Below are positions 1 through 64,000 of a DNA stretch of 64,000 nt, in pieces. The position numbers were made by a program, and so were the translations under genes. This stretch comes from Alphaproteobacteria bacterium. GTDB taxonomy: Bacteria; Pseudomonadota; Alphaproteobacteria; Caulobacterales; Parvularculaceae. Below the pieces are notes generated by a model. It was not told where the DNA came from and ran no database searches. It was given only the letters and a program-made list of their open reading frames with translations. The stretch is from the NCBI GenBank assembly GCA_013151255.1, contig JAADIQ010000120.1, positions 20,894 through 84,893 on the forward strand, read 5' to 3'. Numbering within the stretch: position 1 is the first letter of the stretch; every line of letters starts with the position of its first letter.

Positions 1-330
1 ATTGGCCGTCCACATGCATGAAGCAGCGTAGCAATTGGCCAGCAATTGCGGCTCGGTCTTGCCGGCCTTGTCGATGATTTGTTCGTCGGTCCCGGAAAAC
101 CCCAGCGCCCGCAGGGTTTTGAGATGCGGGCGATCCTGTGGCGGCAAGAACCCCTGCCCTAGCCCCAGTTCCATCGCCGCGCGCATCTTCGCCAAGCCCT
201 GCAACGCCGCCTCACGCGGGTTCGACGCCGCGCCGGCGTTGCTCGCCGAGGCAAGATTGCCGAAGGACAGCCCGGCATAGTTGTGCGTCGGGCCGATCAG
301 GCCGTCGAAATTGTATTCTTTGTGGGTCAT
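1..330 (-). CDS. astB: N-succinylarginine dihydrolase (5' part; runs off the window edge)
   Basis: Not in the ORF track. Manual translation from the ATG at 330 gives [28 protein letters not shown]...AALQGLAKM...SCMWTAN, the characteristic AstB N-terminus. Lies downstream of astA/astD. Confidence 0.95.
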
Positions 331-341
331 TTATATCTGCT

Positions 342-683
342 TCATTCCTGAACCCTCAGCCGCTCATCCCGGCGGAAGCCGGAATCCATCTTCCGCGTAT
401 TCTGGATCCCGGCTTTCGCCGGGATGAGCGGGGCAAGTATATCGTTCAGCCATAATCTAATCATCTTTGAATTTTTCCAAGGCTTTCTCAAAACGAGCAA
501 CACGAATGCCGCGAAAGCAGCGCCGCCAATAATAACAAACAGGAAAAGACCAAGCCGTTCATTGATGTTGGCAATCGCGTCCGGAACACTTACCGCACTT
601 TCTTCACCTGCGTTTTGAAAAAACGTAGACAACAGTAGAACGACAAGCATTATAGCGAACAGTATGAGGAATCTTCTCATCAT
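342..683 (-). CDS. Hypothetical two-TM membrane protein whose C-terminus is encoded by a palindromic repeat
   Basis: 113-aa ORF with two hydrophobic stretches, visibly AT-richer than its flanks, sitting tightly between astD (5-bp gap) and astB. Confidence 0.6.
   Translation of the reverse strand: MMRRFLILFAIMLVVLLLSTFFQNAGEESAVSVPDAIANINERLGLFLFVIIGGAAFAAFVLLVLRKPWKNSKMIRLWLNDILAPLIPAKAGIQNTRKMDSGFRRDERLRVQE
360..431. repeat. REP/RPE-like palindromic element, family A, copy 1
   Basis: 29-bp arms at 360-388 and 403-431 (2 mismatches) with a 14-nt loop. Arm consensus CCGYTCATCCCGGCGAAAGCCGGGATC. Confidence 0.9.
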
Positions 684-688
684 CTTAG

Positions 689-2155
689 CTATACGTTAAA
701 CCCAACCTGATTATCCGCCATCGCCAACAATTGCTCCCCCTCCATACTCGCCACCGGGTAGGCGCAATAATCGGCTGCGTAATAAGCGCTAGGGCGATGA
801 TTGCCCGAGGCGCCAATGCCGCCGAACGGCGCCGCGCCTGAGGCGCCAGTTGTCTGGCGGTTCCAGTTGACGATGCCGGCCTGGCTCAACGTCAGGAAGG
901 TCTCCCATTTTGATTTGTCATCGGACAATATACCGGCGGAAAGCCCGAGCTTTGTGGCGTTGGCGCGAGCCATCGCGGCGTCAAAATCTTTAACCCGCCA
1001 GACTTTGAGGAGCGGGCCGAAATGTTCTTCGTCGGGCACAGCATCGACACCCGTAACATCAACAATGCCCGGCGTCACAAACGCGCCGCCCTCGTCGCGC
1101 TGGCTGAGCGTACGGATCGGCTCGCCGCCGGCGTCCACCAGCTGGTCGAAGGCGCGCTCCAGCCCCTCGGCAACTTTCGGGGAGATCACCGGGCCCATAA
1201 ATGGTTGCGGCTCGTTAAACGGCGCACCGATAATCAACCGGTCGGTGAGCGCCGTCAGCGCCTCCATCGCCCGGTCGCCGACCGCGCCCTCGGGGATAAT
1301 CAGCCGCCGTGCGCAAGTGCAACGCTGGCCGGTGGTTAAAAACGCCGACTGCACCACCGCCAGAGCGGCGGCGTCGATATCGTCCGTGTCCCACCAAATC
1401 AACGGATTGTTGCCGCCAAGTTCGAGCGCCAGAATAATGTCGAGCCTTCCGGAAAATTGTTTGTGGATGGCCACCCCGGTCTTGGCGCCACCGGTGAACA
1501 AGACGCCGTTGACGCCCTCAGCGCCGGTCAGCGCCTCGCCGGTCTCGCGTGCGCCCTGCACCAGATTGACGACGCCCGCGGGAACGCCCGCCTCGACCAT
1601 GCGTTCAACAATGAACGCGCCCGGGCCCGGGGTCTGCTCGGACGGTTTGAAGACAACTGTGTTGCCGGCGATCAGCGCGGGAACAATGTGGCCGTTAGGC
1701 AAATGCGCCGGGAAATTATACGGGCCCAGCACCGCCATCACCCCATGCGGCTTATGGCGCAACACCGCATGGGTGGCGCCGGCAACGCTTTGGCGCTCGC
1801 CCGTACGCTCATGATAGGCGCGAATGGAAATATTGACCTTGCCGGCGACAGCGGAGGCCTCGGTCTTGGTTTCCCAGTATGGCTTGCCGGTCTCGCGCGC
1901 GATCAGCTTTGCGAGCTCGTCGCTGTCGCGCTCAATCAAATCGCGATAGCGTTCGATAATTTTGATGCGTTCCGCGAGCGGCGTCAGCGCCCATGGCTCA
2001 AATGCGCCGCGCGCAGCCGCAACTGCGTCGGCAACATCTTGTTTGGTCGCCGCGGCGCCAGACCATAACGCCTCGCCCGTCGAAGGATCGCTGCTGGTAA
2101 ATTGCGCGCCCGCGCCATCGCGCCATGCGCCGTTGATCAGTATTTTATTGGTCAT
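689..2155 (-). CDS. astD: Succinylglutamate-semialdehyde dehydrogenase
   Basis: Aldehyde dehydrogenase motifs (GPYNFP, FTGG, LELGGNNP, GQRCT, EEHFGP), AstD-type C-terminus SAYYAADYCAYP, and ast context. Confidence 0.95.
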   Translation of the reverse strand: MTNKILINGAWRDGAGAQFTSSDPSTGEALWSGAAATKQDVADAVAAARGAFEPWALTPLAERIKIIERYRDLIERDSDELAKLIARETGKPYWETKTEASAVAGKVNISIRAYHERTGERQSVAGATHAVLRHKPHGVMAVLGPYNFPAHLPNGHIVPALIAGNTVVFKPSEQTPGPGAFIVERMVEAGVPAGVVNLVQGARETGEALTGAEGVNGVLFTGGAKTGVAIHKQFSGRLDIILALELGGNNPLIWWDTDDIDAAALAVVQSAFLTTGQRCTCARRLIIPEGAVGDRAMEALTALTDRLIIGAPFNEPQPFMGPVISPKVAEGLERAFDQLVDAGGEPIRTLSQRDEGGAFVTPGIVDVTGVDAVPDEEHFGPLLKVWRVKDFDAAMARANATKLGLSAGILSDDKSKWETFLTLSQAGIVNWNRQTTGASGAAPFGGIGASGNHRPSAYYAADYCAYPVASMEGEQLLAMADNQVGFNV

Positions 2156-2159
2156 CCCA

Positions 2160-3173
2160 TCACCACTCTATCGCCCGCATGGCGTCGCCCTTTTTAACAC
2201 CGAGAGTTTTTGCCGTCGTCGCATCAATCGAAATCGCATCACCGTCAACCGTCGCCGGCGCGCGCGTCGCCCGAAACGATGAAAGCTGTCCAGCGGCCAT
2301 CAACATTAATGGCGCGGCGCCAACCTCTGCGATTTTCGACACCGTCAACGTCTTGCTTTTTTTGACCGTCTCGATGTCGTCAATCTCTGCATCGACCAGC
2401 GGACCGCCGTCAAACACGTCAATATAACCGCGATAAGAAAAGCCCTCCTTCAATAGCATATTGAAGGCCGGCGCAGCGCCGTCATGGGGCTTGCCAAGAA
2501 TATCGCGGGCCGCCTTCGGCAGCAGCGATGCATAGATCGGATGGCGCGGCATCAGATCGGCAATGAACTGATTGCCCATCGCAGAATTTGCAACATCAGC
2601 AGCTTCAAATTCCATGTCGAAAAACGGTTTGCCGAGCGCATCCCAAAACGGCTGCTCGCCATTGGGCCCGCGCCAGCCACGCAACTCCGCGCAGACCGGC
2701 GAGGCGATCAGCTGGCGATGCAAAGCAATGAAAAGGTACCGCGTCTTGGCCAGGAACTTGCCATAGCCCTCGCCGCGCGCCTCGGGGGAAAGGAATAACG
2801 AGCCAACCTCGCCGCAACCGGTAAAGTCATGGGTCGGCACTAGTAGTCGCCGATCGATGCGTTTTTTTAATTGCTTGGAGACATGCACGGTTTTGTTGAT
2901 GCGGTAATTAACGAAGCCATGGTCGAGGCCAATCGCCGAAAACACCGCCGACGTCCCTATAACTTTGCCGCCCGCTTCAAGCACCATCATGTAGATTTCG
3001 CCGCCGGGCTCTACGGCGTTTTTTGCAAAACTTTCGCAGGCAAATTCAATCCGCGGACGCAACGCCGAAGGCTCTGGCGGCAGATTGGTCATGCCGCCGC
3101 CGGACTGTTTGGCGAGCGCCAGAATTTCATCGAAATCTTCCACCCGAACCGGGCGCATAAAGGCCTGCGTCAT
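2160..3173 (-). CDS. astA: Arginine N-succinyltransferase
   Basis: TNLP, EVGSLFL, AELRG, PFW, FIADLMPRHPIY and DVFDGGP motifs. The ATG at 3173 overlaps the upstream stop (ATGA). Confidence 0.93.
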   Translation of the reverse strand: MTQAFMRPVRVEDFDEILALAKQSGGGMTNLPPEPSALRPRIEFACESFAKNAVEPGGEIYMMVLEAGGKVIGTSAVFSAIGLDHGFVNYRINKTVHVSKQLKKRIDRRLLVPTHDFTGCGEVGSLFLSPEARGEGYGKFLAKTRYLFIALHRQLIASPVCAELRGWRGPNGEQPFWDALGKPFFDMEFEAADVANSAMGNQFIADLMPRHPIYASLLPKAARDILGKPHDGAAPAFNMLLKEGFSYRGYIDVFDGGPLVDAEIDDIETVKKSKTLTVSKIAEVGAAPLMLMAAGQLSSFRATRAPATVDGDAISIDATTAKTLGVKKGDAMRAIEW

Positions 3174-4423
3174 CGGCTTGGCTCCTTTGTCTCGCAACTG
3201 CCGGGGATTGCGATATCGCCGGCGGCAATTTTTAACAGCAACAACGCGGAAAGCTTCGCGCGCTCCACCAGACTGTCGAGCGCAGCGTATTCTTGCACTG
3301 AATGAATATTGGCGCCGCGCACGCCGAGCGTATCGATCACCGGAATGCCCGCCGCCGCGATATTATTGCCGTCACAACACCCGCCGGTCGGCTGCCAGGC
3401 GATATCAAGGCCAAGCTCGGCGCCGGTTGCCTTCAGCGCGTCAAAAAACGCCTTAAGGTCTGGCGTCATCGGCTTTGGCGGGCGGGTAAATCCGCCGGTC
3501 AGTTCCGCCTCATAACCCTCGCGACTGTTTATCGAGTCAATCAACGCGCCGACTTGCGTCAGAAACCAGTCAGCGTCGCCGGGCTGTTCAAGGCGCACAT
3601 TAAACCGCACCACCGCCAGCCCCGGCACAACATTATTCGGCCCGCCGCCGTCAACACGCGCGACATTCACGGTGAGCCCCTCGCGCGCGCCGGTGAGCCT
3701 ATCAACGCCGGTGATAAATTCCGCAGCCGCGGCGAGCGCGTTGCGACCGAGGTGATGTTCACGTCCCGCATGGGCGCTCTTGCCGCGAATGACCGCTGCA
3801 AAATTGCCCGATCCTTTGCGCGCGCCGGCGAGCGTGCCGTCGGCGAGCGCCGGCTCATAAACGCAAGCGAACTGCGCGCGCTTTGCCGCCGCGTCGAGCA
3901 TATGCGCCGAGCCGTGCGAGCCGATTTCCTCATCGGCGTTGATCAGCACCTCATAACCAATCTTGTCGGCGTACTCGGATTGTTCGATCACCTTCAAGGC
4001 ATAGAGCATGACAAGAAGCCCGCCCTTCATGTCGGCGGCGCCCGGCGCGTTTAATCTGTCGTCGTCAAGAAATTTCTCACCCTGAAACGGATGGTCCGCG
4101 GCAAAGACCGTATCCATATGTCCCGCGAGCAACACCCGCACCGGCGCCTGCGGCCGTTTGACCAGCCGCAGCATATCGCCAATCGGCTTGGTCTCCGGCA
4201 CGCCTTCGTTGGTGACGATTTGGTGCGGCTTTGAGGCCACGGTTTCAACATCCGCGCCGAGCCCGCCAAAGGCGTCGCTGAGGGCGCTATGCATGCGTCT
4301 GAGGCCCTCAATATTGCCGCTGCCGGAATTGATGGCGCACCAGGCGCGCAATGTCGCGGTCATTTCGGCCCGCTTGTCGTCCAGATAGCCAAGATTGCCC
4401 GCGAACTTGTTGATATTGCTCAT
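3170..4423 (-). CDS. M20 family metallo-amidohydrolase (carboxypeptidase G2-like)
   Basis: GHMDTVF, GAADMKGG, ADEEIGS, YEP, GGCCDGN and IHS zinc-site motifs. First gene of the ast run. Start taken at MSNINK. Confidence 0.88.
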   Translation of the reverse strand: MSNINKFAGNLGYLDDKRAEMTATLRAWCAINSGSGNIEGLRRMHSALSDAFGGLGADVETVASKPHQIVTNEGVPETKPIGDMLRLVKRPQAPVRVLLAGHMDTVFAADHPFQGEKFLDDDRLNAPGAADMKGGLLVMLYALKVIEQSEYADKIGYEVLINADEEIGSHGSAHMLDAAAKRAQFACVYEPALADGTLAGARKGSGNFAAVIRGKSAHAGREHHLGRNALAAAAEFITGVDRLTGAREGLTVNVARVDGGGPNNVVPGLAVVRFNVRLEQPGDADWFLTQVGALIDSINSREGYEAELTGGFTRPPKPMTPDLKAFFDALKATGAELGLDIAWQPTGGCCDGNNIAAAGIPVIDTLGVRGANIHSVQEYAALDSLVERAKLSALLLLKIAAGDIAIPGSCETKEPSR

Positions 4424-4563
4424 AGCCGAAAGCACTAGCGAAGGCGGCAAGCCCCCGCAAGGAGGCTTGCAAAGCTTTTCATTCCGGCGCGAACGCTTCT
4501 ATAGTTCAAGCGGAACAGATTTTTGGCAATTCCTTCAATCCGGGGCAATCAGACACCGCTAAG

Positions 4564-7191
4564 ATGTTGCATTTCATAGAGAAGATCCTGATCGCCTGGG
4601 CGGACGCGGCAAGGCGCGGCGGCCTGGCGCTGGCGCTCGGCTTTATCGCCGTGACGGGGTTGGCTGGCTATTACGCCGCTACCCATCTCAAGGTGAACAC
4701 CGACACCAGCGCGATGCTTGATCCGTCGCTGCCATTTCAGCTTCGCGCGGCGGCGCTGCGCGACGCCTTTCCGCAAACCAAAACCGACATCATTGTCATC
4801 GCGCGGGCAAAAACGCTGGACGAGGCGGACGCCTTCATCGCTGATTTGCGCGCCGTGGTCGCAGAAGAAAAGACCGCCTTCACCAGCGTTTTCGCCCCCG
4901 CGCAAGAGCCGTTCTTTCAGAAAAACGGGCTGCTCTATCTCAGCGAAGATGCGCTTGAAGACCGGCTGACGCAGATGTCGAAAGCCTCCGGGTTGATTGA
5001 GACGCTGATCAAAAGCCCGACCATCGGCACGCTATTCACCACCCTTGCCGGCAACGACAAACTCGCCGAGCGCTCCGACCTCGGCCAGGACACGCTGCAA
5101 CAACTCTACAAAGAGTTGAGCGTTGTCGTTGAGGCGAGCATCGAAGGAGAGGTCAGACCGTTCTCGTGGATGGGCGCGCTGGATGAGGACATCGCCGCCA
5201 GCGACAGCCATACGCGGCTCCTATACGCAACGCCGGTGCTCGACTTTAGTCGGCTGCAACCGGCCAAAGCCGGCATCGAAGTTCTGCGCGGCGAAATTGA
5301 CGCGCTGTCTCAAAAATATAGCGGCCGGGTTAAGGCCTATGTCACTGGCGATCCGGCGTTGCGGGTGGAAGAACTTGAAGCGGTCACCACCGGCATCGGC
5401 CTGTCGATGGTGCTTTCGCTGATCCTGGTGAGCCTGCTTTTACTGCTGTGTTACCGCTCCGCGGCGATGGTGGTGCTGACTTTGACCGGGCTCATCATCA
5501 CCTTGGTTTTGACGTCAGCTTTTGCAGCCGCGTTTTTGGGCGAGTTAAATCTGGTTTCCGTCGCCTTTACGGTGTTGCTGATCGGGCTGGGGCTCGATTT
5601 TGCCATTCACCTCCTCTTACATGTGCAAGAGCGCCGCGATGATGGCCAGGACAACGCCGCCGCGCTCACCGGCGCCTTGCATGAGGTTGGCCCGGCGATG
5701 GCGCTGGCCGCGCCGACAACGGCGCTGGCGTTTTTATCTTTTGTGCCGACGAAATTTGACGGCATCGCCCAGCTCGGGATGATTTCCGCCGCCGGGGTGA
5801 TTATCGCCTTTATGGTTTCCGTCACCTTCCTGCCGGCGGCGCTGGCGCGTCTTCCCGCCGCGAAAGTTAGAAAACGAAGCGGCCGCATTCGCGCGATTTT
5901 TCAATCCCTGTCGAAGGTCGCGGGACCGGTCGCGTTCGTGACCGTCCTGATCGGCATCTTTGCGCTCCTGTTAATGCCGCAGGTGCGCTTTGACGCTGAC
6001 CAAATGTCGCTGCGCAACCCCAATGCGCCCTCTGTCATCGGCTTCAATATGCTGTTTGACGACGCGGCAACCGTGCCCTACCGGCTAACCCGGCTGGTCG
6101 GCAGCGAAGCGGCCGCGCGCGAGACCTCAGCCGAGGCGGCGGCGCTGCCATCGGTCGCCAGCACCCGGTCATTGCCGGATTTTGTGCCTGAAGATCAGGA
6201 CGAAAAGCTTGAATTAATCGATTTCGCGGCGGGAACACTGGTGTTCGCCCTCGCCGCCGAGCCCGCCAGCATTGCCGGCCCACCTGCGACTGAGGGTATC
6301 GCCAAATTACAGGCCCGGCTCAAAGAAGCGTATACGGACGGCCCCGGCGCACGCCTTGCTGCACTACTCGGCGATTTGGCGGCAGTGGGCGATCCAGCCG
6401 CTATAGAGCGTCTTGAGCGGAATACCTTTCTCTATTGGCCGCAACTGGTAGAACGCCTGAGCGCGCAAATGAACGCTGATTATATTGATGTCGATAGTTT
6501 GCCCACCTCATTACGCGAGCGATATTTATCAGCGGACGGTATCTGGCGCGTCGACATTCTTCCCAAACAGGACCTACGCGACAACAATGCGCTGAACGCA
6601 TTTGTCGACGACGTCGAAAAACATTTTCCCGATCTTACCGGTGGCGCACTGCAATCGAAAAAAGCTGGTGAGGTTATTTCCAACGCGATGCTTCAGGCGA
6701 CCCTGATTGCATTCGCGGTGATCGCCGTTTTCCTCTGGCTGTTGGTGCGGCGCATCCTGACGGTGCTGCTGGTTCTGTTTCCGTTGTTGCTCGCCGCCAT
6801 CCTCACCGCTGCAACCGGCGTTTTGCTGGACGCGCCGTTTAACTACGCCAATGTCATCGTCTTGCCGTTGTTGATCGGCATCGGCGTCGATAGCGGCATC
6901 CATCTGGTCATGCGCCACGACCAGGTAACCGCCGGCGAAGGCGTCTATGGCACATCAACGCCGCGGGCAGTCCTGTTTGCGGCGCTGACCACGGTCGCCT
7001 CCTTTGGCAGCTTGATGTTGTCACCGCATCGCGGCACCGCCAGCATGGGCGAGTTGCTGACCATCGCCCTCGCGATCACCATAATTTGTACGCTGGTGGT
7101 TTTGCCGGCGGCTTTTAATTACGCCGACAAGCGCCTGAAAGACCGCCTCGAAGCCATGGCCAATCGCCGTAATATTCAGAAGAAACAATAG
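4564..7191 (+). CDS. hpnN: MMPL/RND family hopanoid transporter
   Basis: 875 aa, two TM bundles each with a GxGxD motif (GLGLDFAIH, GIGVDSGIH), large extracytoplasmic loops, hpn context. Confidence 0.85.
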   Translation: MLHFIEKILIAWADAARRGGLALALGFIAVTGLAGYYAATHLKVNTDTSAMLDPSLPFQLRAAALRDAFPQTKTDIIVIARAKTLDEADAFIADLRAVVAEEKTAFTSVFAPAQEPFFQKNGLLYLSEDALEDRLTQMSKASGLIETLIKSPTIGTLFTTLAGNDKLAERSDLGQDTLQQLYKELSVVVEASIEGEVRPFSWMGALDEDIAASDSHTRLLYATPVLDFSRLQPAKAGIEVLRGEIDALSQKYSGRVKAYVTGDPALRVEELEAVTTGIGLSMVLSLILVSLLLLLCYRSAAMVVLTLTGLIITLVLTSAFAAAFLGELNLVSVAFTVLLIGLGLDFAIHLLLHVQERRDDGQDNAAALTGALHEVGPAMALAAPTTALAFLSFVPTKFDGIAQLGMISAAGVIIAFMVSVTFLPAALARLPAAKVRKRSGRIRAIFQSLSKVAGPVAFVTVLIGIFALLLMPQVRFDADQMSLRNPNAPSVIGFNMLFDDAATVPYRLTRLVGSEAAARETSAEAAALPSVASTRSLPDFVPEDQDEKLELIDFAAGTLVFALAAEPASIAGPPATEGIAKLQARLKEAYTDGPGARLAALLGDLAAVGDPAAIERLERNTFLYWPQLVERLSAQMNADYIDVDSLPTSLRERYLSADGIWRVDILPKQDLRDNNALNAFVDDVEKHFPDLTGGALQSKKAGEVISNAMLQATLIAFAVIAVFLWLLVRRILTVLLVLFPLLLAAILTAATGVLLDAPFNYANVIVLPLLIGIGVDSGIHLVMRHDQVTAGEGVYGTSTPRAVLFAALTTVASFGSLMLSPHRGTASMGELLTIALAITIICTLVVLPAAFNYADKRLKDRLEAMANRRNIQKKQ

Positions 7192-7365
7192 ATTATCCAC
7201 CATTTCGGTGAAAATAGGTTAATCAACCTGGACGCCCTTCTGCGTGCCAAAAACCACACCCGCCATCTTATTGTCGGCATGATGCTGGAATAGCGCCGCA
7301 ATCAGACCATATAGTTTCAAATCTCAACGCTGGCCCACCGGCCGCGCATCTAACAGGTAGCATCG

Positions 7366-7998
7366 ATGTTTATGTCTCGGGTTCGCATTTTCGCCGCGCT
7401 GATCGCAGCGGCCTCAGTTACCGCGCCGGTCCAGGCGGCGGACGAGCCAGCGGCGGCGGAAGCGGAAAATTCGCGGATCGACGCTGCGGTCGCCTTTGCC
7501 AAAGCGCTGACCAATGGCGCCACCGTCGCGCTCACCGATGAAACCGCTGACGAGGCGACGCGGCTTGAGAATTTTCGCGTGGTGCTCGCCGACGGGCTCG
7601 CGCTCGACACCATCGGCAGGTTCATGCTCGGCGCGACGCGCAAAACCATGAGCGATGAACAAACCGCGCGCTATAATGCAATTTTTCCACAATATATCAC
7701 AAAACTCTACGCCGAGCAGTTTGACGAGATTGTCGGCAAGCCGCTTGAGGTGGTTGACGCAAAACAAATCGGCGCCCGCGACGTCATCGTCCGCACCCAG
7801 TTTGACCGCAAGGACAACGCGCCGATTATGGTCGACTGGCGCATACGCGAATTACGCTCCGGCGACCGCAAAGCCATCGACATCATCGTCTCCGGCGTCT
7901 CCATCATGTTAGTCAAACGCGAAGAGTTTTCATCGTTTATTGAAACCAATGGGGTCGATGCGTTGCTGGATCGGCTGGAAGTGGAAGCTGCTGGTTAA
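7366..7998 (+). CDS. hpnM: MlaC/Ttg2D family periplasmic lipid carrier (HpnM-like)
   Basis: Signal peptide, VDWR and IDIIVSGVS...REEF motifs of the MlaC family, directly after hpnN. Confidence 0.75.
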   Translation: MFMSRVRIFAALIAAASVTAPVQAADEPAAAEAENSRIDAAVAFAKALTNGATVALTDETADEATRLENFRVVLADGLALDTIGRFMLGATRKTMSDEQTARYNAIFPQYITKLYAEQFDEIVGKPLEVVDAKQIGARDVIVRTQFDRKDNAPIMVDWRIRELRSGDRKAIDIIVSGVSIMLVKREEFSSFIETNGVDALLDRLEVEAAG

Positions 7999-8001
7999 AG
8001 G

Positions 8002-8261
8002 TGGGGATTGGGGAATAGGGATTAGAGTCTGTTCCAAACGAGCTGAGTCATTTCAATCAGTTAGCACCGGCGCCCCCTCCCTCGTGTCATCACCGGCGGA
8101 CTTGTTCCGGCAATCCAGAGCTGCAAATAACGGAAAATTTCTGGATCACCGGAACAAGTCCGGTGATGACAGCGCTGATAATGCGTACTTCTTTTTGAGT
8201 CAGACGCTTAGGGAATAGGGGTTAGACCTCGTGAACTAATCCCTAAAACCTAATCCCTAAC
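8002..8261. repeat. Heptamer (TAGGGAW-like) short tandem tracts flanking the convergent intergenic region
   Basis: TGGGGAT-TGGGGAA-TAGGGAT-TAG at 8002-8025, TAGGGAA-TAGGGGT-TAG at 8209-8225, and the inverse-orientation tract CTAATCC-CTAAAAC-CTAATCC-CTAA at 8236-8260. Confidence 0.7.
8085..8171. repeat. REP/RPE-like palindromic element, family B
   Basis: Arms TGTCATCACCGG(CGG)ACTTGTTCCGGCAATCCAGA and TCTGGATCACCGGAACAAGTCCGGTGATGACA. The left arm has a 3-bp insertion. Lies between convergent genes. Confidence 0.85.
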
Positions 8262-9149
8262 TCAGCTCTTCCGCTCAAACACAAAATCCGCGGCGCCTTT
8301 CAGCGGCGCGGCGACATCCCCGAACCGGTCCAAATGCGCTTTCGCGCTTTCCACCAGCTCAGCCGCTTTGGCTTTGGCGCCGTCCATGCCGAACAGTTTG
8401 ATGAAGGTCGCCTTGTCCATTTCGCTGTCCTGCCCGACCGGCTTGCCGAGTGCTTGCGCGTCGCTGGTCTCATCGAGGATGTCGTCGACAATCTGGAAGG
8501 CAAGACCGAGGTCTTCCGCATAGGCGCTGAGCGCTGCGATCTCGTCAGTCGACCCGCCGCCCACAATACCGCCGCCGACCGCGCCAAAGCGGATGAGGGC
8601 GCCGGTTTTCAGGCGCTGTAATTGCGTGACGCCGTCAAGGTCGAAATTCTTTTGCTCGGCATAGATGTCAATCATCTGGCCGCCGACCATGCCTTCCTTG
8701 CCGCTTGCGCGGGCAAGCTCTAGCGCCAGCGCGCAACGGATATTGGCGTCGGGATGGGTTTCTTCCTCCGCCAGAATTTCAAACGCCTGGGTCAACAACG
8801 CATCGCCTGCAAGGATCGCGGTGGCGTCGTCATATTTCTTATGCACCGAAGGCCGCCCGCGTCGCAGGTCGCTATCATCCATCGCCGGCAAATCATCATG
8901 GATGAGGCTGTAACAATGGATCATTTCCACCGCGCAGCTGACCCGAACCGAGCGCACGCGCGGGCAATCAAACATATCCGCCGCGCCAACCACCAGAAAC
9001 GGACGCAGCCTTTTGCCGCCATCAAGCGCGCCCCAGCGCATCGCGTCCGCCACCCGGCCGAGCGGGCCGTCCTGGGTCGGCAGGAATTCATCGAGCGCAG
9101 TCTCCACCAGCGCGGCGATTTCCTTAATGGTTTGAGCAAATACAGACAT
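8262..9149 (-). CDS. ispA: Farnesyl diphosphate synthase / geranyltranstransferase
   Basis: GGKRLRP, SLIHDDLPAMDDSDLRRG, GQMID, KTGAL and FQIVDDILD motifs. Confidence 0.95.
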   Translation of the reverse strand: MSVFAQTIKEIAALVETALDEFLPTQDGPLGRVADAMRWGALDGGKRLRPFLVVGAADMFDCPRVRSVRVSCAVEMIHCYSLIHDDLPAMDDSDLRRGRPSVHKKYDDATAILAGDALLTQAFEILAEEETHPDANIRCALALELARASGKEGMVGGQMIDIYAEQKNFDLDGVTQLQRLKTGALIRFGAVGGGIVGGGSTDEIAALSAYAEDLGLAFQIVDDILDETSDAQALGKPVGQDSEMDKATFIKLFGMDGAKAKAAELVESAKAHLDRFGDVAAPLKGAADFVFERKS

Positions 9150-9168
9150 GACTGCCTTCAAACAGTAA

Positions 9169-9196
9169 AACGAGCGCGGCTATTAGCGCGCTCGTT
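9169..9196 (-). terminator. Probable intrinsic terminator
   Basis: Perfect 10-bp stem AACGAGCGCG/CGCGCTCGTT with an 8-nt loop. On the minus strand it is followed by T-rich sequence, just downstream of the 9222-9884 ORF. Confidence 0.55.
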
Positions 9197-9221
9197 AGGC
9201 CGGCTCAACCCGCTACGCAAA

Positions 9222-9884
9222 TTAGTGGCGGCGTGGCGTGACAAAGCCCGACCCGTCGCAGTCCAGGCATGTCCGCGCGATTAAACCGCGCTTGCCCTTG
9301 CCGCCGCATTCTTCACAAATTTCTTGAGACGCCGACGCGCCGAGAAAACGCGACAACATGTCTAACTTAACGCCCGGCTCTGAACTGGGCGCCTTGTTGG
9401 TCGCGAATGCGCGCGCCGCCGCCATTTTCGCCGCCGGGAACGCCTCCACCATCGACGCCTGATCGCCGCTCAGCCCATGCAGCGCCACCATCAGATCACG
9501 CCGCCACGCCTCCAGCACCAGCGCGAACTGGCCATCATCATAGTTGCCGGTAATCTGAAGCCCGGCCATCAAGAACAGATCCTCACCTTCCAAAGCGACG
9601 ACGCTGATATGCAAATTGCGGTTGAGCCCCTCAACCGCCTGCACGGAGAGCGAGAATCCGACAAACCGCGCCAGAAAGCCAATTTCCACCACTTTGCCGG
9701 ACCCGGCCGCAGACTGCATTAATGCGACAACGAAATTGACCCCGTTTTCCTGGACGCCATAGACCTTTAGCGGCCCGTCTTCTCCCAATGTATCAACCGC
9801 TCCATAGGCGTTTTTCAGCGCCGCAGCGATCTTCGAAAGCGGCCATGATCCCGCACTGGCGCCATTAGAAAACATCTTGAACAT
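9222..9884 (-). CDS. YbjN-like domain protein with a C-terminal CxxCxGxG zinc-finger pair
   Basis: The N-terminal alpha/beta region resembles YbjN/CesT-like chaperones. The C-terminus is CEECGGKG...CLDCDGSG. Confidence 0.6.
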   Translation of the reverse strand: MFKMFSNGASAGSWPLSKIAAALKNAYGAVDTLGEDGPLKVYGVQENGVNFVVALMQSAAGSGKVVEIGFLARFVGFSLSVQAVEGLNRNLHISVVALEGEDLFLMAGLQITGNYDDGQFALVLEAWRRDLMVALHGLSGDQASMVEAFPAAKMAAARAFATNKAPSSEPGVKLDMLSRFLGASASQEICEECGGKGKRGLIARTCLDCDGSGFVTPRRH

Positions 9885-10122
9885 GAAAACCCCTTAACCC
9901 ATTCCCCGAAGGCCAACGCTACACGAGCGCCACGCCCAGGCCAAGCGGCATCGCCAGAGTTGAGGGCTGCAATGTTGGACAAAAATATGTGATCGCAGGT
10001 GTTTTGCACTGCAGCGCCAGAACCGCTATATCACCCGGAATCAACCGGGCGGCTAAGGTTGTCGGCCTCGCGGTCGCGTGAAATAACACGTAAAGTAATG
10101 TTCTGGGTTAAGAGGGGGCGCT

Positions 10123-11121
10123 ATGCCTGCTACCGAAAAGCTGAATGTCCTGCTTGCGCAACCACGCGGCTTCTGCGCCGGCGTTGAGCGGGCGATAGAC
10201 ATTGTCGAGCGGGCGCTGGAGAAATTCGGCGCGCCGGTCTATGTCCGCCACGAGATTGTCCACAACAAATTCGTCGTCGATACGCTGCGCGCGCGCGGCG
10301 CCATCTTCGTTGAGGAAGTCGATGAAGTCCCGACAGGCGCGGTCACCGTGTTTTCCGCCCATGGCGTTGCAAAAAAAGTTGAGAACGGCGCGCTTGAACG
10401 AATGCTGGACGTAATTGACGCAACCTGTCCGCTGGTCACCAAAGTGCACAAAGAAGGCCGCCGCTACGCCGAGAGGGGCTACGACATCGTTCTCATCGGT
10501 CATATCGGTCATCCGGAAGTCGAAGGCACGCTCGGGCAAATTCCGGGCACCGTTCATGTTCTTTCCGAGGCCAACGAAGTCGAAGCTTTAAGCGTCACCG
10601 ATGAAAACCGCGTCGCCTTCGTCACCCAGACCACCCTGTCGGTGAACGACACCAAAGACGTCATCGCCGCGCTCAAAACACGTTTTCCTAATATTATCGG
10701 CCCCGACACCAGAGACATCTGTTACGCCACGCAAAACCGCCAAACCGCGGTTATCGCCATGGCCAAGGAAGTTGATCTGTTGCTGGTGGTCGGCGCCCAT
10801 AATTCCTCAAACTCAAACCGCCTTCGCGAAATCGGCGAGAACAATCACATTCCGAGCTATCTGATCGAAGATGCTTCGATGTTTGACCCGGCCTGGCTTG
10901 AGGGCGTGCACAGAGTTGGTATTACCGCCGGCGCCTCAGCGCCGGAGAGCCTGGTTCAAGACACCATCGCACGGCTGCGCAATTATCGTGATGTCTCGGT
11001 CTCGACCCTCGACGGGGTTGAAGAAAATGTGCATTTCAAGCTGCCGCGCGAGCTGGCTGATGTTCCGCGGCCGGAAGATGCAATGAAAGCCTGGGCCGTT
11101 AGTCCCGTTGAACACGCCTGA
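10123..11121 (+). CDS. ispH: 4-hydroxy-3-methylbut-2-enyl diphosphate reductase
   Basis: [41 protein letters not shown] and SSNSNRL motifs. Confidence 0.97.
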
Positions 11122-11151
11122 AGTAACAATAAGAACTGTCTGGAGACGAAC

Positions 11152-12306
11152 ATGTCCGTATCATTACACCAGCAAGCCCGCGTCGGCGCCTATGTGGTCA
11201 AGCAGACCCTTATGGGCCGCAAGAAATATCCGCTGGTGCTGTTTCTTGAACCGCTGTTTCGCTGCAACCTCGCCTGCCCGGGCTGCGGTAAAATCGATTA
11301 CCCCGCGCCGATCCTCAACAAGCGTCTGTCGGTCCAGGAATGCTTTGATGCGGTTGATGAATGCGGCGCGCCAGTTGTCGCCATCCCCGGCGGCGAGCCT
11401 TTAATCCATAAGGATATTGGTGAAATCGTCGAGGGCATCGTGGCGCGTAAAAAGTTCGTCTCGCTATGCACCAATGCGCTGCTCCTGGAAAAGAAACTCG
11501 ACCTGTTCAAACCGTCGCCGTTTTTGTTTTTCTCCGTTCACTTAGATGGGCTTGAAGAAGAACACGACCACGCGGTCGACCAAAAAGGCACCTTCAAAAT
11601 TGCCGTTAAAGCGATTAAGGCGGCGCAAGCGCGCGGCTTTCAGGTCAATGTCAACGCCACGATTTTTGACAACATGACCGCGAAACAAGTTGCCGATTAT
11701 CTCGATTTCGCCACCGACCTTGGCGTCAACATTACGATCTCGCCGGGCTACGCCTATGAGCGCGCTGAAGACGCCGACCACTTCTTGTCACGCGAGAAAA
11801 CCAAACAGCTGTTCCGCGATATTTTCAAAATCGGCAAAGACCGCAATCGCCTATGGAACTTCTCGCACTCGTCTTTGTTTCTCGATTTCCTGGCCGGCAA
11901 CCAGGAATATAAATGCACGCCATGGGGCTCGCCCACGCGCAGCGTCTTTGGCTGGCAAAAACCCTGCTACCTGCTTGGCGAGGGTTATGTGTCGTCGTTC
12001 AAGGAACTGATGGAAACGACCGACTGGGACCAATACGGCACCGGCGCTTATGAGAAATGTTCCAACTGCATGGCCCATTGCGGTTATGAGCCGACGGCGG
12101 CGATGGATGCGGTTAAAAATCCGCTGAAAATGTTTAAACTGCCGAACATGTTCAAGATCAAAACCGAAGGCCCAATGGCGCCGGAGATCAATCTTTCCAA
12201 CGCCCGGCCGGCCGTGGACGTCCACGAAAAGCTGGTGGAAGCGGAAATGTCAAAGATCGCAGCTGAGAAAAAGGCGGCCAAACAACGGGACGAGGTCGCG
12301 GCGTAG
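11152..12306 (+). CDS. hpnH: Adenosyl-hopene transferase (radical SAM)
   Basis: LEPLFRCNLACPGCGKI CxxxCxxC motif, GNQEYKCTPWG, CYLL and CSNCMAHCGYE, all typical of HpnH. Confidence 0.93.
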   Translation: MSVSLHQQARVGAYVVKQTLMGRKKYPLVLFLEPLFRCNLACPGCGKIDYPAPILNKRLSVQECFDAVDECGAPVVAIPGGEPLIHKDIGEIVEGIVARKKFVSLCTNALLLEKKLDLFKPSPFLFFSVHLDGLEEEHDHAVDQKGTFKIAVKAIKAAQARGFQVNVNATIFDNMTAKQVADYLDFATDLGVNITISPGYAYERAEDADHFLSREKTKQLFRDIFKIGKDRNRLWNFSHSSLFLDFLAGNQEYKCTPWGSPTRSVFGWQKPCYLLGEGYVSSFKELMETTDWDQYGTGAYEKCSNCMAHCGYEPTAAMDAVKNPLKMFKLPNMFKIKTEGPMAPEINLSNARPAVDVHEKLVEAEMSKIAAEKKAAKQRDEVAA

Positions 12307-12954
12307 AGTTTTTAACGCCGCCGAGCTATCGGCGCCGAGCTTCATCAAAGCCGGAAACTGTTTGGGATCACGCATCGCCGCGCCCAATGTCGCCAGTATG
12401 CGCGTCGATCCGTCTGGCGCAACGGCGCCCAGCGCCGCCGGCGGCAAAGCCCTGTCCGCCGGATCGGCAATCGCGCGGATCGCAAGGAAAGGAACGCCGG
12501 CGCTTGCCGCTGCACGCGCCGCCCCATGGCTTTCCATATCAACGCCAAGCGCATGATGGCTGCGATAGAGCGCGGCTTTTTTCTCGATGCTTTCGATGAT
12601 ATCATCAGCGCCGAACAAAGCGCCAATCTTCGCCGTCGCGGCGGCAGGCTCCTCCGCGATTGTATCCAATAAACGCCGGTCGCTTTCACAGACTTGCCCA
12701 TCGCCGTAGAGAACCCGGTCGCCAATAATCAGATCGCCCGACGCGAGCGATGGATCAAGCCCGCCGGAAACACCGACGCTGACAATCGCGGCAGCGCCCT
12801 CACCGCAAAATTCCCGCGCAATCTCTTCCGCACGCGCAGCATTGGCGCCGGAAACCCCAACACGGATTTTCGGTGCGTCAAGCACACGCAAAATAACCTG
12901 CGCTTCAGATTTCAATCCGCAAATGACGGCGATGAAGTTGTCTACATCTCTCAT
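12250..12954 (-). CDS. hpnG: Hopanoid-associated nucleosidase/phosphorylase
   Basis: PNP/MTAN fold motifs GVSGGLDP, VDMES and IRAIADP; hpn context; ATGA overlap with hpnE. Confidence 0.88.
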   Translation of the reverse strand: MRDVDNFIAVICGLKSEAQVILRVLDAPKIRVGVSGANAARAEEIAREFCGEGAAAIVSVGVSGGLDPSLASGDLIIGDRVLYGDGQVCESDRRLLDTIAEEPAAATAKIGALFGADDIIESIEKKAALYRSHHALGVDMESHGAARAAASAGVPFLAIRAIADPADRALPPAALGAVAPDGSTRILATLGAAMRDPKQFPALMKLGADSSAALKTLRRDLVPLFGRLFLSCDL

Positions 12955-14222
12955 GCAATCGCACGCATCGCCAACGCCGCCGCCTTGTTCCCCGACCTTA
13001 TCGAGCCCTCAATCGTCGCCGGCACCCCGGTGTCGGTGTGATCGCCGGCGAGGAACAAGTTACGATATTCGGTTTCAGCTTTTAGCCGTCTCGCGGCGCC
13101 GGCTGGCGACTGGTCCGGTGTGGCGCGCTTTTCGCGGATTACCCGCACCCGTTCATAGTCCGTGTCGCCCAATTCGAGCGCAGTTTGAACCTCGCGCCAA
13201 ACCTGGTTTACGACATCATCATTGGGACGGTCATCGGCGCCGATGGCGTTTGAAGCGGAAGTTGTGACGCTGATCACGTCGTCGCGCACAAACACCCACT
13301 GCGCCAGCGACGACACAAGTGCGATGAATGGCCCCTCGCCTAACGCCTTCATGGGAGCCGCCGCGCCTAACCGGTAATGTATATTCAAAATGCTGGCGTC
13401 ATCGTTTGGCGGGTCCAACTGCGGCATGATTTGTTTCAATCGCGATGGCGGGATCGCGAAGATTACCTGATCGCCCGCCTCCAGCGTCACCGTCTCATCA
13501 ACAAAAGAAAGGCTGGTCACCGCGCCGCCTTCCATCCACGCGCTGCGCAATCTCGCGCCGAAACGTATGACCCCGCCATTAGATTCGATAAATTTCACCG
13601 CCGGATCAATGAACGCCGGCCCGAGGCCTTGTTTGGCGACCAACGGCGTTGAGGCTTGCCCACCCAGCAGGAAAGTCTCGCGAATGACGCTCCATAACAG
13701 CCGCGCCTGGCCGCGCTCCGGCGTGGTGTTCAACACCGCCAACGTCAATGGCTCCCAAAACCGTTCAAACAACACGCCGTTGCGGTCAATGGCGCCGGCA
13801 ACCGTCTTGTCGGCACCCGCAAGCGCGACGCCAGCAGCTTTTGCGTAGTCCCAAACCTTTGTATCGGGTACGCGAGAATGTTTGCCGAACACCCAGAACG
13901 GGATCGGCCCCTCATTCATCCGCACCGTCCAGCGCTTGCCGGTTTTCACATCGACAAAAGGATAGGCGGCAAAAGGCGGGCCTGTCAGCGCGTCAACCGA
14001 ACCGATCGTATCAAGGAACGCCAGTGCAGACTTGTTGCCCGACATGATCAGATGATTGCCATTGTCGATATCACGCTCGAGATGTTTGTCGTAAAAAGAG
14101 CGGCAGCGCCCGCCCGCTTGTCTCGCGCTTTCATATATGATTACGCGATGTCCGCTCTCAACCAAGCGAACGCCAGCCGCCAGCCCCGCCAGTCCGGCGC
14201 CAATGATATGTACACGGCTCAT
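12951..14222 (-). CDS. hpnE: Hydroxysqualene dehydroxylase
   Basis: FAD motif GAGLAG, GGRCRS, IDNGNHL, EKRAT and TGVPATIEGSIRSG. Confidence 0.93.
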   Translation of the reverse strand: MSRVHIIGAGLAGLAAGVRLVESGHRVIIYESARQAGGRCRSFYDKHLERDIDNGNHLIMSGNKSALAFLDTIGSVDALTGPPFAAYPFVDVKTGKRWTVRMNEGPIPFWVFGKHSRVPDTKVWDYAKAAGVALAGADKTVAGAIDRNGVLFERFWEPLTLAVLNTTPERGQARLLWSVIRETFLLGGQASTPLVAKQGLGPAFIDPAVKFIESNGGVIRFGARLRSAWMEGGAVTSLSFVDETVTLEAGDQVIFAIPPSRLKQIMPQLDPPNDDASILNIHYRLGAAAPMKALGEGPFIALVSSLAQWVFVRDDVISVTTSASNAIGADDRPNDDVVNQVWREVQTALELGDTDYERVRVIREKRATPDQSPAGAARRLKAETEYRNLFLAGDHTDTGVPATIEGSIRSGNKAAALAMRAIA

Positions 14223-14253
14223 TTAAAAAGGCCTGAAAAAAAAGCCACAAAAA

Positions 14254-15150
14254 TTAACCCGCCCACGATCTTGGCGCCTTCAGCCTCGGGGCGACGAACC
14301 AGCGCGCGGCGATCCTTAGTTTCTGGAATTTTGAAATCTCGGGCTTGGGCTGGCCATTGTCCCAGCCGCGCGCCGTCATCATGTTGAGATAGTGTTCATA
14401 AACACCCATCATCAGGAGGGCGGGCCGCAGCATTCTCCAGTCCAGATGAACAAGCGCTGCACGCGTCGCTGCAAATTTTTTGCGCGCTACCGCGGCTAAT
14501 TCTTCACGCACTTGCGGCAGGCCGGGGGCCATCGCGATAGTATCCGGACGGAGCGGGCAGTCATATTTTTTGAGCAGCTCCGCCGGCAGGTAAAGCCGGC
14601 CTTCGCCCGCATCTTCTTCGACATCACGCAATATGTTGGTGAGCTGTAGCGCGTCGCCCAGCGACAAGGCGAAATCCTCCGCCGCCTGGCTTTGCGGCGC
14701 GCCAAACACCGGCATCGACAACATGCCAACGGCGCCGGCGGCGCGGCGGGTATAGGCGAGAAGCCCGTCCATCGTCGGCGCGATAATCGGACCAGCCGCA
14801 TCCATCTCCATGCCCTCGATCACCAGGATGAATTCCCCCTTGGGCAAATCAAAGTCTCTGATATGCTCCAACAGCGCAACACCGGTCGGCGTTGTCGGCG
14901 CGCCGCGATAGAGCCGCTCAATTTCCATCCGCCAGGCGCCGAGCCCGGATTGTTTTTCCTGAAGCGTTCCGGGCTCATCGGCGATATCATCAACCTCGCG
15001 ACAAAAGGCGTAAATCGCATACATCGCTTCGCGCCGCTCTCGTGACAGGATGCGCATGCCGGCGCCAAACGAGGTGCCGGATTTCGCAACCGTCGCCTGC
15101 GCATGGCGGCGCGCCTCGGCAAGGGATATGGCCGGCGCGGCAACGCTCAT
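14254..15150 (-). CDS. hpnD: Presqualene diphosphate synthase
   Basis: SGTSF, YAFCREVDDIAD, GMEMD and LQLTNILRDVEEDA motifs. Confidence 0.93.
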   Translation of the reverse strand: MSVAAPAISLAEARRHAQATVAKSGTSFGAGMRILSRERREAMYAIYAFCREVDDIADEPGTLQEKQSGLGAWRMEIERLYRGAPTTPTGVALLEHIRDFDLPKGEFILVIEGMEMDAAGPIIAPTMDGLLAYTRRAAGAVGMLSMPVFGAPQSQAAEDFALSLGDALQLTNILRDVEEDAGEGRLYLPAELLKKYDCPLRPDTIAMAPGLPQVREELAAVARKKFAATRAALVHLDWRMLRPALLMMGVYEHYLNMMTARGWDNGQPKPEISKFQKLRIAARWFVAPRLKAPRSWAG

Positions 15151-16058
15151 CGCCTTGCGCCCCGACCAGCGGCGAAGAAGCCGCCGACGACGCCGCGCAA
15201 CCCGGCCGAGGCAAGGTCGAGCTTGGTCAACGCCACGCGTGTCGCCAACGGATCGCCCTGCCGCAACAGCACAATCAACCGGTCAGCGACATTGACAATC
15301 ACCGCCGATTCCATCGCCAGATGCCGCGATTGCAGCGCCCTTGGCAATTCGCGTGCGTGCACCATCAACTCATCGCAACAGATCAGCATGCGGTCCACCA
15401 CCCGGCGCAGCCCCGGCGTCAGCGCATCGCCATCAACATCTTCAATAGACGCACCCTCTTGCGCCATCCAGTCGCCGATTAAATACACCCGGTCGAGAGC
15501 GCGCCGGTCATCGCCGCAATCCTGCAGATGATTGACCACCTGCAATACCGTGCAGAGCGCATCAGAATAAACATAACCGCTTTTGTCCTCGCCATGGAGG
15601 TCAAGAAGATAACGCCCGACAGGATTTGCCGACAGCTCGCAATAGCCGAGCAATTCGTCCCAGCTCGCATAGCGATTTTTTTGCGCATCCTGCACGAAGG
15701 CGGCGACAAGGTCGGAGCCGTGCTTTGTGGTCACCCCGGTCGCGCTAAGGCTCTCGCGCAAGGCATGGGCCTTGGCGAGGCGCGGGTCATCGTGCGCCTC
15801 ACCGCGCAGCGCCGCATCGAAGGCGCGCAATCGCGAGATTTTATCTTCCGCCGCCAGCGCCGGATTGTCGGCAATATCATCAATCGCGCGCGCAAACGCA
15901 TAATAGGTCGCAACATGCGGGCGCAGATGTTTCGGCAACAGGAACGAGCCGACGGGAAAGTTTTCATCGCCCGCGCCCTTGCCGGACGGCGTCTCGCTCG
16001 TCTCGCCCGGGGCGTCGGGCGTTGCGGTTTCCGGCGCTGTTTTCAAAGTCGCAGACAT
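15147..16058 (-). CDS. hpnC: Squalene synthase HpnC
   Basis: ENFPVGS, YAFARAIDDIAD, SANPVGR and CTVLQVVNHLQD motifs. Start taken at MSATLK (an upstream ATG is possible). Confidence 0.92.
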   Translation of the reverse strand: MSATLKTAPETATPDAPGETSETPSGKGAGDENFPVGSFLLPKHLRPHVATYYAFARAIDDIADNPALAAEDKISRLRAFDAALRGEAHDDPRLAKAHALRESLSATGVTTKHGSDLVAAFVQDAQKNRYASWDELLGYCELSANPVGRYLLDLHGEDKSGYVYSDALCTVLQVVNHLQDCGDDRRALDRVYLIGDWMAQEGASIEDVDGDALTPGLRRVVDRMLICCDELMVHARELPRALQSRHLAMESAVIVNVADRLIVLLRQGDPLATRVALTKLDLASAGLRGVVGGFFAAGRGARR

Positions 16059-16155
16059 GGCCTGCACATTACGCATTTTGGCTGGTAATCCAAGCGCTTT
16101 GCCTGCGCTGAATACGCCCTTTGCGGGCGCGGCGGCGGCGCTGTAAGCAAGAGCC

Positions 16156-16329
16156 ATGAGCCTTGTCCTGATTGCCGCCGCCGCCTTCCTCGCCTGGATT
16201 TACCTCGCCCCGCCATGGGAAGCAGCCTTTTTTCTTACCGCGACGGGGCTATATACGCTGATGACCGTGGCTTCCGCCTTGCGGCACTGGCGCGGCCAAG
16301 ACGGGCAATGGAAAGGGCGAACTTATTAG
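16156..16329 (+). pseudogene. hpnB: 57-aa ORF resembling the N- and C-termini of glycosyltransferase HpnB fused in frame, with the catalytic domain missing
   Basis: Below the ORF-track cutoff. Manual translation: MSLVLIAAAAFLAWIYLAPPWEAAFFLTATGLYTLMTVASALRHWRGQDGQWKGRTY. The WxYL N-terminal helix and the LYTxMTxxSAxRHWRGxxGxWKGRxY tail are recalled features of HpnB. Adjacent to hpnC. Confidence 0.7.
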
Positions 16330-16480
16330 TTTGTTCATCTTGGTTATCACCCGGTTAGCACGCACCCCTGAGAACATCCTATTTATCCGTATAGTTCCTA
16401 TCTTCAATCGCTGTACTGATGTTTTAAACACAAGATTAACCATCAAAGCGTCTGATTGCATACGCAGATAATGCGAGGAT

Positions 16481-16759
16481 GTGATGATGAGTGACGATAT
16501 CCAACCCTTGGGACCGTTTTACGTCGAACTGGTCTATGAGAAAATCGGCAAAACCGCCACCGACGCGATAGACACCGCTTTCGTCGACGGTTTTTCCAGC
16601 GAGGCGGAAGCCTGGCGCGCCTGTCGTCGGTTACGCCGCGAGCCTTTTGATGCAGTCTCAACGGGCGGTGAGAATATTTTCCTCAAACCCGCTCAGCTGT
16701 TGCAAATGTTCATCGCTAAAGCCGCGCCGACAAATGCCTTCATCTTTGCGGGCGAGTAA
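16481..16759 (+). CDS. Hypothetical protein
   Basis: ORF of about 90 aa with a GAGGA ribosome-binding site just before the ATGs; fills the gap before uspA. No recognised motif. Confidence 0.6.
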   Translation: MMMSDDIQPLGPFYVELVYEKIGKTATDAIDTAFVDGFSSEAEAWRACRRLRREPFDAVSTGGENIFLKPAQLLQMFIAKAAPTNAFIFAGE

Positions 16760-16762
16760 AAA

Positions 16763-17251
16763 CTACCAATCGAGCTTTTTCGCATAGGCTTTTGTGACGA
16801 TAAAGACTGCGCAAGGCGCATCATGGATGAAATGCGTTGATGCGCTGCCCTGGAACAGGGCGCCCCAAAACCCTCGCTGGTGCGAACCGATGACAATCAA
16901 ATCCGCATCGACTTCCGCTGCGAAATCCGACACTGCCTGAGAGGCGTCGCCATCGAGAATAGTGGCGCTGGCGCCCGGCGCATATTTATCCACCAACTCG
17001 CTCAAACGTTCCTGACACACTACGCGCCCTTCTCGATGCATATCAAAGGAGGTTCGCCCGGCGACAGCGCCGGTGACGCCCATATCGGTGGCGAAGGCGG
17101 ATGTCTCAACACTAAGCGGCGGCCAAACGCTCACGGCACGGAGGTTTGCGCCGTTCTTATGCGCGAAGCTATCGGCAACCCGCAAAACATCCGAAGCCAA
17201 TTCATCTGAAACATCAACTGCGGCGATAATACGTTTAAATTGCATGTGCAT
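16763..17251 (-). CDS. Universal stress protein
   Basis: FKRIIAAVD, DADLIVIGSHQRG...GS and APCAVFIV, the UspA signatures. Confidence 0.9.
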   Translation of the reverse strand: MHMQFKRIIAAVDVSDELASDVLRVADSFAHKNGANLRAVSVWPPLSVETSAFATDMGVTGAVAGRTSFDMHREGRVVCQERLSELVDKYAPGASATILDGDASQAVSDFAAEVDADLIVIGSHQRGFWGALFQGSASTHFIHDAPCAVFIVTKAYAKKLDW

Positions 17252-17346
17252 TTCTCCCTGCCTGCTCTAATCCAGAGATGGGCGCAAATAACGCGCATCC
17301 CATGAGACAAGACGCCGCAATTATCTCGGTCCAGGCTATCGCATCA

Positions 17347-18216
17347 CTACGGCGCCAGCACCCGTTTCGGGTGACGGCCATCAACATAGCCCATAAACGG
17401 CGAACATATGGAGTAGCCGAGCAGCTCCTGAACCCGCTCGGGAAGCGCCCGCGCCGCCTCGGGTGGAACCGCCAGGGACATGTTCTCCAGCTGCCGCGTC
17501 CAGCCCGGGCAGTATTGCGGGGTTATAATCAGCCGCGCCGCCGCGGACCGGTTGGCCCCGCCGCGATGCCACAAGGTTCCTTTCGCCAGCGTCAAAGAAC
17601 CGGCCGGCGCTGCCAGCTTCATCGCATCTTCGCGGGCGCCGGGATCGCCGTCGCGGCTTTCAAGGCGTGAGAAATCAGTTTCCGCGACCGCGCCTTCAAT
17701 ATGATCCTCTGGCCAGAGATGACTGCCCGGTAAAATTTCCGTGGCGCCGTTATCATCCGTTGTCGCATCAATCGCCCAAAACGCGCTGACCCCAAGCGAC
17801 GGACGCGGGCGCGGCCATTGGTAATGGCTGTCGTCGAAATGCCAGGGTTGCGCGGTCTCGCCTGGTTGCAAGTTAATCGCCAAACACGCCGACAACAGGC
17901 AATCGCGCCCTAAATCTGCTTCAACGAAGCGCAACGCCAGCGGATGCATGACCAGCTCAGCCAGTACCGGCGACTTCGCCGCCAGCGCGTAGACACGGTT
18001 TGATTTGCGCCCTTCAAATTCGTTGCGCCCGGTGACATTTGCTCCAAGATAGGGCGCCAGCGCTGTTCGAATTTCGTCGATCTGGGCGCCCGTCAGCACT
18101 TTTTCAAAAGTGATATAACCGTCGCGGTCAAACTGACTGCGCCAGTCCTCCATCGAGCGGCCTTTCAGCCAGGGCGCAATAGCGTCATCATTTTGGCGCG
18201 CAGTTTCAACGTTCAT
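17347..18216 (-). CDS. Phytanoyl-CoA dioxygenase family Fe(II)/2-oxoglutarate enzyme
   Basis: QPWHFDD (HxD), NGATEILPGSH and LWHRGGAN motifs. Confidence 0.9.
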   Translation of the reverse strand: MNVETARQNDDAIAPWLKGRSMEDWRSQFDRDGYITFEKVLTGAQIDEIRTALAPYLGANVTGRNEFEGRKSNRVYALAAKSPVLAELVMHPLALRFVEADLGRDCLLSACLAINLQPGETAQPWHFDDSHYQWPRPRPSLGVSAFWAIDATTDDNGATEILPGSHLWPEDHIEGAVAETDFSRLESRDGDPGAREDAMKLAAPAGSLTLAKGTLWHRGGANRSAAARLIITPQYCPGWTRQLENMSLAVPPEAARALPERVQELLGYSICSPFMGYVDGRHPKRVLAP

Positions 18217-18258
18217 AAATACCCTCTCGGCTACATGATCGCGCAGCGCAACGATAAT

Positions 18259-19248
18259 TCAAACCGGTTTCAGCAGTTGTTTGTGTTGCATCCAGTCAAG
18301 TGTTTTCGCCATCGCAGCGTCAACATCGCCCGCCGCCCAGCCGAGCTCGCGGCGCGCTTTTTCGCTGGAGAATGAAACCTGCCTGCCGGCCAGGCGCACG
18401 CCGGTCAACGGCGCCTTTGGCGGCTTGCCGGTAATGGCGGCGATCAGCCTGGTGTCAATCACCCCGGCGGCGAGCGCGACAGCGTAGGGCATCCGGGTTT
18501 TCGGCATCGCCCGTCCGGTCAGCTTTTCCAGCCTGTCGAGAAGTTGTTTCATGGCAATGTTTTCACCACCAAGCAGATAACGCTCTCCGACCTTGCCTTT
18601 GTCGCGAGCGGCGATCAGCCCTTCGGCCAGACTTTCAACGGGAACAAAATTCAAGATGCAATCGATGTAAGCGGGGGTGGCGCCATTGGCGAAGTCGAGG
18701 ATCATTTTCGTCGGAGGCGTCAGGCTGTCGTCGCCCGGCCCCAGCGGTTCAGTCGGCAGCGCAATGACCGCGTCCAGCCCCTCGCCCACCGCCGCCTCGA
18801 CGATGCGCTCCGCCGCCAGCTTTGAGCGCGGATAGGGCCCAAGCATATCGTCAGGGGCAAGCCGCACGGTTTCATCGGCAGTAGACAGACCGATGGGCGT
18901 CGCGCGCCCAACCAGCGTCGTCAGGCTCGAACAATGGACAAGGCGGCGGACGCCAGCCTTCATTACCGCACCAACAACAAGCTCCGTTCCAAGACGATTG
19001 ACGCGGTCAAAGACGCCCGCATCACGCGTCCAAAGCTGGGCGTTGCCCGCGAGATGAAACACCGTTGCAACACCGGTCATGGCGCTGTGCAAAGCGTCGA
19101 TATCAGTGATGGAGCCCTGCACATCATCCGGATGCACAGCAGCAGCAATATCGAAACTGCGCACGGTCTCGCCGCACGCCCGCAAACTTTCGACTAGCTG
19201 CTTGCCGACAAAGCCGGCGCCGCCAGTGACCAGCGTAATACCACTCAC
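18259..19248 (-). CDS. NAD-dependent epimerase/reductase, HpnA/dihydroflavonol-reductase-like
   Basis: TGGAGFVG, VFHLAG, YPRSK (YxxxK), GPGD and GERYLLGGEN motifs. GTG start overlaps the upstream TGA. Confidence 0.85.
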   Translation of the reverse strand: MSGITLVTGGAGFVGKQLVESLRACGETVRSFDIAAAVHPDDVQGSITDIDALHSAMTGVATVFHLAGNAQLWTRDAGVFDRVNRLGTELVVGAVMKAGVRRLVHCSSLTTLVGRATPIGLSTADETVRLAPDDMLGPYPRSKLAAERIVEAAVGEGLDAVIALPTEPLGPGDDSLTPPTKMILDFANGATPAYIDCILNFVPVESLAEGLIAARDKGKVGERYLLGGENIAMKQLLDRLEKLTGRAMPKTRMPYAVALAAGVIDTRLIAAITGKPPKAPLTGVRLAGRQVSFSSEKARRELGWAAGDVDAAMAKTLDWMQHKQLLKPV

Positions 19249-20324
19249 GCTAGCGCCCGGCAGACCAACAGGCCCTCATCGGTGACCGATCCAGCGACCA
19301 ACCCGTCCGGGGTTTGCACCGCCACCGTCGCGGCGCTGAACAGTTTGCCCGACGGGTCGTCAAAGAGGATTTGCAGCGCGCCGGTTTTTGAGTTCGCCTT
19401 AACGATCCGCGACGGCGCCTTGCCGATGCCAAGCTTGCGGTTGAGCGCCAGGCGCACCATCGACGGATGCACCGCCGCAACGATGCCGCCATCATCGGCT
19501 AAGGTCAAATTATCAGGACCGCCAGGCAGTTTGATACGCACCTTCTCCTCCAGCACGCCAGACTGTTCCATCAGGAAAATCAACGCGTTCTCACGCGTCG
19601 CCGCGACCACCACCTCGCCGCTCAAAGTTTGAGCAAGCCCATTGGCAAAAGCCGCACGCTCAAAAAGCCGGGCGCCGCTACCGTCGACAACGCCGCTGCG
19701 CTTCATGCGGAAGATATCCTCCACGCCGGCCATCCAGTTGCAGGCGTTATGGTCAAAGCTGGTATAAGTCCCGCGGGACGTCGCTAAAACATCATTGGCG
19801 TTGCAGGGAACGCTGTCTTTTTCCGCCACCACCAAGGCGCCGCCGGCGCCAATACGCTGCAAATGCGGCTCCATCTTCCATCCGCGTCCGGAGCGATGAT
19901 AGGCGCGGTTGATAAAGACTAACTCGCGGTTCGCCGGATCATAAGAAATTCCATGCGGCCGGAGCCCACCGGCGATTTCGCCGGGCGCAATCAACGGCTT
20001 TGCTTTGACGGACGCAGTCTCGACTGCAAATATCTCCGGCAACGAAACCTCATAGACGCCGCCTTCGGGTATTTTGCGGTTGCGCTTTCGCGCCGCACGC
20101 TCAACGCTGCGACGATTATAGACCGATACAAATAACCGGCCGGCGGCGGGCTCGATGGCGAAATCTTCCGCGCCGCGCAACTTCGCGCCGGTGACGGCGT
20201 CAACCAGCGCCACCCGACGGCATTGCGCATCGGAATATTGCGCCGGACCGATTTGCGCCCGCCCGCAAGCGCTGAGCGCGCCGAGCCCCAAGGCAACCAG
20301 AAATTTAAGCCGCCGTCTCCGCAT
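19245..20324 (-). CDS. Paraoxonase/arylesterase-like six-bladed beta-propeller lipoprotein
   Basis: GAEDF, LRPHGIS, NANDV, FANG and GPDNL are PON-type Ca-binding motifs. Signal MRRRRLKFLVALGLGALSAC carries a lipobox. Confidence 0.75.
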   Translation of the reverse strand: MRRRRLKFLVALGLGALSACGRAQIGPAQYSDAQCRRVALVDAVTGAKLRGAEDFAIEPAAGRLFVSVYNRRSVERAARKRNRKIPEGGVYEVSLPEIFAVETASVKAKPLIAPGEIAGGLRPHGISYDPANRELVFINRAYHRSGRGWKMEPHLQRIGAGGALVVAEKDSVPCNANDVLATSRGTYTSFDHNACNWMAGVEDIFRMKRSGVVDGSGARLFERAAFANGLAQTLSGEVVVAATRENALIFLMEQSGVLEEKVRIKLPGGPDNLTLADDGGIVAAVHPSMVRLALNRKLGIGKAPSRIVKANSKTGALQILFDDPSGKLFSAATVAVQTPDGLVAGSVTDEGLLVCRALA

Positions 20325-21438
20325 CCCGCGTCCCCTCGCCGCTTTGCGTGTCCTCGCCACCGGGACGGTCATAGCCCCATTTTTCAATCCAGTGGCCAAG
20401 CCGCGCTTCAACTTTCGCCGCCGCGTCATCGCTATAATCGAATTTATTCTTCTCAAAGCTTTTCACCGAAGCAAGATAACGCTCAAACGCGCCGCGGCTG
20501 GTCTCAAATCCTGGCAGCCCCAAGGCTCCATAGATTTTCTCAACCGCTTGCATGGGGCTCGCGTCAAGCTCGTCATAACGCAGCTCAACCAGCTGTTCAG
20601 AAGACACCGATTGCACATCACTCTCATAGGCGCGCATCATCCGGTCATAGACCGACAAAACCGTCTCATCGATATCGACATGGTCATAGCTCTGGAGCGC
20701 CAGCTCCTTCAAGAGTTTGGTGTAAAAATTCCGCATCGAGACGAATACGTCATAAGGGTTGCGGTGAATGTGGACAAATTTGGCGCCCGGAAACATCTCG
20801 CGCAACATCGCCAGCCTTCCGGTATAGACCGGGTTTTTAATCAGCAGCGGCTTTTCGCCCTGATGCAGATAAAGCTTGCGCAGGAAATACGTAAACTGTT
20901 TGCGCCAGCCGCGAATATCCGCCGTTGAACATCCGTCGAAAAACAGCCCGCGCTGAACATTTTCAGCGAAGGCGCGCGGAAAATAGATGCCGTGATAGAA
21001 CGAGACATCAGACATATTGGCGATGGCGATTTCATCTTCTTGCGGGCTGTCCGGGCGGACCGGAATATTGTCGATATAACGATGCTCGGGAAGCGCGCGC
21101 TCCAGCAACGGATTGAAGACTTTGGCGAGACCAAACAAATCCCAGGGCAGCCCCGTCGCCACCGGCGGCACGAAACCCCAGGCGCCGCTCTGGCACATGA
21201 TGTTGTAGAGATGGGTCGTGCCCGAGCGCCAATGGCCAAGGATGAAAACCGGCGCCGGCATATCCTCAAGCGACGGCAGGCGGCGCTCCATCGCCAGCTT
21301 CTCCGCGGTTGAAAACGGCCAGCGCACGGCCGACGCCAGGCCGACAAGCGCGCCCTCGCCGACCCGGTCCGGCAGGCCCGAGCGTCCGACCACCGTCGCC
21401 AGCGTTGCGAGATTGGCTCCACATAAGGGATGCGCCAT
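20305..21438 (-). CDS. PAPS-dependent sulfotransferase (Sulfotransfer_3-type)
   Basis: 5'-PSB loop FILGHWRSGTTHL, LLIKNP, and 3'-PB motif IHRNPYDVFVS. Confidence 0.9.
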   Translation of the reverse strand: MAHPLCGANLATLATVVGRSGLPDRVGEGALVGLASAVRWPFSTAEKLAMERRLPSLEDMPAPVFILGHWRSGTTHLYNIMCQSGAWGFVPPVATGLPWDLFGLAKVFNPLLERALPEHRYIDNIPVRPDSPQEDEIAIANMSDVSFYHGIYFPRAFAENVQRGLFFDGCSTADIRGWRKQFTYFLRKLYLHQGEKPLLIKNPVYTGRLAMLREMFPGAKFVHIHRNPYDVFVSMRNFYTKLLKELALQSYDHVDIDETVLSVYDRMMRAYESDVQSVSSEQLVELRYDELDASPMQAVEKIYGALGLPGFETSRGAFERYLASVKSFEKNKFDYSDDAAAKVEARLGHWIEKWGYDRPGGEDTQSGEGTRDAETAA

Positions 21439-21676
21439 GAAATTGCCTGCCGTTTTAATCGCCTTAACAAAGCGTAGGATTTAGCGCACTCACCGGCGCT
21501 TTGCCAACGCCATCAACGCCGTTTCCACCAGTATTTTCAGGGCAGCGCGCCATAAAATCAGCCAATTTGAAGCCTAAGGTTAACAAAGCTGTGAGACCTT
21601 GGGCAAAGCCGAGGCGGAGCGGCGCCAGCCTTTTCCTGAAAAGCGCCGAAAGCCCCGCTGCCGGCAAGGGTACGTA

Positions 21677-23455
21677 GTGTCAGCGAGCAGTTCCTTGAGA
21701 TTATCCCAGTTTCTCATTCTTGCGACGAGTTTTGCCGGGATTGTGCTCAGCCTCGGCCCCGCGCCGGCGCTTGCCGAGCAGAGCTATACGGTGAGGTTTG
21801 AAGGCGCGCCGGATGGGTTAAAAGATAAACTCAAGCTGATTTCCACGCTCGAAAAAGGCGTGCGTGATTACCCGACCGCAGCGGCGCTGCGCCGCGCCGC
21901 CCTGCGCGATATCAAAGCGCTCGACGATGCGTTGCAGGCGGCCGGATATTACAACGGCCGCACAAGCTTTGAGCTGGAACCGGGCGTTAGCACTCAAAAG
22001 CCGGTGGTGGTGTTTACAATTGAGCCCGGCGCGCCGTTTCGAATAGTCGAATATGAAATCCTTTATGCCGATGAGCATGACGGTCGCCCGTTAAGCTTTA
22101 AAGAGGCTGGGATCACGCCCGATCATTCCGCCGCCGGCGCCGACTTACGCGATGCGCAACGTCAGTTTCTCAATTTCCTCTGGGAAAGCGGCTATCCGGC
22201 GGCGGAAGCTGCAAACCGGCGCGCTATCGCCAATCTTGACGAGAATACCGCGCATGCGGTTTTGACCTTCACGACCGGTCCGAAGGCGCGGTTTGGCGGT
22301 GTCCGGGCTAAGGGCTTGAAGAAAACCAACCCTAAATTTCTCAGCAAGTTGAAAACCTGGGAACTGGGCGATCAATATGAACGCTCCAAAATCGTTTCCT
22401 ATCGCGACCGGGTGGCGGCGACCGGATTGTTTTCCACTATCGAAGTCGCAGCCGGCGCGCCCGATGATGCCGGCGTTGCGCCAATCATCCTCAATGTCGA
22501 AGAACGCGCCCGCCGCACGCTCGGCGCCGGCGCCTCGTTTTCAACTGCCGAAGGCCCTGGCGGCCGACTGTTCTTTGAACACCGCAATATCTTCGGCAAG
22601 GGCGAGAATTTTCGCGTCGTTGCGCGCGGCTCATCCATCGAGCAATCGCTGGATTTTTCGTTGAACAAACCCTTGCCTTCGCTTCCCGGCCACGCCTTCA
22701 GCAATTTTGAGTTTTCAAACGAGACGACGGAAGCCTTTAACGCACGATCAATTCGCGTTTCCGGCGGCATCGCCAAACGCTGGTTCGGCCGCAAGCTGGA
22801 GACCCGCGGCTCGGTAGCGCTGGAGACATCCAATATTGAAGCCGACGGCACGGAGGAGCGAACCTATTTAATCTCCGCGCCTTTATCGGTGTTGTGGAAT
22901 TCCGAAAACGACCTCCTCGGGCCAACCTCTGGCGTGCGCACGGGCATCGTTGTGACGCCCTATTCCGGCTCGCAGACTTTCACGCAGGCCAAGTGGACGG
23001 CGCGCTCGCGCGTGACGTTCGGCGAAGACGACCGTTTTACAATCGCAGGGCGCAGCGTTCTCGGCGCGACTTTCGCAAGCGCGTTTGATGGTCTGCCGCT
23101 CAACAAACGGTTTTTCGCCGGCGGCGGCGGGTCGGTGCGCGGATATGGCTTTCAGGAGGCCGGCCCGCTCGATGGCGAGAACGCGCCCATAGGCGGGCGT
23201 TCATTAATCGAAGGCGCGGTTGAGTTACGCGGCAAAGTCTCCTCCAATATACAACTTGCCGGATTTGTCGACACCGGCTCGGTATCAAGTTCAAACCTGC
23301 CTGACTTTAACGAGAAATTCTTTATCGGTTATGGCGGCGGCGTGCGCTATCTCTCCGCCATCGGCCCGGTCCGGCTCGACGTCGCCTTCCCGCTCGACAA
23401 ACGCGAAAGCGACAGCGGCTATCAATTATACATTGCGCTGGGACAACCGTTCTGA
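21677..23455 (+). CDS. tamA: Translocation and assembly module outer-membrane protein
   Basis: POTRA-like repeats followed by an Omp85 barrel (AGGGGSVRGY, GPVRLDVAFP, C-terminal YIALGQPF). Followed by tamB. GTG start inferred. Confidence 0.9.
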   Translation: MSASSSLRLSQFLILATSFAGIVLSLGPAPALAEQSYTVRFEGAPDGLKDKLKLISTLEKGVRDYPTAAALRRAALRDIKALDDALQAAGYYNGRTSFELEPGVSTQKPVVVFTIEPGAPFRIVEYEILYADEHDGRPLSFKEAGITPDHSAAGADLRDAQRQFLNFLWESGYPAAEAANRRAIANLDENTAHAVLTFTTGPKARFGGVRAKGLKKTNPKFLSKLKTWELGDQYERSKIVSYRDRVAATGLFSTIEVAAGAPDDAGVAPIILNVEERARRTLGAGASFSTAEGPGGRLFFEHRNIFGKGENFRVVARGSSIEQSLDFSLNKPLPSLPGHAFSNFEFSNETTEAFNARSIRVSGGIAKRWFGRKLETRGSVALETSNIEADGTEERTYLISAPLSVLWNSENDLLGPTSGVRTGIVVTPYSGSQTFTQAKWTARSRVTFGEDDRFTIAGRSVLGATFASAFDGLPLNKRFFAGGGGSVRGYGFQEAGPLDGENAPIGGRSLIEGAVELRGKVSSNIQLAGFVDTGSVSSSNLPDFNEKFFIGYGGGVRYLSAIGPVRLDVAFPLDKRESDSGYQLYIALGQPF

Positions 23456-26400
23456 TGAAGCGTACACTGATTATAACCAGCTTGACGCTTATCGCGATTG
23501 TCACCGTCGCAGGCGCCGGCCTATGGGGTTTGTTGAACACCGATACCGGGCGGCGCATCATTATCGCGCAGGCGGAAACAGCAATTGCCGGCGCAGTTGG
23601 CGGAACTGCAAAAATTGGCGCGCTCAAGGGCGCCCTGCCCGGAGAGATTATTCTACAAACCATTGTCCTCAGCGATGAAAGCGGGCCCTGGGCGACAATT
23701 GACGCGCTCAATATCGAGCTACGCCCGTTCAAACTGTTGCGTGGACAGGTTGATATTCAAAACCTCGACATCACATCAGCCCATCTCCTGCGCAAACCGC
23801 CGGCAAGAGAACGGCCTGAAACTGAAGCGCCGTTGACCTTCTCATTGAAGCTGCCAAACAACTTGCCGGATATAACAATCGCCAAGTTCAGCCTGGTTAA
23901 TTTCCAAAGCGACCTCGGCAATGAACCGCTTCGTCTCGACGGTGCCGGTAATCTGGATATCGGCGGCCGCGATATCGCCGCCAATATTAAAATCACCAGT
24001 AAAAATAATCTCGACACCATCGATGCCGCGATAGATTTACAACGCAATACCGGCCAAGCGTTTTTAGATATCAATGTCGCGGCGGCGGAAGGCGGCATAA
24101 TCGCGACGCTCGCCGCCGCCGACGGGCCTATTGATCTCAGCCTGAAAGGCGGCGGCCCGATCAACGCCGCGCAATTTTCCATCGACACTGCCATTGGCGC
24201 TTATGGAGAGCTGACGGCGAGCCTATCTGGCGATCTCGAAAAGATCGTGACCGCTGACCTCGCCGGCCAATTCACGCCGGGACGGGCGCTTGGCGATATC
24301 GAGGAACTCGCTCAGCCGGTGGCTTTTGATCTGCGCATCGATGAGCGCGGCAAGGGCGGCGTTATTACCATCAACCGCCTCACCAGCGCCATTGGCCACA
24401 TGACCGGAACTGCGGAATGGAAAGGCGCATCCGGCGCGCTTAAAAACCTCTCGCTGGATTTGCGCACCGTCTTCGCAGAAAACTATCGCCCGAACCTGCG
24501 AGGCTATCTCGGTGAAGACGCCGCCATTGCCGCCAACATCGAACGCAAGCGCGGCGCCTTTGCAGTCGATGGAAGTTTCACAAGCAACACTCTAACGTTT
24601 GAAATCCGCAAAGGCAAAACCGACCTTCGGAAACAATTTACAGGCGAGGTCAGCGCTGAGATTGGCGCTATGGAACAATTCAGTTTCCTGAACGCCAAAG
24701 CAAAGCTCACCGGAGTGGTTACTGCCGATCTCAACGATAAGATCGATGTTCAAAAATTGAGCGTTATGCTTGACGACGGATCATCGCTTGGCGGGGCCGG
24801 ATTTTTTGTTTTCAACACCCAGGAGGTCGCTTTCGCTGGCGACCTCCTTGCCACGCCTACACTCATCTCCTCTTTCCTGGCGCCGATAAACCTCACCGCC
24901 AATACCCATAGCGAAATTGATATCACGGGGACGCTCGACCAGTTCACCCTTACCGCGGCCATCAAAACGCCGGCCGCGGAAGTGAACAACGCACCAGCGC
25001 CGCCGTTGTTGATCGACATCGCCCTCGCCGGGCTGCCTTCAAGGCCGACCGGCGAGGTCATAGCGCGGGCGCCTGGCGGTGAAGGACAATTTAAGGCGGT
25101 GTTGCGTTCCTCCGAAGACGGACGGATTTCCGTTCCGGAACTGGACTACCGGTCTGAAACCTTCACCTTGACCGGTTCGGGCGCCTATCGGCCCGAGGCG
25201 CAAGCGCTTGATATCGCTCTTGCCTATTCCGGCCAGGCTAACGCCGAACCCTGGCCGGGCCTCCCGCTTGTGGGTGATTTTAAAGCCCGAGGCGCTCTTG
25301 CCATGTCCGGCGAAGAGACCCGCTTTATCCTGACGTCCCAAAGGCTTGTCTCTGAAAGTTTTGGCATGTCCGGCTTACTCCTCACCGCAGAGGGGGCGCC
25401 GGATGCAGTAAGCTTGGGCGCTACTGTCAAACGCCTGACAACACCGCCAACCGGCATGGTGCAAGACTTCTCCGTCAACGCCAAACTGGATATTCGCGAT
25501 GCGCTTGGCGTCACCCTGACGCAGATCAGCGGACTGGTTGCAAACACCACATTTTCGCTGCGTGCACCCAGCAAAATCCAACTTAAAGACGGCGTTAGCG
25601 TCGACAATTTTCGCCTCAATTGGGGCAGCGCCGGGCGCATCGCGCTTGATGGCGCGTTCTCGCCAACCCGCTGGCGGGCCGACATCAGGCTTAGCGATGT
25701 CAATGTGCCGGGCGCAGACGGCGTCGCCAGCGCGACAATCTATCTCGATACGGATGAACCCATTCCCGCGCGCGGCGCGCTCGAAATGCGCTCTCTTCTG
25801 GTCGACAATCTTACCGACGCAATAAAAACCGGGTTTGTCTGGAACGGCAAGGCGGTGATCGTCCAGAGCGCGGCCGATGAAGACCATCTCGATATGCGTA
25901 TTTCCTACCCCGCCCTGCTAACGAAGGCGCCAGCGCTCAGTATCAACACCGAAGGCGCGCTGGACGGTTATATCCGCTATGACGGGCCGATTGGCCCGGT
26001 CGCCGCCTATCTGCCGCCGGCGCTGCAAACGCTGGAAGGCGATCTTGCCGCTAATTTCAAGCTCAGCGGCTCGCCAGCGGACCCGGCGCTTTCCGGCCAG
26101 GCAAAAGTCACGGACGGCGCCTATACCGAGCTGCGCACTGGCCTGTCGATCATCGGCGTACACACCGAGGCGACGGCGTCCTATGGCGCCGCCGGCAGCC
26201 AAGTTCGTTTTTCAGGCGGCGCGCGCGGCGCAGACCAGAGCGGAGACGATACAATTACGCTGGATGGAGAATTAGCGCTCACCGATGAACCCCGGCTTGA
26301 TTTGCGCATAAATTTTGACAATGCCGAGTTGTCAGCCCATCCGGTCAGCCGGCTGCGTGCAAGCGGCGAAGTCAACATCGCCGGCCCGTTGGACGCGCTC

Positions 26401-27264
26401 GCCGCCAACGGCTCAATCCAGATTGCAGAACTCAGCGCTGAAATCGTCACGCCGGAAAATACCGGCCTGGTCCCGATTGAGGTGGTCTCGCATGCGGGCG
26501 AGGAAACGCATTTCATTACCACAAGCAAAGCCATGACGCAGGCGCCGATTGATCTCGACTTTAAAATCGACGCCGACGACCGCATTTTTATTCGCGGGCG
26601 CGGACTGGAAAGCGAGTGGTCAGCAAGCATCACTGCGGCAACTGAGAAACAAGCCGCGTTAATCCTTGGACGGATGAAGCTTCGCCGGGGCTGGCTAGAT
26701 TTTTCCGGGCGGCGTTTTAACCTCACCCGCGGAGAGATTACATTCGACCGGCTTTCTCCCAACAACCCGCTGCTCAATATCCGCGCCGAATATCAAACCA
26801 GCGACGGCGTGACGGCGATCATCGCCGTTTCCGGGCGCGCCGACGAGCCGAAGATTACCCTCACCGCCAATCCGCCATCGTCCTCGAACGACATCATGGC
26901 GCTTATTTTGTTTGGCAAACCGGCCGATCAGCTCTCGGCGCTGGAATCTTTACAAGCCGCGCAAGCGCTAGCCTCGCTCGGCGGCATCGGACCATTTGGC
27001 GGCGCCGGCTTTGCTGGCTCCTTGCGGCGTTCAACCGGCCTTGATCTCCTCAACTTCGATCTCGATCCGGATAAGGGCGGCGGCTCACTCACGGTCGGAA
27101 AATATGTCGCCGACGGCCTGTTCGTCACCGCAACGCAAGACGCCCAAGGCGACAATGGGTCGGTCCGGGTCCAATATGAAATCACCGACAACATCACGGT
27201 GGAAACCGAGGTCAAGCAGGATGGCAATCAGACGGTGTCCGCTAACTGGAAGCGGGATTTTTAA
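23455..27264 (+). CDS. tamB: Translocation and assembly module TamB
   Basis: 1269 aa, N-terminal TM, beta-taco repeats, and a DUF490-like C-terminus (RGRGLESEW, VGKYV, WKRDF). Confidence 0.9.
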   Translation: MKRTLIITSLTLIAIVTVAGAGLWGLLNTDTGRRIIIAQAETAIAGAVGGTAKIGALKGALPGEIILQTIVLSDESGPWATIDALNIELRPFKLLRGQVDIQNLDITSAHLLRKPPARERPETEAPLTFSLKLPNNLPDITIAKFSLVNFQSDLGNEPLRLDGAGNLDIGGRDIAANIKITSKNNLDTIDAAIDLQRNTGQAFLDINVAAAEGGIIATLAAADGPIDLSLKGGGPINAAQFSIDTAIGAYGELTASLSGDLEKIVTADLAGQFTPGRALGDIEELAQPVAFDLRIDERGKGGVITINRLTSAIGHMTGTAEWKGASGALKNLSLDLRTVFAENYRPNLRGYLGEDAAIAANIERKRGAFAVDGSFTSNTLTFEIRKGKTDLRKQFTGEVSAEIGAMEQFSFLNAKAKLTGVVTADLNDKIDVQKLSVMLDDGSSLGGAGFFVFNTQEVAFAGDLLATPTLISSFLAPINLTANTHSEIDITGTLDQFTLTAAIKTPAAEVNNAPAPPLLIDIALAGLPSRPTGEVIARAPGGEGQFKAVLRSSEDGRISVPELDYRSETFTLTGSGAYRPEAQALDIALAYSGQANAEPWPGLPLVGDFKARGALAMSGEETRFILTSQRLVSESFGMSGLLLTAEGAPDAVSLGATVKRLTTPPTGMVQDFSVNAKLDIRDALGVTLTQISGLVANTTFSLRAPSKIQLKDGVSVDNFRLNWGSAGRIALDGAFSPTRWRADIRLSDVNVPGADGVASATIYLDTDEPIPARGALEMRSLLVDNLTDAIKTGFVWNGKAVIVQSAADEDHLDMRISYPALLTKAPALSINTEGALDGYIRYDGPIGPVAAYLPPALQTLEGDLAANFKLSGSPADPALSGQAKVTDGAYTELRTGLSIIGVHTEATASYGAAGSQVRFSGGARGADQSGDDTITLDGELALTDEPRLDLRINFDNAELSAHPVSRLRASGEVNIAGPLDALAANGSIQIAELSAEIVTPENTGLVPIEVVSHAGEETHFITTSKAMTQAPIDLDFKIDADDRIFIRGRGLESEWSASITAATEKQAALILGRMKLRRGWLDFSGRRFNLTRGEITFDRLSPNNPLLNIRAEYQTSDGVTAIIAVSGRADEPKITLTANPPSSSNDIMALILFGKPADQLSALESLQAAQALASLGGIGPFGGAGFAGSLRRSTGLDLLNFDLDPDKGGGSLTVGKYVADGLFVTATQDAQGDNGSVRVQYEITDNITVETEVKQDGNQTVSANWKRDF

Positions 27265-27315
27265 CCTGACACATGTAGGCAATTTGGTTAAGCTTACCCG
27301 CAATCGCGCCGAGCG

Positions 27316-29031
27316 CTATTCAATCTCAGGCAACAGCATCCTTTGCGCGCGCCATTGCTCGACGATGCGCTCGATGAAGCTGTCATCGTCCATCTCAACT
27401 GACCACCCGTCGGAGAAACTCGCCATCAACGAGCGCGGCACAGCGCTACTCGGCAGCGCATCAAAACGAATGCGCGTCGGCATCGGCACGCCTTCGCCCA
27501 CCGCAATCGCTTCGCCAAGCCCGAGCGACGGCAGACAGCTGAGCAGGCTGGTCGATGCGTCGGGGACAGCCGCGCGCAACGCCTCCTGGTCGGCCTGGTT
27601 GGCGAGGCGCATCGCAAAGATGGTATTGCACTGGGACAGGACCATCGGGTCAAGCTCGGTCGGGCGTTGTGAGGCGACCCACAGCGAAACGCCAACCTTG
27701 CGGCCTTCCTTGGCCAGACGGATTAAGGAACGCCGGGTCGGCCCAAAACCTTCCTTAGGATCGGCGGGCGCATAGCGGTGCGCGTCCTCACAAACCAGCG
27801 CGATCGGCGCTGCGCCATTGCTCCACAAGCCAAACTCAAACGCCAGCCGCGAGACCACCGAGACCACAACCTGCACCACTTCCGTCGGCAAGCCGCCAAG
27901 CTCAATGACGCTGACCGGCCGGCCATTAACAGGGATGCGAAACAACTCGCCCAACAGTTCGGCGAGATTGTCCTGCACCGTCAGGCTACCGAACATGAAC
28001 GCATAACGCGCATCCTGACTGATTGTCGCGATGCGGTTTTTTAAGCGTTTAAACGGCGTCGTGTTGCGCGTCCCATCAAGACCGCCCAACGCCTTGTCGA
28101 TCAGTGTCGACAGTTCTGAAATCCGGTACGGCGTCGGCGTATCGACGGTAATCGCCGCCACATCGGTGCGGATATGCGCCGCCCGCGAGGCGCCGGAGAG
28201 GTTCATCTTCTTCGCCGCCGGCACCAAATCCGCCAGAATTTCAATTTCCTCGGCGTAACCGCTCCTGCCTGGAAATAAAACCTCAACCAGCTCGTCAAAT
28301 GTCAACATCCAGTAGGGCAGCGTAAACGTCGTCGGGTCGAAAACCACGGCGCGGTCCTCAAAGCTTTTGGAATACTCGTTATGCGGATCGAGGATGACGA
28401 TATGCCCATTTGGAAACCGTTCCAGAACGGCGCGCAACAACAACGCAACCGCGCAGGACTTGCCAGCACCGGTGGTGCCGAGAATGGCGCAATGGCGCGA
28501 GAACACTTCATCGACATTGACCGTCGCCGGGATTTGCGCATCTTGCTTGACCGCACCGACGCGCACGCTTGAAAATCCGTTAATTGAAAACAGCGCCGTC
28601 AGCTCGTCGCGGGTCGCCACATGGACGCCGTCGCCAAGCGTCGGATAGGACGAGACCCCGCGCCGGAACCGCGCCGGCGCATTGATGGTCGGTTTGGTAA
28701 ACTCGCCGATTAGTTCAACTTCGACGATGCCCGTGGCCGCGCCCAGATTGTCATGCGACGGGGCCGGCACGCTCATCGCCGAGACCAACCCCAGGACAAC
28801 ACTTGACCCGGCGTCGATGCTCATGATGGCGCCAATTTGCGGGCGCGCCGCGCGGTCGTCAGCGGGTTTTCCTTCCGCCAGCATCACCAGCGCATGCGAG
28901 CCGGTGACCGAGACCACCGCGCCAACGCGTGGTTTTTCCTGGAACGCGCCGTCAAAGGCTTCCGCCGTCGGTGCGGCGGCGCCTTTGCGCATGATTGGCG
29001 CTTTGCGCACCCGGGCTTTAAGCGGCGTCAT
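27316..29031 (-). CDS. HerA/FtsK-like ATPase (DUF87) with an N-terminal HAS-barrel-like region
   Basis: Walker A HCAILGTTGAGKS, Walker B LVCEDAHRY, KEGRK and SQRP motifs. Start taken at MTPLKAR, overlapping the kinase stop. Confidence 0.85.
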   Translation of the reverse strand: MTPLKARVRKAPIMRKGAAAPTAEAFDGAFQEKPRVGAVVSVTGSHALVMLAEGKPADDRAARPQIGAIMSIDAGSSVVLGLVSAMSVPAPSHDNLGAATGIVEVELIGEFTKPTINAPARFRRGVSSYPTLGDGVHVATRDELTALFSINGFSSVRVGAVKQDAQIPATVNVDEVFSRHCAILGTTGAGKSCAVALLLRAVLERFPNGHIVILDPHNEYSKSFEDRAVVFDPTTFTLPYWMLTFDELVEVLFPGRSGYAEEIEILADLVPAAKKMNLSGASRAAHIRTDVAAITVDTPTPYRISELSTLIDKALGGLDGTRNTTPFKRLKNRIATISQDARYAFMFGSLTVQDNLAELLGELFRIPVNGRPVSVIELGGLPTEVVQVVVSVVSRLAFEFGLWSNGAAPIALVCEDAHRYAPADPKEGFGPTRRSLIRLAKEGRKVGVSLWVASQRPTELDPMVLSQCNTIFAMRLANQADQEALRAAVPDASTSLLSCLPSLGLGEAIAVGEGVPMPTRIRFDALPSSAVPRSLMASFSDGWSVEMDDDSFIERIVEQWRAQRMLLPEIE

Positions 29032-29929
29032 CGGCCTTCTCCAAACTGGGTTTTTCGGGTTGCACGGCGCCGTCTTCATCGCTCGCCGCATCCGCTTTGG
29101 CGTCCGGCGGCGGCAAGGCGATGCGCACCAGCGTGCCATGGCCCTTGCGGCTTTTGATGTGGAACGACCCGCCCTGCATCTCGATAAATGTTTTGGCGAC
29201 CGCATAGCCAATGCCGGGACCGGCAAACGAACGGTCAAGCCCGCGATGCGGCTCGGCGAAGGCTTCAAGCGCTTGCTTGATTTCCTCAGGGTTCAAACCG
29301 GCGCCGTCATCGCGCACGGCAATCTCAGCACGTCCGTCTTCATCTATGCAAGCGCGCACCAATATGCGGCCCTTTTCAGCGCTCAAACTGATCGCCGTCT
29401 GTAACAGATGGTCCACCGCCTGGCCGGTGCGCTCAACATCCCCCCAGCCGGTAATATCCGCGCCCTCGTCGCGCCGTTCAATCGTGACTTCAGCCGCGTC
29501 GGCGCGAATACGCACGCGCTCTATGGCGCCATCGAGAACCTCGCAGAAATCGACCGCATCGTTACGGAGCTCAACACTGCCGCTTTCCAGCGCGGCGACT
29601 TCTAAAATTGTATTGATATGGCCGAGCAAAAGGTCAGCCGATTGCAAAATATACTCCGCATAAGCGGTGTGCTGGTCGGTGCTGAGGTTATATTGCTCGC
29701 CATCGCGAAGCATGGTCGCAAATCCCATGATCGCGTTCAGCGGGGTGCGCAATTCATGGTTCATATTGGCGAGAAACTCTGACCGCGCCTTGATTGCAAG
29801 TTCCGCTTCCACCCTTGCGGCGCGGACTTCGATTTCGGTTTGCTGGCGCGCCAGCGCTTCACTCATGCGCGATGCATAATCGGCAATGAGCGAGCCGTCG
29901 GGCTGGTTAAACAATTTCAACGCCGGCAT
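29018..29929 (-). CDS. Soluble HisKA-HATPase histidine kinase-like protein with a degenerate N-box
   Basis: H-box FLANMNHELRTPLNAIMGF, G1 DDGAG and G2 GPGIG. No TM or sensor domain. Confidence 0.85.
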   Translation of the reverse strand: MPALKLFNQPDGSLIADYASRMSEALARQQTEIEVRAARVEAELAIKARSEFLANMNHELRTPLNAIMGFATMLRDGEQYNLSTDQHTAYAEYILQSADLLLGHINTILEVAALESGSVELRNDAVDFCEVLDGAIERVRIRADAAEVTIERRDEGADITGWGDVERTGQAVDHLLQTAISLSAEKGRILVRACIDEDGRAEIAVRDDGAGLNPEEIKQALEAFAEPHRGLDRSFAGPGIGYAVAKTFIEMQGGSFHIKSRKGHGTLVRIALPPPDAKADAASDEDGAVQPEKPSLEKADDAA

Positions 29930-29965
29930 AGATGGTTTCCTCGCGCAAAGCCTAGCGAGCAAGGG

Positions 29966-29980
29966 CTAATGCGGCGTTAA
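29966..29980. promoter_or_regulatory. Near-consensus CtrA box
   Basis: CTAA-TGCGGCG-TTAA (1 mismatch to TTAA-N7-TTAA), upstream of the kinase gene. Confidence 0.5.
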
Positions 29981-30003
29981 ACTGGCCGCTGCGGCAAGGT
30001 TGG

Positions 30004-30018
30004 TTAATCGGGCGTTAA
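30004..30018. promoter_or_regulatory. Consensus CtrA box
   Basis: TTAA-TCGGGCG-TTAA, an exact TTAA-N7-TTAA in GC-rich DNA, upstream of the kinase-ATPase pair. Confidence 0.65.
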
Positions 30019-31931
30019 GACGGTGATGGTTCGCCGGACGGCAGCGTCTCGACAGTCTCGCTGGCGTCCGGTTTTTGCCCAGATTTTTGCTCAGCCTTTT
30101 GCTCAGGTGTTAGTTCTGGCGGTTTTGGAATATAGGCAAGCACCGTATCGCCAATCGCCGGCTCGACCGGGGCCTCGTGCGAGGCGAACAAAATTGTGTC
30201 TTTGCGAACAACCAGCACAATCTCGTGATCGGGCCCGGCGTCTTCTTTGTATTGCTCAGGCGGATATTCTTCAGACAATCGGGTGCGCTGATAGACCCAG
30301 CCCTGATAGTGGCGGCGCAACAGCTCATCAAGCGGCGCGCCGGAATGCAGGAAGGTGCGTCCCTGCAACGTATAGGACAATGCCTGACGGTCTTCCTCGT
30401 CCTTGCCGCGCGCATTCACCTGATAAATCGCCGCGCGCCCCAGCTCAGGCGCCAAGTCAGTCGAGACCAGCGCGTTGTGCGCCTCATTGCCGCTTAGCGC
30501 GAGCAAATAGCCGAAGCGATTAAGATCGAGGTGGTGTTCGGTGACCTCTGAGAGAATTTCGCCGTAATAAGTCGGCACATCCGCCAGCCGCGCCGGTTGC
30601 AGCCGGCGCCAGCTGGCGTCAGCGACCATTACAGGGATTTCAAGCTCTTTCAGCTTCGCCGCCAGCGCAACCGACCATGGCGAGGCGCCGGCGATTAACA
30701 CCCCCGGACGCTCGCGCGAGGCAAGACCGAGCGCTTTGGCAAGCGGGCCGATTGTAAAGCCATGGGCGATGACGGTGGCGAAAACCATGGCGAAGGCAAG
30801 CGGGATCAGCTTGGCGCCGTCGGCAAAGCCCGCCGTGACTAACGCTGCGCCAAAGAATGAGGAAACCGCAACCGCGACAACCCCACGCGGCGCAATCCAC
30901 CCGACCAGCAACCGCTCCTGCCAGGGCAGGCCGGCGCCGATGGTCGACACAAACACCGTCAGGGGGCGGACGATGAACAACATCGCCACAAGATACCAGA
31001 ACGCCGACCAGTCAAGGTCACGGAACGACTCAAATGTGAGATTGGCAGTGAGGATGATGAAGACGCCGGAAACCAGAATAACGACGATGTTTTCTTTAAA
31101 CAATCGCAGCTCATTGATGCTGGCGATGCGCGCATTGGCCATCGTCACGCCCATGGCCGTCACCGCCAAGAGGCCGGCCTCATGCTGCAACAGGTTGGCG
31201 GTTTCAAAGCAAACCAGCACCAGCGCCAGCAAAACTGGCGGCTTTAAATATTCCGGCACCCAACCGCGCCGAAACGACGAAGCCGCAAGCCGGCCAATCG
31301 CAAAGCCGAGCCCGCCAGCGAGGGCCGAGGCCATCACAATCGAGCCGATAATCTCACCGGGCGATGCATGGCCGCCATTGCCGAAGATGATGAATTCATA
31401 GACCAGCACCGCCAGCAAAGCGCCGATCGGGTCATTGACGATGCCTTCCCATTTCAACAGCGTCGCCGGGCGCGCATCAAGCTTGGACTGGCGTAGCAGC
31501 GGAATGATTACCGTCGGGCCGGTGACAACCATGATGCCGCCAAACAATAACGCCACCTGCCACGACAGGCCGACGATATAATAGGCAGCGCCCGCGCCAA
31601 GCGCCCAGGCAATCGCGACGCCCGGAAAGACCAGGCGCCCGACGCCGCGGGTCAGCCCGCGCAGCTCGGAGAAATTGAGTTGTAATCCGCCCTCGAACAA
31701 AATCACCGCAACCGCGATGGCGATGAGAGGTTGATAGAACTCCCCAAACAGCGCCTCCATCGGCGGCTGTCCGTCAGCGCCGGGCGGGCCGAATATGCCG
31801 AGCACCGGACCGGCGACAACGCCGGCAATCGCCATCAGCACAATTGCCGGCAAGTTAAACCGCCAGGCGAGCCATTGCGCGCCAATACCGAGGACGCCAA
31901 TCAGCGCGAAGGCGAGAACGAGGTTGTCCAT
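30015..31931 (-). CDS. Cation:proton antiporter (CPA1/NhaP-type) with a C-terminal Rossmann-like domain
   Basis: ILFEGGL, TGPTVI, EGIVNDP and PRGVVA motifs; about 12 TM helices; soluble tail. Confidence 0.9.
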   Translation of the reverse strand: MDNLVLAFALIGVLGIGAQWLAWRFNLPAIVLMAIAGVVAGPVLGIFGPPGADGQPPMEALFGEFYQPLIAIAVAVILFEGGLQLNFSELRGLTRGVGRLVFPGVAIAWALGAGAAYYIVGLSWQVALLFGGIMVVTGPTVIIPLLRQSKLDARPATLLKWEGIVNDPIGALLAVLVYEFIIFGNGGHASPGEIIGSIVMASALAGGLGFAIGRLAASSFRRGWVPEYLKPPVLLALVLVCFETANLLQHEAGLLAVTAMGVTMANARIASINELRLFKENIVVILVSGVFIILTANLTFESFRDLDWSAFWYLVAMLFIVRPLTVFVSTIGAGLPWQERLLVGWIAPRGVVAVAVSSFFGAALVTAGFADGAKLIPLAFAMVFATVIAHGFTIGPLAKALGLASRERPGVLIAGASPWSVALAAKLKELEIPVMVADASWRRLQPARLADVPTYYGEILSEVTEHHLDLNRFGYLLALSGNEAHNALVSTDLAPELGRAAIYQVNARGKDEEDRQALSYTLQGRTFLHSGAPLDELLRRHYQGWVYQRTRLSEEYPPEQYKEDAGPDHEIVLVVRKDTILFASHEAPVEPAIGDTVLAYIPKPPELTPEQKAEQKSGQKPDASETVETLPSGEPSPS

Positions 31932-31941
31932 ATTGGCCTTC

Positions 31942-31978
31942 TAGAGCAGTTCGCATTTAAACGAAATCACATACTCTA
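31942..31978. repeat. Short TAGAG...CTCTA bounded element abutting the palindrome
   Basis: 37 bp with 5-bp terminal inverted repeats, ending 1 bp before REP copy 2. Confidence 0.35.
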
Positions 31979-31979
31979 T

Positions 31980-32055
31980 CCCCGTTCATCCCGGCGAAAG
32001 CCGGGATCGATTACTGAACTAGACTGGATCCCGGCTTTCGCCGGGATGAACGGGG
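31980..32055. repeat. REP/RPE-like palindromic element, family A, copy 2
   Basis: Perfect 29-bp arms at 31980-32008 and 32027-32055 with an 18-nt loop. Same arm sequence as 360-431. Confidence 0.92.
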
Positions 32056-32074
32056 TCTATCTGTCGTATAAGCC

Positions 32075-32851
32075 TCAACGGTTCTTGAAGGACGGTTTGC
32101 GCTTTTCGATGAAGGCGGCCATGCCCTCTTTTTGATCTTCGGTTGAGAACACCGAATGGAACACTTTGCGCTCAAACCTTACGCCCTCTGAAAGCGTGGT
32201 CTCGAAGGCGCGATCGACCGATTCTTTAATCAGCATGGCGATTGGCCGGGAGAAGCCGGCGATTTGCTTGGCGACGCGGATCGCCTCTTCGCGCAACTCT
32301 CCCTTTGGCACGATGCGGCTCACCATGCCGCAGCGTTCGGCTTCTTCGGCGTCCATCATCCGTCCAGTCAAGCACATCTCCATCGCCTTGGACTTGCCGA
32401 TGAACCGCGCGAGCCGCTGGGTGCCGCCAGCGCCGGGCATGGCGCCAATAGAAATTTCCGGCTGGCCGAATTTGGCGTTGTCCGCGGCGATAATGAAATC
32501 GCACATCAGCGCCAACTCGCATCCGCCGCCAAGCGCATAACCGCCGACCGCGGCAATCACCGGTTTGCGCGCCCGGCTCGCCTCTTCCCAGTTTGCGGTG
32601 ATGAAGTCTTCCTTGAAGACATCCATATAGGTCTTGCCCGCCATCTCCTTGATGTCGGCGCCGGCGGCGAAGGCTTTTTCCGAACCGGTAATCACCAGGC
32701 AACCGACAGCGTCGTCGGCTTCAAATTTGCGCACCGCGTCGGTCACCTCATCCATCAATTGCTTGTTAAACGCATTGAGCGCATCGGGACGGTTCAGCGT
32801 GATAATGCCGACGCCGCCGTCAGATTCGGTAAGGATGCATTCGTAGGCCAT
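32075..32851 (-). CDS. Enoyl-CoA hydratase
   Basis: [18 protein letters not shown] and FGQPEI crotonase motifs. Confidence 0.95.
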
Positions 32852-32878
32852 TTCGTTTTCCTTAAATTGCCAGTCTGG

Positions 32879-33472
32879 TCAGATCACGCCGATCAGGCGG
32901 ATAACTTCCTGGCGTGCTTTTTCATCTTCCCGGAAGATACCCATCATCCGGCTTGTAGTCATCGTCACGCCCGGGGTTTTAACGCCGCGCGCGGTCATGC
33001 AAGCATGCGAGGCTTCAATCACCACCGCAACGCCAAGCGGGTCGAGCACTTTCTGGATGCAGTCGGCGATTTCTGCCGTCAGGCGTTCTTGCACCTGGAG
33101 GCGGCGCGCATAAGTGTTCACCACGCGGGCGAGTTTGGAAATCCCCACCACGCGATTGCGCGGCAGATACGCAACATGCGCCTTGCCGATGATCGGCGCC
33201 ATGTGATGTTCGCAGTGAGAGTGGAACGGGATGTCTTTTAAGAGCACGATTTCATCATAGCCGCCGACCTGTTCAAAGGTGCGCTCCAGATAAGTCTCCG
33301 CGCATTGCTCGTAGCCTTGAAAATATTCGAGATAGGCGTCCACCACGCGGCGCGGCGTATCGGAAAGCCCTTCGCGCGCCGGATCGTCGCCAATCCAGCG
33401 AATGAGCTCGCGCACCGCATCTTGTGCGCGCGCTCTTTCCTGTTCGGTTCGTGTCCTGGCTTGGCCGGCCAT
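32879..33472 (-). CDS. folE: GTP cyclohydrolase I
   Basis: [22 protein letters not shown] and HACMTARGV motifs. Start taken at MAGQAR. Confidence 0.95.
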
Positions 33473-33474
33473 GG

Positions 33475-34614
33475 TCAGGCTCTTTTGTCTATCGCTACGA
33501 CATCGCGCTGCGCCGGACCGGTATAGTTCGAGAGCGGACGGATCAGCTTGTTGTCGCCGAGTTGCTCGATAATATGCGCTGTCCATCCGGTAATGCGGCT
33601 CACCACAAAAATCGGCGTGAACATCGGAATTTCAAAACCCATCAGATAATAAGCAGGTCCCGCCGGAAAATCGAGATTGGGGTAGATGCCTTTTTCCGAA
33701 ACCATGGTTTCGTCAAGGGTTTTCGACATTTCCCAATACATTTTCGCCTCATCCGTGCCGATTATATCGACCATGTCCTTGAACGCCGCGGTCATGGTCG
33801 GCACGCGGCTGTCGCCGGAACGATAAACCCGGTGGCCGAAACCCATGACTTTTTTCTTGGTCGCCAGCGCGTCCAGCATCCAGGCTTTGGCATTCTCGAC
33901 CGTGCCGACCTCTTCCAGCATATGCATCACCGCCTCATTGGCGCCGCCATGGAGCGGGCCTTTCAGCGATCCGATGGCGCCGGTGACGGAGGAATAAATC
34001 CCCGACAGCGAGCTTGCGATGACCCGGGCGGTAAAGGTCGAGGCGTTAAAGGAGTGCTCGGCATAGAGCGTCATGGAAACATCAAAACATTTGACAATTT
34101 CCGGCGCCGGGACTTCACCGAAGCACATGTGAAAAAAGTTTTCCGAAAACCCAAGGCTTGGGTCCGGGGCAATCGGCTCCTTGCCGTTGCGCAGGCGAAA
34201 GTCCGTTGCGACAATCTGCGGGATTTTTGCATAAAGGCTGATCGCGCGATCATACAGCCTGTCGGTGGCGTGGTCTTCAATCTCGCTGTCTTCAATCCCG
34301 AGGAAGCTCACCGCCGTGCGAAGCGTCGCCATCGGGTGCGCGCCCTTGGGGAATTTCCGCATCACCGCAATCAAATCATCGGTGAGGCCGCGCTCGCGTT
34401 TTTCTTTGGCGTTGAAATCATCAAGCTGGGCTTTGGTTGGCAGCTCGCCATTCCAGATGAGATAAGCAGTTTCTTCAAACCGGCACTGCGCCGCCAGATC
34501 CTGCACCGCATAGCCGCGATAGGTCAGCGAGTTCGTCTCCGGCATAACCTTCGACACCGCAGTGTCGTCGGCAATAACGCCGGCAAGGCCGTATTTGATT
34601 TCTGCATCCGCCAT
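33475..34614 (-). CDS. prpC: 2-methylcitrate synthase
   Basis: [26 protein letters not shown] and NLDFP motifs; prp context. Confidence 0.9.
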
Positions 34615-34636
34615 CTATTTCATCTCCTCATCTCAG

Positions 34637-34963
34637 CTACTTTTTCATCTCGTAAGCGCGCTCAACTTTAGCGATGTTAAGCTTGTAATCTTCATACCAT
34701 TTCGCACGACCTGTACTTTGCGCCTCTAGGTGCTCGGCGTTCTGTTTCCAGTTCGCAATCGCGTCTTCGCTTTCCCAATAAGATATCGCAATGCCAAACC
34801 CGTCCTCGTTGCGCGCCGATTCAAAGCCGAGATATCCCGGCATCGTGCGCGCCAGCGCTTCCATCCGTTCGGCCATCTCGGCGTAGCCATCTGCGCCCTC
34901 CGCGAGGCGCGCGGTGAAGATGACGGCGTAATAGGGCGGCTTTGGCAGTGCAGCAAAAGTCAT
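34637..34963 (-). CDS. Antibiotic biosynthesis monooxygenase (ABM) family protein
   Basis: PPYYAVIF, PGYLG, SYWES and W...EH...Q..GR..WY pattern. Confidence 0.85.
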   Translation of the reverse strand: MTFAALPKPPYYAVIFTARLAEGADGYAEMAERMEALARTMPGYLGFESARNEDGFGIAISYWESEDAIANWKQNAEHLEAQSTGRAKWYEDYKLNIAKVERAYEMKK

Positions 34964-35063
34964 AATCGCCGGGTTATGCTATATTACCGAGTGGAAAGAA
35001 AGGCCTGAAGGCGGTTCAATTATCACAATAATAACAATAGGTTGACACAAAAACGGCGGCGCT

Positions 35064-35426
35064 TCAGTCGCCGACCGGAACGACATCCGCAGACGCCGTC
35101 ATCAACACCACGACCCGCGACGGCGCGCGGGTGCGGTGAACCACGCCCTTCGGCACGACAAAGCCCTGGCCCGGGCCAAGCTCGTGGGTCTGGTCTTCAA
35201 CATCGAGTAACAGATTTCCCTCAACGACATAGAAAAGTTCATCTTCATTATCATGCTTGTGGAAGTGAAACTCGCCCTCCAAAACGCCGAGCCGCAGGAC
35301 GCTGTCATTAATCCGAACCAGAGTCTGATTGAACCATGTGTCGGTGTTGGCGTCGACGACATCCTGGATATCAAATTTCTCCATCGGTGAAAATCTGATA
35401 TCGGTTTTGATGCTGTAGTTCGTCAT
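35064..35426 (-). CDS. Cupin domain protein
   Basis: GEFHFHKHDNEDELF and VVPKGVVHRT cupin motifs. Start approximate. Confidence 0.88.
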   Translation of the reverse strand: MTNYSIKTDIRFSPMEKFDIQDVVDANTDTWFNQTLVRINDSVLRLGVLEGEFHFHKHDNEDELFYVVEGNLLLDVEDQTHELGPGQGFVVPKGVVHRTRAPSRVVVLMTASADVVPVGD

Positions 35427-35470
35427 CTTGTTCACAATGTTCTCCATACGCTTACTGGCCAGAAATGCAC

Positions 35471-35662
35471 TCAAGGGCTGCGGCTTAAGATGCTATCAGC
35501 AGCCCATTCTGCATCAGTAGAAGGCGCTAATTCTTTATAGATTTGGACAATCCGTCCTCTGTCCCGCCGCGCCACCGCGTCGTCGAATTCGTTCATCCGA
35601 CCCGACGCGAACAATCGTTCGTTCATCGTCATGCTTTCGTATTCATTTTTCGGATATTCCAT
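35471..35662 (-). CDS. Small hypothetical protein (63 aa)
   Basis: GGAG ribosome-binding site before the ATG at 35662, directly after the prpB stop. MEYPKNEYESMTMNERLFASG... Confidence 0.6.
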   Translation of the reverse strand: MEYPKNEYESMTMNERLFASGRMNEFDDAVARRDRGRIVQIYKELAPSTDAEWAADSILSRSP

Positions 35663-35663
35663 T

Positions 35664-36575
35664 CTACTCCGTAGGCGTGTCGCTAACCTGAAAGTTGTAA
35701 ATTGACTCATCGAACTTGTTGTAATCGTGATAGCGCAGCAAATCATAAAGATCGCGCCGGTGTTGCATGATGTCGAGGACGCCGTTCTGGTCGCCATCCT
35801 TCAAGATCGCATCGAGACCAACATCGCAAGCGCCCATGGCGAGGCGCAGCGTTGTCACTGGATAAATAACGACGTTAAAGCCGAGCGCTTCGAGCTCTTT
35901 GATATTTAACAACCGGCTTTTTCCGAACTCGGTCATGTTCGCAAGGATTGGCACATCAAGCGCGGCGCGCACCGCCTCGAATTCTTTTTCTGACTTCATT
36001 GCTTCGGGGAAGATCATATCCGCGCCCGCATCCACATAGGCTTTCATGCGGTCAATTGCTTTATCGAGGCCCTCAATAGCGCGCGCATCAGAGCGCGCAA
36101 TCAGCACAAAGTTCGGGTCGCGTTTGGCTTCCGCCGCCGCTTTGACGCGCTGGACCATAATCTCGGTCGGAACAATTTCCTTGCCGTCAAGATGACCGCA
36201 GCGCTTGGGCATCACCTGATCTTCAATATGACAACCGGCAAGCCCCGCTTCTTCCATTGACCGCACCGTGCGCGCCGCCGCCATCGGTTCTCCAAAGCCG
36301 GTGTCAATGTCGATAAACGCCGGCAAGTCGGTCACCCGCGCAATCTGCCGGCCGCGGGTCTCAAATTCCGTCATCGTCGCAATGCCAATATCAGGCAGGC
36401 ACAGCTCGGCCGACATCACCGCGCCGGAAATATAAACCCCGTCGAAGCCTTTGCGCTCAATCATCTGTGCACAGAGCGGATTAAACGCGCCAGGGAATTG
36501 CAACAGCTTGCCGGAGGCGAGCCCTTTGCGAAACTGGCTACGTTTTTCGGCGGGGGATTTTGTTGTGAACAGCAT
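35664..36575 (-). CDS. prpB: 2-methylisocitrate lyase
   Basis: DIDTGFG, IEDQVMPKRCGH and ANMTEFGK motifs. Confidence 0.95.
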   Translation of the reverse strand: MLFTTKSPAEKRSQFRKGLASGKLLQFPGAFNPLCAQMIERKGFDGVYISGAVMSAELCLPDIGIATMTEFETRGRQIARVTDLPAFIDIDTGFGEPMAAARTVRSMEEAGLAGCHIEDQVMPKRCGHLDGKEIVPTEIMVQRVKAAAEAKRDPNFVLIARSDARAIEGLDKAIDRMKAYVDAGADMIFPEAMKSEKEFEAVRAALDVPILANMTEFGKSRLLNIKELEALGFNVVIYPVTTLRLAMGACDVGLDAILKDGDQNGVLDIMQHRRDLYDLLRYHDYNKFDESIYNFQVSDTPTE

Positions 36576-36578
36576 AAT

Positions 36579-36743
36579 TTATTCTTTATCCGGGTTTTGT
36601 TTAGGTTTTTTCTTGTTGTTGAATAGCTGGCTGAGCGCGGCGGCTAGCGCGATACCGACGCCAATGCCGAGCGCAATGTTGCCCGTGGCGACGCCGATAG
36701 TCAGCCCAATGGCGAGGCCAGCCGCTAATCCTTTAACATTCAT
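36579..36743 (-). CDS. Small glycine-rich membrane protein (54 aa)
   Basis: MNVKGLAAGLAIGLTIGVATGNIALGIGVGIALAAAL followed by a lysine-rich tail. Confidence 0.6.
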   Translation of the reverse strand: MNVKGLAAGLAIGLTIGVATGNIALGIGVGIALAAALSQLFNNKKKPKQNPDKE

Positions 36744-36754
36744 GTTGTCGCCCT

Positions 36755-37219
36755 TTAAGAATTGGATTTCAGCATGTCGCCCTTGTCCACCAAACACATA
36801 GTCGTCACCAGCGCCGTTGCAACATGTGTTTCCACACCGCCAGCGCTGCAATAAACCTCTGAGCGCACAATCACCAAGGTTCGTCCCGGTTTTATCACTT
36901 CCGCGCGAGCGCGCATCATCTCGCCGCGCGCCGGCGCCAGGAGGTTGATTTTAAACTCCGTGGTCAGCACCGTTGAGCCTTCCGGCATCACCGAATAACC
37001 GGCATAGCCGGCCGCATTATCGGCCAGCGTCGCGGCGACGCCGGCGTGGAAAAACCCATGCTGCTGGGTGAGGCTCGCGTCAAACGCAACCGCCAATTCG
37101 CACATGCCAGCCCCAAGGCCGCGCAACTCAACGCCGAGCTTTTCCATAAAACCCTGGCGCGCGAAGCTTTTGCGGATACGCGCGTCCGCCTCGGGGGAAA
37201 ACTGTGCCGGCGTGTTCAT
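36755..37219 (-). CDS. PaaI family thioesterase
   Basis: QQHGFFHAGVAATLAD and TTEFKINLLAPA hotdog-fold motifs. Confidence 0.9.
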   Translation of the reverse strand: MNTPAQFSPEADARIRKSFARQGFMEKLGVELRGLGAGMCELAVAFDASLTQQHGFFHAGVAATLADNAAGYAGYSVMPEGSTVLTTEFKINLLAPARGEMMRARAEVIKPGRTLVIVRSEVYCSAGGVETHVATALVTTMCLVDKGDMLKSNS

Positions 37220-37620
37220 TTAAACGCACCCAGTTTCGCACCGATGCGCTTGCCCATTTCCTCACCCAGCGCCATCAACCCGCTGGCGGGGCGGATCATC
37301 ACCTCAAACTCAATGATCAACCCGTCATTATCAAACTTGATGAAGTCGGCGCCTTTAAGCTGTTTGCCGCCAACCTTGGCGCTGAATTCAAGGACAACGT
37401 CTTTTCCGTCTTCGGTTGCGAATTCGCGATGGTAAGTGAAACCCTCAAACACATCGATCACCGTTGAAAGCGCAAGCACCAACGCATCGCGCCCATGATA
37501 AGGCGTATGCGCAACGGGCGAACGGAAGACGGCGTCGGGGTGGATGATGTCCGGCAAGGCGGAGAGGTCGCGCGAGGCGATTATGGCGTGCCATTTCTCT
37601 ATGGTTGTAGCTGCTGTCAT
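37216..37620 (-). CDS. SnoaL/NTF2-like protein
   Basis: VFRSPV, F.Y.RE, LEFSA, G.D.I.F and EFEVMIRP pattern. ATGA overlap with the next gene. Confidence 0.85.
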   Translation of the reverse strand: MTAATTIEKWHAIIASRDLSALPDIIHPDAVFRSPVAHTPYHGRDALVLALSTVIDVFEGFTYHREFATEDGKDVVLEFSAKVGGKQLKGADFIKFDNDGLIIEFEVMIRPASGLMALGEEMGKRIGAKLGAFK

Positions 37621-37642
37621 TTCGTCCCCATCCGCGCTCCGA

Positions 37643-38023
37643 TTAGCTTCCCATACAGAAGAAATTGAGCTTATTGCCATCAAAATCACGCACATAGCCG
37701 CATGAGACCATTCCGTCGAGACGTGGACCCGGTTCACCATCACATGTTGCGCCCAGTGTGATTGCTTTATCATAGAGGGACTTCACTTGCGCGGGATCCT
37801 TCGCGGCGAAAGCGACCATAACGCCATTTCCGCTGCTCGCCTCCTTACCGTCATGCGGCTTTACCAGAGCGAACATAGGGGGTCCCTGCTCAGTCCCAAA
37901 AAACACGGCGCCGCCGTCAGGCCGCACCATCATTTCCTTCGCCCCCAGATCAGCGAGCAACGCACCGTAGAATTTTCTAGCCTTATCAAAGTCGTTCGAG
38001 CCAAGCATTGAATACGCAATCAT
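37643..38023 (-). CDS. VOC/glyoxalase family protein
   Basis: Y.MLGSND, GNGVMVAF, G.PG.R and YVRDFDGNKL motifs. Confidence 0.9.
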   Translation of the reverse strand: MIAYSMLGSNDFDKARKFYGALLADLGAKEMMVRPDGGAVFFGTEQGPPMFALVKPHDGKEASSGNGVMVAFAAKDPAQVKSLYDKAITLGATCDGEPGPRLDGMVSCGYVRDFDGNKLNFFCMGS

Positions 38024-38086
38024 AGAATCTTCCTTTCCTATTTCGACAAGCAAAAAGCCGTTCCATTTGGGCGGCTCGGCCTTCTC

Positions 38087-39619
38087 CTAAAATATCCCCT
38101 TCAAACCATTCTCAACCAAATACCCCGCTGGCGCGACCGGGTTAAGCGCCAGCACCTGCTCGGCCGTCAAATTCGGTAATTGCTGCACCATATCAAGGAA
38201 CCGTGCGGACTCGCTCGCATCCAAAATTTCATCCGTCAGCGTCTTGAACTTGCCGATATATTCCGCCCGTCCAAATGGTCTGGCGCCAAACGGGTGTGCG
38301 TTGGCGATGCCGAGTTCGTCTTCGATGATGCGTCCGTCCTCCATAGTGATGACGACGCGGGCGCCAAAGGCTTTCTCGTTGGGGTCGCGCGAATGATAGC
38401 GCCGCGTCCATTCGGGGTCTTCGATGGTAGAAATTTTATGCCACAGCCGCACGGTGTCGGCGCGCTGCGCACGCTCCGGCGCATAGGATTTGACGTGATG
38501 CCACTCGCCATCCTGTAGCGCGACGGCGAAGATATACATAATCGAATGGTCCAGCGTCTCGCGGCTGGCCTTAGGGTCCATCTTCTGCGGATCGCCGGCG
38601 CCGGTCCCGATTACGTAATGGGTGTGATGAGATGTATGCAGAACAATCGACTTCACCTTGTCGAAATCATCGATTTCCTTGCCCATGCGGAAGGCGAGGT
38701 CGATCAGCGCCTGGGACTGATATTCCGCGGAATGTTCTTTGGTGTAAGTCTCCAAAATCGCGCGCTTGGCTTCGCCTGCCCCCGGCAGCGGCACATGATA
38801 GGTTGGCTCATAGGGGCTCTCGCCTTTGTCACGCGCGGTGCGGCCGTTCAGGATGAACGAAATCACCGAATCCTCACCCTCATAAATCGGGCTCGGCGCG
38901 CCCTCGCCGCGCATGCAGCGGTCCACCGCTTCAATCGCCAGCTTGCCGGCAAAGGCCGGCGCAAAGGCCTTCCAGCTTGAAATCTCGCCCTTGCGTGATT
39001 GCCGCGTCGTTACGGTGGTGTGGAGGCCCTGTTGTACCGACTGGTAAATAACCTCCGTATCCAAACCAAGCAACGCACCAACTGCAGCGCTCGCCGACGG
39101 GCCGATATGGGCGATATGGTCGATTTTATGTTCGTGGAGGCAAATCGCCTTGACGAGATTCACCTGAATTTCATACCCCGTCGCAATACCGCGTATGAGA
39201 TCGCGTCCGTCACGTCCACATTGTTGAGCAACAGCCAGCACTGGCGGAATATTATCGCCGGGATGGGAATAATCGGCGGCCAGAAACGTGTCGTGAAAAT
39301 CAAGCTCGCGCACCGCCGTGCCGTTGGCCCAGGCGGCCCATTCAGCGCAAACTTTATGATCTGCGGCTGCGCCAAACAGTGTCGCGCCGCCGGGACGCAT
39401 ATGCGCATTCGCCATCGCCCGCGCCGACTTGATCGGCCCACGATTGAGCGAGGCGATCGCCACCGACGCATTGTCGATGATCCGGTTGATGATCATGTCG
39501 GTCGCTTCCGTGTCGACTTCCACAGCATCGGCGGCGACAGCGGCAATCTTCCAGGCGAGCTGGTCTTCACGCTTTAAATTGTCTTTCGAACGGTGAGCGT
39601 GAACGTCATGGGTGATCAT
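38087..39619 (-). CDS. prpD: 2-methylcitrate dehydratase (MmgE/PrpD)
   Basis: [36 protein letters not shown] and KEHSAEYQ motifs. Confidence 0.93.
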
Positions 39620-39751
39620 GGAAAAGGCCTCGTTTCATGTGTACTGTGGGGTCGGGTTCGCGACCCGAAAACTATCGCGCTCTCCATGGGCCCGCTGCGG
39701 CAAGCTGTCCATGGGGAAAACCGGCGTCACAACGCCTCTGGAAAACTTATC

Positions 39752-40495
39752 TTAGAAAAACAACAGCTTAACGGCCATCGCCACGAGTGCTAGATAGAAA
39801 ACCCGCTTAATCAGGGCCTCGCCTTTGGCGATCGCGGCATTGGCGCCGAGCCAGCCGCCAATCGCATATCCCGCAGCCAGCGCCAGCCCCAATACCCATT
39901 CGATTTTAACATTCGCGGCATAGACGCCGAGCGACACCAATGAGAACACCAGCGCGACAAAAACTTTGTGCATATTCGCGCGCACCAGATCGAGGCCCAT
40001 GACGCGGTTGAGAATTGGCAGTTGGATCAGCCCGACACCGATCTGGATAAACCCGCCCCAAAACCCCGCGCCAATAAAAAGAATATGCCCGAGGATAAGG
40101 TTGCGCGGCTTGCCGCCCGCCTCGATTGGTTTTTGTCCGGCGCCGGTCATCATAATCACCAACAGGCCGAGCATAATCATCGCCAGTGTGCGCTCGAACC
40201 ACACGCCCTCAAGCTTTACGCCAACATTGGCACCAAAAAATGCGCCAACGGAGGCGCATACGGCGAGCGACGCGCTGAGCTTAAAATCCGAAAATCCTTT
40301 GCGGAAAAACCCCCACACCGCCATCGTATTCTGCGCAATGATGCCGATGCGATTGGTGCCATTGGCCACCGGTCCCGGAAGCCCGAGAAACACCATGATT
40401 GGTACAGAGAGGATAGACCCGCCGCCGGCGAGCACGTTTATCCAGCCGGAGGCAATACCGGCGATGAAGAGGAGGAGGAGCTGCAGGGGGTCCAA
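39752..40495 (-). CDS. TauE/SafE sulfite exporter family membrane protein
   Basis: AGGGS, ANGTN and GFWGGFIQIGVG motifs; multi-TM. Confidence 0.9.
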   Translation of the reverse strand: MDPLQLLLLFIAGIASGWINVLAGGGSILSVPIMVFLGLPGPVANGTNRIGIIAQNTMAVWGFFRKGFSDFKLSASLAVCASVGAFFGANVGVKLEGVWFERTLAMIMLGLLVIMMTGAGQKPIEAGGKPRNLILGHILFIGAGFWGGFIQIGVGLIQLPILNRVMGLDLVRANMHKVFVALVFSLVSLGVYAANVKIEWVLGLALAAGYAIGGWLGANAAIAKGEALIKRVFYLALVAMAVKLLFF

Positions 40496-40561
40496 CTTGG
40501 ATTCAATCCAGGTTACTGAAATCTGAGTCTAGAATAAACCGTGTTGCATTCGCAATCGCTT

Positions 40562-41077
40562 TTATGGTTTAGAAAATTTTGGACTAAATCGTTTCCTGAA
40601 CAAAAACCGCACAATCACACTGGCGGCGATGCCAATTGCGCCTAAAATTATTGGCGCCACAAGAAAAGCATAGCCTGATCTGATTTGATAAAAAGCTGTC
40701 AGCACAGCCGTAACCGCTAACGCAACAAATACTGAGGCAGTAATTGCCAATCCGTATCCGAATTTCCCATCATTTCCTGAATTCAAAGAAATATATATAC
40801 CCGTGAGCAAGGCCTGAATACCACCAAATATATATCCATAAAACGCGACGGTTATAAACGCCCTAGACAGGCTCAAAAATATCTGTATCGGTTCGGCCCG
40901 TACATTGTCTAACCAAGATTGAAAGCCGGTTTCTATGGCTAAATACACATAGATTGAGAGCATCGCTATGATTCCACCAATAGGCGGACCGGCGAGCGTG
41001 TAGATCAGAATAATCCACGGTTGCCTACACTTGTGGGGCGGCGCGTCGCCATCGGTCAAATTGCCCATACTCATCAC
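40562..41077 (-). CDS. Hypothetical membrane protein (AT-rich)
   Basis: About 4 TM segments; composition visibly AT-richer than neighbours; overlaps the upstream stop. Confidence 0.6.
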   Translation of the reverse strand: MMSMGNLTDGDAPPHKCRQPWIILIYTLAGPPIGGIIAMLSIYVYLAIETGFQSWLDNVRAEPIQIFLSLSRAFITVAFYGYIFGGIQALLTGIYISLNSGNDGKFGYGLAITASVFVALAVTAVLTAFYQIRSGYAFLVAPIILGAIGIAASVIVRFLFRKRFSPKFSKP

Positions 41078-41580
41078 CGCATCATCCCCGCCAGCGCGAT
41101 TACAAAAGCAAGCTCGATCAAGACTGTTAGCGGCAATCGCACGCTGAGATACCAGGCCGGGGCACCAGAGCCGCGGCGTGTTGCGTTGAGATCATCGACC
41201 AACAGCACGCCGGTAAGCGCCATGATCGCCGGAAATTTCCAGAGCGCGCCGCCAAGCGGCAACAATAACGGAAAAGCTAACAGCAATGGCGCCGTTGCGC
41301 CCAATAGGCTCCGCATGGTCGGGCCTTCCGGCTTCATGACCACGACGCCCCATCTAACGCCGCCGAAAAAGATGATTACGACAGCGCCATAAAGCCCCAT
41401 AAAACCTGCATATGGTTGAGCGTTATACGCCTGGCTAATAACGATCATCAATGCAGCGGCAATTAACGGCGCCGCCGCCAAATAAGCCAACAGCATCGCT
41501 GCGCCGGTATTAGTTTGCGTTTGCAATGAAGAGACAGAACCGCCGGTTTTTGCGTCAGCAACAAAAGCGTCATAGGCCAT
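41074..41580 (-). CDS. DUF3429-like membrane protein
   Basis: YGAVVIIFFGGVRWG and WYLSVRLPLT pattern. Confidence 0.75.
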   Translation of the reverse strand: MAYDAFVADAKTGGSVSSLQTQTNTGAAMLLAYLAAAPLIAAALMIVISQAYNAQPYAGFMGLYGAVVIIFFGGVRWGVVVMKPEGPTMRSLLGATAPLLLAFPLLLPLGGALWKFPAIMALTGVLLVDDLNATRRGSGAPAWYLSVRLPLTVLIELAFVIALAGMMR

Positions 41581-41626
41581 GATACGTCTCCTTTATTGGC
41601 GCCGAAGCGCGCTGAATGAAACGCAA

Positions 41627-42205
41627 CTAGCTTTTGTCTTTTTCCTTCTTCCCCAAAAATGGCGTCAGAAGGTCAACCGCTTTTGCTCCCATTTTAATCA
41701 GCGGCAGGAGTTTGGATTTTGGAATGGCGTTCATTTGCTCATACCAATCATCCAGCGTATCAACGAGTTCCTGCAAATCCTTTAGGCGTTTGATGGCTGT
41801 TTTCGTCGCCGATGGATCGGTTTGCGCGTCGGCAAGGCAGGCGCGCAACACTTCCGCCGCCGGTTCAAGTTCGCGCTCCTTGCGCATGGCGACGATGTTG
41901 CTCACCATTTCCCAGACATCGCCTTCCGCCTCAAAATGATCGCGGCGGTCGCCAAGGATTGGCGCGCGCCGAACCAAATCCCAGGCCAGCAAATCGCGCA
42001 TGGAGTTGGATACATTTGAACGAGCAAGACCGAGCGTCGCCGCGATTTCTTCCGCCGTCAGCGGCTTTTCACTAATCAGCAGCAAGGCATGAATTTGCGC
42101 GACGGATCGATTGACGCCCCAGGAACCGCCAAGATCGCCCCAGTGCAACACGAAACGCTCGATGGCCGGGGTCAGCTTCACAGTCTTGTCTGTAATTTCT
42201 GTCAT
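41627..42205 (-). CDS. GbsR/MarR family transcriptional regulator
   Basis: FVLHWGDLG..WGVNRSVAQIHALL, winged HTH ARSNVSNS..DL..W and RRDHF motifs. Confidence 0.88.
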   Translation of the reverse strand: MTEITDKTVKLTPAIERFVLHWGDLGGSWGVNRSVAQIHALLLISEKPLTAEEIAATLGLARSNVSNSMRDLLAWDLVRRAPILGDRRDHFEAEGDVWEMVSNIVAMRKERELEPAAEVLRACLADAQTDPSATKTAIKRLKDLQELVDTLDDWYEQMNAIPKSKLLPLIKMGAKAVDLLTPFLGKKEKDKS

Positions 42206-42274
42206 AACAGAAATATCAGAATTACACATAGCAAAAGCAACGGGGCAGGACGCCGCAGGGCGCACTCTCAATCG

Positions 42275-42391
42275 TGGGATTTTTCCCATATGTCAGCTAA
42301 TCTTGGCGCCATATTAGCAATATTACGTTGAAACCGTCCCACGATTGTGTATTTGAACATCTGAATTAGAAAATTCATGGGAACCGTCCCG
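42275..42391. promoter_or_regulatory. Three copies of a TGGGA-N4-TCCCA operator-like palindrome
   Basis: TGGGATTTTTCCCA at 42275-42288, TTGAAACCGTCCCA at 42328-42341, TGGGAACCGTCCCG at 42378-42391. Confidence 0.6.
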
Positions 42392-42393
42392 AT

Positions 42394-43545
42394 ATGACTG
42401 AAATTTCCGACCTCGTCGCCCGTGCTGAGAAAATTGCCGACCAGGCGGGGCTTTCGCTCTCGACGGTCTCGCGCAAGCTGTTGAACGACGGCAAGGGGCT
42501 CGCCCGGCTCAAATCCGGCGGGCAATGCACGCTCAAAACCCTGGAGACAGCGCGCACGCGCCTCGCCGAACTTGAGCAAAGCTACGCGGCGAAAGATCAG
42601 CCACGGCCGGGCGCCGTTACCCCCAAGCCTGACGTCTTGTCCGCTCGGGCAATGACGCATCTTGACCGGCTCGAAGCGGAGAGCATCCACATCATGCGCG
42701 AGGTTGCGGCGGAAGCGGAAAAACCGGTGATGCTGTATTCCGTCGGTAAAGATTCCGCCGTCATGCTGCATCTGGCGATGAAGGCCTTCTACCCCTCCAA
42801 GCCGCCCTTCCCGCTTATGCATGTGGACACCACCTGGAAATTTAAAGAGATGATCGCGTTTCGCGACGAAACGGTCAAACGCCTCGGGCTCGAGTTGATT
42901 GTCCACACCAATGCGGAAGGCGTCGCGCAAGGGATTAATCCGTTTACGCATGGTTCACAAATCCATACCGATGTGATGAAAACCCAAGGGCTGAAACAGG
43001 CGCTTGATAAATATGGCTTCGACGCAGCCTTTGGCGGCGCCCGGCGCGACGAGGAAAAATCCCGCGCCAAGGAGCGTATCTTCTCGTTCCGCTCGCGCGA
43101 GCATCGCTGGGACCCGAAAAACCAGCGCCCCGAGCTTTGGAATATTTACAACACAAAGATCAGCCAGGGCGAATCCATCCGCGTCTTTCCGCTATCGAAC
43201 TGGACCGAGCTTGATATCTGGCAATATATCTACCGCGAGGCGATCCCGATCGTTCCGCTGTATTACGCAGCAAAGCGCCCAGTGGTGAAACGCGACGGCG
43301 TGATGATTATGGTGGATGATGAGCGCATGCCGTTAAACAACGGCGAGCAACCGGTGATGGAAACCGTGCGCTTTCGCACCCTGGGGTGCTACCCATTAAC
43401 CGGCGCGGTAAAATCCGACGCCGCGACGCTGCCGGACATTATCTCCGAAATGCTGACCGCAAGAAACTCCGAACGTGAGGGACGGGTGATCGACCACGAC
43501 CAGTCCGCATCGATGGAGAAGAAAAAGCAAGAGGGGTATTTCTAA
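42394..43545 (+). CDS. cysD: Sulfate adenylyltransferase subunit 2 with an N-terminal HTH extension
   Basis: The core from [12 protein letters not shown] (42652) has [22 protein letters not shown] and RFRTLGCYP. There are 86 extra in-frame N-terminal residues. Confidence 0.95.
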
Positions 43546-43546
43546 A

Positions 43547-45451
43547 ATGGCCAACGCCCCCCTCACCGCCGACGACAATGTCATCGATTATCTCGCCGCC
43601 CATGAGCGTAAAGGGCTGATGCGGTTCATAACTTGCGGCAGCGTTGATGACGGCAAGTCGACGCTGATCGGCCGGCTGCTTTATGACTCGAAGCTGCTCT
43701 ATGATGACCAACTCGCCGCACTTGAAAGCGACACCAAAAAGCACGGCACGCAAGGCGAGAAAATTGACTTTGCGCTGCTGGTGGACGGCCTCGCCGCCGA
43801 ACGCGAACAGGGCATCACCATCGATGTCGCCTACCGGTTTTTCTCCACCGAAAAGCGCAAATTCATTGTCGCCGACACGCCGGGCCATGAGCAATATACC
43901 CGCAACATGGCGACCGGCGCCTCGACCGCTGATCTCGCCATCATCTTGATCGATGCGCGCCGCGGCGTCCTCACCCAGACCAGGCGGCACTCCTATATCG
44001 CCTCGCTGCTCGGCATTCGCCATGTGGTGGTGGCGGTCAACAAGATGGACCTTGTCGGCTACTCCGAAAAAACCTTCCGCGAGATTGAAAGCGCCTATCG
44101 CACCTTTGCCGAACCGCTGGGGTTTCAATCAACCGCCATCATGCCGCTATCGGCGCTGGACGGTGACAACATCCTCACCAAAAGTTCGCATACGCCATGG
44201 TATAATGGCGCCGCGCTGATGCCTTACCTTGAAACCGTCAACCTATCGGCGGTGGACGAGAGCCAACCGTTGCGCATGCCGGTGCAATGGGTGAACCGGC
44301 CGGATCTTGATTTTCGCGGCTTTGCCGGAACCATCGCCAGCGGAACCGTCCGCCCGGGCGATGAAATCGTCGTCCTGCCATCAGCCAAACGCTCTAAGGT
44401 CGCGCGGATTGTGACGATGGATGGCGACATACAAGAGGCCGGCGCCGATATGGCGGTGACGGTGACGCTCGAAGACGAAATCGATATCTCCCGCGGCGAT
44501 ATCATCTGCGCCGGCAACGCGCCGGCGGAACAGACCGACCAATTCGCCGCGCATCTTTTATGGATGGCGGAGGAGAAACTCTTCCCCGGACGACAATATT
44601 TGTTGAAGACCGCAAACCGCATCGTTCCGGCGACGATCACCGAGCTCAAACACAAAGTTAATGTCAACACGCTGGAACATATGTCCGGCAAGACGCTGGA
44701 GCTCAACGAGGTTGGGTTTTGTAACTTCAACCTGTCGCAACAGATTGCCTTTGATCCTTACACCGAAAACCGCCGCACTGGTTCTTTCATTTTGATTGAC
44801 AAGCGCACCAACGCCACAGTTGGCGCCGGGATGATCGATTTCTCGCTCCGGCGCGCGCAAAATGTTCACTGGCAAGACCTCGACATTAATAAAACAGCGC
44901 GCGCCAACGCCAAACATCAACGCCCTTGCGTCCTTTGGTTTACCGGGCTTTCCGGTTCCGGAAAATCGACCGTCGCCAACCTGGTTGAGAAACGCCTCCA
45001 CGATTTGGGTCGCCACACCTATACGCTTGACGGCGACAATGTCCGCCACGGCCTCAACAAAGACCTTGGCTTCACCGACGCTGACCGCGTCGAAAACATC
45101 CGCCGGGTCGCGGAAAGCGCAAAGCTTATGGCCGACGCCGGACTGATCGTCTGCGTTTCGTTCATTTCGCCATTCCAAAGCGAGCGGCGCATGGCGCGTG
45201 AATTGTTGGAGGACGGAGAATTTATCGAAATCTATATCTCAACGCCGCTGGAAGTCTGCGAGCAGCGCGACGTCAAAGGGCTTTACGCCAAGGCGCGGCG
45301 CGGCGAGATCAAAAACTTCACCGGCATCGACAGCGCCTATGAAGCGCCGGAGCATGCGGAGATTGATATTGATACGTCTAATGTCTCCGCCGCCGATGCG
45401 GCGGATGCGATTGTTTCGCATCTACAGGAAAAAGGGTATTTTAAGTTATAA
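43547..45451 (+). CDS. cysNC: Bifunctional sulfate adenylyltransferase subunit 1 / APS kinase
   Basis: [20 protein letters not shown] and NKMD GTPase motifs, then the APS kinase motifs [20 protein letters not shown] and RDVKGLY. Confidence 0.96.
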
Positions 45452-45524
45452 CATAACGGTTGTGCTAAATGGTTAACTTGTGTTAAGGGTTTACGAGGAC
45501 CTAAACATGATGGGGGAGCTTTCC

Positions 45525-46277
45525 ATGAATAGCATTCGTATTCCGCTTGCGGCCATTGCTGCGGCGATCATTACAACCACTGCAGCCAGCGCCGCGCCGG
45601 TAGATTTATCGAGCTGGAATGTAGACGGTGGCGGAAGCTGGACCACCGCTGCTGATAATAACAGCGTGTTTCAAAGCCTAAACAGCGCGCCGACCGTCTT
45701 TCACAACGGCACAGACAGCCAGGGGCTATCGCTGGCCGGCACGATCAAGGTCGAGTCAACAAGTGATAATGATTTTATCGGCTTCGTACTCGGCTACACT
45801 CAAGGCGACATCAATGGCAATTCGGATACGGATTACATCCTCGTTGACTGGAAACAAGGAACGCAGGCCGGATGGGGCGCCGGACTTTCTATTTCTCGCG
45901 TTACCGGCCCGATAAGCGCCAGCGGCACAAACACCTCTGCGGACGCATGGCAACATGTTGGCAGTGTAGAATTATTAACGCGAGCGAATAATCTCGGCAA
46001 CACCGGCTGGTCGGACAATACAACTTACGCCTTCCAGATTAACTTCACATCAACGCTCATTAGCGTGCTTGTAGATGGCGTCCTGGAACTGCAAGTTGCC
46101 GGATCGTTCGCCAACGGCGCGTTCGGTTTTTACAACTTTTCACAACAGAGCGTGCGCTATGCGGGCATTACCGAAGATATATTGCCGCCGGAAATTCCAA
46201 TCCCCGGCGCGCTCCCTTTGATGCTTACGGGCATGGGGCTTGTCAGCTTCCTCAAGCGTCGCAAACGCAAAACATAA
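45525..46277 (+). CDS. PEP-CTERM (VPLPA-type) protein with a thrombospondin C-terminal-like domain
   Basis: Signal peptide, C-terminal IPIPGALPLMLTGMGLVSFLKRRKRK, and internal DNDFIGFVLGY, WKQGTQ, GW.D...Y and G..GFY.FSQ. Confidence 0.82.
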   Translation: MNSIRIPLAAIAAAIITTTAASAAPVDLSSWNVDGGGSWTTAADNNSVFQSLNSAPTVFHNGTDSQGLSLAGTIKVESTSDNDFIGFVLGYTQGDINGNSDTDYILVDWKQGTQAGWGAGLSISRVTGPISASGTNTSADAWQHVGSVELLTRANNLGNTGWSDNTTYAFQINFTSTLISVLVDGVLELQVAGSFANGAFGFYNFSQQSVRYAGITEDILPPEIPIPGALPLMLTGMGLVSFLKRRKRKT

Positions 46278-46308
46278 AAGCGGCCATTACATATTAACGC
46301 CTGATCTT

Positions 46309-46342
46309 GAAGCGCCAATTTGCAAGAGCAGATTGGCGCTTC
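46309..46342. terminator. Hairpin between convergent genes (possible bidirectional terminator)
   Basis: GAAGCGCCAATTTGC-AAGA-GCAGATTGGCGCTTC, a 15-bp stem with one G-U pair. Confidence 0.6.
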
Positions 46343-46362
46343 TCGGCTATTTGGCGCTGCAA

Positions 46363-47169
46363 CTAGCCGCCAATGACCTCTGTACGCACGTGCCGCCATG
46401 TCTTCCCGCTTCCCGCCACCAACAGCGGACGGCCTTGCGTCGCTTGCGGCGTATAGGGCGCGCCATCGTCGAGATATTCCGCCTTGCCGCCAATCTCGCG
46501 CAACATCAACACACCGGCGGCGTGGTCCCATGGGTGAACACGCGCATAAAGCGCAAAGTCGTGCAGGCCCTGAATGAGGTTGATATAGCCGTATGCGGAG
46601 CAGTGCACCGGTTCGGTCTGAAACTTCTCTTTGAGCTTGGGAACAATGCGCGATTTCCAGGGCTCAGCCATATTGCCGATGGCGCGGTAGCCTTTGAGCG
46701 GCCCTTGAGAGGCTGCAACTGGCGCCAGCGCTTCACCGCGCCAAGTCGCGCCGTCGCCTTTCGAGCCGATGGCGAAGGCTTTGTCCGGAATGGCGTAAAT
46801 CCACCCCTGGCGTATCTCGCCATCTTCAACCAGCGCGACTATGGAGCCGAATTCTGGCCGCCCTTGGACAAAATTGCGCGTCCCATCCAGCGGGTCGACA
46901 ATCCAGAAGGCGCCGTCGCCTTTTAGCCGTTCAACTATCGCCGGCTCGCGGGCGGTTGCCTCCTCGCCGATAAACCCCGCGCCGGGATAGAGATCGTCAA
47001 GCGCACGTTCCAGCCTTGCCTCGGCGGCCTGATCGGCGGCGGTGACAAAATCATTTGGGCCGGATTTGGTTTCAATATCGGACTTGGCGAGCTTGCCGTA
47101 ACGCGAGGTAATTTCTTCTTCGGCAATCTCGGCGATGACCGCTGCGACTTTATCCGGGTCGACAATCAT
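46363..47169 (-). CDS. Inositol monophosphatase family protein
   Basis: FVTAAD, IGEE, WIVDPLDGTRNF and WDHAAG motifs. Confidence 0.92.
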   Translation of the reverse strand: MIVDPDKVAAVIAEIAEEEITSRYGKLAKSDIETKSGPNDFVTAADQAAEARLERALDDLYPGAGFIGEEATAREPAIVERLKGDGAFWIVDPLDGTRNFVQGRPEFGSIVALVEDGEIRQGWIYAIPDKAFAIGSKGDGATWRGEALAPVAASQGPLKGYRAIGNMAEPWKSRIVPKLKEKFQTEPVHCSAYGYINLIQGLHDFALYARVHPWDHAAGVLMLREIGGKAEYLDDGAPYTPQATQGRPLLVAGSGKTWRHVRTEVIGG

Positions 47170-48548
47170 GCGGAGCTATGGGCGACGTGCGCGGCATCGT
47201 CCTTAACATCTGTCGGCGTCGCTTCACGCGCAGCCGGAAAGGATTTGAAAAACTGTCCACGCGCCTTGCGTGAAAGCCGCACCGTCAAAACCAGTTCTGT
47301 CTTGCCGGGTTGTTCGTCCATCACTTCAGCATGGCCATAGAGCCAGGCGCGCGCCGCGCCATCCGACGCCGGGATGGCGATATCAATGGTTTCATGCGCA
47401 GCCGTCAGGGTTTCTTCAACTAGCTCGAGGAGCTGATCGACGCCCGCGCCAGTTTGCGCCGACAGCGCAACCCGCACCGGCGTTTCCATTGTACCGACGG
47501 CGCCGGTCTGGCTTGCCTGAGCGATTGTCTCTGCGCTTTCGCGACCCTCATCGCTTAGCAGGTCAAGTTTATTGAGCGCTTCAATCACCGGGCGCTCATC
47601 GTCCTGCTCAATGCCAAGCGCCGCCAACACGGAAATCACGTCGTCGCGCTGGGCTTCGGTGTCTTGATGCGCAAAGTCGCGCACATGGATAATGACATCC
47701 GCTTCCAACACTTCTTCCAACGTGGCGCGGAACGCTGCGACAAGCTGGGTTGGCAGATCGGAGATGAAGCCAACCGTATCGGAAAGGATAAGCCTCAGAC
47801 CCGACGGCAAATCTATCGCCCGCATGGTCGGGTCGAGGGTTGCAAATAAGAGGTCCTCGGCCTTGACCGCAGATTTGGTGAGACGGTTGAACAGCGTCGA
47901 CTTGCCGGCATTGGTGTAGCCGACAAGGGCTGCGACCGGGTGCGGCGCGCGCTTACGCTTGGCGCGTTGCAGCGCTCTGGTGCGCTTTACATCTTCCAGC
48001 TTCTTCTTGAGGCGGACGATTTTATCTGCAAGCGCCCGGCGGTCAGACTCGATTTGCCGTTCGCCCGGCCCGCCAAGGAAACCCGCGCCGCCGCGCTGGC
48101 GCTCAAGGTGGGTCCATGACCGCACCAGCCGCGAGCGTTGATAATCGAGATGCGCGAGCTCAACCTGTAAACGGCCCTCCGCCGTTTGCGCCCGTTCGCC
48201 GAAAATCTCCAAAATCAGCGCCGTACGGTCGAGCACTTTGACGTCCCAGGCGGTTTCCAGGTTACGGTGTTGCACCGGCGTTAGCGCGCCATCGACAATG
48301 ACCAGTCCCGGACGCGGCTCTGTGGCGTCCAGCTGCGCGCGTATTTCGTCAACCTTGCCGCCGCCGATCAGCGTCGCCGGCCGTGGCCGGTTCACCGAAA
48401 TAACTTTGGTGTCGACAACGCAAAGGTTGATCGCCGCCGCAAGCCCGGCGGCCTCTTCCAGCCGCGCCTCGGGCAAGCGTGCGCCCGCCGCGCCTTTCAG
48501 CGCCGGGTGAATGATGATTACAGATACTTGTTCAGCTGCGAGCGTCAT
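47166..48548 (-). CDS. hflX: Ribosome-splitting GTPase HflX
   Basis: HLERQRGG, GPGERQIESDRR, GYTNAGKSTL, LFATLDPT, DTVGFI and NKLD motifs; follows hfq. Confidence 0.97.
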   Translation of the reverse strand: MTLAAEQVSVIIIHPALKGAAGARLPEARLEEAAGLAAAINLCVVDTKVISVNRPRPATLIGGGKVDEIRAQLDATEPRPGLVIVDGALTPVQHRNLETAWDVKVLDRTALILEIFGERAQTAEGRLQVELAHLDYQRSRLVRSWTHLERQRGGAGFLGGPGERQIESDRRALADKIVRLKKKLEDVKRTRALQRAKRKRAPHPVAALVGYTNAGKSTLFNRLTKSAVKAEDLLFATLDPTMRAIDLPSGLRLILSDTVGFISDLPTQLVAAFRATLEEVLEADVIIHVRDFAHQDTEAQRDDVISVLAALGIEQDDERPVIEALNKLDLLSDEGRESAETIAQASQTGAVGTMETPVRVALSAQTGAGVDQLLELVEETLTAAHETIDIAIPASDGAARAWLYGHAEVMDEQPGKTELVLTVRLSRKARGQFFKSFPAAREATPTDVKDDAAHVAHSSA

Positions 48549-48791
48549 TTATTCTTCGTCGTCATCCCCGTCCCAAAGCGTCACCGGCTGTTGCGGCATC
48601 ACGGTGGAAATCGCATGTTTATAAACCAGCTGCGCATGGCCGTCGCGCTTCAGCAATACACAGAAATTATCAAACCAGCTGACGATGCCTTGCAGCTTGA
48701 CGCCGTTCACAAGAAAGATCGTGACCGGGGTTTTTGATTTGCGGACATGATTGAGGAAAGTGTCCTGGAGGTTCTGTTTTTTGTCGGTCAT
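48549..48791 (-). CDS. hfq: RNA chaperone Hfq
   Basis: [19 protein letters not shown] and [10 protein letters not shown]. Confidence 0.98.
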
Positions 48792-48882
48792 TGGGGCTGC
48801 ACTCCGCCTCATTGTTATAGTTTTTGCAATGCAGCATCATTGTGGCCGCTGAATGGCCCCGAGGCAACTAATTTTAGCCCTT

Positions 48883-49746
48883 TTAGGTCCCGGAAACGCG
48901 GCGGGCCCGTTCCTTATAGGCCTCGCGCAGGCGCAAAGCGATGCGGCCCGGAGCGCCGTCGCCAATTTTGACGCCGTCAATTTCCACCACCGGCGTCACC
49001 AAATTCGTGGCTGAGGTAATAAAAGCCTCGGCGGCCTTTTGCGCCTCGCTGATGCTGAAGGCGCGCTCCTCGACCCGCATCTGCAAATCCTTGGCGCAGG
49101 CCAGCGCCGTCTCACGGGTGATGCCGCCGAGAATATCATGGCCCTTCGGATGAGTAATGAGGACGCCGTCAGCGGTGACAATCCAGGCATTGGAGGACGA
49201 GCCCTCCGTCACCTTGCCATCACGCACCAGCCAGGTTTCAACCGCGCCCGCCTCTACTGCTGCTTGCTTGGCCAGCACATTCGGCAACAGCGAAATCGAC
49301 TTGATGTCGACCCTGCCCCAGCGAATATCCGGCGCCGTGATGACGCCAACGCCCTTAGCCGCTTGCGCATCGCTTTGGTCGAGGTCAAACCGCCGTGCGG
49401 TCATGATCAAAGCGGGCGCAACTTCGTCCGCCGGAAATGGATGGTTGCGAGGCGCAACGCCGCGCGTCACCTGAATATAGACCAGCGCATCGCCAAGCCG
49501 GTTCCGGCGCAGCACTTCGTTCATCACCACTTTCAGGGCGGCAACGCCCATCGGCATGCGAATGCGCAACGCACCAAGCGAGCGCTCCATCCGCGCAAGG
49601 TGGCCCTCCATATCCCAATAGCGCCCGCCAATGACCAGGCAGACTTCATATATTCCGTCTGCGAACTGATAGCCGCGATCATCGATATGCACCATGGCTT
49701 GACTGTGCGGGCCATATTGGCCGTTATAATATGCAATTTTCGCCAT
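48883..49746 (-). CDS. dat: D-amino-acid aminotransferase (class IV PLP)
   Basis: DRGYQFADGIYEV, RVDIKSISLL, TEGSSSN and ILGGITR motifs; conserved position before hfq. Confidence 0.9.
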   Translation of the reverse strand: MAKIAYYNGQYGPHSQAMVHIDDRGYQFADGIYEVCLVIGGRYWDMEGHLARMERSLGALRIRMPMGVAALKVVMNEVLRRNRLGDALVYIQVTRGVAPRNHPFPADEVAPALIMTARRFDLDQSDAQAAKGVGVITAPDIRWGRVDIKSISLLPNVLAKQAAVEAGAVETWLVRDGKVTEGSSSNAWIVTADGVLITHPKGHDILGGITRETALACAKDLQMRVEERAFSISEAQKAAEAFITSATNLVTPVVEIDGVKIGDGAPGRIALRLREAYKERARRVSGT

Positions 49747-49749
49747 GGC

Positions 49750-51144
49750 TTACAGAAATCTCCAAAACACCCGGTTGAGCAAGGCAAGCGCCACCGCCGC
49801 CTCAAGCCTGCCGAGAATCATCGCCACCAGGAGCAGCCACCGGGTCGGCCCCTCAAAGATCGCATAGCCATCCGCCGCGCCTTCGGCAAGCTGCAGCAAC
49901 GGCCCGGCATTGGCGAGGGCCGCCGTCGCCGCCGCCGCCGCGATCTCAAATGAGTGACCGCCAAACGACAACGCCACGACCAGCGCCGCCAGCGTCATCG
50001 TGAACACCAGAAAATGTATCCACACGCCAAGCTCGTTGGCGACGCGGCGGCTGCCGAAAACTGCGCTTGGCGCAACCAGCCTGCGGATTTCCTCGCGCGC
50101 GCGGCGCATAATCACCAGCCAGCGCAGGATTTTAAACCCGCCCGCGGTTGAAACCGCCGCGCCGCCAATAATCGCCGTCACCATTACCGCAATGAGGGGC
50201 GGCGCCTCGCCGATAACATAGCCGTTGGTCGACAATAGCGAGGCGGCGTTAAATATCTGCGGCGCCATCAACCGCACATCACCCGCGCCGGCGAGCACCC
50301 AGAACATCACCCCGACAACCACAAGAATAATCAAATAGGCGCCGGTTTCAACATCGCGCACACGCTCGCGCGCGCCGCGCGCAAGGCGGGCGATCAGCAC
50401 AAAATTGGCGCCGCTGAAAACCAACACGAAAAACATAACGCCGCTGACGGCGGGCGCATACGCGCCGAGGCCATCGGCGTTTGGCAGAAACCCGCCCGAG
50501 GCCACGCCCGACAGCGCGAGGATCACTGCATCAAAGGCCGGGGCGCCAGCGATGGTGAGACTGAAAAACGCAAATAATGTCGCCATTGCATAGATCGAGG
50601 CGAACGCTTTGACCGCATTGCGCAATGGGCGAAGGTAAGAGGCGTCATCGCCGCGCGAGAATGGCGGCAGCAATGTGTCGATGCCGATGAAGGCGGGGCG
50701 AATAAAAATCGCCGCGGCAATGGAGATTGACGCCAAGCCGCCAAGCCATTGCAGCTGCGCACGCCACAACATTCCCGCCGGGCTGGCAATAGCCTCGCTA
50801 TTGGAAAGCCAGCCGCCGGTGGTCGTAATCGCGCTTACGGCTTCGAAATAAGCATCGCCATAGGAGAGCGAGCCCATGGCGAAGGGAATGGCGGCGAATG
50901 CCGGAACCAGCGCCCACCAAATTAAGATGATAATCAGCGCGCCGCGAAAGTCCGTCGGCGGGCGCTTGCCGATACTGGCGACATACGCGCCGCCGGCCGC
51001 CATCAACGATGCTGTCGCGCCGAAAAGATAGGCGCCGGCGCTGTCTTCGCCGCCGCTTATCGCCATCAGCATCGGCGCGATCATCGCCGCGCCAAGCACC
51101 AGCAACATGACCGAAAACCCGCGAAGGATGCTTGTCAGGCCCAT
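49750..51144 (-). CDS. trkH: Trk potassium uptake membrane protein
   Basis: Four pore-loop repeats (TTTGG, ASGGF, STNGY, ANAGP) and GRLE; follows trkA. Confidence 0.88.
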   Translation of the reverse strand: MGLTSILRGFSVMLLVLGAAMIAPMLMAISGGEDSAGAYLFGATASLMAAGGAYVASIGKRPPTDFRGALIIILIWWALVPAFAAIPFAMGSLSYGDAYFEAVSAITTTGGWLSNSEAIASPAGMLWRAQLQWLGGLASISIAAAIFIRPAFIGIDTLLPPFSRGDDASYLRPLRNAVKAFASIYAMATLFAFFSLTIAGAPAFDAVILALSGVASGGFLPNADGLGAYAPAVSGVMFFVLVFSGANFVLIARLARGARERVRDVETGAYLIILVVVGVMFWVLAGAGDVRLMAPQIFNAASLLSTNGYVIGEAPPLIAVMVTAIIGGAAVSTAGGFKILRWLVIMRRAREEIRRLVAPSAVFGSRRVANELGVWIHFLVFTMTLAALVVALSFGGHSFEIAAAAATAALANAGPLLQLAEGAADGYAIFEGPTRWLLLVAMILGRLEAAVALALLNRVFWRFL

Positions 51145-51222
51145 GCTGCGCCGTCCCTGTCCCGGTTGCATGGGCCCCTATCGTTTGGGCCCCGCCCGTT
51201 TGAGGGCCAGCCATTTGGGCGG

Positions 51223-52596
51223 TTAAAAATATTCAATGCTGACACGGAACATCTGTTCTACGTCTTTGACGTTCTCACGCATTGACATCAAGACAATGCG
51301 GTCGCCGGCATTGATGACGGTGTCGCCGGTTGGCATTTGCACCTCGCCATCACGCAACACCGCGCCGATCATTACGCCTTCCGGCAGTTTCGCCTCGCGC
51401 AACGGCTTGTTGACCAGCGGCGAGGTTTCAAGCGCCACCGCATCGACCAGTTCCGCCGCGCCATCGGAAAGAGAATAAACCCCTTTGATACGTCCGCGCC
51501 GCACATGCTGTAAAATCGTTGAGATGGTTGTCGCCCTCGGGTCGATAAACCTGTCAATGCCAACCGCTTCGCAAACCGGGCCGTACTCACTGTCGTTAAT
51601 CAACGCCATCGAACCGCGCCCGCCTTCGCGCTTGGCGACGACGGAAGCCAAAATATTCACCTGGTCGTTGTCGGTCACCGCGACAACAGTTTCCGCCTCG
51701 CTGACGCCGGCCTCACGCAAGATAGACCGGTCGAGCCCGTCGCCGAGGAGAACGATAGTTCGCTCCAGCTCTTCTGCCAGAAACTCCGCACGCTTGCGGT
51801 CGCGCTCAATGATGCGGATTTTCATCGCACCCAGCTTTTCAAGCCCTTTGGCGACGAACAGGCCAACATTGCCGCCACCGATAATGACCACACGGCGCGC
51901 TCTGCTGGCCGCCTCGCCCATAATTTCCAAAGCGCGCTGGACATCATTGCGGTCAGCAATAAAATAAATCTGATCACCGGTCTCGAGTTGGTCGCCGGCA
52001 TGGGCGCGCCACAGTCTCTCGCCGCGCTTGATGGCCACGATGGTGATTTTCAAGTCGGGAAAAAGTTCGGCGACCTGACGCAACGGCGTGTTGATGATGG
52101 CGCAATCTTCGCGAAGCTTAACGCCAACCGCCCATATCCGTCCATCGGCAAACGAGGTCACCTCAAATGCGCCCGGCGTCGACATTCGGCGCATGATAGC
52201 TTCGGAAACCTCGCGCTCCGGCGAGATGATGACGTCAATCGGCATATGTTTGCGGGCGTAAAGGTCAGAGTATTTCGGATCGAGATAGGCTTGCGCGCGC
52301 ACCCGGGCGATTTTTGTCGGCACGTTGAAAAGCGTGTGGGCAATCTGACAGGCGATCATATTGACCTCGTCAGAATAGGTCACCGCGATCACCATATCAG
52401 CCTCGCGCGCGCCCGCCTCTTCCAAAATTTCTGGATAGGCGCCATTGCCGACAACGCCGCGCACATCGAGGCGCTCGGCGACCGTGCGGATCAGCTCTTT
52501 TGACTGATCAATCACGGTGACTTCGTTGTCCTCGCGAGAAAGCCGGCGGGCGATGCCGACACCGACACGCCCGGCGCCGCAAACGATCACTCTCAT
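51223..52596 (-). CDS. trkA: Trk system NAD-binding subunit
   Basis: Two RCK domains (CGAGRVG, IGGGNVG). Confidence 0.96.
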   Translation of the reverse strand: MRVIVCGAGRVGVGIARRLSREDNEVTVIDQSKELIRTVAERLDVRGVVGNGAYPEILEEAGAREADMVIAVTYSDEVNMIACQIAHTLFNVPTKIARVRAQAYLDPKYSDLYARKHMPIDVIISPEREVSEAIMRRMSTPGAFEVTSFADGRIWAVGVKLREDCAIINTPLRQVAELFPDLKITIVAIKRGERLWRAHAGDQLETGDQIYFIADRNDVQRALEIMGEAASRARRVVIIGGGNVGLFVAKGLEKLGAMKIRIIERDRKRAEFLAEELERTIVLLGDGLDRSILREAGVSEAETVVAVTDNDQVNILASVVAKREGGRGSMALINDSEYGPVCEAVGIDRFIDPRATTISTILQHVRRGRIKGVYSLSDGAAELVDAVALETSPLVNKPLREAKLPEGVMIGAVLRDGEVQMPTGDTVINAGDRIVLMSMRENVKDVEQMFRVSIEYF

Positions 52597-52625
52597 GATC
52601 TATCCTTAAATTTCGGCGCTCTTGA

Positions 52626-54014
<1,389 letters not shown>

Positions 54015-54037
54015 GGGTACACGCTCTTTCCACTTTC

Positions 54038-56389
54038 CTACTCAGCCGCCGCGGGACTGCTCGCAACGGCGACTTCTTCACTGGCGCGCGGCAAGGTCAT
54101 CGTAATCCGTGCGCCGCTCTTTCCTAAAGATCCGTCATCTGAAAACTCCAAGGCGCCGCCATGCTCTTCCGCGACTTTCTTAACAATCGCGAGGCCGAGG
54201 CCGGTGCCTTTGGTTCGCGTCGTCATATAAGGCTCGGTCAGACGGTGGCGTTCCGCCTCGGGCAAGCCAACGCCATTGTCGATAAAATGAATTTTGGAAA
54301 CGCCGTCATCGACGGTGATTTCAACCTTGATCTTGCCGGGCGTTGCATCATCGGTATCGGCAAGCCGCGCGGTCACAGCCTCGCCCGCATTCTTGAGCAG
54401 GTTGGAAAACGCCTGCACCAGCAAGCGGCCATCGCATTCGGCTATCACCGGCGTGTCCGGCGCTTCAATGATGAATTCAATCTCGGGGAACGTCACTTTT
54501 TGCGGGAAGACAGCCGCTTTGACCAATTCACGCAAATCTTCCCGACCGATCACCGGCTTGGGCATCCGCGCGAAAGACGAGAACTCATCAACCATGCGGC
54601 CAATGTCGTTGACCTGGCGGATGATTGTTTCGGTGCATTTGTCAAAGACTTCCGGCGTCGAGGTCACTTCATTGAGATATTTCCGGCGCAACCTTTCGGC
54701 CGAAAGCTGAATCGGGGTGAGCGGGTTTTTAATCTCATGCGCAATACGGCGCGCAACATCGCCCCAGGCGGCGTTGCGCTGAGCGGAAATCAATTGGGTA
54801 ATATCGTCAAATGTCGCAACGAAGCGTTTGCGCCCATCGACGACATCTTTCACGATACGCACGTTCAGCGTCTGCATGCGTCCATGACGTGTCAGATTGA
54901 TCTGATCGCCAACCTCGGCAAAGGACGAGACTGACGATGATTCAAGCAAGTCGCACAACTCCGGCATGACGGCTTTGATATTCTGGCCCGTAAGCCGGCC
55001 GGCGTCTTCACCGAGCAGCTCAGCCGCTGATTTGTTTGCAATCGTAATCCGGCCGCCCTCAGCAAGGCCGATAACGCCCGCCGATACGCCGGACAGCACC
55101 GCCTCGGTAAACCGGCGCCGTTCGTCAAACTGCCGGTTGGTGTCGATGAGGTCGTCGCGCTGGGTCTGTAGCTGCGCGGTCATGTGGTTCATGGAGCGGG
55201 CGAGAACGCCAAGCTCGCCGTCATCCTGGTGCACCTCAACCCGCGCATCAAGCGCGCCGCCAGAGACCCGCCCGGCCATATCGACCAGCCGCGTGATCGG
55301 TTGCACCAGACGCGTCGCCGCCCAAAGCGCGAGCCAAATCGCGCCAAAAAGAATAATCACCGCCAGCACGATATAGCCAAGCAGGAACACCCGCTCGAGC
55401 CGCGCGCGGCCAAGCTTTGCATCCTCCCAATCGGCGACAACGCTGCGCGTCGCCACCAAGCGCCCGGCGGTTCGGGCGTCAATCGAGCGATAGGCGATCA
55501 GCGTGCCGCCATCGTAATAGGCAAGCCCCAGCGCGCCGACAAAAGTATCAAACTTCGCCGCATCGTTGACGCCGAAGAAAAACACCTCCCCCGGTAAATC
55601 GGCGGAGCGAACCTTTTCAAGGTTTTCCGCCGATGGCAGATTATAACTGCCAGGCTCAATCTCGGCCCGGACCATGATGCGCATATCACCATCGATCAAA
55701 TACAGCGCCGATAGCCCGCGCACTTGCGCTTGCGCAAAAAGATAGCGCCGGAAGCTGATCGGTGTTTCGGTAAACCCAAGGCCAGCCTCTTCCTGGCGGC
55801 TGATGTCAAAGGCTATCTCGCGCATGGTTTGTTCATGCTCAACCCGGCGCATATCAACGATGCCATTGGCGAGGTCGCGCGCGGTGTTTTGGTAATTATC
55901 AATCCGTTCACTGAAGACATCGTTGAGGCTGGTGCGCATAATGGTGAACGCAAATAAAAATGCGACAATCGCCGGGACAACCGCAAGCGCGGAGAAGATG
56001 CCGACCAGTTGAAGGTGGGTGCGCGAGCCGGCAAGCTGGTTGCGGCGTTCCGACAACACATGCCACAGTCGTACGCCGATCAGGATGGCAAAGCCGGCGG
56101 CAATGACAATATTGCCGACCACCATCGACATCAGGAACGCGCGGTCGACGCGTTCGACCATTGGCGACATCAAAAACCAGGTGGTAAGAAACGCAACCCC
56201 GCCGGCGCCGAACAGGGCAGCAGCGGCCGTCGTATTCGACAGCGCCCATTGCGGCAGCAAACGCCCGGCGCCGCGCGCGCCAGCCGGCGCGCCGCTTGCC
56301 TTATCTGCGATGTGATCTTCTAAACCCAACTTGCCGTCCTGCGGGATCTCAAAACTGTACCACTCCCCCCGGATGCGCGGGTCCTCCAT
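54038..56389 (-). CDS. ntrY: Sensor histidine kinase NtrY
   Basis: TM, HAMP, PAS, H-box AWGDVARRIAHEIKNPLTP, N-box NLLKNA, G boxes. Start uncertain. Confidence 0.93.
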   Translation of the reverse strand: MEDPRIRGEWYSFEIPQDGKLGLEDHIADKASGAPAGARGAGRLLPQWALSNTTAAAALFGAGGVAFLTTWFLMSPMVERVDRAFLMSMVVGNIVIAAGFAILIGVRLWHVLSERRNQLAGSRTHLQLVGIFSALAVVPAIVAFLFAFTIMRTSLNDVFSERIDNYQNTARDLANGIVDMRRVEHEQTMREIAFDISRQEEAGLGFTETPISFRRYLFAQAQVRGLSALYLIDGDMRIMVRAEIEPGSYNLPSAENLEKVRSADLPGEVFFFGVNDAAKFDTFVGALGLAYYDGGTLIAYRSIDARTAGRLVATRSVVADWEDAKLGRARLERVFLLGYIVLAVIILFGAIWLALWAATRLVQPITRLVDMAGRVSGGALDARVEVHQDDGELGVLARSMNHMTAQLQTQRDDLIDTNRQFDERRRFTEAVLSGVSAGVIGLAEGGRITIANKSAAELLGEDAGRLTGQNIKAVMPELCDLLESSSVSSFAEVGDQINLTRHGRMQTLNVRIVKDVVDGRKRFVATFDDITQLISAQRNAAWGDVARRIAHEIKNPLTPIQLSAERLRRKYLNEVTSTPEVFDKCTETIIRQVNDIGRMVDEFSSFARMPKPVIGREDLRELVKAAVFPQKVTFPEIEFIIEAPDTPVIAECDGRLLVQAFSNLLKNAGEAVTARLADTDDATPGKIKVEITVDDGVSKIHFIDNGVGLPEAERHRLTEPYMTTRTKGTGLGLAIVKKVAEEHGGALEFSDDGSLGKSGARITMTLPRASEEVAVASSPAAAE

Positions 56390-56462
56390 AAGGATGCGCG
56401 CGCAAGGTTCATGGGCGCTCCCTAGTCTGCAAGCCACGAACCACGGGGGATGCTGCGTCGAT

Positions 56463-56502
56463 TGTTGCAAGAAATCAACACAAATGTTGCAAAAATGAAA
56501 CA
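56463..56502. promoter_or_regulatory. Tandem TGT-N12-ACA palindromes upstream of ntrY
   Basis: TGTTGCAAGAAATCAACA at 56463-56480 and TGTTGCAAAAATGAAACA at 56485-56502, 22 bp apart. Confidence 0.5.
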
Positions 56503-56525
56503 GTCAGTAATACGCCGTGTGAGGG

Positions 56526-57536
56526 TCAGGCGGCGAAGCGCTCGAGCGCGGCGTCATCACGCTCGAAAAAGGCTCTCAACGCCTCACCAACCCGCTCCGG
56601 CGCAGCGATCCGACAGATCCCCGCTCTGAAGGCCCGGCGCAGCGTCGGGTCGATATCAACCGGCGCATGATCGACATAAGCGGCAAGGTGTTTTCGCGCC
56701 ATGCGGACGCCCAGCGGCGCGCCATAATGGGCGATTGTCTCGCGATAATGCGCCAGCGCTACGTTTCTCGCAGCGTCCAGCGACGGCGGCGTCATCGCCT
56801 CGCCGCTCGCCAAAGCTCTCGCCACCGCGCCGGCGAGCCAGGGTCTACCGATCATCGCCCGCCCGATCATCACGCCGTCGGCGCCGGATTGGGACAGCGC
56901 ACGGCGCGCCGTCACATCATCAACGATATCACCGTTAACGATAACCGGAACGCTGACCGCCTCCTTCACGCCACGCACCGCGGACCAGTCGGCTTCACCG
57001 GTAAAAAACTGACAACGGGTGCGGCCATGAACGGTGATCATCGCAACGCCAGCGCTTTGCGCTCTGGCGGCAAGCTCAGCCGCATTCAGGCAATCATGGT
57101 CCCAGCCGAGCCGCATCTTCAACGTCACCGGCTTCGACGTCGCCGCCACTGTCGCCTCAATCAGCCGCAAGGCGTGGTCGAGATCGCGCATCAGCGCTGA
57201 ACCGGAGGCCGCGCCGGTCACCTGCCGCGACGGACAGCCCATATTGATATCGATGATGTCGGCGCCGGCGGCCTCAGCCAGCTTAGCGCCCTGCGCCATC
57301 CATTGCGCCTCGCGCCCGGCAAGCTGGATCACCAACGGAAAGATGGCGCCGTCACTCGCCGTGCGGCGCACCACATCCGGGCGCGCCCGCGCCAGCTCAA
57401 TACTGGCGACCATCTCCGAGACAACCATCCCAGCGCCAAGCCGCGCCGCCGCCCGCCGGAACGGCAAATCGCTGATACCGGACATCGGCGCGGCGATGAC
57501 TGTGTTGGAAAGGTTTATGCCGCTGATTGAAAACAT
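56526..57536 (-). CDS. dusB: tRNA-dihydrouridine synthase B (NifR3)
   Basis: APMSGISD, QLAG, DINMGCP, VHGRT, NGDI and MIGRA motifs. Confidence 0.96.
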   Translation of the reverse strand: MFSISGINLSNTVIAAPMSGISDLPFRRAAARLGAGMVVSEMVASIELARARPDVVRRTASDGAIFPLVIQLAGREAQWMAQGAKLAEAAGADIIDINMGCPSRQVTGAASGSALMRDLDHALRLIEATVAATSKPVTLKMRLGWDHDCLNAAELAARAQSAGVAMITVHGRTRCQFFTGEADWSAVRGVKEAVSVPVIVNGDIVDDVTARRALSQSGADGVMIGRAMIGRPWLAGAVARALASGEAMTPPSLDAARNVALAHYRETIAHYGAPLGVRMARKHLAAYVDHAPVDIDPTLRRAFRAGICRIAAPERVGEALRAFFERDDAALERFAA

Positions 57537-57605
57537 TCTTCTTGAGCGTCCTTGGCTAGCGGGGTGTTTAGCCGTTAAACCAACAGCTTACAAATGAGTT
57601 CGCAC

Positions 57606-58799
57606 ATGAAAAAGCCGGAAACTATCGCCATTATCGTCGCCGCCGGGCGCGGCGCGCGGGCTGGCGCCGGCGGGCCGAAGCAATATCGCGCGCTTGGCGA
57701 GCGGGCGGTGATCGCCTGGACGGCGGAGGCTTTTCTCACACATGACGACATCGATGCGGTGCGCATCATCATTCACCGTGACGACCACGATGCTTATGAA
57801 GCGGCCATGGACGGGCTGCTGGCGCACCCAAAGCTATTGCCCCCGGTCGATGGCGGCGCCCAGCGTCAGGATTCTGTGCGCATCGGCGTTGAAAGCCTTG
57901 CGGCGAATGCGCCGGCTTATGTTCTCATTCACGATGCGGCGCGGCCTTTCATTGATGCGCCGAGCATCGCCCGCGTCATCGCCGCGTTGCAGACCCATGA
58001 CGGGGCGATCGCCGCCCTGCCGATGCACGACACTATAAAACGCGCAGACAGGCACGCGGGGGCCGATGCGGTGATTGACGCCACCGTACCGCGCGACGGC
58101 TTGTGGCGGGCGCAAACGCCGCAAGGATTTCACTTTGACAAAATCCTCAGCGCCCATCGCGCCGCCCAAGGCGAGGTGCTGACCGACGACGCCGCGGTTG
58201 CCGAAGCCGCGCAAATGCGCGTCGCGCTGGTCGCCGGCTCGCCGGACAATATGAAAATCACCCAGGCGGAAGATTTTGGCATGGCCGAGATTCTGCTGCG
58301 ACGGAAAGTGAATGAGATGGAATACCGCACCGGTCACGGCTATGACGTCCACACCTTTGAAGACGGCGCCGCCGTCATTCTTTGCGGCGTTGAAATCCCC
58401 CATGACAAAAAACTCAAAGGCCATTCCGACGCCGACGCCGGCATGCATGCGCTCACCGACGCCATTCTCGGCGCGATCGGCGAAGGCGATATCGGCGATC
58501 ACTTTCCGCCCTCCGATCCGCAATGGAAGGGCGCGCCGTCTCGCATATTTCTAACCAAGGCGCACGAGCTGGTCGCCGCGCGCGCGGGCCGCATCATTCA
58601 TTGCGACGTCACGCTGATTTGCGAAGCGCCAAAGATCGGCCCGCATCGCGAGAAAATGCGCGCCGCGCTCGGCGAAATTTTACAAATTGAACCCTCGCGA
58701 ATTTCCGTCAAAGCGACGACAACGGAACAACTGGGTTTTACCGGCCGGCGCGAGGGCATCGCCGCAATGGCGACCGCAACGATCGCACTTCCGCAATAG
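57606..58799 (+). CDS. ispDF: Bifunctional MEP cytidylyltransferase / MEcPP synthase
   Basis: AAGRGAR, KQY, RQDSV, HDAARP and QTPQ (IspD), then GHGYDVH, HSDAD, GDIGDHF and KATTTE.LGF (IspF). Confidence 0.97.
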
Positions 58800-58810
58800 G
58801 AGATCACACA

Positions 58811-59530
58811 ATGAACAAACCAATCCTGGTTGCGGCAGTCCTATTTTTGTCGTCTTTCATAGTCGCATGCGAACGCAACGAAGTCGCCGATCAAACCGCT
58901 AAAAAATTACGCACGCTGCAAGACGGCGCCCTAGTCTCATTAGCCAACCCAACCATGCGTTTTAAACCTGATGACGCATTTGACTATGCTGGTTCCGTAA
59001 GCCTTACCATCAAAGGCGCCGCCTTAGCCGAGCGTCACCATTGGGTTGTTGCCGACGAAGGACGTGTGAAAAAATTGATCATCGTGCAGTTCGAAGGATT
59101 TCTCGATGATGCCGACGGCCAATATAATATCGCCCTGCCCAGCGCGAATTTATCCGGCGCCAATTACAAATTCTCACCGGAACGCATTGAGCTTGGCGAC
59201 AAAAGTTTCGTCCATAACACCTGGGCCTTCGACAATGCGGCGTCGGCGCGCGACAATCCCGGCCTGGAAGCGGCGGCAACGCTGAACATACTTACAGACA
59301 AAGGCAATGCGATTGATGGCGAACTCATCATGTCGCGGTTTGGCACAGCGCTGGGCGATGATCGGCGCCATGAGTTGATTATTTTTTATATGGAGCCGGT
59401 AGCCGATCATGGCTGGACGCTTGCAGATTTTCCTGATGGCGGTCCCCTGACTGAAAAGTATGAACTCTTCTCCGATAGTTTAACGAAGCGGTCGCTCGAT
59501 AGTTTCGATATTACTTTTCAAAGTCAGTAA
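58811..59530 (+). CDS. Hypothetical lipoprotein
   Basis: GGAG ribosome-binding site and signal peptide ending in the lipobox-like IVAC. No recognised domain. Confidence 0.7.
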   Translation: MNKPILVAAVLFLSSFIVACERNEVADQTAKKLRTLQDGALVSLANPTMRFKPDDAFDYAGSVSLTIKGAALAERHHWVVADEGRVKKLIIVQFEGFLDDADGQYNIALPSANLSGANYKFSPERIELGDKSFVHNTWAFDNAASARDNPGLEAAATLNILTDKGNAIDGELIMSRFGTALGDDRRHELIIFYMEPVADHGWTLADFPDGGPLTEKYELFSDSLTKRSLDSFDITFQSQ

Positions 59531-59562
59531 CCACCATCGGCGCGCCGGAACGGAGATTCACC

Positions 59563-60057
59563 ATAGTCGCAGACCAACCCATACTCTCACTGGCGCAAGC
59601 CATCATCGACAAGGCAAGCGCAAAAGGCGTCATGGTCGCCGCTGCGGAATCCTGCACTGGCGGGATGATTACCGCGGCGCTGACGGATGTGCCAGGCTCG
59701 TCCGCCGTGGTGGATCGCGGCTTCGTCACCTACACCAATGAAGCCAAGCACGAGATGCTTGGTGTGCCGACGAAATTAATCGATGCGCATGGCGCGGTCA
59801 GCGAGGAGGTCGCCAGCGCGATGGCCGCCGGCGCGTTGCGTCACTCGCGCGCCGAGATTGCGGTTTCGGTTACCGGGATAGCCGGGCCAACCGGCGGCAG
59901 CGCTTTAAAGCCGGTCGGTCTGGTATGGTTCGGCCTCGCCCGGCGTGGAAGCGCCGTTCACACCGAGAAACATATCTTCGCGGCCAAGTCGCGCGGTTTC
60001 GTCAGGGCCGAGGCGGCTCAAAAAGCCTTACAGCTTATCCTCGGCGCGCTCGATTAA
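59563..60057 (+). CDS. cinA: CinA C-terminal family / NMN deamidase PncC
   Basis: AESCTGG, GFVTYTN, GAVSEE and TGIAGP motifs. The frame is open upstream to an ATA at 59563 preceded by GGAG; the first in-frame ATG is at 59632. Confidence 0.9.
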   Translation: MVADQPILSLAQAIIDKASAKGVMVAAAESCTGGMITAALTDVPGSSAVVDRGFVTYTNEAKHEMLGVPTKLIDAHGAVSEEVASAMAAGALRHSRAEIAVSVTGIAGPTGGSALKPVGLVWFGLARRGSAVHTEKHIFAAKSRGFVRAEAAQKALQLILGALD

Positions 60058-60077
60058 GGCCGCCTGACGGCAGGGCT

Positions 60078-60926
60078 TCAACGCGGCCGCGACTTGAACA
60101 GACACCGATCAGAAACACTGACCAGTTCTCGCTCGCCATCATCCAGCGTCACCGAAACGGCGTTGTCCGCATAGTCATCCGACGCCGCCGCTGTCACATT
60201 TGCAATCCCAAAGCGGTTTTGCATGTTCGACAAAGACGGCCGCCAACGCACGCTAAACACGCGCTGGCCCTCGGCGCCGCGATAATTATTCCAGGTTCGC
60301 GCGCCCGTCGCGCAGGCATACGCGTTCCAGTGCGCAAAATAGATATCTTCGGAAATATTATATTTTTGAACGAAATCTTCCTGCGCGTGCTTTGACGCTT
60401 CATAACGCTTACGCAATTTTTTAAGCGCCCGCGCGCCAAGCGGTTTTTTCTTCGCGAAGAAGATGTCGATATAGCGATCAAAACTGCGCGGCGCGGTTGA
60501 GCCATGCCAACCAATATCTGCGCCCTCCAGCAAGAATTTATCGTTAGCGGCGACGAAGAGGTAGTTGGCGCAGCTCGAATAACACGCTTTGGCGACAATC
60601 AGATCAAAGCCATGCGCCGACAACATATCCGCAATGTTGATCGCGCGCAAAACCGAACCGCCAGTGCTATCTATCACCACCGCCAGGTTTCGGGGACGGA
60701 GCCCCAGACGCTTAGTGATATCCTCCGCCATCTGCTTGTCGATCTCGCCCTTGAGGCACATCACATCGCGGCCTTTAAACGCGGCGAGCGATACTGACGC
60801 GGCGCCTTTGCAGCTTTTCGCAATCTGGCGCGCTTCAAACAGCTTGCTATCAAGAGCCAGCGCCGGCGGCAACGAGACGGCGAGAAGCGCAACCAACACC
60901 CCGCAAATGCGATGGCGGAGCTTCAT
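60078..60926 (-). CDS. Secreted ClpP/crotonase-like fold hypothetical protein
   Basis: Signal peptide, then L.GEI, VIDSTGGSV, ACYSSCANYLF and IGWHG. Confidence 0.65.
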   Translation of the reverse strand: MKLRHRICGVLVALLAVSLPPALALDSKLFEARQIAKSCKGAASVSLAAFKGRDVMCLKGEIDKQMAEDITKRLGLRPRNLAVVIDSTGGSVLRAINIADMLSAHGFDLIVAKACYSSCANYLFVAANDKFLLEGADIGWHGSTAPRSFDRYIDIFFAKKKPLGARALKKLRKRYEASKHAQEDFVQKYNISEDIYFAHWNAYACATGARTWNNYRGAEGQRVFSVRWRPSLSNMQNRFGIANVTAAASDDYADNAVSVTLDDGERELVSVSDRCLFKSRPR

Positions 60927-60958
60927 AAAAACCTTCTTTTGTAAAAACTGAGGCTGCG

Positions 60959-61414
60959 TCACTGCGCGCCGCCATAAAGATCATCAGCGCGGTCAACAAA
61001 CGCTTCGCTCATGCGTGCAAACGCTTTTTCAAAAACAACGCGCGCCGTCGATTGCAGGAGAATGTTGCGAAACTCAAATGCGATGAAAAAATGAATAGTC
61101 GAACCGCCGTCTGCTTTGTCTTCAAACCGCCACTGATTGTGCAGCCGCCGGAACGGACCATCGAGGTAATAAACATCAATCTCCTTGTTTACGGCGTCTA
61201 GAGAAACATCGCTCTTAAAGCGTTCGCGAAAAACCTTATAGGAAACGATCATCTCGGCGCGGAGCTTGCCCCCCGCTTCAGAAATATCTCTATCGAGAAT
61301 ACGAAGCGCAATGCACCAGGGCAAAAACTCTGGATATTTCTCAACGTCAGCAACCAGATCAAACATCTGCGCCGCGCTATAGGGAACATCCGAACTGGTG
61401 GTCCGCGACGTCAT
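60959..61414 (-). CDS. ratA: COQ10/RatA START-domain protein
   Basis: MFDLVADVEKYPEFLPWC, GPFRRLHNQWRF and FEF motifs. Confidence 0.92.
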   Translation of the reverse strand: MTSRTTSSDVPYSAAQMFDLVADVEKYPEFLPWCIALRILDRDISEAGGKLRAEMIVSYKVFRERFKSDVSLDAVNKEIDVYYLDGPFRRLHNQWRFEDKADGGSTIHFFIAFEFRNILLQSTARVVFEKAFARMSEAFVDRADDLYGGAQ

Positions 61415-61714
61415 AGGGCTGTCTTTGCTGACCGCAGGTCGTTTTGGGCCGGGACAGGGGCATATATTTTCAGCAAGCTCATAGCGCTTTCAAATGCAAG
61501 AAACGGAAGCCCGAAATGCAAAATTTCGCCCGATTCTTAAGCGATTAAGGCGACAAGCTCAATGCGCGAACCGCCCGATAATATTGCCTGCAACCTTTGT
61601 CGCATGCCGGCCATGTGGAAAAATAGTGCTTTGCCCTTCGCACGATAAAAGCCACCATAACCAATGGTTGTATGTATAGCCGTAACACAACCACACAACA
61701 TTGAGGGGGCGGCA

Positions 61715-61972
61715 ATGCTGCGTGAAGACAAACAGAGTTTTGACGATATTACCATCGTTACGGTCGGGAAAAGTGGCGGCAATACGCCCAAAAAATCAAC
61801 GAGCAATCGCTTTTTACATAGCGTGATCGCCATTTTGGGAGCGCTGCTCCTACTCGTCATTGTCTATGCCGCCGGCGTTAGGGCGGGCTATTTTTCTGCG
61901 CCGAAATATTTGTGTTGCTACGGCATCCTGGAACTCAACTTTGATTTCGAGCTGCAAGGCGCGAAGCGTTGA
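61715..61972 (+). CDS. Hypothetical single-TM protein
   Basis: GAGGGG ribosome-binding site, one hydrophobic helix, 85 aa. Confidence 0.5.
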   Translation: MLREDKQSFDDITIVTVGKSGGNTPKKSTSNRFLHSVIAILGALLLLVIVYAAGVRAGYFSAPKYLCCYGILELNFDFELQGAKR

Positions 61973-62032
61973 CGAGCACGCCCCAACAAAACCCACCACA
62001 CAATAATTCTCGTATGCCGCAGGGAGGCAACC

Positions 62033-62671
62033 ATGAACGCCAGAAATTTAATCCTTTCGATTGCTGCGCTAAGCGCTACAGCCTGCACCCATAAAGTCGC
62101 CGTTGACGATATTGTGGTGCGCAATCAGCGTGTCGGCGGGCCGCAACAACCAACACTTGAGGAGCGCAAAAAAGTCGCCGCAGAAACCTGCGAAGTGCAA
62201 TTTGAGTATGACCGGCAAAACTATCTGTCCGCCGTCCAGTCGATTATTTCGAAGTCAGCCCCCTTTCCAATTATGGCCGGCATACCGCTTGATGGTTTCC
62301 GCGCTGAAATTAATGCCAGCTACAACACCGTCGTTGCACGATGCAAAACCCATACGAACTGCCTGGAAGTTAAACTCTATGACGAGGCGAGTTGCTATAT
62401 GGCGGCCAGCGACCGTAAAGACGCCGAACGGCGGTTTTCAGATTTGGCCGAGCGATTGCGCGAGATTGAACGCAACTTCAACATGAAGGTCGCGGGCCAT
62501 AAACGAAAAAAACCGGTCACCAAGGTCAATGTTCAGACCACCGTCACGCAAACAAACGACCAGCGCCAGACCAATGACGTGCAGGTCGGCGATGATATCG
62601 CCGATCAGGATATACTGATTTTGTGTGGCAATGCGGCCAACTTGCTCGACCGGAGATGTCGCGAGCAATAA
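62033..62671 (+). CDS. Hypothetical Cys-rich lipoprotein
   Basis: GGGAGG ribosome-binding site, lipobox-like ATAC, six further Cys, a coiled-coil segment and a Thr/Gln-rich tail. Confidence 0.75.
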   Translation: MNARNLILSIAALSATACTHKVAVDDIVVRNQRVGGPQQPTLEERKKVAAETCEVQFEYDRQNYLSAVQSIISKSAPFPIMAGIPLDGFRAEINASYNTVVARCKTHTNCLEVKLYDEASCYMAASDRKDAERRFSDLAERLREIERNFNMKVAGHKRKKPVTKVNVQTTVTQTNDQRQTNDVQVGDDIADQDILILCGNAANLLDRRCREQ

Positions 62672-62676
62672 AGTCC

Positions 62677-63654
62677 CTAAAGCGCCGCGCGCGCGGCTTT
62701 CAGCTTTGCGAAATCTTCGCCGGCGTGATGCGATGACCGGGTCAACGGCGATGCAGAGACCATAAGGAAGCCTTTTGCCCGCGCCATGGTCTCGTAAGAC
62801 TTGAACTCGTCGGGATGGACAAACCGGTCAACCGGCGCGTGTTTGCGCGTCGGCTGAAGGTATTGACCGATGGTGATGAAATCGATGCCGGCCGAACGCA
62901 TGTCGTCCATTACCTGCATCACCTCTTCGCGCGCTTCACCAAGGCCGACCATGATGCCGGATTTCGTAAAAATCTCCGGGTCGCGCTCTTTGACCTTTTC
63001 TAGCAACCGCAGCGAATGAAAATAGCGCGCGCCCGGACGGATCGAGAGGTAGAGCCGCGGCGCGGTTTCAAGATTGTGGTTGAAGACATCGGGCTTGGAA
63101 TCAATGACGATCTCCGCCGCGCCGTCCTTGCGTAAGAAGTCCGGCGTTAAAATTTCAATCGTGGTTGCGGGCGAGCCGACGCGAATTGCACCCACTACCT
63201 TGGCGAAATGCTCCGCACCGCCATCGGCGAGATCGTCGCGGTCAACCGAGGTGATGACAACGTGCTTCAAACCCATTTCCGCCACCGCGTCGGCGACATG
63301 GCCGGGCTCGGACGCATCAAGCGGTCCCGGCAGGCCGGTCTTCACATTGCAGAAGGCGCAGGCCCTGGTGCAGGTGTCGCCCATGATCATCATGGTTGCG
63401 TGTTTTTTGTCCCAGCACTCGCCAATATTGGGACACGACGCCTCTTCGCAAACCGTATGCAGGCCCCGTGAGCGGACAATCTTGCGGGTCTCGGCATAGC
63501 CTTTGGAGACCGGCGCCTTGACGCGAATCCAGTCCGGCTTGCGCAATATCGGGCTGTCAGGACGGGCTTGCTTTTCCGGGTGGCGCGGGCGCGAGGCTTC
63601 GCGCTTCGGACCGCCAGCGGGGCCGCCATTGGGATTGTCGATCAGGGTCGTCAT
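62677..63654 (-). CDS. lipA: Lipoyl synthase
   Basis: [20 protein letters not shown] and RSSHHA motifs. Confidence 0.98.
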
Positions 63655-63706
63655 GCATCGTCATGTAGCAGCGGCGCCGAACGAATGTAAGGGGCCGAAA
63701 TCGCCG

Positions 63707-64000
63707 CTAAACCAGCCGCTCAACCATCTCGACCAGCTCATCAAACGGCCGGTGAATAAGCGAGCCGTCAAGCGGTTCTCCGAGCGCGACATTGACCGCT
63801 TCCCAGGCTTCAATTGAGCCGATCATGGGCGGCGCGCCGGTGCTGGCGAGTTTTGAGCCCTCGGTGGAGAATTTGACCACCTCGCGCGAGACCGGCAGGC
63901 GCAGCCATCGCCATACCCGGCGGTGCAGCTCGCCATCGCAATATTGCTCCCAGCGCGGATCGGCGCCATCATTGGGTATGTCGAAGAATAGCGTCTTCAA
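63707..64000 (-). CDS. Hypothetical protein (3' part; the 5' end lies outside the window)
   Basis: Open frame from the window edge to a TAG at 63707, upstream of lipA. No recognised motif. Confidence 0.5.
   Translation of the reverse strand: MKTLFFDIPNDGADPRWEQYCDGELHRRVWRWLRLPVSREVVKFSTEGSKLASTGAPPMIGSIEAWEAVNVALGEPLDGSLIHRPFDELVEMVERLV

What the first reader, a model, noticed from the sequence alone, without database searches (positions are those of the whole stretch)
42394..42651. CysD fused to a Cro/cI-like helix-turn-helix: a possible self-regulating ATP sulfurylase
Seen: an 86-aa in-frame extension precedes the canonical CysD start ([10 protein letters not shown] at 42652, with no clear SD). 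It comprises about 62 aa with a four-helix pattern ([16 protein letters not shown] / [10 protein letters not shown] / [12 protein letters not shown] / [12 protein letters not shown]) and a Pro/Ala-rich linker. Established: CysD normally has no DNA-binding domain. The S.ST.SR...NDG...RL..G pattern resembles small lambda-repressor-fold proteins of alphaproteobacterial phages, and trigger enzymes such as PutA and BirA regulate their own genes. Inference: a domesticated phage-like HTH makes ATP sulfurylase a metabolite-responsive repressor of its own operon through the adjacent operators. This would be a regulatory system distinct from CysB.
Basis: partly seen in the sequence, partly recalled or inferred. 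Interest (0 to 1): 0.78.

Follow-up and report, generated by a model that had tools for sequence, protein, structure and literature searches.

The report
Phage Cro-like DNA-binding domain fused to CysD
In this marine alphaproteobacterium and many relatives, the sulfate-activating enzyme CysD carries at its front end a small DNA-binding domain descended from a phage Cro-type repressor, and matching palindromic binding sites surround its own promoter, so the enzyme very probably controls its own operon.

Summary
ORF 42394-43545 encodes a 383-aa protein with three parts: a 4-helix domain of about 66 aa, a Pro/Ala-rich linker, and a complete CysD. It is the only cysD in the genome.

The fusion is real and old:
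- All 95 related loci are open across the junction. They come from Marinicaulis, Amphiplicatus, Hellea, Robiginitomaculum, Sphingorhabdus and others.
- The domain is under purifying selection (dN/dS 0.05-0.26).
- It folds as a lambda-repressor/XRE-like HTH.

Its free-standing homologues (42-44% identical in the two compared pairwise) occupy the Cro position of alphaproteobacterial prophages. Their cI-cro intergenic regions hold TGGGA/C-N4-G/TCCCA palindromes.

The same palindrome, GTGGGA-N4-TCCCAC, abuts the cysD start codon in about 90% of the fusion loci. Further copies or half-sites lie around the predicted promoter. The motif was not found upstream of unfused cysD in the same order. Genome-wide, the best sites are almost all at cysD.

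My best reading is a domesticated Cro-like module that makes CysD autoregulate cysD-cysNC. DNA binding, the direction of regulation and any response to a metabolite are untested. The scan has not noted this on other DNA. I found no published description.

The parts
42394..42594 (+). Cro-like helix-turn-helix domain (residues 1-67 of the CysD fusion). The predicted recognition helix is residues 22-30, LSTVSRKLL.
   Evidence: AF2 gives 4 helices at pLDDT 86. Foldseek top hits are XRE/Cro/CI-type HTH proteins. It is 44% identical to prophage Cro-position proteins. T24, S26, R27, K28, N31, D32, G33 and K34 are invariant. dN/dS is 0.05-0.26.
42595..42651 (+). Pro/Ala-rich flexible linker (residues 68-86).
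   Evidence: pLDDT is below 50 for residues 69-80. Linker length varies from 9 to 56 residues among 95 loci, with no stops.
42652..43545 (+). CysD catalytic core (sulfate adenylyltransferase subunit 2), including the stop codon. It is the only cysD in the genome.
   Evidence: NCBIfam NF009214 scores 557.7 bits against a cut-off of 413, and TIGR02039 scores 527 bits. Pfam PAPS_reduct E = 9e-60. There is a single match in the window's own genome.
43547..45451 (+). cysNC (GTPase subunit fused to APS kinase). It starts 1 nt after the cysD stop and is presumably co-transcribed.
   Evidence: Pfam GTP_EFTU, GTP-eEF1A_C and APS_kinase. Coordinates.
42377..42392 (.). Proximal operator C, ATGGGAACCGTCCCGA. 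It ends 1 nt before the cysD ATG.
   Evidence: A GTGGGA-N4-TCCCAC-type palindrome scoring at least 9 of 12 abuts the domain's start codon in 77 of 84 loci tallied. Its 3' end lies within about 10 nt of the start in most, and it overlaps the start in some.
42327..42342 (.). Central operator B, GTTGAAACCGTCCCAC. It overlaps the -35-like TTGAAA, and its right half-site TCCCACGATTG lies in the promoter spacer.
   Evidence: It is conserved at -67 in the closest Marinicaulis relatives. Half-sites flank or overlap the -35 in other lineages.
42274..42289 (.). Distal operator A, GTGGGATTTTTCCCAT (11 of 12 positions).
   Evidence: A distal copy at about -90 to -150 is present in most related loci.
42328..42355 (+). 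Putative cysD promoter: -35 TTGAAA (42328-42333), a 16-nt spacer, and -10 TATTTG (42350-42355).
   Evidence: This is an inference from the alignment of upstream regions, where TTGACA/TTTACA-N16-17-TAWWTG recurs 20-25 nt upstream of the proximal operator. The consensus scan did not call it. There are no transcription-start data.
41627..42205 (-). Divergent GbsR/MarR-type regulator gene (context only; not part of the conserved module).
   Evidence: Pfam MarR_2 3e-10 and NCBIfam CudC 7e-13, below cut-off. This neighbour is absent in the other lineages checked for it (L022-L026), which still have the fusion and the palindrome.

Best explanation
The N-terminal 66 residues of this CysD are a DNA-binding helix-turn-helix domain descended from a Cro-type repressor of alphaproteobacterial temperate phages. 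It was captured together with its operator type.

The proposed mechanism, all of it inferred:
- The domain is tethered to CysD by a flexible linker and probably acts as a dimer. The sites are palindromic, and CysD-CysN complexes are oligomeric in organisms where they have been studied (background knowledge, not tested here).
- It binds GTGGGA-N4-TCCCAC sites upstream of the -35, inside the core promoter, and in the short leader against the start codon.
- Binding sets transcription of cysD-cysNC according to how much CysD is present, most likely by repression. DNA looping between sites about five helical turns apart is possible.

Shown here: the fusion, its conservation and selection, the fold, the homology to Cro-position proteins, and the restriction of the palindromes to loci that carry the domain in the genomes sampled.

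Inferred: DNA binding, the direction of regulation, and any modulation by substrates or products (ATP, sulfate, APS, PAPS, CysN-GTP).
For: - Fusion and selection.
- Fold: AF2 pLDDT 86. The best PDB matches are C.Esp1396I, HipB, NatR, DdrO, 434 repressor/Cro and SinR (probability about 0.9 for the best, TM 0.55-0.63). The best viral matches have TM 0.70-0.82 and probability 1.00, followed by XRE, Cro and CI proteins. PHROG 7669 E = 7e-6.
- Origin: four free-standing homologues were examined. Two were aligned pairwise to the domain: 44% identity, E = 1e-15, and 42%, E = 2e-11. All four lie divergent from a cI-like repressor (Peptidase_S24, with HTH_3 in three of the four) and upstream of phage replication genes. 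Their intergenic regions carry 2-3 palindromes such as ATGGGCAATTGCCCAT and GTGGGATTATGCCCAT.
- Cis element: the palindrome abuts the ATG in about 90% of 84 loci from lineages with very different GC content. The core GGGA...TCCC is kept in about 70-78 of 79 scored sites.
- Co-occurrence: the motif was not found upstream of unfused cysD in 11 genomes of the same order, except for one marginal 10-of-12 hit at a second cysD paralogue in two of them. It is perfect in the two other fused genomes of that sample.
- Single target: the only perfect site in two complete or nearly complete genomes is at cysD. Other high-scoring sites in the window's genome are intragenic.
- The window's genome has no paralogue of the domain and no second cysD.
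Against: - There is no binding, expression or transcription-start evidence.
- Foldseek E-values are weak (0.05-2), and no Pfam HTH model reaches its threshold.
- The proximal site always sits in or next to the leader, where a Shine-Dalgarno sequence would be, so an RNA-level role cannot be excluded.
- Another, unidentified factor could bind the palindromes.
- The window's own sites B and C are imperfect (10 and 9 of 12).
- 68 of 95 loci, this one included, keep an ATG at the CysD core, so an unfused isoform is possible.
Confidence: 0.72

Rival explanations
1. Translational (RNA-level) autoregulation. The proximal palindrome is transcribed as a GUGGGA-loop-UCCCAC hairpin against the AUG. Either the domain binds it, or the hairpin alone gates ribosome entry. 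The upstream copies would be incidental or serve another function.
For: The proximal site's 3' end lies within about 10 nt of the start codon in most loci, or overlaps it. The predicted promoters place it at about +12 to +30 of the transcript. No Shine-Dalgarno sequence is visible.
Against: - The sequence of the half-sites is conserved, not just their pairing.
- Deviations are not compensated. Outer positions and position 6/11 vary independently.
- Half-sites also occur in everted or widely split arrangements around the -35, where no hairpin would form, and upstream of the promoter.
- The domain is homologous to DNA-binding Cro-type proteins whose DNA operators look the same.
- No Rfam family matches.
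Confidence: 0.1
2. The palindromes belong to a different transcription factor, such as the divergent GbsR/MarR-type regulator or an unlinked repressor. On this reading the CysD N-domain does something else, such as protein-protein contact or oligomerisation.
For: A MarR-type gene lies divergent from cysD in this genus, and site A lies between the two genes. No direct binding data exist.
Against: - The MarR neighbour is missing in the other lineages checked for it (L022-L026), which keep both the fusion and the palindrome.
- The palindrome tracks the domain rather than cysD as such.
- Prophage homologues of the domain sit beside the same kind of operator.
- The residues of the predicted recognition helix are invariant, in parallel with the invariant half-site core.
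Confidence: 0.1
3. Plain concentration-dependent autoregulation with no metabolite sensing. The Cro-like module only buffers CysD dosage, and the fusion merely ties repressor and enzyme stoichiometry together. This is a sub-variant of the best explanation that contradicts the reader's 'metabolite-responsive' claim.
For: - Cro proteins need no ligand.
- The linker is long, variable and disordered (9-56 residues), which argues against a fixed allosteric interface.
- The regulon is essentially the operon itself.
Against: - Known enzyme-regulator fusions (BirA, NadR, PutA, RbkR) are ligand-controlled, as described in the literature and not tested here.
- Every cysD-linked copy seen is a fusion. 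None is a credible separate gene beside cysD. This suggests that physical coupling to the enzyme matters.
Confidence: 0.35

Closest known systems
Phage Cro / CI immunity switches (lambda-repressor-like, XRE-type HTH)
   Same: The domain is homologous to small proteins in the Cro slot of alphaproteobacterial prophages. It shares the fold class. It has 16-bp palindromic operators in two or three copies around a promoter, with nearly the same half-site (TGGGA/TCCCA).
   Different: It is covalently fused to a metabolic enzyme and sits on a chromosomal sulfur-activation operon. No partner CI repressor is present. No Pfam HTH_3 match reaches threshold.
BirA (biotin protein ligase / bio operon repressor)
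   Same: An N-terminal DNA-binding domain sits on an adenylate-forming enzyme that is predicted to control its own pathway operon through a palindromic operator.
   Different: BirA has a winged-helix domain, an unrelated catalytic fold, and a demonstrated co-repressor (biotinyl-AMP) that drives dimerisation. None of this is shown here.
Other enzyme-regulator fusions: PutA, NadR, archaeal RbkR (PMC5397151)
   Same: The concept is the same: a trigger enzyme with a dedicated DNA-binding domain and a small regulon restricted to its own pathway.
   Different: The DNA-binding folds and the enzymes differ. RbkR, NadR and PutA have experimentally defined ligands.
CysB (LysR-type activator of the cys regulon in Gammaproteobacteria)
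   Same: It controls cysDN expression.
   Different: CysB is a separate protein of an unrelated family. It senses N-acetylserine, sulfide and thiosulfate and has a large regulon. Whether a CysB homologue exists in this genome was not tested.
Fungal PAPS reductase with moonlighting transcriptional activity (PMC4848566; abstract only read)
   Same: An enzyme described as a sulfur-assimilation PAPS reductase is reported to act in transcription. Its name suggests the PAPS-reductase family of CysD's Pfam domain (PF01507), but this was not checked.
   Different: It is eukaryotic and is reported as an activator. I did not read the full text, so I cannot say whether it carries a dedicated DNA-binding domain.

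Membership tests
CysD, sulfate adenylyltransferase subunit 2 | Full-length match to the curated CysD equivalog model above its cut-off | tested here: met
   NF009214 scores 557.7 bits (cut-off 413) over residues 82-383. TIGR02039 scores 527.2 bits (cut-off 396.6).
CysD, sulfate adenylyltransferase subunit 2 | PP-loop motif SxGKDS and an adjacent cysN partner gene | tested here: met
   SVGKDS is at residues 116-121, and G118, K119, D120 and S121 are invariant. cysNC starts 1 nt after the cysD stop.
CysD, sulfate adenylyltransferase subunit 2 | ATP sulfurylase activity | not testable with these tools
   It is the only cysD in a genome that is 92% complete, so it is presumably the working enzyme.
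Lambda-repressor-like / Cro-C1 (XRE) HTH domains | Sequence match to a Pfam HTH family of the clan at the gathering threshold | tested here: not met
   The best hit is the LacI HTH at 19.5 bits against a cut-off of 27. HTH_3 was not reported. There is no PDB sequence relative.
Lambda-repressor-like / Cro-C1 (XRE) HTH domains | Compact 4-5 helix fold with a helix-turn-helix | tested here: met
   The AF2 model has pLDDT 86. All but one of the 50 listed PDB matches are XRE-, Cro- or CI-type HTH proteins (probability up to 0.91, TM 0.55-0.63). The best viral matches have TM 0.70-0.82 and probability 1.00. E-values are weak (0.05-2), as is usual for 69 residues.
Phage Cro-type proteins (functional class) | Small protein encoded divergently from a cI-like repressor at the head of the early operon | tested here: met
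   This holds for 4 of 4 free-standing homologues examined. The window's copy is not in a prophage, so it is a derivative of the class and not a member.
Phage Cro-type proteins (functional class) | Binds palindromic operators overlapping the promoter | not testable with these tools
   Palindromes of the right kind and position are present. Binding is inferred.
Trigger enzymes (enzyme that directly regulates transcription) | Catalytic domain and DNA-binding domain in one polypeptide | tested here: met
   There is one open frame in 95 of 95 loci, with purifying selection on the domain and invariant catalytic-core motifs.
Trigger enzymes (enzyme that directly regulates transcription) | Regulatory output depends on the enzyme's substrate or product state | not testable with these tools
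   No data. The variable, disordered linker neither supports nor excludes it.

The most novel reading that the evidence does not exclude
HTH-CysD is a true trigger enzyme. The catalytic or assembly state of the CysD-CysNC complex (APS/PAPS load, or GTP-bound CysN) sets the DNA affinity of a domesticated Cro module. This would give marine Caulobacterales, Parvularculaceae and Sphingomonadaceae a self-contained, CysB-independent feedback loop for sulfate activation. The same Cro-like module would be a portable autoregulation cassette, because it is also fused, with TGGGA-type sites upstream, to an uncharacterised ~380-aa protein family in other Alphaproteobacteria.
Probability: 0.3. Interest if true: 0.8.

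Novelty: new variant of a known kind. Interest (0 to 1): 0.68.

Why it matters
Regulation of sulfate activation in Alphaproteobacteria is, as far as I know, poorly understood. These organisms are abundant in marine surface and biofilm habitats. This fusion offers a concrete, easily tested regulator-operator pair for cysD-cysNC. The cis element is well defined, and cultured carriers exist (Hellea balneolensis, Amphiplicatus metriothermophilus, Hyphococcus, Sphingorhabdus). It would also be a clear case of a phage immunity component, protein and operators together, being recruited to control a housekeeping metabolic operon. It would add an ATP-sulfurylase member to the short list of enzymes that carry their own DNA-binding domain. 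Current annotation calls these proteins simply 'CysD' and misses the domain.

Tried and rejected
- Riboswitch or leader RNA: no Rfam match in 41000-44000 at E <= 1.
- Chance open frame or wrong start: rejected by conservation and dN/dS.
- 'Split' versions (a 68-69-aa gene followed by cysD in ENA assemblies L022-L024): these first looked like a Rosetta-stone fission. They differ from the fused Hellea MAG L091 only by single-base indels, in assemblies that also fragment neighbouring genes. I treat them as assembly errors, not evidence. L026 likewise has an internal deletion or frameshift.
- Divergent MarR/GbsR regulator as owner of the palindromes: rejected, because that neighbour is absent elsewhere.
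- Wider regulon: other sites scoring at least 10 of 12 in the window's genome are intragenic. The G033 extra site lies inside an ORF whose sequence looks like lipoyl synthase (recognised by eye, not searched), and the G024 extra site precedes an unannotated ORF.
- N5-spaced sites on contig C56: not conserved in close relatives. Left unexplained.
- tblastn against 50,697 GenBank phage records: no match.
- PDB sequence search: only spurious ubiquitin hits.
- Literature: three full-text searches found no description of a CysD-HTH fusion.

Full report
**Observation.** The window holds an ATG-initiated ORF at 42394-43545 (+) of 383 aa. Curated CysD models are 294-317 positions long and match only residues 82-383 (NF009214, 557.7 bits against a cut-off of 413). 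Pfam PAPS_reduct covers residues 111-337. Neither ATG has a clear Shine-Dalgarno sequence. cysNC (GTPase plus APS kinase) starts 1 nt after the cysD stop. This is the only cysD in the genome, which is 92% complete.

**Is the extension real coding sequence?** Yes.
- A word-seeded search restricted to residues 1-90 found 251 proteins, and all 120 listed carry PF01507.
- The extension is present in 24 of 24 genomes of the same genus and in 2 of 3 genomes of a second family, always in one open frame.
- A scan of one genome per species returned 80 loci. They come from Marinicaulis (89-94% identical, so the window is probably a Marinicaulis MAG), Amphiplicatus, Parvularculaceae, Hellea, Robiginitomaculum, Litorimonas, Maricaulaceae, and Sphingorhabdus and other Sphingomonadaceae.
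- 79 of 79 analysable loci are fused. No stop separates domain and core in 95 of 95 loci.
- Seventeen positions are invariant in 42 diverse sequences, among them T24, S26, R27, K28, N31, D32, G33, K34, R38, L39, G42, G43, Q44, T46 and T49. The linker varies in sequence and in length, from 9 to 56 residues.
- dN/dS for residues 7-60 is 0.05-0.26. Codon positions 1, 2 and 3 differ at 0.24, 0.15 and 0.59.
- The ATG at the CysD core is kept in 68 of 95 loci and replaced by non-start codons in about a quarter. An additional short isoform is possible here but is not a general feature.
- In an even sample of 401 alphaproteobacterial genomes, only 5 besides this one have the CysD fusion. It is a patchy, lineage-restricted trait.

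**What the domain is.**
- No Pfam or NCBIfam model reaches its threshold. The best hit is the LacI HTH over residues 14-33 (19.5 bits against 27).
- AlphaFold2 predicts four helices (3-18, 22-30, 35-40, 47-67) with pLDDT 86 for the domain alone, and the same helices in the full-length model. The linker is disordered.
- Foldseek against the PDB returns, almost without exception, lambda-repressor-like HTH proteins: controller protein C.Esp1396I, HipB, NatR, DdrO, 434 repressor and Cro, and SinR. Probability is about 0.9 for the best, TM is 0.55-0.63 and E is 0.4-2.
- Against predicted viral structures, the best matches are small uncharacterised phage proteins (TM 0.70-0.82, rmsd 1.5-2.2, probability 1.00), followed by XRE, Cro and CI proteins.
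- PHROG 7669, a phage family of unknown function, matches at E = 7e-6.

**Origin.** An exhaustive search of 1.8 billion representatives found 93 relatives, mostly free-standing proteins of 63-105 aa. A profile search added several hundred more. I looked up four of them on long contigs, from Ponticaulis, Pleomorphomonas and two metagenomes. Two were aligned pairwise to the window's domain: 44% identity (E = 1e-15) and 42% (E = 2e-11). All four lie divergently next to a cI-like repressor (Peptidase_S24, with an HTH_3 domain in three of the four). All four are followed by phage early genes such as primase/Toprim, Prim-Pol, DnaB, ANT and GcrA-like. That is the Cro position of a temperate-phage immunity region. 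Their cI-cro intergenic regions carry two or three palindromes of the form TGGGA/C-N4-G/TCCCA, for example ATGGGCAATTGCCCAT, GTGGGATTATGCCCAT and ATGGGATCATGCCCAT. Some of these sit in the spacer of a TTGACT-N17-TACAAT promoter.

**The cis element.** In the window, three sites of the same architecture lie between the divergent regulator gene and cysD:
- A, 42274-42289, GTGGGATTTTTCCCAT
- B, 42327-42342, GTTGAAACCGTCCCAC
- C, 42377-42392, ATGGGAACCGTCCCGA, ending 1 nt before the ATG

Their centres are 53 and 50 bp apart.

Across 84 loci with very different GC content, 77 have a GTGGGA-N4-TCCCAC site of at least 9 of 12 next to the start codon. Its 3' end lies within about 10 nt of the ATG in most, and it overlaps the ATG in some. 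The core GGGA and TCCC are kept in about 70-78 of 79 scored sites, and the spacer is A/T-rich. Most loci have a second copy at -90 to -150.

Aligning the upstream regions shows a recurring TTGACA/TTTACA-N16-17-TAWWTG promoter 20-25 nt upstream of the proximal site. The distal site lies 6-8 nt upstream of the -35 in the Hellea group. In Parvularculaceae lineages, half-sites overlap the -35, lie in the spacer, or flank the -35 as everted or widely split pairs. By the same pattern, the window's promoter would be TTGAAA (42328-42333) and TATTTG (42350-42355). Site B would then overlap it and site C would lie in a leader of about 30 nt. This is an inference, and the simple consensus scan did not call it.

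**Does the element belong to the domain?** Three lines of evidence say so.
1. *Co-occurrence.* Among 16 genomes of the same order, the two with fused cysD have perfect palindromes. Eleven genomes with unfused cysD have no site of at least 10 of 12 within 450 nt upstream, except one marginal hit at a second cysD paralogue in two of them.
2. *Specificity.* The only perfect site in the 2.7-Mb genome G033, and in Hellea balneolensis, is the one at cysD. In G037 and G013 all hits are at cysD. In the window's genome the other high-scoring N4 sites are intragenic.
3. *Homology.* Prophage relatives of the domain sit next to operators of the same architecture. The predicted recognition helix differs between the two groups (STVSRK against STFGRY/R), in step with the inner half-site base (TCCCA against GCCCA).

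The divergent GbsR/MarR-type gene is not the owner of the sites. It is absent in the other lineages checked for it (L022-L026), which keep both the fusion and the palindrome. The window's genome has no paralogue of the domain.

**Mechanism.** The best-supported reading is a domesticated Cro module. The tethered HTH domains of an oligomeric CysD-CysNC complex occupy operators that bracket and overlap the promoter and the start of the leader, so the amount of CysD sets transcription of its own operon. Repression is more likely than activation, for two reasons: sites lie in the spacer and downstream of the predicted start, and Cro-type proteins are repressors. Whether binding responds to ATP, sulfate, APS, PAPS or CysN-GTP is unknown. 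The long, variable linker argues against a rigid allosteric interface. On the other hand, every cysD-linked copy is a fusion rather than a neighbouring gene, which suggests that coupling to the enzyme matters.

An RNA-level role for the proximal site cannot be excluded, but three things disfavour it: sequence rather than pairing is conserved, deviations are uncompensated, and the half-sites near the -35 could not form a hairpin.

**Corrections made along the way.** Several ENA assemblies appear to encode the domain as a separate 68-69-aa gene ahead of cysD. They differ from the fused Hellea MAG only by single-base indels, and neighbouring genes are fragmented too, so these are assembly errors. 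No phage record in GenBank matched by tblastn, so the phage link rests on prophage context, PHROG 7669 and fold.

**Known or new?** Three full-text searches found no description of a CysD with a DNA-binding domain, or of this operator. Public annotations call these proteins simply CysD. The scan's index holds no similar note on other DNA. Conceptually it joins BirA, NadR, PutA and RbkR (PMC5397151) as an enzyme with its own DNA-binding domain. A fungal PAPS reductase has also been reported to moonlight in transcription (PMC4848566). I class it as a new variant of a known kind, well supported by comparative evidence but with no experimental data.

Noticed in passing
L021:4840-4856, 4870-4886, 5664-5680, 8977-8993 (= G000 contig C56:22839-26992): Four near-perfect GTGGGA-N5-TCCCAC sites lie within 4 kb. 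They use the same half-sites as the cysD operators but have a 5-nt spacer. Two sit in and just after a TTGACG-N17-TATCTT promoter. They lie upstream of a secreted repeat protein, a DUF6502 protein, a DUF5666 protein and an unannotated 271-aa ORF. No HTH_3 gene is on that contig, and the genome has no paralogue of the Cro-like domain, so the binding factor is unknown and could even be HTH-CysD. The cluster is not conserved in five close relatives.
   Followed up: partly
L131-L134 (G177:C2, G313:C1, G183:C1, G118:C73): The same Cro-like domain (34-41% identical) is fused, through a low-complexity linker, to an uncharacterised C-terminal region of about 380 aa. That region contains a VFDAGMGDG motif that looks like a methyltransferase motif and has no Pfam or NCBIfam match. 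This was seen in 4 of 401 sampled Alphaproteobacteria. L132 and L134 have GTGGGATTTTTCCCAA and ATGGGAATCTGCCCAA upstream. One representative, P0175, joins the domain to a sequence that looks by eye like a CN-hydrolase/NAD-synthetase N-terminus; no family search was run on it.
   Followed up: partly
window 42189-42220: A 14-nt-arm inverted repeat, TCTGTAATTTCTGT-CATA-ACAGAAATATCAGA, is centred on the likely start codon (42205) of the divergent GbsR/MarR-type regulator. A related AACATCTGAATTA box lies at 42356-42368. This may be the MarR-type protein's own operator.
   Followed up: no
window 42188-42206 and 42393-42411: The two divergent genes begin with nearly the same 19 nt (TATGACAGAAATTACAGAC and TATGACTGAAATTTCCGAC, both encoding MTEI...). 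Together they form a long-range inverted repeat. This may be coincidence.
   Followed up: no
window 46363-47169 (-): An inositol-monophosphatase-family gene (Pfam Inositol_P, 1e-41) lies close to cysNC. By family it could be a CysQ-type PAP phosphatase, which would fit PAPS production at this locus.
   Followed up: partly
L022-L025 (ENA assemblies ERZ10646226, ERZ10646630, ERZ10646675, ERZ25072999): These assemblies fragment cysD, cysN and neighbouring genes through single-base indels. Gene calls from them create false 'stand-alone' domain proteins in protein databases (for example P0135, P0217, P0133).
   Followed up: yes
L130:4849-5793; also L022:7018-7962, L024:6040-6984, L026:6698-7642: A conserved 314-aa ORF with no Pfam match directly follows cysNC in L022, L024, L026 and G033.
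   Followed up: no
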